A stretch of DNA of 64,000 bases from Simkaniaceae bacterium. Its GTDB lineage: Bacteria > Chlamydiota > Chlamydiia > Chlamydiales > JACRBE01. The notes beneath the pieces were generated by a model. The model saw only the letters and a program-made list of their open reading frames with translations. It had not been told where the DNA came from and ran no database searches. Positions 1-64,000 of the stretch are shown one piece after another (the stretch's first letter is position 1; each line of letters opens with the position of its first letter). Made by a program: the position numbers and the translations under genes. The DNA lies in assembly GCA_021734805.1 (NCBI GenBank), contig JAIPIG010000004.1, positions 4,822 through 68,821 on the forward strand. Direction: 5' to 3'.

Positions 1-200
1 GATCCTATCGCAATCACCGAGGAGGCCGACATGCAAACGGCACATGTGACTAAAGGAATCGCCGTAAGAGCAATGGCTGCTAATGCGATCGCTGAAATAA
101 GTACGGTTTTTTTAAGGAATTGTGACTGTTGAGGTTGCAATGATTTAGTCAAATCAACCCTAGAGAGGGAGTCATTAACCCCAAAAGTTAAATGAGCCAT
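1..200 (-). CDS. Partial CDS (first 66 codons, runs off the window start): hypothetical membrane protein, Inc-like hydrophobic block
   Basis: My own translation of the minus strand from the ATG at 198-200 gives MAHLTFGVNDSLSRVDLTKSLQPQQSQFLKKTVLISAIALAAIALTAIPLVTCAVCMSASSVIAIG. It stays open to the window edge. A polar N-terminus is followed by a ~35-aa hydrophobic stretch. No family recognised. Confidence 0.35.
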   Translation of the reverse strand, partial: MAHLTFGVNDSLSRVDLTKSLQPQQSQFLKKTVLISAIALAAIALTAIPLVTCAVCMSASSVIAIG

Positions 201-280
201 ATTTAACGGTCCTTATTATATTATTATGTAATAATTATAAACCGTTGATAATTAAAAAACTATAGTAAGTATTATTTTAA

Positions 281-1192
281 TTATGTTGTTTTAGGAAATG
301 GAATGTTCATAATATCTTCAGCAGCGATCGTGTGAGGAAAAATCTTTTGTGCTTCTTCTTCATGCCTCTTCGAATCAGAATAGCGGGCTGAGTAATGTGT
401 TAAAACAAGCTGTTGGACTCCTGCGCTTTGGGCAATTTCAGCCGCTTGAGCGGCTGTGAGATGAAGGTACTCTTCGGCAAGATGCTTATGTTCATTGAGA
501 TACGTCGCCTCACAAAGCAATAACTTAGCTCCCTTAGCAATCTCGATTGCCGCTTGACATGGCTTAGTATCAAGCACAATGGCAAAGCTATCCCCTTTAC
601 GAATCCGGCTCACCTCTTCAATCAAAACCGTTTGATCTCCAATCGTTATTTTTTTATGTTCGAGAAGCTCTCTCATCGCTATCCCGCGAATGCCTCGAGC
701 TTTGAGCTTTTCCTTATCAAATTTAAGTTCATCGGGCTCAGTCACTCGGTAGGCGATGTTGTGAATGCCATGCTTGAGAAACCGGGCTTCAATGACAAAA
801 GATTGATCTTGATGCACAACACCCTCATGTTCAATAGGATGCTCAATAACCTTAATTGTCTCATGGTAGCTTGTGCTATAGCGGAGGCGATCGAAATACT
901 TTTTTCCACTGGCCGGATAATAACAGTGAATGGGATGTTTTACTTTATCGAGGTTGAGGCGCATTAGCATGGAACCGAGCCCCAAGCAATGATCTCCATG
1001 GAAATGACTAATAAAAATGCGGGTAACGCAGGGCGGTGCCACATCGGCAAAGATAAATTGCCGCTGCGTTCCTTCACCCGGATCAAATAAAAGCCCTTCA
1101 TTATTCCAGCGCAAAAGATACGCCCCATGGTTGCGCTTGCGCGTAGGCTGCTGTGAGGATGTTCCCAATATGATGAGATCTCTAACGCTCAT
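281..1192 (-). CDS. rnz: Ribonuclease Z (metallo-beta-lactamase fold tRNA 3' endonuclease)
   Basis: 303-aa ORF with N-terminal [22 protein letters not shown] and the HxHxDH zinc motif ([12 protein letters not shown]) typical of short-form RNase Z/ElaC. Confidence 0.85.
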
Positions 1193-1213
1193 TGAATATC
1201 TACTTTGAAAGGA

Positions 1214-2344
1214 TTAATGGGAGGCGCCACTCTCATGCTTTTTGCGAGCAAATAGATTTGTTTTCGCTAAAAGAATCCCAACGATTGCCCCCATAAAATG
1301 GGCGGTGTTGGCAATTTGAATCGGAAAGTCGGCAACGTTCATTATTTTTAGCAGAAATGATACCAGTTGGAGGGCTGCAATTCCAAGCACAAAAATAGCT
1401 AAAAAAAGAGCCGCCCCTTTCTGCAAGGGGTAGCCTTCCCATGGAGCGACCTTTTGCCGTATCCAAATAAACCCGGCAAAACCACAGATCACCCCGGAAA
1501 AACCGAGGAAGGCAGGTCCAACCATCAGATACTGAGCGACATTAGAAACGAGGGCAATGATGAGGATCATCAATACATAGCGCCATTTGCCAAGCCTCTC
1601 TTCAATCTGTTTACCGAGAAGCCACACCCACATCATATTAAACAAAATATGTAAAAACCCACCGTGGAGTATAATCGGAGTGAAAAGGCGCCAAACCTGC
1701 CCATGAAGAATATCAGTAAATAGCGGTGCGGAAAAAGCCCCCTTCGAAGCGGGCCAATTTAATAGAATATAGTAGAAGCCAACCCAGATATGTTGTTGCT
1801 TAGCCTCTTCAATGAGAGCCTCTTGTTCTTTCGGTTCCATCTCGAGCTCTACGTTGATGGGGACGGGCCGATTGAAGAGGAGATAGTTTTCAATGGGGGT
1901 GAAAAGAGCGACCGGCTCCTTTTGATCGGGGAGATCCTTAGCGAGCTGATAGCGCTGCCATCCTGAGAGGGCAAATAGGATGACGCACAAGAATATGATT
2001 CCCTTCGTAAAAGAAGCTACAATATGAGAATAGAGGGGCTTGGCGCTCAGTTTTTGCCGCATCTCTTGCATGCGCGCAAGAAAAACAGGATCCTCAGAAA
2101 TTTCCACAGGTTCAGTGGGCTGAGCGATTTGAGCATCATCTGCGATATCAAATTTGGAATCATGAGGAGCTTTATTGAATTCTTCAAGAATGGTTTTGGC
2201 TTTATCGATATCTTCTTCTTTGTAAACCCAAACCTGATATTTTTCCCCATCGAGCTCAAAAAGGGCATGAACCCCCTCGCTCGATAGGTGGTAATAATAG
2301 CGTCGAGCTTGATCTCTTTCTTCAAAAGTGGCAACTAATCGCAT
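1214..2344 (-). CDS. Rhomboid-family intramembrane serine protease with N-terminal soluble domain
   Basis: 376-aa ORF. The multi-TM C-terminal core carries the rhomboid signatures HILFNMMWVW and the catalytic GxSG (GFSGVICG), with a later AHFMGAIVG histidine helix. Confidence 0.85.
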   Translation of the reverse strand: MRLVATFEERDQARRYYYHLSSEGVHALFELDGEKYQVWVYKEEDIDKAKTILEEFNKAPHDSKFDIADDAQIAQPTEPVEISEDPVFLARMQEMRQKLSAKPLYSHIVASFTKGIIFLCVILFALSGWQRYQLAKDLPDQKEPVALFTPIENYLLFNRPVPINVELEMEPKEQEALIEEAKQQHIWVGFYYILLNWPASKGAFSAPLFTDILHGQVWRLFTPIILHGGFLHILFNMMWVWLLGKQIEERLGKWRYVLMILIIALVSNVAQYLMVGPAFLGFSGVICGFAGFIWIRQKVAPWEGYPLQKGAALFLAIFVLGIAALQLVSFLLKIMNVADFPIQIANTAHFMGAIVGILLAKTNLFARKKHESGASH

Positions 2345-2514
2345 AAAAAGGCCAAAAACCTACTGAATCTTGATATTGCCCAGCATCCCAATTTGCGATA
2401 AACTTTGCAAGGATTACAAACTCACCCCCATAAATAGAGGCGATTTTTTGACGGTTAAGAAATATGGGCTACGCGTGGTTAACCACATGAACTCCCCGCT
2501 TGGATCCGGGGAGA

Positions 2515-3021
2515 TTACAGCCTAGCCTCCCGCTCACAAGAGACGATTTTTTTGATGATATCGGAAGTAGAGAGGGCCGGGATGCGCGGCGCTAAATGGA
2601 GTCTTGCCCCTATTTCTCTGACACATTCTGCTTCGATACAATTTTCAGTATATTCAGCTCCATTAACATGGACATCGGGGCGAATTTTCTTGAGGATCTC
2701 ACGCGGATCTAGTTCATCAAACCAAGTCACGAGATCAACCACCTCAAGAGCAGCCATCATTTGCATTCTCTCTTTGAGAGAAATGATTGGACGATCGGGT
2801 GATTTATATGCTTGAATCGAGGCATCGCTATTGAGGGCAACGCACAGCAGATCTCCTTGACGCTTAGCCTCATAGAGAATAAATAAATGCCCCGCATGGA
2901 GCAAATCAAAGGAGCCGTTCAACGTGACAATCCGATGGCCATTGGCCTTTAATCCCCGGACATGCTCTATAATCTTGTCGGGATGGATCACCTTTTGGTC
3001 AGTAAAAAAATCAAGCGTCAT
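2515..3021 (-). CDS. Cytidylyltransferase-family protein resembling RfaE/HldE domain II (heptose-1-phosphate adenylyltransferase-like), stand-alone
   Basis: 168-aa ORF. TLNGSFDLLHAGHLFIL (the (T/H)xGH nucleotidyltransferase motif), LCVALNSDASIQAYK and RPDVHVNGAEY resemble the C-terminal domain of HldE. Confidence 0.7.
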   Translation of the reverse strand: MTLDFFTDQKVIHPDKIIEHVRGLKANGHRIVTLNGSFDLLHAGHLFILYEAKRQGDLLCVALNSDASIQAYKSPDRPIISLKERMQMMAALEVVDLVTWFDELDPREILKKIRPDVHVNGAEYTENCIEAECVREIGARLHLAPRIPALSTSDIIKKIVSCEREARL

Positions 3022-3088
3022 AACTATAACTTAAAATAGAGGTCATTGAACCGGAACCAGTATATGTCGAAAGATGTTATAACAAAAA

Positions 3089-3125
3089 CCAATTCTTCAA
3101 TTCTTCAATTTATTTCGGTATAACC
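3089..3125. repeat. Solo right terminus of the family-A palindromic element, with an internal 8-bp duplication (ATTCTTCA twice)
   Basis: CCAATTCTTCA[ATTCTTCA]ATTTATTTCGGTATAAC matches the right end of the full copy at 62966-62996, including the flanking ACCTC. No partner left end is nearby. Confidence 0.75.
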
Positions 3126-5011
3126 TCTTTTAATTTTGCAATTCCTTCAGATGCTATCGTATAGGCTTGATCAACCCGGTTCGGTTTATCAGGATAGCGC
3201 AGTCTAAGTAAATCCTTTCTAACCATGGATGTAAGAAATCTGGAGCGCAAGGCATCCGGGTTCCTCTGAAGAATATTTCCTAACTGTTTTCGATTAATCC
3301 AGCGCCCTTTACATAGTTTTAAAATCATCTGTTCCATGTCTTCCGAAAACAACTTTTTCATTTCCCTTGCAGTCTGAGCGATTATATACATTTCTTCCTC
3401 CTCCAAATGTACGGAGTCAGGGTCCAAATGTACGGAGTCAGGGTCCAAATGTACGGAGTCAGGGTCCAAATGTACGGAGTCAGAGTCCAAATGTACGGAG
3501 TGGAATTGGGAAGGAATAGAATATCGAGTCCACCGACCTTTACCATTTTGCCGTAAAAGCCCCCTACTCACGAGATCTTGAAGAAGTCGCGTCATATCCG
3601 CAGTATGTTTCCCGGTGATTTCACACATTCTCATGTTATCAACATATCCTTCTACATCTGCTGTCACTAAGGCTTGAATTTCTAATGGTTGAAATTGCTC
3701 GAATTCAGACCGATAAATATTTTTAAGTCGAATAAGAGAAGTATCAGGGATTAAGCTAATCATTGGAAGAATCCACAGTATTCGATCGGGCTGCACTTGC
3801 TCTCTCATAATAGGTTTACGCCAATGCTGAGATTCCCACCCTTTGCATATTTTGTCTACTCCTGATCCAGCTTTTTCAGCTGCACCAATCATCATAAACA
3901 TGGTTTGTAAAGCCTTATTTCTACATTCGCTTACATTACCACGCCAAAGTTGATCAATAGATATCAATAGGGCTCCGGGATTAGACAACTCAAAACGATC
4001 CGGATATTTTTCAATGATGATACCACCCTGACCGGAATAATCAGCATGAATAAGAGCATTTACTAAGGCCTCTCTAATTGCAATATGAACACCACTTTCT
4101 CCCCTGCGAAATAACTCAGCATCAAGTTGAAATGGTATTTTCAAGTCAGCATTTAATTTTTGTATGACCCTAATATAAAATTGGTATAAATTTCCCGACC
4201 AGGTTCCATCAAGCGTCAAGCGATCAGTCCAACGAACATGTGGATCATTTGATAATTTTTCTCGAAAATCAACTTGATATTGAGGGATCGCTTCCTTTAA
4301 AATTTGCTCCTGACCATACATTAAAAGACCTGCAATAGTAACTCCTTCTTGCTCCGTTTCTCGTGAATATCTATAGGCACCTAATTTAGATAAAAATTTT
4401 TTATCATCCTCTTCCAACCATGGATGTGTCGGTTTATGAGAAGCAAATCTCTGTCTGTATTGCCTTATACTGGCTAAATCCAAATCATTTATTGTTGCAT
4501 ATGGAATTATACGTTGATCTGCTGAGTATTCAGAACGATCTGCTAACATGTGAATGATCTCTTGTTGCGTACAATGATAATCCCCATCAAAATTCCGTCG
4601 ATATGTTCCTAAAAAGGGATTTTGTCCTATAAAAATTGGTTTTTGAAAATATTTAGCACGAGGAATATGGATAGATAATATTAATCCCTTAGCTGTTTCA
4701 ATAACCCTTAAATGCTCTTGACTTAATAAATTAACGCTAACCTTACCGCGATTATTAATTGTATTCCAAAAATCTTTTTTTATTTGATCAATCTTTGATA
4801 CGCCACTGATTTGCCCATCATTTTCAACCCCTAATAAAATCATTCCGCCAAATGAATTGGCCATTGCACTATAAGTTTCCCACAAACTTTTAGGCAATCC
4901 ACCTTTGGCTGATTTAAATTCAATATCTTCTCCCTCTTCTAATAGCAATTGAGATCTAATCTCATTTAGACGGATAGAATTTCTAGATGATACCATGATA
5001 AAACCATTCAC
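3110..5011 (-). CDS. AlbA_2 (Schlafen-type) / HATPase_c_4 / winged-helix protein; 'RecG-like putative transcriptional regulator' class
   Basis: 633-aa ORF. N-terminal EDIEFKSAKGGLP...SAMANSFGGMILLGVENDGQISGV fits the AlbA_2 pattern. Central REALVNALIHADYS...IIIEKYPDRFELSNPG fits the HATPase_c_4 pattern. Two wHTH-like C-terminal segments are separated by a DSVHLDP heptad array. Confidence 0.75.
   Translation of the reverse strand: MNGFIMVSSRNSIRLNEIRSQLLLEEGEDIEFKSAKGGLPKSLWETYSAMANSFGGMILLGVENDGQISGVSKIDQIKKDFWNTINNRGKVSVNLLSQEHLRVIETAKGLILSIHIPRAKYFQKPIFIGQNPFLGTYRRNFDGDYHCTQQEIIHMLADRSEYSADQRIIPYATINDLDLASIRQYRQRFASHKPTHPWLEEDDKKFLSKLGAYRYSRETEQEGVTIAGLLMYGQEQILKEAIPQYQVDFREKLSNDPHVRWTDRLTLDGTWSGNLYQFYIRVIQKLNADLKIPFQLDAELFRRGESGVHIAIREALVNALIHADYSGQGGIIIEKYPDRFELSNPGALLISIDQLWRGNVSECRNKALQTMFMMIGAAEKAGSGVDKICKGWESQHWRKPIMREQVQPDRILWILPMISLIPDTSLIRLKNIYRSEFEQFQPLEIQALVTADVEGYVDNMRMCEITGKHTADMTRLLQDLVSRGLLRQNGKGRWTRYSIPSQFHSVHLDSDSVHLDPDSVHLDPDSVHLDPDSVHLEEEEMYIIAQTAREMKKLFSEDMEQMILKLCKGRWINRKQLGNILQRNPDALRSRFLTSMVRKDLLRLRYPDKPNRVDQAYTIASEGIAKLKEVIPK
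3402..3501. repeat. 21-bp perfect or near-perfect tandem repeat, about 4.75 copies, in frame inside CDS 3110-5011
   Basis: The unit TCCAAATGTACGGAGTCAGGG repeats at 3402, 3423, 3444 and 3465 (one substitution), with a partial copy at 3486. It encodes (DSVHLDP)n. Confidence 0.95.
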
Positions 5012-5051
5012 AAATTTATTAAAATTGTGGATGGAATATATAAAATATTAT

Positions 5052-7613
5052 TTATTTTGTCTTTCTTTTCCTTGGGGACACGGTAGCTTTGATTTTTTCT
5101 GCATTGCGAGGAAATGCAATGGCAAAAATTTCATCATAGTGATCGACAAAATGAACTGTGAGCCCCTTTTTGAGATACGCGGGGAGCTTATCGTAATCAG
5201 GCTTATTCGTTTTTGGGAAAATGATCGTCTTCACACCTGAGCGGCGTGCAGCGATGAGCTTCTCCTTCACTCCTCCAATGGGTAGTACCTTACCTTTTAG
5301 GGTAATTTCACCTGTCATGCTCAAATCTTTGAGTATGGGTTGATCAAGTAAGAGCGATAACAGCGAGGTCACCATTGTCACCCCTGCAGAAGGGCCGTCT
5401 TTAGGCGTTGCTCCTTCAGGAATATGGATATGCACTTTATAATTATCAAAAAAATTGCCCTTAGGCGCATAGCGTTTAAACTCGCTATTGAGGTAGGTCC
5501 AAGCAATTTCAGAAGACTCCTTCATCACATCGCCGGCTTGCCCTGTGAGCTTCATAGATACTTTATCTGAAGGCGTTTTGACCGACTCGATATAGAGTGT
5601 CATTCCTCCAAGTGATGTCCAAGCAAGTCCCATACAAACACCGACCGGAGCACGCTCGTAATATTTTTCCGACATAAAGACGGGTTGTCCGAGATACTCT
5701 TCGACTTTATCGTCGGTCACTTTAACGGGAGGGACTTTCTTTTTCCCCTTTTCCTTAGATTCAACGAGATCTTTCGCAACCTTACGCAAAATCTTTTTGA
5801 TATTATTCTCAAGACCGCGCACACCGGATTCGCGCGCATAATCATTGGCAATTTTGCGAATGCCGCCAATGGTGAAATCGACTTCGTCTTTTTTCAGTCC
5901 CATTTCTTTGCGGTTGCGAGGGATGAGATATTTTTTTGCAATTTGCACCTTTTCATCCATGATATAGCCCGAAAGACGCATGATTTCCATCCGATCTCTC
6001 AGAGGAGAAGGAATGGTATCGAGCACATTCGCCGTGACGATAAAAAGGACATCCGACAAATCGGTACGAACGTCGAGGAAGTGATCTAAAAAGTCCTTAT
6101 TTTGTTCGGGATCAAGAACTTCAAGAAGGGCAGATGCGGGATCACCTTGATAGCTTGCTCCCATTTTATCGACCTCATCGAGCATAATGACGGGGTTCAT
6201 GGTGCCACATGCTTTAAGGGCTTGGATCAATTTTCCGGGCATTGCTCCTACATAAGTGCGGCGATGACCTTTGATCTCCGCTTCATCACGCATTCCCCCA
6301 ACAGAGAAACGATAAAATTTGCGATTGAGCGATTTTGCTATACTCTTTCCAATACTCGTTTTCCCCACACCCGGCGGTCCAACAAAGCAAATAATACTCC
6401 CTTTGACACCACCGCAAAGCTGGCCTACGCTGATAAACTCGAGAATGCGCTCCTTGATGTCTTTGAGGCCATAGTGATCCTTTTCGAGCACTTCTTTGGC
6501 TTGTTCGAGGTGATGGGTCTCTTCACTTTTCATACCCCAAGGGATAATAGTCAACCAATCTAGGTAATTGCGGCATACGGCATATTCGGCTGATTGAATA
6601 TCGAGGACACCCAACTTCTCAACTTCCTCGCTAATCACCTCCATCGCTTCGGGGGGCACGTGTAATTTTTCGATGCGATTTTGAAATTTTTCAACATCGC
6701 ATGTCTTATCGTCCTTTTCAATCCCGAGTTCTTTTTTGATGGTTTTCAGTTGCTCTCTTAAGAAGAACTCGCGCTGTGTTTTAGAGACCGTTGCTTCGAT
6801 CTTTTGATTGATACTGCTCTGCAATTTGGAAAGATCAAGCTCTTTCTTCAATAGAGCAAGTGCTTTATCGATCCTCTCCGGAATATCAAATGTCTCAAGG
6901 ACATCTTGCAGCTCTTCTCTTGATGCTGTTGTCAAAGCAACGGCAAAATCAGCGAGTTTACCCGGTTCGGTAAAATCTGAGTGACCAAGAAAAATCTGAA
7001 GCTCTTCTTTAAAAAGGGGATTGAGCTTTAAAAGCTCTTTGATCGTCGTGACAATGCTAATCGAATACGCTTTAAGCATTTTAGAATTTTTATCGGCAGG
7101 AGGCTCAAGATGGTATTTGACGGAGGCAGAAAGAGCTTTACCCGAAGAGATCGTTTTCTTAATGATCACCCTTTTTTCCATATTGAGGACGACCTGCGCG
7201 CCCCCCTGCTCCATAGGGATAATGCGTAAAATACGAGCGGCTACTCCAACTTGGAAGAGCTCTTTTCCCTTTACTTTATAGATATCGACGTCTTCATTAT
7301 GGGTGAGAAACAATCCAAGTAACTTGTGCTTTGTCCGCGATACCGTCTTGAGAACTTCATAAAAAGGTCCGGGTTCAATCACAAGCGGCGCTGCCATTCC
7401 GGGGAAGAAGGGACGTCTAGTCATCGGCAAGATAAAGAGTTTATCGGGAAGCTCATCCGGTTTTAGCGGTTTTTCCGGTTTTCCAATTAAAGCCTCGCCC
7501 TCTTCAATAAACTCAGGCGCTTCGCTCTCTGAATCGGGAATAGGCTCCTGCTCTTCTTTCCGGCGCTGTTTCTTTTTCTTTTTTTTGTCTTTATCGTCTT
7601 CGCTGTCTTCCAA
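5052..7613 (-). CDS. lon: ATP-dependent Lon protease
   Basis: 853-aa ORF with Walker A GPPGVGKTS, the Lon catalytic serine context PKDGPSAGVTM, an N-terminal LON substrate-binding region and a Lys/Glu-rich N-terminal extension. Confidence 0.95.
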   Translation of the reverse strand: MEDSEDDKDKKKKKKQRRKEEQEPIPDSESEAPEFIEEGEALIGKPEKPLKPDELPDKLFILPMTRRPFFPGMAAPLVIEPGPFYEVLKTVSRTKHKLLGLFLTHNEDVDIYKVKGKELFQVGVAARILRIIPMEQGGAQVVLNMEKRVIIKKTISSGKALSASVKYHLEPPADKNSKMLKAYSISIVTTIKELLKLNPLFKEELQIFLGHSDFTEPGKLADFAVALTTASREELQDVLETFDIPERIDKALALLKKELDLSKLQSSINQKIEATVSKTQREFFLREQLKTIKKELGIEKDDKTCDVEKFQNRIEKLHVPPEAMEVISEEVEKLGVLDIQSAEYAVCRNYLDWLTIIPWGMKSEETHHLEQAKEVLEKDHYGLKDIKERILEFISVGQLCGGVKGSIICFVGPPGVGKTSIGKSIAKSLNRKFYRFSVGGMRDEAEIKGHRRTYVGAMPGKLIQALKACGTMNPVIMLDEVDKMGASYQGDPASALLEVLDPEQNKDFLDHFLDVRTDLSDVLFIVTANVLDTIPSPLRDRMEIMRLSGYIMDEKVQIAKKYLIPRNRKEMGLKKDEVDFTIGGIRKIANDYARESGVRGLENNIKKILRKVAKDLVESKEKGKKKVPPVKVTDDKVEEYLGQPVFMSEKYYERAPVGVCMGLAWTSLGGMTLYIESVKTPSDKVSMKLTGQAGDVMKESSEIAWTYLNSEFKRYAPKGNFFDNYKVHIHIPEGATPKDGPSAGVTMVTSLLSLLLDQPILKDLSMTGEITLKGKVLPIGGVKEKLIAARRSGVKTIIFPKTNKPDYDKLPAYLKKGLTVHFVDHYDEIFAIAFPRNAEKIKATVSPRKRKTK

Positions 7614-7727
7614 ATTAATCCCTCAAAAAGATTAGAAGCTAATCTATCAGCTCTAAAAAAAAAGCTCAATACCCCCATTTTGAAAATGAAGAATCAAAGA
7701 GCCTCAAAAAATCTTTTTTTTACTTTA

Positions 7728-7912
7728 GCTCGACTTTGTAACTTATTGTGGGCCCGAAGGCCTCGAGATATTTGTTTTCGGAGGAGTTATTAAAACCGGG
7801 AAGGGGGTTTTTACCCCTTCCCGGTTTTAATAATCTCCTAGTTCGACCATAGGTCGAGCGTCCGAGAGCAAAAGATCGAGGCAGGCGGGCCCAACAAGTT
7901 GCAAAGTCGAGC
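7728..7912. mobile_element. Family-C palindromic MITE-like element (~185 bp), full copy
   Basis: The ends are AGCTCGACTTTGTAACTT and AAGTTGCAAAGTCGAGCT. A central 18-bp perfect stem ATTAAAACCGGGAAGGGG / CCCCTTCCCGGTTTTAAT lies at 7789-7806 and 7814-7831. A near-identical copy in opposite orientation lies at 47189-47372. No ORF. Confidence 0.85.
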
Positions 7913-8050
7913 TTAGCTCATCCCGCCATGAGATTGCAAGCCAAAGAGCTTCCTCATGACAATACGATTTAGCGCCCAAAAAAATTCTATTACCCTAATC
8001 GCCATTTTTTGACGAGAAAGAAACTATCCTTTTGGTTTATAATCATTGCC

Positions 8051-8587
8051 ATGTTCATGCTACTGATTGATACCTCTTCTCAGACACAACACCTTGCCCT
8101 CTTTCGAGGTCAAAACCTGATCGCCTATTCGAAGACAACCTCAAAATCTCACCAATTGATTGTGGAAATTGAAAAATTGCTAACGGAATCGCATTGCAAA
8201 AAAGAAGAGATTCAAGAGATTGCAATTGGAGTGGGTCCCGGATCTTTTACCGGAACCCGTATCGGTGTGATGGTGGCAAAGACCCTTGCCTTTGGACTCA
8301 AAAAACCCCTTATCCCTTTTAATTCCATGATCTTATTTACCCCCTCTCTTCCGACATTTACTCTTGTAAGAGATGCTCGATCTTCTCAATATTATGTGAT
8401 GAAAGGAAAAAAAGAAGGGGAGCAAACTTTGTTTCACCCCCCCGAACTACTCGATTATTGTCCGGACAATGCCTGTGATACAGATCAAGTCCCGATTCAT
8501 TTCCCTTTTATCGCAGCATACCTATCTCAAGTTCCCAGGGTGCAATACAATGAAGTGGAAGTTCTCTATTTGAAGAATCCGGGATGA
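8051..8587 (+). CDS. tsaB: tRNA threonylcarbamoyladenosine (t6A) biosynthesis protein TsaB (YeaZ family)
   Basis: The ORF track opens at a TTG at 8009. I prefer the ATG at 8051 (MFMLLIDTSSQ), which gives the usual TsaB N-terminus. The motif IAIGVGPGSFTGTRIGVMVAKTLAFGL is typical of YeaZ/TsaB. Confidence 0.75.
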   Translation: MFMLLIDTSSQTQHLALFRGQNLIAYSKTTSKSHQLIVEIEKLLTESHCKKEEIQEIAIGVGPGSFTGTRIGVMVAKTLAFGLKKPLIPFNSMILFTPSLPTFTLVRDARSSQYYVMKGKKEGEQTLFHPPELLDYCPDNACDTDQVPIHFPFIAAYLSQVPRVQYNEVEVLYLKNPG

Positions 8588-8588
8588 T

Positions 8589-36916: not shown

Positions 36917-37261
36917 TTATATTTGTGTTGTTGGTTCGACGACGACCGTAAAATGGCTCGTTCTTTTCATAACAGGTACTCGTCCACCACGACTTTTTGA
37001 TTTCGCTCTTTTGATAATGGGTCCCCCATCAATGCGCACTTCCTTCACTTTCAAATCGCGACGTTGTACATTGAGTATATTTTCCGCATTTGCAATTGCA
37101 CTGTTTAGCGTCTTAAGAAGAAGCCTTCCTCCTCTTATATTTGAAAAAGATAGTTGCAATTGAGCTTCTTCAACCTTCAAACCACGAATGAGGCCTGCCG
37201 CTAATCTCGCTTTTCTTGGAGCGATGCGAACAAATTTTGTAATTGCTTTTCCGTATTGCAT
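36917..37261 (-). CDS. rplV: 50S ribosomal protein uL22
   Basis: 114-aa ORF containing [30 protein letters not shown]. Confidence 0.92.
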
Positions 37262-37275
37262 TTAATCAACCTTCC

Positions 37276-37548
37276 TTAGTGTGCCTTCTTTGTCCCTGAA
37301 TGCCCTTTAAATACTCGAGTAGGGGCAAATTCGCCAAGGCGGTGTCCTACCATATTTTCCGAGACAAAAACCGAAAGAAACTTACGTCCATTGTGAACAT
37401 CAAATGTATGCCCGACCATTTCAGGAATAATCATAGAACGTCGAGACCAAGTCTTTATCACTTTTTTTGTCCCTTCGACGTTTTGCTTCTCTACTTTAGT
37501 GAGAAGATGGTGGTCTACAAATGGTCCTTTTTTTAATGATCTACCCAT
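37276..37548 (-). CDS. rpsS: 30S ribosomal protein uS19
   Basis: 90-aa [22 protein letters not shown]...[28 protein letters not shown]. Confidence 0.95.
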
Positions 37549-37556
37549 TCAGTGCC

Positions 37557-38396
37557 TCACTTCCTTCGATCTTTTAAAATCAATTTTTTGCTCTTTTTCG
37601 GATTTCTAGTTTTGTATCCTTTTGTCGGTTTAGCCCATGGAGTTTGCGGCAAATAACCATTGTGCTTTCCCTCACCACCACCATGTGGGTGATCAACAGG
37701 GTTCATCGCAGTTCCACGTACTGTTGGTCGAAATCCTCTCCAACGCATACGACCTGCTTTTCCCTCAACCCGAAGACTCCATTCAGCGTTAGAAACAACC
37801 CCAAATGTCGCTTTACAGGTCTCTTTTACCAATCGCATTTCACCTGATGGCATTTTGAGAGATGCATAGCCATTGCTTCGCGCAGCAAGCTGAGCTGAAA
37901 GACCTGCGCTTCGCACAAATTTTCCTCCCCTTCCGGGATAAAGCTCTACATTGTGAACAACCGAACCAATTGGCATGTCCTTTAACTGCATTGCGCAACC
38001 TGTTTTAAAAGGCGCATTTGCTCCAGATAATAGAACATCACCTTCCTTTAAACCTTCCGGAGCGATGATATATCTTTTTTCTCCATCAGCATAATTTAAA
38101 AGAGCAATAAAAGCAGAGCGGTTCGGGTCATACTCAACCGACGCAACCTTCGCTTGAATCCCATCTTTATCGCGCTTAAAGTCAACCTGACGATAAAACC
38201 TCTTATGACCACCTCCACGATGACGACATGTGATATGGCCATGATGGTTGCGCCCATTTGTTCTACGCTTCACACTTAAAAGTGATTTTTCCGGATCTAC
38301 AGTTGCTCTCTTCCCCTCTTTACGAGTCAATTGCATGTTAGTTGGAAGAACAAGCTTTCTCAAACTCGGAGTAACTGGTCTAAATTTCTTTACCAT
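37557..38396 (-). CDS. rplB: 50S ribosomal protein uL2
   Basis: 279-aa ORF containing [19 protein letters not shown]...[19 protein letters not shown]. Confidence 0.95.
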
Positions 38397-38416
38397 AAAC
38401 TATCAATTCCTTTTGC

Positions 38417-38755
38417 CTAAACTTGATCATCAATCATATCGCCGGCAGCGAGAGTAACAATCGCCTTTTTCTTCATTGCTGTCTTTCCAAGTCGGCCTCT
38501 AACGCGACGCGCTTTGGGCTTCACATTGATCGTGTTAACAGCTTTCACTTTAATTTTCTTGTCCTTATAAATCTCTTCAAGAGCCTGAGCTATCTGAGTT
38601 TTATTTGCATTTTTATCGACGAGAAACACATATTTTGGCTCATCGCATTTTGCAAGAGACTTATTGCTCTTAGCTGTGTGCAAATTTTGAAGGACATTTG
38701 CTTTTTCAGTCATGTAACGTGATTTAATCACTGAGTATGCATTTTTCTTAGTCAT
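38417..38755 (-). CDS. rplW: 50S ribosomal protein uL23
   Basis: 112-aa ORF between rplD and rplB, containing YVFLVDKNANKTQIAQALEEIY..VKVKAVNT. Confidence 0.9.
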   Translation of the reverse strand: MTKKNAYSVIKSRYMTEKANVLQNLHTAKSNKSLAKCDEPKYVFLVDKNANKTQIAQALEEIYKDKKIKVKAVNTINVKPKARRVRGRLGKTAMKKKAIVTLAAGDMIDDQV

Positions 38756-38761
38756 CAGCCC

Positions 38762-39439
38762 TTACGCTCCTAACATTAACATTAAGTCTTGCAATGCTCC
38801 ATCGAGCACAACAAGCTCAGATCCATCAGCAACATCAAGTCCGCTGATGCTTTGCGCTTGAAGAAATCGAGTTTTTGGAATATTTCGCATGCTTTTAATA
38901 AAAAGATCTTGGCGAGCTACTCCTTCAAAAAGCTTTTCGGCATCTTGCTCATCAGCAAAGCTTTCACCTAAGAAAAGCACCTTGCGATCTTGAATCCCGA
39001 TATTCTTGATGAAACCAGCCACCACTTTTGTCTTTGGAGATTCAATCTGAGCACCTTCCAAGACTCTTAATCGGCCCGCTTTAATTTTTTCAGCGATGAG
39101 AAAACGGATCGCTGCCCGCTTTTCCTTTTTATTAATACGCACGTGTTGGTCAAATTTTGGTTTTGGCCCAAAAACAACCCCTCCCCCTTTATACTGAGGA
39201 GCAGCAAGCGTTCCTTGCCTTGCACGTCCGGTCCCCTTCTGAGGATGAGGTTTCGCATTAGAATGATTGACTTCAGATCGCCCCTTAGTGCAAGCGGACC
39301 ACTGTCTTTTATTATTGCGAATTGCCACGAGATAGTCTTTTAACATTTGCGAATTAATCGCAATGTCTAACAAGTCGTCCGCTAACTCAAGCTGACCAAC
39401 TTCTTTCCCTGTAATGTCATATTTTTTTAATGTTGCCAC
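38762..39439 (-). CDS. rplD: 50S ribosomal protein uL4
   Basis: 225-aa ORF containing KPHPQKGTGRARQGTLAAPQYKGGGVVFGPKP. Confidence 0.95.
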   Translation of the reverse strand: MATLKKYDITGKEVGQLELADDLLDIAINSQMLKDYLVAIRNNKRQWSACTKGRSEVNHSNAKPHPQKGTGRARQGTLAAPQYKGGGVVFGPKPKFDQHVRINKKEKRAAIRFLIAEKIKAGRLRVLEGAQIESPKTKVVAGFIKNIGIQDRKVLFLGESFADEQDAEKLFEGVARQDLFIKSMRNIPKTRFLQAQSISGLDVADGSELVVLDGALQDLMLMLGA

Positions 39440-39455
39440 CTGTCAATCTCCTCGC

Positions 39456-40115
39456 CTACTTTGAACCTTTAACAGCTTTTTTCATCCAGACGCTTGAACC
39501 GCGAGAACCGGGAACAGCACCCTTTAGAAGAATGACTTGTTTTTCAGGATCGATTTTTACAACTTTAAGGTTTTGAACTGTTTTTTGATCACACCCCATA
39601 TGGCCCGGCATCTTCATCCCTGGGAACGTACGCCCCGGAGTTGTTCTCATCCCTGTGGATCCACCATGTCGGTGAAAACCGGAACCGTGAGCTGCAGGCC
39701 CCCCTCTATGACCATGACGCTTAATAACGCCTTGGAAACCTTTACCTTTAGAAATTCCCGTTACATCTAGAAATTCGCCTTCAGCAAAAAAATCAACACC
39801 CATCTCCTGTCCAACTTCATACTGAGAAGAATTTTCAACTCTTGACTCAAATAAATGACGACGGGGATCGATATTTATCTTTTCGAAATTTTTTAATTGA
39901 GGTTTTGCGAGGCGTCTTTTTTTAGAAGAACTTAATCTATCAGCCCCTAACTGGATTGCTGAATAGCCATCTTTTTCAATAGCTTTAATTTGAGTTACGA
40001 CATTTGGTTCTGCTGAAATCACCGTACAGACAACAAGATTACCTTCGCCGTCAAAGACACGTGTCATTCCAATTTTTTTTCCCAAAATTCGGATCGAATG
40101 CTTAGATTCTGACAT
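39456..40115 (-). CDS. rplC: 50S ribosomal protein uL3
   Basis: The ORF track opens at 40142. I prefer the ATG at 40113-40115 (MSESKHSIRILGKKIGMTRVF), which has AAGGA about 8 nt upstream. FQGVIKRHGHRGGPAAHGS is a uL3 signature. Confidence 0.93.
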   Translation of the reverse strand: MSESKHSIRILGKKIGMTRVFDGEGNLVVCTVISAEPNVVTQIKAIEKDGYSAIQLGADRLSSSKKRRLAKPQLKNFEKINIDPRRHLFESRVENSSQYEVGQEMGVDFFAEGEFLDVTGISKGKGFQGVIKRHGHRGGPAAHGSGFHRHGGSTGMRTTPGRTFPGMKMPGHMGCDQKTVQNLKVVKIDPEKQVILLKGAVPGSRGSSVWMKKAVKGSK

Positions 40116-40209
40116 AAACTTTTTCCTTAAACTAGTATTCAATTCCCCATCTTAGAGGATTTGGTTCCTACAATCATAAAGAGCTTTATGAAGTGCCAGA
40201 GATTGTAGC

Positions 40210-40392
40210 TTAATTTTCACCAATTTGCAAGTGCAAATTTTTGTGAAACTGCGCTTTCTCTATAATTTCGACTTGATCGCTAGGTATCTTAAACCTATTG
40301 CGATTCAGGATTGAAATTAGGCTGACACTGAGCATAATCACTAGGATCACCGCTATTACCAACCACTCTTTTTTATAAAGAGTTCTCATCAT
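40210..40392 (-). CDS. Possible small single-pass membrane protein (60 aa)
   Basis: The ORF MMRTLYKKEWLVIAVILVIMLSVSLISILNRNRFK... has one clear TM helix and lies on the same strand between the Inc-like gene and rplC. Nothing else supports it. Confidence 0.25.
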   Translation of the reverse strand: MMRTLYKKEWLVIAVILVIMLSVSLISILNRNRFKIPSDQVEIIEKAQFHKNLHLQIGEN

Positions 40393-40414
40393 TCACATAT
40401 GAGTAAATTATGAG

Positions 40415-40454
40415 GGAAAGGTTAACTCTTTAATGAAAAAGAGTCAACCCTTTC
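40415..40454 (-). terminator. Imperfect ~15-bp hairpin downstream of ORF 40468-41307 (possible terminator or attenuator ahead of the r-protein operon)
   Basis: GGAAAGGTTAACTCTTT / AAAGAGTCAACCCTTTC forms a stem with one mismatch, one bulge and a 6-nt loop. The T-tract is weak. Confidence 0.35.
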
Positions 40455-40467
40455 TTAAAATTCGCAA

Positions 40468-41307
40468 TTATTTCTTTGGAGCGCCCATAGCCTTGGCAGC
40501 AGTAGCGACAGCAGTAGCCGTAAAGAAAATCGGATAAGCAACGGTCAGAACAGCAGGAGCCCTACGCGCTATCAAATTTTGATTTGAAACCCATATCAAA
40601 CAAACAGTTAACAGAGGCATAATTGTCGCCGCTACTAAAGAAACTAACTTCGCAACATTCACAACATGCTGCACTGCCCCTTTTGAATAAAGAGTACCCC
40701 CGGATACCGGCATTTTCTTGGAGCTCTCATCTACCAATATAGGATCGCTATCTTCAGTCAACGCAGTAGTGGGAACTGTCAAAACACTATAACAATAAGC
40801 AAGGCTGCTCACCCCTTCATTCCAGATAGATGGGTCACGACGATCCCCCTGTTTTGAAAAAAGGGCAGTTACACATAAATATAGATCAGCATGCGCACTA
40901 ACCGCTTTTAGCGTCTTAATCGTTCCCAACCCATCAACTGTTAACGACCCCGCAGCGGGAATTAACCCATCCACAGCTACATATGTCTTTGCAAAACCAT
41001 TGGCAATCTCGACTGCTGAATGGAATAATTTGGAAAACTCCAATTTCCCATGAAGAGCACTATCTTTAGTTGTTTCTTGAAACGACTGAATAATAAAAAC
41101 AGATGCCGCAGAAAGGACCGAATTTGCCTCAGATAGGGCTTTTTGAAAGTCACTTAATGTAGCAATATGCTTGAGTGCATCACAGACAGGCTTAGCTCCG
41201 GCTCCAACCCACCAATTTAAATAATAAGGAACTATTCGCGCCCAAGTATTTTTTGTATCATTAATCAGCGCATGACTACCTTGAGAAACAGCGTCAGAAA
41301 CAGACAT
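40468..41307 (-). CDS. Hypothetical membrane-associated protein, Inc-like; positional equivalent of C. trachomatis CT529
   Basis: 279-aa ORF with AGAGG about 7 nt upstream of the ATG. A C-terminal paired hydrophobic segment is present (LVSLVAATIMPLLTVCLIWVS ... APAVLTVAYPIFFTATAVATAA). It lies between fmt and rplC. Confidence 0.6.
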   Translation of the reverse strand: MSVSDAVSQGSHALINDTKNTWARIVPYYLNWWVGAGAKPVCDALKHIATLSDFQKALSEANSVLSAASVFIIQSFQETTKDSALHGKLEFSKLFHSAVEIANGFAKTYVAVDGLIPAAGSLTVDGLGTIKTLKAVSAHADLYLCVTALFSKQGDRRDPSIWNEGVSSLAYCYSVLTVPTTALTEDSDPILVDESSKKMPVSGGTLYSKGAVQHVVNVAKLVSLVAATIMPLLTVCLIWVSNQNLIARRAPAVLTVAYPIFFTATAVATAAKAMGAPKK

Positions 41308-41396
41308 AGGAAACCTCTTATTTTATAAGCTAAATAGGAGGAATTATAATTTGAGAAACATTATATGTAAAGAAATTATTAATTTTTTTAGCTCAT

Positions 41397-42344
41397 TTAG
41401 ACTAAAAAGATTAATTTTTTTTGAGAAAAGCCGGCATAAAACTGAGGCACATCAACTCTTTTTTTTCCCTCTAATTGGAGCGCTAAAATAGAGAGCGCGC
41501 CATGGCCACAAGCTATGATTAAAGATTTTTTTGAAAATTCTAAAATTTTCCCGGGAACTTCTTGAATAAATCGGTCATGGATTTTGGATAAATAAATTTT
41601 TATGCGGGTTTTGACCCCATCAATTTCAGCATCTAAATAAGTAGCGGGTTTTGGGGTTAACGCTCGAATCCTATGATGCAAATCAGGCGCTGCCTGTCTT
41701 AAATCCAAACGCGAATCCTCAGGCTTAATTTTAGGGGCTTTAGTGACCTCCGTAAGATCTTGAGACCTTGGTTTAAGCGCATCTCGCTTGCACTCCTCAA
41801 TAACCTTAACAACTTCTGTCTTAGCTAATTGATTAAGCATTCTCTCAATATCGGGAAATGTTAAATCCTCAGAAATATGACATGAACTTTGACTTAAAAT
41901 CGCCCCGGCATCCATTTCAGGATTCATTTGCATAATTGTAATCCCCATCTGCGCTTCTCCTGCCATAATAGCTCGTTGGATCGGCGCTGCCCCACGGTAT
42001 TTGGGCAACAAAGACGTATGGATATTAATGGGGTATAAGCGAGGCACCCGAAGCAGCTCCTCACTGAGAATCTCCCCATAACCCACAACAATAAATAGAT
42101 CGGGATTTAAACTTTTTAAGGCTGAAATCGTCTCCAAAGTCGACGCCTTTTCCGGCTGAAAAAGAGGGATAGGTAGATTTTTTTCTAAATACAGAATTTT
42201 AACGGCAGATGGCTGCGGCTGACTAGAACGCCCTTTAGGACGATCCGGCATTGTGACAACAGCCACAATATCAATATTTTTTTCTAATAAATGCAGAAGA
42301 ATGTCTGCTGAAAAATTAGGGGTTCCAAAAAAAACAACTCTCAT
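41397..42344 (-). CDS. fmt: Methionyl-tRNA formyltransferase
   Basis: 315-aa ORF, MRVVFFGTPNFSADIL...VVTMPDRPKGR...INIHTSLLPKYRGAAPIQRAI. Confidence 0.92.
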   Translation of the reverse strand: MRVVFFGTPNFSADILLHLLEKNIDIVAVVTMPDRPKGRSSQPQPSAVKILYLEKNLPIPLFQPEKASTLETISALKSLNPDLFIVVGYGEILSEELLRVPRLYPINIHTSLLPKYRGAAPIQRAIMAGEAQMGITIMQMNPEMDAGAILSQSSCHISEDLTFPDIERMLNQLAKTEVVKVIEECKRDALKPRSQDLTEVTKAPKIKPEDSRLDLRQAAPDLHHRIRALTPKPATYLDAEIDGVKTRIKIYLSKIHDRFIQEVPGKILEFSKKSLIIACGHGALSILALQLEGKKRVDVPQFYAGFSQKKLIFLV

Positions 42345-42508
42345 CTGATGCAGACCGGGCTAGCGCTTTGTCATATTTAAATTTACGGGTAGATTAGTTT
42401 TAGATTTTCGCCTCGCTCTGAATTTTTGGCGACGCGACATAATGGAGTCATTAGCCAAGGAGCCGAAAAGATAGCCAAGATACCCTAAACTCTAATATTG
42501 ACAGAGCA

Positions 42509-43348
42509 CTAAGTATTTGCCAACTCTTCTTTTAATTCTTCTACTTCGTCTTTGTTTTTTTGGGTAATCCCGGCAAAACCAATCAAACCTCTTTTCGTAT
42601 TTTCACAAAAATCAATCCAATCTAGTAAATAACGATTGGCCGAACTAAAATTCTTTAGCTGCTCAATCACTTCAGACAATTTAAGCCCTGATCGGTAGGT
42701 CACTTTAAAGGCTTTTGTCAATTCCATTCGATCTTCAAGCGCAAAACCTCTACGCTTAAGACCCACTAAATTTAATCCCCCCACTTCATAAGGAGAGCCC
42801 GCTCCGATTGTAAAAGGGGGAATATCATGTGTAACGCGGCTAAAACCACCCACCATCGCATAGCGGCCAATGCGAACAAATTGATGAACAGGTGTCATTC
42901 CACCAATATTAGCATAATCCCCTACCTCAACATGCCCGGCAAGCATAGAATTATTTGCCATAATAACGTGATTCCCCAAGATGCAATTATGAGCTATATG
43001 ACAGTAGGCCATAATTAAACAGTGATCTCCAACGACAACTTCTGAATTTTCATTGCAAGACGAATTAATTGTCACAAACTCGCGAATCTCACAATTTTTC
43101 CCGATTTTGACAAATGTTTTTTCACCCTTAAATTTAAGATCTTGTGTTTTTGTCCCAATACTTGCACTCGGCCAAATCACAGTACCGCTTCCGATCGTTG
43201 TATACCCATCAATATACGCATGAGATTTGATCGTAACATTATCTTCTAGGGTTACCGTCCCTTTAACAATAACATAAGGTTCAATTGTCACATTATTTCC
43301 GATTTTAGCACCGGCCTCAATAATCGCTGTTGGGTGTATATTCGACAT
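42509..43348 (-). CDS. lpxA: UDP-N-acetylglucosamine O-acyltransferase
   Basis: 279-aa ORF with a left-handed beta-helix hexapeptide array (IHPTAIIEAGAKIGNNVTIEPYVIV...) and an LpxA-type C-terminal helical domain. The lpxA-fabZ-lpxC cluster supports the call. Confidence 0.9.
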   Translation of the reverse strand: MSNIHPTAIIEAGAKIGNNVTIEPYVIVKGTVTLEDNVTIKSHAYIDGYTTIGSGTVIWPSASIGTKTQDLKFKGEKTFVKIGKNCEIREFVTINSSCNENSEVVVGDHCLIMAYCHIAHNCILGNHVIMANNSMLAGHVEVGDYANIGGMTPVHQFVRIGRYAMVGGFSRVTHDIPPFTIGAGSPYEVGGLNLVGLKRRGFALEDRMELTKAFKVTYRSGLKLSEVIEQLKNFSSANRYLLDWIDFCENTKRGLIGFAGITQKNKDEVEELKEELANT

Positions 43349-43412
43349 GCAAATTCATCTTTTATGTTTTAAATTTTTCTATTTTATCCTGCAGGCAAAG
43401 CAAGATTTTTAT

Positions 43413-43898
43413 TTATTTTGTCATTTCCTGACTGAGTTGAGAACGTTCAACAAACCCGAATCCAATTTCAACTTCTGCAACAACTCGATCTTGCACACGC
43501 GCTTGTGCTTTAACCCTTCCGCCTCTTGAAGCAAAATGAAGCCCTTGCACATGCATAAACAACACATCTCCGGGCAATATCGTTTTGCGAAACTTTGCAT
43601 TATTTACACTCATTAAAACGGCAATTTTATCATGATATCCTTTCTCATGAATTAAAATACCCCCTGTTTGAGCAAGCGCCTCAGTCACTAAAACCCCGGG
43701 CATAATCGGAGCAAAAGGGAAATGTCCATTGAAAAATTGCTCATTCATTGTGATGTTTTTTTGCCCCACAATGTAATTTTTTTCCAAATCTAAATGCACA
43801 ATGCGATCCACTAATAAAAAAGGATAGCGATGGGGAAGCATTCTCATAATTGCATGATGATCAAAAACAATACGCTCTTTTGAAAACTCATCGTCCAT
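43413..43898 (-). CDS. fabZ: 3-hydroxyacyl-ACP dehydratase FabZ
   Basis: 161-aa ORF containing LPHRYPFLLVDRIV...FFNGHFPFAPIMPGVLVTEALAQ. Its start codon shares one nt with the lpxC stop (TAATG). Confidence 0.92.
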   Translation of the reverse strand: MDDEFSKERIVFDHHAIMRMLPHRYPFLLVDRIVHLDLEKNYIVGQKNITMNEQFFNGHFPFAPIMPGVLVTEALAQTGGILIHEKGYHDKIAVLMSVNNAKFRKTILPGDVLFMHVQGLHFASRGGRVKAQARVQDRVVAEVEIGFGFVERSQLSQEMTK

Positions 43899-44815
43899 TA
43901 TTCACACTCAATCTGGTCAAAATATTGTCGTAACTCCCGAGCAAATGCAGCATTCGATGCATGGCCTGAACGCACAGCAAACACGTGGGCAGTAAAGGGA
44001 AATCCAACGAGAAATAAATCGCCCACTAAATCGAGAATTTTGTGACGAACCATTTCATTGGGAAAGCGCAATCCCTCCGGATTGAGCACATCCCTTCCTT
44101 TAATAATCACCCCGTTATCCAAACTCCCACCTTTGATCAACCCCTTTTCCAACAACGGAGTCACTTCCTCAAAAAGTGAAAATGTTCTGGATGAAGCGAT
44201 CTGTGCATCAAAGCCTTCAGGAGTGATCGCAAGTGAATAAAATTGAGCATCTAAAAGAGGATGCCCGGGATAACTCAAAGTATAACTAATTCTATATTCC
44301 TCACATGGAATCGCCACTAAATGAATCCCCCCCTTAGTCCAATAAATAGGCTTCGTAAGGGGCATAATCTGAACAAGCTCATCTTGGGATCCAATCCCAA
44401 CTCGCTTAATTTGATCGACAAAATAACGGGCACTCCCATCAGCAGCCGGAATTTCAGGCCCATTAACTTCAATTAACGCATTATCAATATTATGGGCTCT
44501 CAATGCCGCTAAAATGTGCTCTACCGTTTGTATATTTGCTCCTTGACAACTCAGTATCGTGCAGCGCGGGGTGTCATCAACATATTCGACAAGCGCAGGA
44601 ATTGTGGGCTGAGAAGGCAGATCAATTCGTTTAAAGACAATACCATGCCCCGTTTCGGCAGGATATACTGTCATTCTAACGGGAACACCTGTAAATAAGC
44701 CGATTCCATCAACAACAAACGAATTAGCAATCGTACATTGATTTCGAGTCGATGGAAGGTGCGCCAGTAATTCAGATGGAGTGTAAGTATATGAGGACAA
44801 CAAAGAAAACCTCAT
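43898..44815 (-). CDS. lpxC: UDP-3-O-acyl-N-acetylglucosamine deacetylase
   Basis: 305-aa ORF containing GIGLFTGVPVRMTVYPA...TVEHILAAL...HKILDLVGDL...SGHASN, which are LpxC signatures. Confidence 0.92.
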   Translation of the reverse strand: MRFSLLSSYTYTPSELLAHLPSTRNQCTIANSFVVDGIGLFTGVPVRMTVYPAETGHGIVFKRIDLPSQPTIPALVEYVDDTPRCTILSCQGANIQTVEHILAALRAHNIDNALIEVNGPEIPAADGSARYFVDQIKRVGIGSQDELVQIMPLTKPIYWTKGGIHLVAIPCEEYRISYTLSYPGHPLLDAQFYSLAITPEGFDAQIASSRTFSLFEEVTPLLEKGLIKGGSLDNGVIIKGRDVLNPEGLRFPNEMVRHKILDLVGDLFLVGFPFTAHVFAVRSGHASNAAFARELRQYFDQIECE

Positions 44816-44941
44816 TCAAGCAACCTTGGTATCGCTTATCTCAAATAACGCGATTATTTTTTAATAAGCATCATCGGATTTATATCTCTAGTTTATTTCC
44901 TCCTCCTCATTGGGAAGTGGAACCAAAATTAGAGATTTTTT

Positions 44942-46666
44942 CTAGGAATTTAACGAACTCTTGTTTTTTTGAGCAAGCCTTATTTTTAAGGAGATCATGT
45001 GGATTAAGATAAATGCGATTGATACAATTACGATCAGCCAATCCCCCACTTTGGCATATAAAGTCGGATAGGTATAATCGCGTAGCTCAATCATTGCAAT
45101 ATCTTTGATCATCTTCCCACATTCATCGCGATCCCCCAAAAGAGCTTCCACTCGACCAAAACTGTTGATTGCGCCGCTGAACCCCGTATTTGAAGCTCTA
45201 ATTTGTGGGATGCCCATTTCAACCGATCGCAAACGGGCGTGATTAAAATGCTGCCGAGGCAATTTTGAGCGAGGAAACCAACCATCATTCGTTAAATTCA
45301 CAAATAATTCAGCGCCCTTACTCCTATTTTCTCTCATAAGATGGCCAAAACACTCTTCATAACAAATGGATACGCCTATTTTTTTCTTGCCTTCCAAAAT
45401 AATTGCACCCTCACCGGGAGTAAAAAAATCGCCTATTCCATAGTGACCGGCAATTTTAGCAAAACCTTTGAATGGCAAATATTCGGCAATAGGAACAAGC
45501 ACACGCTTAATATAACGCTGAATGTTTTCTCGATTCGGCGAAAAAAGAAATGCGGCATTATAATGCTGATTCAGCTTCGCGTCACTGTCATCAAATCCCA
45601 TAATAATATCTGCCGAGAAAAAATTAGACAGCCACTGCCCAATGAAAGCGTTTGAAACATATTGATCTGAATCAAACATCTTTGCAAAACGCTGATCCTC
45701 CATTGACGGAAGAGCGTCTAAAACCCTTTCACCAAAATTTTTAACCATCAAATGACCGATCTCATCTAGCAAATAAACGGATGAAAATAAGTCAAAAAGA
45801 CTAACCGACTCCGGGAAAACAATCATATCTACAGGAGACTTTATTCGCTTGCTTAGCAATTGAAAATGCGCATCCCATTGAAGAATAGGATGCATAAAAG
45901 AGTCGGGATACAGGCCAAAAGGCATTTTTTCTTCGACGCCAAGCCCTGTTTGAACTGCTGCAAGACGAATGGACGGCGATTTTTTTTGTTGTATCTCATG
46001 GGTAACCCAATGGAGTGTTCCCACTAAAAAAGGAAGAAACGCCGCAATAGACCACAAATAAAATCGCTTTAATGAAAGGCTCTTTAAAAACCTAAAAAAA
46101 AGCAAATTAATCGCCATGACAAGGAATGACAACCCATAGACCCCCGCGTAAGACGCAAGCTGAAGAAGCGAAACACTCCATGTCATAGAAAGACCAACGG
46201 GATTCCATACATACCCGGCCATAAAAAACAATCGAGCCCACTCAAAAAGCGTCCACATCCCGGCCAGCGCAAGCAACTTGGGCCACCGCATAGGCCCTTT
46301 GACAACAAGGGCAAAAAGACCAAATTGGGAACTGATTAAACCGAGTAAAATGAAATAGGCAACGACAATAAAGGGGCCATGAAAGGTTGTCGTAGCAAAC
46401 CAAGAAAATAAAATGGCTTGCGATAAAGCATACCAACCAAATGCAGCCCAAAATGTCGTTTTTCGACTAAAGCTCTCTATTTGTGAAAAAAATAAACCGT
46501 ATAAAAAAATTGAAGAGCAAAAAGATAAAAAAGGAGACTGTATTGGGTCGGAAAAACCAATGAGCAAGGCAGAGGAAATACTGATAAAAGTCCTTTTGAC
46601 TCTATCGTGCGTTGAATCGCTAATCCTCGTTTGTAGCTGCTGTTTGCAAAAAGTCCAGATGTTCAC
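44942..46666 (-). CDS. lnt: Apolipoprotein N-acyltransferase
   Basis: 574-aa ORF with a GTG start. It has a polytopic N-terminal half and a C-terminal CN-hydrolase domain (VFPES..., GVSICYEECFG). The start is uncertain because of a 47-nt overlap with the upstream ORF. Confidence 0.85.
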   Translation of the reverse strand: MNIWTFCKQQLQTRISDSTHDRVKRTFISISSALLIGFSDPIQSPFLSFCSSIFLYGLFFSQIESFSRKTTFWAAFGWYALSQAILFSWFATTTFHGPFIVVAYFILLGLISSQFGLFALVVKGPMRWPKLLALAGMWTLFEWARLFFMAGYVWNPVGLSMTWSVSLLQLASYAGVYGLSFLVMAINLLFFRFLKSLSLKRFYLWSIAAFLPFLVGTLHWVTHEIQQKKSPSIRLAAVQTGLGVEEKMPFGLYPDSFMHPILQWDAHFQLLSKRIKSPVDMIVFPESVSLFDLFSSVYLLDEIGHLMVKNFGERVLDALPSMEDQRFAKMFDSDQYVSNAFIGQWLSNFFSADIIMGFDDSDAKLNQHYNAAFLFSPNRENIQRYIKRVLVPIAEYLPFKGFAKIAGHYGIGDFFTPGEGAIILEGKKKIGVSICYEECFGHLMRENRSKGAELFVNLTNDGWFPRSKLPRQHFNHARLRSVEMGIPQIRASNTGFSGAINSFGRVEALLGDRDECGKMIKDIAMIELRDYTYPTLYAKVGDWLIVIVSIAFILIHMISLKIRLAQKNKSSLNS

Positions 46667-47117
46667 GATTTAAAATTCTTTTTATTTTTTGCAGTGCGAC
46701 AATCAATAATATTCCACCTATTATTGATAAACTTTGCATAAATTGCTCTAACAAAATTTCTTTCCGGTATCCCTCAGCCATCCAAAAATAATGTGTAAAA
46801 AAATTATTTATCAATAAATAGATTGATAAAATAGAAACCGCCAGACGATCTTTCCATGAAATTAATAACATGAAACCACATACGAGCTGCAAAACTATAC
46901 CTAAAATAATTAGCTGCATCGTGAAAGGCAATATCGATTCGGCAATGCGGTCTAATCCGGGAACATCCGATACAAAGACATGCCAATTAATGACATCACC
47001 TATGAAATTTTTTTCCGTCATTGACCAGTTTATTATCTGATTCCCCCCTCTCCAAATAAAAAAAACTGCAATCAACGCTTTCCCCATTAATTCGAGTAGT
47101 TTATCAAAGCGATGCAT
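46620..47117 (-). CDS. Hypothetical small integral membrane protein (DoxX-like topology)
   Basis: 165-aa ORF with four predicted TM helices. The family assignment is only tentative. Confidence 0.5.
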   Translation of the reverse strand: MHRFDKLLELMGKALIAVFFIWRGGNQIINWSMTEKNFIGDVINWHVFVSDVPGLDRIAESILPFTMQLIILGIVLQLVCGFMLLISWKDRLAVSILSIYLLINNFFTHYFWMAEGYRKEILLEQFMQSLSIIGGILLIVALQKIKRILNREHLDFLQTAATNED

Positions 47118-47188
47118 TCCCTATCTCCTTTTCCATATCGTTATTTCATTTATAACCTAAATAACGGGTTTATACACAAATGAATTTA

Positions 47189-47372
47189 AACTCGACTTTG
47201 CAACTTTTTAGGCCCGCCTGCCTCATCTATTTGCTCTCGGGCGTTCGACCTATGGTCAAACTGGGAGATTATTAAAACCGGGAAGGGGTAAAAAACCCCT
47301 TCCCGGTTTTAATAACTCCCCCGAAAACAAATATCTCGAGGCCTTCGGGCCCAAAAAGTTGCAAAGTCGAGT
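47189..47372. mobile_element. Family-C palindromic MITE-like element (~184 bp), full copy in opposite orientation to 7728-7912
   Basis: The ends are AACTCGACTTTGCAACTT and AAGTTGCAAAGTCGAGTT. The central 18-bp stem lies at 47271-47288 and 47296-47313. TTAAA sits directly on both flanks. The reverse complement aligns with 7728-7912 along the whole length. Confidence 0.85.
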
Positions 47373-47505
47373 TAAATATTTACTCTATAGACAGAGGGCA
47401 TCATTTATGCTATATTACTCCCCTATTCACGTCTGAATTTAGATATTGGGAATATACCGACTCCCTAAAGCTTAAGTTCATCTGTGTTATCCTATAGGGG
47501 GAAGC

Positions 47506-48624
47506 ATGAATCCATTTAGAAAGCATCACGCACTAGCCATCTTAAATGAATATGCCCTTGAAAAGGGGCCCCTTGATCTTTTTTTAATGCAATATTTCAA
47601 AAACCACCGTGCAATAGGCTCCAAAGACCGTAAAGAAATTTTTTCAACTATTTACCACCTCTACCGCCATCTTTCTCTTATCGACTACCGCATTGACGAT
47701 CGCCCCATCACTTGGGAAAAACGCCTTGAGGCTCTATCAAGCGAAACCCTCTCCTCAGAATCAACCCCTGCACACATTAAAGCCAGCTTTCCAAAAGAAC
47801 TCTTCCAGCTTTTAGAAAAGGGCTACGGGACTCAAAAGGCAAGCGATATTTGCAGCGTTTTAAATGAACAAGCACCCATCACTTTGAGAGCTAACCTACT
47901 TAAAACGAATCGAGAAGATCTAATTCAAGCGCTTTCTAAGTCCATGCCCTTATCACCCTGTCTTTATTCTAAAGCAGGCATTCACTTAAAGGAGCGCGCG
48001 CTTTTATTTAGTCTCAAAGAATTCAAACAAGGTCTTTTTGAAGTCCAAGATGAGGCCTCACAACTCGCAGCAGAATTGGCTGCAGTCCAACCGGGTGAAC
48101 ATGTTTTGGATTATTGCGCCGGCGCAGGAGGAAAAACCCTGGCAATGGCCCCCAACATGAAAGGCAAGGGACAGCTTTATCTCTATGACGTGCGAAAAGA
48201 AGCCCTGGCTCAAGCTAAAAAACGCCTTAAAAGAGCCGGAATTCAAAATGCACAAATCATCCCGCCCCAATCTAAGCGATTAAATTCATTGAAGGGCAAT
48301 ATGGATTGCGTCTTTGTGGATGCACCTTGTTCCGGGACAGGAACCCTGCGAAGAAATCCGGAGCAAAAATGGAAGTTTTCTTCCCAAATGCTCCAAGAAT
48401 TGATGACCAAACAACAGGATATATTTGAAGAAGCCCTTAAGTTTTTAAAACCCAAGGGCCGTATTATTTATGCGACCTGCAGCATTTTAAAAGAAGAAAA
48501 TGAACAGCAAGCCGCTTTTTTTATGGAAAAATATGGCTTAAAAACGATAGCAACTCCATTTCAAGTCCTACCTAAATCCGATAAAATGGATGGCTTTTAT
48601 GCGATTGCTTTCAGCTATAAATAA
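47506..48624 (+). CDS. RsmB/Sun (NOL1/NOP2) family rRNA cytosine-C5 methyltransferase
   Basis: 372-aa ORF with the SAM motif VLDYCAGAGGKTL and catalytic cysteines in DAPCSGTGTLRRNPE and IYATCSI. Confidence 0.8.
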   Translation: MNPFRKHHALAILNEYALEKGPLDLFLMQYFKNHRAIGSKDRKEIFSTIYHLYRHLSLIDYRIDDRPITWEKRLEALSSETLSSESTPAHIKASFPKELFQLLEKGYGTQKASDICSVLNEQAPITLRANLLKTNREDLIQALSKSMPLSPCLYSKAGIHLKERALLFSLKEFKQGLFEVQDEASQLAAELAAVQPGEHVLDYCAGAGGKTLAMAPNMKGKGQLYLYDVRKEALAQAKKRLKRAGIQNAQIIPPQSKRLNSLKGNMDCVFVDAPCSGTGTLRRNPEQKWKFSSQMLQELMTKQQDIFEEALKFLKPKGRIIYATCSILKEENEQQAAFFMEKYGLKTIATPFQVLPKSDKMDGFYAIAFSYK

Positions 48625-48709
48625 ATATTCACAGCACCCCCTACTTGCTTAAGAAAGAACTATTTTGTTAAACTGACCGCAATTTATACATGGATTCTTG
48701 AGATAACAC

Positions 48710-49774
48710 ATGAAAAATTTAGTGACGCTTCTTGCTTTTTGCTTATTAACCACTTGGCCTCTTGCGGCTACATCTCCCAATTCGCGCTCGTTTCTCAGCA
48801 TGAGTGAGGAGAGTCAAATTATTATTAATAACAGGCCCCTTGCCAGGGTCAATGGCAAAACATTTTCTCTAATGGATGTGGTCACTAAAATGAATATCTT
48901 TTTAGAAACCAACTATCCTCAGATTTTTGAAGATAAAATGGCCCTTTTTCAATTCTACAAGAATAATTGGGAATCACAACTCAAGGAACTTGTTGAAAAT
49001 GAACTGATTCTAGCTGATGCAGATGAAAAAATTGAAGTGACGGAAGCGGAAATTCGACAAGAAATGCAAGAACGATATGGAACGAACATGCTCGCTCACT
49101 TAGACGCACTTAATATGACTTTAGAAGATGCTAAGGAGCGTATTAAAAACGAAGTTATTATCCGCAAAATGACTTGGTTTAAAGCTTACTCTAAAGCTGT
49201 TCAACAAATTACTCCGGGCCTTATTAAAGAATCATATCAATCCCATCTCAGCCAATTCCAAGGCAAAGAAAATTGGATATATGATGTTTTAACGCTCCGA
49301 GGAAAAAATGAGTCGGCGATGGAAGAGCTCGCTAACCTTGCACATACGCTGCTAGATGAGTCTCATCTTTCCTTAGATGACGTGGTCAAACAAATTAATT
49401 CAACAGCTCAAGAAAAGCAGTGTGATATTATTGCTTCCGTTTCCTTAGATAACAATGGGGAATCAAAAAAAATTGCACAACAACACCTCGATATTCTATC
49501 GCAACTCAATATCGGTGCCGTTAGCCAGCCGGTAAAACAAGGCACGCGATCGGGAGGAATGGTCCAACGCATCTTTAAATTAAAATCACATGAAAAAGAT
49601 GTCCCGGAACCTTTTGAAAAACTCGCTTCTCACTTCCACGATCGTTTAACGGAGTTTCAGGCGAGCAAAGAGCGCTCTACCTACATTGAAAACTTGAAAG
49701 CCAAATTTCATTACGCTGAAGATGAAGAGCATTTCAAATTACCGGATTCATATGAGCCTTTTATACTTCTATGA
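48710..49774 (+). CDS. Secreted or periplasmic hypothetical protein, SurA-N-terminal-domain-like chaperone (tentative)
   Basis: 354-aa ORF with a signal peptide MKNLVTLLAFCLLTTWPLAA and a helical Glu/Lys-rich body. I found no PPIase domain. A 4-nt overlap (ATGA) with rsmA is present. Confidence 0.45.
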   Translation: MKNLVTLLAFCLLTTWPLAATSPNSRSFLSMSEESQIIINNRPLARVNGKTFSLMDVVTKMNIFLETNYPQIFEDKMALFQFYKNNWESQLKELVENELILADADEKIEVTEAEIRQEMQERYGTNMLAHLDALNMTLEDAKERIKNEVIIRKMTWFKAYSKAVQQITPGLIKESYQSHLSQFQGKENWIYDVLTLRGKNESAMEELANLAHTLLDESHLSLDDVVKQINSTAQEKQCDIIASVSLDNNGESKKIAQQHLDILSQLNIGAVSQPVKQGTRSGGMVQRIFKLKSHEKDVPEPFEKLASHFHDRLTEFQASKERSTYIENLKAKFHYAEDEEHFKLPDSYEPFILL

Positions 49775-50556
49775 ACGCACCGGCCCCTTTTGCAAAACGC
49801 GCACTCTCACAGAATTTTTTGATTGATTCCAATATCATTCATAAAATCATTAGGGCCGTTGATTTGCAAGCAGCTGACCATATCCTTGAAATTGGCCCGG
49901 GACGGGGTGCCCTAACCTTCAAAATTGCACCTGCGGTTCAGCATTTCACCGCTATTGAAAAAGATTCAACCCTTATTCAACAGCTCGATTATAAAGCGAA
50001 TATGGACCTGATCGAAGCGGATTTTTTAACCTTTGATTTAACCTTATTGACTGAAAAAGCCCCCCTTAAACTCATCTCCAACCTCCCCTATAATATCTCG
50101 ACGAAAGCCGTTAAAAAGATAGCGCTTTACAAACATCTTTTTAGCTCCGTTTATTTAATGGTTCAGAATGAATTTGCAGATAAACTCATCTCAAAGCCCT
50201 CTTCATCTCTATCAGCACTTGCACAGTATCATTTTGATATCCATAAACTCTTCACAATCTCACCTTATTGTTTTTGTCCCAAACCAAACGTCACTTCTGC
50301 CTTCATCTCTCTTATTCCCAACCGGCGCTCTATTAGCGAATCACAATGCCTTTTTTTCACCCACTGTTTTGAAGGGAAAAGAAAGCAGCTCTTTAATATT
50401 CTCAAAACTCATTATTCAGAGAAACTCCTCCATAGAGCCTGGCTTGAATTAAATTTACCGACTCAGATTAGAATCGAAGAACTCACTCCTCTACAAATCC
50501 AAAGCCTTTACGCCATCGTATCCACCCACCCATCAGAAATAGAGCCATCACACTAA
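49771..50556 (+). CDS. rsmA: 16S rRNA (adenine1518/1519-N6)-dimethyltransferase RsmA/KsgA
   Basis: 261-aa ORF containing LSQNFLIDSNIIHKI, EIGPGRGALT and SNLPYNIS. Confidence 0.9.
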   Translation: MNAPAPFAKRALSQNFLIDSNIIHKIIRAVDLQAADHILEIGPGRGALTFKIAPAVQHFTAIEKDSTLIQQLDYKANMDLIEADFLTFDLTLLTEKAPLKLISNLPYNISTKAVKKIALYKHLFSSVYLMVQNEFADKLISKPSSSLSALAQYHFDIHKLFTISPYCFCPKPNVTSAFISLIPNRRSISESQCLFFTHCFEGKRKQLFNILKTHYSEKLLHRAWLELNLPTQIRIEELTPLQIQSLYAIVSTHPSEIEPSH

Positions 50557-51754
50557 TAACCCAAAAATCAATCCTTTCATAAACAACTTTGTTGATCCGC
50601 CTCACAGCATAAAGCGGAACTTCACGCTCAATCTGATCTGCAATAATCACTTGGAGTACCCCTACCTCTTGATGAAGTCGAATGGGTAATTTTAATTTCT
50701 TATTGAGCTTTAGTTGAAATGAAATTTCAGGTGATTCCGACAAATAATATTCAATTTCAATATCTTCTTTTGGCAAGAACTCAAGGCGTTTCGTTTTATA
50801 AAAATTTTTTATAAACAGAGGGTCCGAATGAGCGTTAAACAAGACCCTTTTCAGAGGTTTTTCTTCAAAGGCCCTTGAAAACATCTCTATGGCATCGTGA
50901 TAGCGAAAATTATGTTCTTTGGAAGCATATAAACTCGCAATTAAATGACGCCCTCCCTCCGTAGCTGAAGCGAGAAGACAATATTGACCTCCGGATGTAT
51001 ACCCTGTTTTCAGACCAATTGCCTTAGCATACTGCAAACGGCCATCAGCAATCAGCTTATTCCCCTGCGCAACCCGCATCACACCCTGCTTATTCGTTTT
51101 GGGGCGCTCATACTCCTTCTTTGCCACAATCTCTCGAATCAACGGATTTTGCATTGCCTTTCGAGCGACTACGGCCATATCATAAGCCGTAGTGATTTGA
51201 CTGGGATGATGAAGACCATGAGGATTGCATAAATGGGTATGTCGGCAACCGATCTTTTTCAAAAAAATATTCATTTCCTCCATAAATTTAGAAATGCTCT
51301 CACCCCCTAAATGATAAGCCATCACATTTGCCGCATCATTTCCCGAGGAGAGAAGTAATCCATGCAAAAGCATTCGATAGGAAAGTTCCTCATTCGGAAG
51401 AATAAAGAAATGCGTCCCATCTGTTTGTAAAATATAAGGAGGGAGTTCATTCAAATGAGCAAATTTATAGGAGGGACTTACTTTTTTTAAAACTTCGGAA
51501 GGGGCACAAATCATTTTATCTAAGCTTTGATCTTGTAATTTTTCCAATACAAATAAGGCCGTTGCAATTTTAATTGTCGAACCGGGGTACATTGACTCAT
51601 GGGCTCTTTTTTGGTATAGAATACACCCATTATCCGCATTCATTAAGACGGCATAGCGCGATTGAATATTTAAAGGAAGTGTTTGACCACATAAACTATT
51701 CAAAAAAATAAAAGAAAAAAACAAAAACGAATAAAGCCACATTCTAATCCCCAT
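50483..51754 (-). CDS. dacC: D-alanyl-D-alanine carboxypeptidase (S11, PBP5/6-like)
   Basis: SxxK (GSTIKIATAL), SxN (SSGNDAA) and KTG (LKTGYT) are present. I prefer the ATG at 51752-51754 (MGIRMWLYSFLFF... signal sequence), which has AGGAG 7 nt upstream. The 16-codon extension in the ORF track runs into a family-C repeat terminus. Confidence 0.85.
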   Translation of the reverse strand: MGIRMWLYSFLFFSFIFLNSLCGQTLPLNIQSRYAVLMNADNGCILYQKRAHESMYPGSTIKIATALFVLEKLQDQSLDKMICAPSEVLKKVSPSYKFAHLNELPPYILQTDGTHFFILPNEELSYRMLLHGLLLSSGNDAANVMAYHLGGESISKFMEEMNIFLKKIGCRHTHLCNPHGLHHPSQITTAYDMAVVARKAMQNPLIREIVAKKEYERPKTNKQGVMRVAQGNKLIADGRLQYAKAIGLKTGYTSGGQYCLLASATEGGRHLIASLYASKEHNFRYHDAIEMFSRAFEEKPLKRVLFNAHSDPLFIKNFYKTKRLEFLPKEDIEIEYYLSESPEISFQLKLNKKLKLPIRLHQEVGVLQVIIADQIEREVPLYAVRRINKVVYERIDFWVISVMALFLMGGWIRWRKGFGFVEE

Positions 51755-51780
51755 CGGCACTCTCCTATTTAAACTCGACT

Positions 51781-51804
51781 TTGCAACTTGGCCCCCGCTC
51801 ATTA
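51781..51804. repeat. Solo terminus of the family-C element
   Basis: AAACTCGACTTTGCAACTTGGCCC is identical over 19 nt to the left end of the copy at 47189. Confidence 0.7.
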
Positions 51805-52176
51805 TTTTTCAAAAAATAAAAAAAAAACAAAAGTAGAATTTCTCTAGGAATCCAAGGCTTTTGAACAAATTTCCCACTTAAAAATCAACAAAACCTCTTT
51901 GAAAAAAAAATAGGCGTTATTATTAAGGGGATTTAACCCGCTTTTCCTAAAAGAGCCTAGGCTAATAAAGAGATTTCGGTTTTCAAATCATTAGATGCCC
52001 TAATATCTTTAAAACCAAGTGCTCCGGAAGAAAAAGCTTTTATATTGTCACTAACCTCTTATTCTTAGATTGATAGAACAAAAATATAGTTATAATCAAA
52101 GTCTTTTAAGATAAGAAAGGGGTTTTTGGCAATATCATCAATTAGGTATTTAGCAGACTTGATCAAAGGAACTTAG

Positions 52177-52623
52177 ATGATTAATCCCACTAAACTCGAA
52201 CAAGCTTATGAAGAGTTCATGAAAGATCTATCTAAATGGGCCCCGGATGGAATTATAGACGTTGATATATTCTTGTTAAAGCAACTCGGTTTGTTACATC
52301 ATAACGATGATGATGAAAAAATACTGCAAAGTCAATTCCCTTTTTATTTTCACGTCATCGAAACCGATGATAAAGTCACACTTTTCAACAATCAGTTTGT
52401 CGTATGGATTGTGCCCCAAATGGTCGATGAGGTCCCTATTACTCTGACATTAATTGCACTCATCGGAAATAATGAAAAGCCCCATTTGGAAATGTTATTT
52501 TCTACTTCCGGTATCTATAATACTCCCAAGTGCGTTCTAAAAGTTCTCCGCTATTACTTAACTGAAGTTATTGACACTGAACAAGTCATTGACTCTATCG
52601 GCAATAACAGCGAAGAACTCTAG
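52177..52623 (+). CDS. Hypothetical protein
   Basis: 148-aa ORF with AAGGA about 7 nt upstream of the ATG. No family recognised. It lies between dacC and rsbW, as a hypothetical gene does in C. trachomatis (CT550, as I recall). Confidence 0.5.
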   Translation: MINPTKLEQAYEEFMKDLSKWAPDGIIDVDIFLLKQLGLLHHNDDDEKILQSQFPFYFHVIETDDKVTLFNNQFVVWIVPQMVDEVPITLTLIALIGNNEKPHLEMLFSTSGIYNTPKCVLKVLRYYLTEVIDTEQVIDSIGNNSEEL

Positions 52624-52667
52624 CTCGATTTTGTAAGTGGGGATATTTTTTAATCACTCCCGGTACA
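52624..52667. repeat. Chimeric repeat remnant: C-like terminus plus B-like right terminus
   Basis: CTCGATTTTGTAAGTGGGG (compare CTCGACTTTGTAACTT) is followed 9 nt later by AATCACTCCCGGTACA (compare AATCACTCCCGGTATA at 60710-60725). Confidence 0.45.
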
Positions 52668-52672
52668 ACAAC

Positions 52673-53107
52673 TCAATTTCCGGCCATATTCTTACGCAAA
52701 ATGAGATGATTTTCCATACCTAATCTCTCATATCTAACTTCATCCATGATCCGATTCGTTAAATAAATCCCTAATCCTCCCTCCTCAATTTCTTCAATCT
52801 TATCCGATGTGGGCTCTCTTGGCATCAACATGGTAGGATCAAATTTATCACCCCAATCTGTAATTTCAATCTGAAGGTGGTTAGGATCTTCTTGCCACAA
52901 TTCAATTTCTATTGGCCCACTCTTTTCGTGATAGGCGTAATTCATAATATTCACTGCCATTTCTTCAACGGCTAATTCAATTTGTTTTTTGCTTTTATAT
53001 TTCGAAAAACAATCATTTAAAAATACATGGACAAAATCAATAATCCCCTGCAAATCTTCCGTATTAGCATGAAATCTCTTTGTTATTTTATTCTCTTCCA
53101 CGGCCAC
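52673..53107 (-). CDS. rsbW: Anti-sigma-factor serine kinase RsbW/SpoIIAB-like (HATPase_c_2)
   Basis: 144-aa ORF containing ELAVEEMAVNIMNYAY, ITDWGDKFDP and EEGGLGIYLTNRIMDEVRYE. The synteny rsbW-hyp-dacC matches Chlamydia. Confidence 0.75.
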   Translation of the reverse strand: MAVEENKITKRFHANTEDLQGIIDFVHVFLNDCFSKYKSKKQIELAVEEMAVNIMNYAYHEKSGPIEIELWQEDPNHLQIEITDWGDKFDPTMLMPREPTSDKIEEIEEGGLGIYLTNRIMDEVRYERLGMENHLILRKNMAGN

Positions 53108-53137
53108 CCTATTTGATCAAAGATTTTTATTTTGGTA

Positions 53138-53312
53138 TATACCGAAATAAGTTGAAGAATTGGTTTTTATCTTCGCCGGCATCCTCGACTTTTTACCCTT
53201 AATTTTTTGACCTATCTTCAATAGGATCAAAAAATTAAGCCGGCTAAAGCCTGATAAAAATTCGAAGCGCCATCAAAGCTAAAATCCCAATTTTTCAACT
53301 CATTTCGGTATA
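53138..53312. mobile_element. Family-A palindromic MITE-like element (~175 bp), full copy
   Basis: The ends are TATACCGAAATAAGTTGAAGAATTGG and CCCAATTTTTCAACTCATTTCGGTATA. The reverse complement of 62817-62991 matches along the whole length. No ORF. Confidence 0.85.
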
Positions 53313-53351
53313 TATCATTTCAAAAAAAAGATCACTCTTGAAATTGAGAAC

Positions 53352-54008
53352 TTATTTGCTTACAACACCTAAGGCAACATTGATGGAAGTGATAATTTTC
53401 GAGGCAAGTTTTTGATAAAGGGGCATTTTAGAAATTGATTGGGCATCTTGCTCAGCATCAAGTTGACCCAGTGAAGTATTCAAAACCGTTTGCTGCCTAC
53501 CCATAGCATCGCTGTAAGCTAAGTCGTGATAGGAAAGAGAATCAACATAGTTATAGTGAATCGATTCCTCAACTTCAAAAGGATCGATCAACTTTTTTCC
53601 GGAAGATTGATCAATTAATGTGACACGAACACGGATCATTTGACGGCTTTCTGTTGGCGAAAGATGATTTGTTAAGGCATCCGTTTGATCATTTGTTTGA
53701 TATTGATAACCAATTTCCCTGTGGTCTTGATCGAGAATTTGAACGGCTAATAAGGCTCTTGCATCCCGATTTTGAAATGTTAAGAGTGGACTTTGATTGA
53801 CCTCATGAATAAGCGCTTCCGTTAAAATCCCTTTAACATCCCCCCGAATAAATGGGACTGTAATCGATGTAATATCTTGAGACTTAACAAATTGATAACC
53901 ACAGCCGGAAAAAAAGAGAGAAAAAAAACACACGAAAATCAATCCCTTTATCGTTGAACCGGAGCGAAAAAGAGGATTCGATAAGATGATGGATTTATCC
54001 AATGGCAT
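53352..54008 (-). CDS. Putative lipoprotein (LptE-like, tentative)
   Basis: 218-aa ORF with a hydrophobic leader ending in the lipobox-like FFSGC, followed by GYQF. Its start shares one nt with the upstream gene's stop (TAATG). Confidence 0.45.
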   Translation of the reverse strand: MPLDKSIILSNPLFRSGSTIKGLIFVCFFSLFFSGCGYQFVKSQDITSITVPFIRGDVKGILTEALIHEVNQSPLLTFQNRDARALLAVQILDQDHREIGYQYQTNDQTDALTNHLSPTESRQMIRVRVTLIDQSSGKKLIDPFEVEESIHYNYVDSLSYHDLAYSDAMGRQQTVLNTSLGQLDAEQDAQSISKMPLYQKLASKIITSINVALGVVSK

Positions 54009-54994
54009 TAAATCGTTAATTCTTCAGGATGCTTAGAATGCTTTCGTAAATGATCGATCCGCTCTTGCGCTATTGTTGCATATCCCGTCGTGGGATATTT
54101 TTGAAGAATACTAACGTAATAGAGAAAAGCTGCTCTTTCTTTCTTTTTCTTTTCAAAGAATTTTCCCATGTCAAAAAGCTCTTGCGCAAAGCGCTCTTTC
54201 ATCTTTTGCAGCATAGCGCGGATTGTAGAAATCCTTGTCTCTCCGGGAAAGTCTTGTTCAAACTTACGCAAATTAATCTCAGCCAGTTCAATAAAATTGG
54301 GGTCGGGAAATTCTTCTTTGCACTGCAATAAATACGTTTCGGCAATAGCAACATAACTTTCAGGAGCTAAAGGATTTTTAGGGAAGCGACGAATCAGCAT
54401 TTGGTAACTATCAACTGCTTCCTTGAATGAAGCAAATTCAGCGAGTAATTTCCCCTTTTGAAATAAGGACTGAGCCGCTAGATCATTCCGAGGAAGCGTT
54501 GTAATGACCTCATCGTAAATCTTAATTGCATCTTCCTTACCGGAAAGCAATTTAGGAGAATGTCTCCCACCAAACAGGCGTTTTTTTTCTCCTGATTGGA
54601 ATTTGCGGGCAATTTCAAATTTATGGTGAATGGCATCTTCAAAATGCTTTAAATTAGAGTAATTATTGAGATAGCTGGACAAAGCCTCGTTGGCCAAATG
54701 GTACTCTTGCAAATTATAAAATGAAATCGCCTGAGTATACAGAGTTTCTTGGACGAAAAGAGACTTTGGATATTCCTTAAGGAGCAATATGCTATTGTCA
54801 ATTACTGTTTTATAATCGTGATCTTCATAAGCTTTCATCACAAAGCCATAATAATCTTGAGGTTTTAATCTTTTTTCTTCCATCCGTTGAAGTGATTCGC
54901 GTTTCGCATCGAGGTAAGTTCGAGCCTCGATCACAGATGTCGCAGAAGATAAAAGAACAAAAAAAGATAAAATTTGAATTGTTTTCTTATTCAT
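54008..54994 (-). CDS. TPR-like repeat protein with signal peptide (BamD/YfiO-like, tentative)
   Basis: 328-aa ORF with the signal sequence MNKKTIQILSFFVLLSSATSVIEA. Repeated ...Y..A...F..L...YP.S... helices resemble BamD. There is no lipobox Cys. Confidence 0.45.
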   Translation of the reverse strand: MNKKTIQILSFFVLLSSATSVIEARTYLDAKRESLQRMEEKRLKPQDYYGFVMKAYEDHDYKTVIDNSILLLKEYPKSLFVQETLYTQAISFYNLQEYHLANEALSSYLNNYSNLKHFEDAIHHKFEIARKFQSGEKKRLFGGRHSPKLLSGKEDAIKIYDEVITTLPRNDLAAQSLFQKGKLLAEFASFKEAVDSYQMLIRRFPKNPLAPESYVAIAETYLLQCKEEFPDPNFIELAEINLRKFEQDFPGETRISTIRAMLQKMKERFAQELFDMGKFFEKKKKERAAFLYYVSILQKYPTTGYATIAQERIDHLRKHSKHPEELTI

Positions 54995-55094
54995 AGATAA
55001 AAATTAGCCTTTGAAGATCGCCACTACTATCGCGTCACTTCCCTCAAGTTAAGCAAAAAGTCTCTTTTTTACCCGAACAATGAGAGATGACGAT

Positions 55095-55175
55095 GTATAC
55101 CGCTCGTGATTCAAGAGTTATTTTTTTTGTCGCCGGCTTCTAAAAATTCCAACTCTTGACTCACTCCCGGCATAC
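55095..55175. mobile_element. Family-B palindromic element, short form (81 bp)
   Basis: GTATACCGCTCGTGATTCAAGAGTT ... AACTCTTGACTCACTCCCGGCATAC form terminal inverted repeats. It equals the long copy at 60548-60725 minus the segment between its two GCCGGC sites. Confidence 0.8.
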
Positions 55176-55266
55176 TAGAATACCAGAGTTTAGCATAAGA
55201 TCGACTTTAATGCCAAACGCGAAAATCATAGCAAATGCAAAAAAATAACTTCATATAAACCCAAAA

Positions 55267-64000: not shown

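Follow-up and report, generated by a model that had tools for sequence, protein, structure and literature searches.

The 175-nt repeat at positions 53138-53312 of the window (the whole stretch of 64,000 nucleotides that was analysed) belongs to a family, here called family A, that is most probably a non-autonomous DNA transposon (MITE) of the IS630/Tc1-mariner type. The probability of this reading is put at about 0.87. It bears out the interpretation in the earlier note, since all of the proposed checks that could be carried out favoured a MITE of this type. The element has no coding capacity, and an IS630-family DDE transposase would be supplied in trans. The terminal inverted repeats of 26–31 nt are the putative binding and cleavage sites of this enzyme, which would excise the element and paste it into a TA dinucleotide, whereby the TA would be duplicated on both sides. 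The likeliest source lineage of the transposase would be the genome's own 1132-bp IS630-family insertion sequence (IS), pieced together from contigs C8 and C21 and encoding 349 aa; a lost or unassembled close relative of this IS would be an equally possible source. That the whole element is a palindrome is probably a by-product of its origin or maintenance, via inverted duplication or homogenisation of the arms.

The genome searched is a 1.8-Mb draft in 54 contigs with a G+C content of 41% (labelled G000), and the window lies within its contig C22. The following features of family A were found in the window:

53138-53312, + strand: full-length copy 1 of the putative MITE, 175 nt; this sequence was the reference for the genome-wide BLAST and for the hairpin fold
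53140-53310: element proper of copy 1, TACCG...CGGTA, with the flanking TA at 53138-53139 and 53311-53312
53138-53163, + strand: left terminal inverted repeat of copy 1, TATACCGAAATAAGTTGAAGAATTGG
53287-53312, - strand: right terminal inverted repeat of copy 1, reading inward TATACCGAAATGAGTTGAAAAATTGG
62817-62991, - strand: full-length copy 2 of the putative MITE, inverted with respect to copy 1 and 96.6% identical to it
21691-21757, + strand: internally deleted derivative of 67 nt, in which an ACT microhomology links the left 53 nt to the last 12-14 nt of the right end
3097-3122 (C22:7918-7943), - strand: solo family A-type terminus with 2/26 mismatches
19194-19219 (C22:24015-24040), - strand: solo family A-type terminus with 3/26 mismatches

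The identity between copy 1 and the reverse complement of copy 2 was calculated by BLAST over 176 columns (E = 7e-78), and the same arms were recovered by a repeat finder run on the window. Copy 1 starts with TATACCGAAATAAGTTGAAGAATTGG and copy 2 with TATACCGAAATGAGTTGAAGAATTGG, which have TATACCGAAAT(A/G)AGTTGAAGAATTGG in common, and each copy ends with the imperfect complement of its own start. In the family as a whole the inverted repeat reads TA followed by TACCGAAAT(A/G)A(A/G)TTGAAGA(A/G)TTGG, with two differences between the 26-nt ends of the consensus. The imperfect complementarity extends through the entire unit and includes an inner stem, CTTAATTTTTTGA...TCAAAAAATTAAG, around CCTAT/ATAGG. 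The predicted fold of the whole unit is a single long hairpin of roughly 80 bp, with an RNA folding energy of -63.4 kcal/mol against -26.1 ± 3.5 kcal/mol in 200 shuffles (z = -10.8) and a DNA folding energy of -40.6 kcal/mol (z = -9.2). Thus the description in the earlier note, of near-identical inverted twins with complementary ends, an inner stem and the potential for an ~80-bp hairpin, was accurate down to the positions. No open reading frame of 60 aa or more overlaps either window copy, and none spans any of the 22 full copies in the genome. A small difference among the copies lies in alignment columns 141-143 (positions 138-140 of copy 1, within ATCAAAGC), where the sequence is CAAAG in some copies and its reverse complement CTTTG in others. 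A 5-nt inversion seems a better explanation than three substitutions, and the swap weakens rather than preserves the pairing with the other arm.

Such a fold raises the question of whether family A is a structured RNA, that is, a small RNA gene or a cis-regulatory hairpin (a stabiliser of mRNA, an RNase III site or a terminator) that was spread or retained for the benefit of the host. Besides the very stable hairpin, compensatory changes at 3/62 predicted pairs agree with this idea: an A-U/G-C change in the inverted repeat, an A-U/U-A change in the inner stem and a single C-G/U-A change. However, about 20 one-sided changes break pairs, and paired changes in the inverted repeats are also expected of a transposon, because one transposase binds both ends. 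The earlier note had named a conserved structured RNA as the reading that would overturn its own, and the search of Rfam came out against an RNA gene, as no family reached its gathering score. The best match, to the plant microRNA model MIR7504 (31.1 bits, threshold 83), is at the chance level for a long palindrome, and PK-repBA followed with 24.7 bits (threshold 45). Promoter-like and terminator-like sites were likewise no more frequent than in shuffled controls.

The BLAST search of the whole genome with copy 1 yielded at least 22 full-length copies of 175-176 nt on 14 contigs, 2 copies interrupted by other insertions, several cut at contig ends, and about 20 shorter fragments. When the 26-nt end was searched with up to 5 mismatches, 85 termini were found. 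The pair in the window is therefore part of a much larger family, and the additional copies that the earlier note had called for do exist. Full copies are 87-99% identical to each other and fall into a subfamily of 12 copies with a median identity of 96%, which includes both window copies, and a subfamily of 9 copies with a median identity of 91%. From these medians the two subfamilies would differ in age, and the recent spread proposed for the window copies is plausible, since they belong to the younger one.

The 67-nt derivative is informative about mobility. Its junction (CTTCGACTCATTTCGGT; ...CTTCGACT joined to CATTTCGGTATA) recurs at an unrelated locus, C36:50793. The simplest reading of an identical junction at two loci is that the deleted form transposed after it had arisen, which would make this derivative an element that was mobile in the past. 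Further copies carry different internal deletions with 3-7-nt microhomologies at the edges, and internal deletion at microhomologies is the usual route by which such elements shrink. Several irregular copies were also recorded. At C41:49898-50109 and C32:60453-60760, a family A copy has its terminal 15 nt duplicated in tandem (CTCATTTCGGTATA repeated). Over 344 nt these two contig ends share 99% identity, and the assembly may have represented a single locus twice. At C35:10132-10429, a copy is split by an insertion of ~120 nt that has hairpins of its own and no clear target duplication. In the window, about five tandem 21-nt units (TCCAAATGTACGGAGTCAGGG) at 3381-3506 adjoin a solo family A terminus.

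The 22 full copies are intergenic without exception. Their spacers lie between tandem genes in 9 cases, divergent genes in 7 and convergent genes in 2, while 4 copies are at contig edges. The genes next to the window copies are as follows:

52673-53107, - strand: RsbW-like anti-sigma kinase gene; copy 1 lies upstream, 30 nt from the start of the longest open reading frame
53352-54008, - strand: LptE-like lipoprotein gene; copy 1 lies 39 nt downstream
61498-62811, + strand: hisS; copy 2 begins 5 nt after its stop codon
63087-63854, + strand: Mip-like FKBP gene; copy 2 lies 95 nt before it

One public Logan contig contains a locus with an identical Mip-like protein, and this contig stops inside copy 2. 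Many copies are located 5-50 nt from gene ends, which is a further point in favour of a regulatory hairpin. However, neither the orientation of the copies nor the type of spacer (tandem, divergent or convergent) shows a preference, and the spacer counts reveal no bias towards the 3' ends of genes. Its absence from the closest relatives (see below) also speaks against retention for host benefit. On balance, a structured RNA is a very unlikely explanation. According to crude ORF calling, the 3' ends of two genes, C13:5875-6807 and C18:32975-34789, run 13 nt into a family A copy, which supplies their last codons and stop.

Every copy is bounded by TATACCG...CGGTATA, while the sequence further out is unrelated among copies; related elements in other chlamydial genomes are delimited in the same way. 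Since the outer TA never varies, it could be either a duplicated target or part of the element, and a comparison of the copies cannot decide between the two. The decision came from a paralogous empty site: the copy at C48:27629-27803 is inserted in a repeat of family C, an unrelated family described below. Its left flank, a single TA and its right flank together give an ungapped alignment with 10 family C copies that are uninterrupted, including one in the window (47318-47377). It follows that the insertion added the element plus 2 bp. A model without duplication is 2 nt too short at this site and a model with a 4-bp TATA duplication is 2 nt too long. The junction has a single mismatch, a G-to-T change that creates the TA, and the same variant is present in the family C copy at C48:31180. 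The duplication of TA on insertion, which the earlier note had considered compatible with the ends, is thus indicated by one informative site, so that the evidence may be called good but not abundant. Junctions between abutting elements lend further support: in one case (CGAGCGGTA-TA-TACCGAAAT) two elements have one TA in common, and in another (CGGTA-TA-CCGGGAG) an element is inserted into the terminal TA of its neighbour.

These boundaries also bear on a second type of mobile hairpin. REP/BIME-like elements and those of the IS200/IS605 type move as single-stranded DNA with the help of a hairpin-recognising Y1 (HUH) transposase, and family A resembles them in being hairpin-forming, intergenic and multi-copy. 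However, elements of this class have asymmetric subterminal hairpins and no target duplication, whereas family A ends in long, true inverted repeats and duplicates TA. Moreover, no match to Y1_Tnp (PF01797) was found in the whole genome, while control genomes were positive, and 175 nt is far above the 20-40 nt of REPs. The lack of a Y1 transposase, combined with the long inverted repeats and the TA duplication, makes this mechanism scarcely credible for family A.

A search of the whole genome with Pfam DDE_3 gave matches at five places. An overlap of 101 nt links contig C8 (reverse strand, 785..1) to contig C21 (from base 102), and the joined sequence is a 1132-bp IS with an open frame of 349 aa. 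As it has been joined across two contigs, this frame is presumably intact in one physical copy. The protein scores 203.9 bits against the NCBIfam IS630 equivalog (cut-off 100) and matches DDE_3 with 6e-31, in addition to HTH_33, HTH_29 and HTH_23. The left end of the IS is TATACCGGTCATCAATGAAGAGTTGG (from the copy on C7) and the right end is TATACACAATCAAACTGAAGAGTTGG; the two differ from each other at positions 8-16. Ends were compared with that of family A by anchoring them at the terminus, for which the chance expectation is 7.0 ± 2.3 of 26 and P(≥18) is about 1e-5. The results were:

Own IS, right end: 20/26
Own IS, left end: 18/26
Intact IS of genome G010 (L036), right end: 20/26
IS of genome G132 (L038), right end: 20/26
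IS remnant of genome G040, end of the remnant: 22/26

The best matches of family A are all right ends or the end of a remnant. The best matches of a second MITE family, family B, are all left ends (22/26 for G101, 20/26 for G010 and 19-20/26 for the genome's own IS). This suggests that both arms of family A may be of the right-end type and those of family B of the left-end type.

The 150 genomes sampled from the order include 15 others with homologous transposases of 38-61% identity. The corresponding ISs have a common end architecture of TA-TACC(G/C), where the first hyphen marks the edge of the element, followed by nine variable positions and T(G/C)AAGA(A/G)T. Genome G074 (L037) contains 8 identical autonomous copies with the boundary TA-TACCG...CGGTA-TA and differing outer flanks. 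Family A has the same TA-TACC(G/C)...GGTA-TA boundary as the chlamydial IS630 elements (the genome's own one, G010, G074 and G132), as well as their T(G/C)AAGA(A/G)T box at end positions 16-22. Unlike family A, these ISs are autonomous, 1.1 kb long and encode a transposase of 345-350 aa. Positions 8-16 distinguish their left end from their right end, while family A has an end of the right type on either side.

For the cognate IS that the earlier note had advised looking for, there is a related but not identical candidate: an IS630 element with related ends is present in the genome (18-20/26), and closer ends are known from other chlamydiae (20-22/26), but an autonomous IS with exact family A ends was not found among end pairs 0.7-3 kb apart in the right orientation in the draft genome. 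Since draft assemblies break at repeats, the exact partner could be hidden. Two further IS630 copies were rejected as partners. The copy on C18 (ends TAGTACTTCCACTTGAAAC) matches family A at only 11/26 positions, and the copy at C10:1668-2790 has different ends and an in-frame TAG. The C18 element (~40-1150, ends TAGTACTTCCACTTGAAACTTACCC) appears intact in its own right, with a 351-aa frame, and is located at a TA adjoining a MITE end. Contig C8 (1-5558) is made up of mobile-element debris: it carries fragments of an IS66-family transposase and the 5' part of the IS630 element, along with two ~237-aa paralogues that are also found on C2.

It is quite possible, though at rather less than even odds, that family A is a relic, that is, an immobile family of IS630-type MITEs whose cognate IS has been lost and which the resident IS630 copies are unable to move. 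The ends of the genome's own IS match at only 18-20/26 positions, and the draft yielded no IS with exactly matching ends. The copies have diverged by 1-13%, and decayed fragments and solo ends are numerous. Against this, pairs within the younger subfamily are up to 99% identical, the genome has a transposase of the right lineage that appears intact, and the breaks in the draft could hide an exact partner. Under the preferred reading, of a MITE served in trans by an IS630-family transposase, family A may still be active, with the enzyme of the genome's own IS lineage as a candidate agent.

The distribution of the end among chlamydiae is patchy. A degenerate pattern of the 26-nt end matched 70/401 sampled genomes of the order, belonging to 53/216 genera, while the reversed control pattern had zero matches in all 401. 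None of the four closest genomes, which are of the same genus and family, has the pattern. A separate scan of public genomes with the end pattern was far less informative and gave only one outside match, in a Rhabdochlamydiaceae MAG. In many positive genomes paired ends are 138-150 nt apart, and elements sampled from nine other genera are near-perfect hairpins of 162-175 nt with folding energies of -74 to -114 kcal/mol. Their interiors are unrelated to that of family A, and overall identity is 51-61% where they can be aligned. When the MITE interiors of G010 were compared with the subterminal sequence of its IS, the copies proved too heterogeneous for a conclusion. In one arm of the related elements from other genera there is a Shine-Dalgarno-plus-ATG motif, AAGGAGGCGCCATGAATTT, which is degenerate in family A and might be a leftover of the transposase start. 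This patchiness suggests that the IS lineage has spread horizontally and that palindromic MITEs have been generated repeatedly or are still being generated.

The comparison of orthologous spacers suggested in the earlier note was successful only in part. In G001, a genome of the same genus, the spacer orthologous to that of copy 1 is 25 nt long and lacks the element, compared with 244 nt here, but at only about 70% DNA identity the site is too diverged for a TA to be read. Synteny around copy 2 is not conserved in G001.

The elements of other genera remain fully palindromic despite their differing interiors, an observation that would also fit a structured RNA. Elements of 160-175 nt from distant genera have the same 26-nt ends, unrelated interiors and near-perfect palindromes throughout, and on this basis it has been considered whether selection keeps the hairpin at full length. 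The hairpin could be needed for transposition, either as a folded single-strand or cruciform intermediate or because elements are born by inverted duplication of one IS end; alternatively, the host could have adopted it as an RNA hairpin that shapes the expression of neighbouring genes. Selection of this kind is regarded as unlikely. If it were real, the patchy occurrence of a single end type over 53 genera would trace gene flow between host-sharing obligate intracellular bacteria. In the favoured MITE reading, the hairpin would have no host function.

Several other repeats were encountered. Family B, which was mentioned above, is represented in the window at 55096-55177, 60548-60727, 61397-61442 and 15378-15422. 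It has the ends TATACCGCTCGTGATTCAAGAGTT / TATACCGGGAGTGATTCAAGAGTTGG and occurs in a short form of ~80 nt, a long form of ~180 nt and as solo ends. Families A and B have in common the TATACCG terminus, a AAGAGTTGG box and a GTCGCCGGC interior motif. Family C is a MITE family unrelated to A and B, located at 7746-7915 and 47187-47356 in the window and also at C27:63539-63900. It is about 170 nt long, with the ends CTCGACTTTGCAAC... and a central GC hairpin (AAACCGGGAAGGGG...CCCCTTCCCGGTTT). In one case family C has inserted into a copy of family A, duplicating 5 bp (ATCAA). Also in the window, 10036-10427 and 12111-12613 are tandem paralogous segments with 72-89% identity and internal 42-nt repeats. 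Elsewhere in the genome, three paralogous genes with 81-85% DNA identity (C9:139-1109, C9:3162-4239 and C23:2086-3135) encode proteins with leucine-rich-repeat-like C-terminal arrays (LPETLTAL... units), and these are probably an expanded effector family.

Family A itself is ordinary selfish DNA, and both the class of element and its mechanism are textbook material that will not surprise a specialist. Its practical weight lies elsewhere. The repeats break assemblies, as several contigs of the genome end inside copies. Annotators should be aware of copies within a few bases of gene ends, two of which supply the last codons. The occurrence of the end type in 70/401 genomes, together with its absence from the nearest relatives, implies that the IS630 lineage and its MITEs have moved among environmental chlamydiae, so that they can serve as a marker for horizontal exchange among obligate intracellular bacteria. 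A literature search found no published description of MITEs in Chlamydiae, which is not proof of absence.

The comparisons with known systems are made by description; in anatomy and mechanism family A is of one kind with RUP and Nezha and, less closely, with the Correia elements. The Correia elements (CREE/NEMIS) of Neisseria are about 100-155 bp long. They have 26-bp inverted repeats, duplicate TA, can form long hairpins and exist as long forms and as short, internally deleted ones. Their ends create promoters, and they carry IHF and RNase III sites; they are not known to have a cognate transposase. Family A agrees with them in size class, 26-bp repeats, TA duplication, hairpin and deleted forms, but the likeness is a looser one. 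Unlike the Correia elements, family A has no promoter or terminator signal above chance, and an IS630 lineage with related ends has been identified for it. The Nezha MITEs of cyanobacteria were reportedly described by Zhou et al. in 2008 together with ISNpu3-like IS630 elements. Like family A, they are IS630-derived bacterial MITEs with a TA duplication and a patchy occurrence among related genomes, although their host group is unrelated to the chlamydial host.

The remaining comparison is with RUP (repeat unit of pneumococcus) of Streptococcus pneumoniae, an element of about 107 bp that Oggioni and Claverys are said to have described in 1999 together with IS630-Spn1. Both RUP and family A are small and non-coding, with ends that resemble those of a resident IS630-family IS and a TA duplication, and both have many intergenic copies, subfamilies and internally deleted forms. 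Family A differs from RUP in that its host belongs to another phylum, its ends match those of the IS at 18-22/26 positions and its whole 175 nt form an imperfect palindrome.
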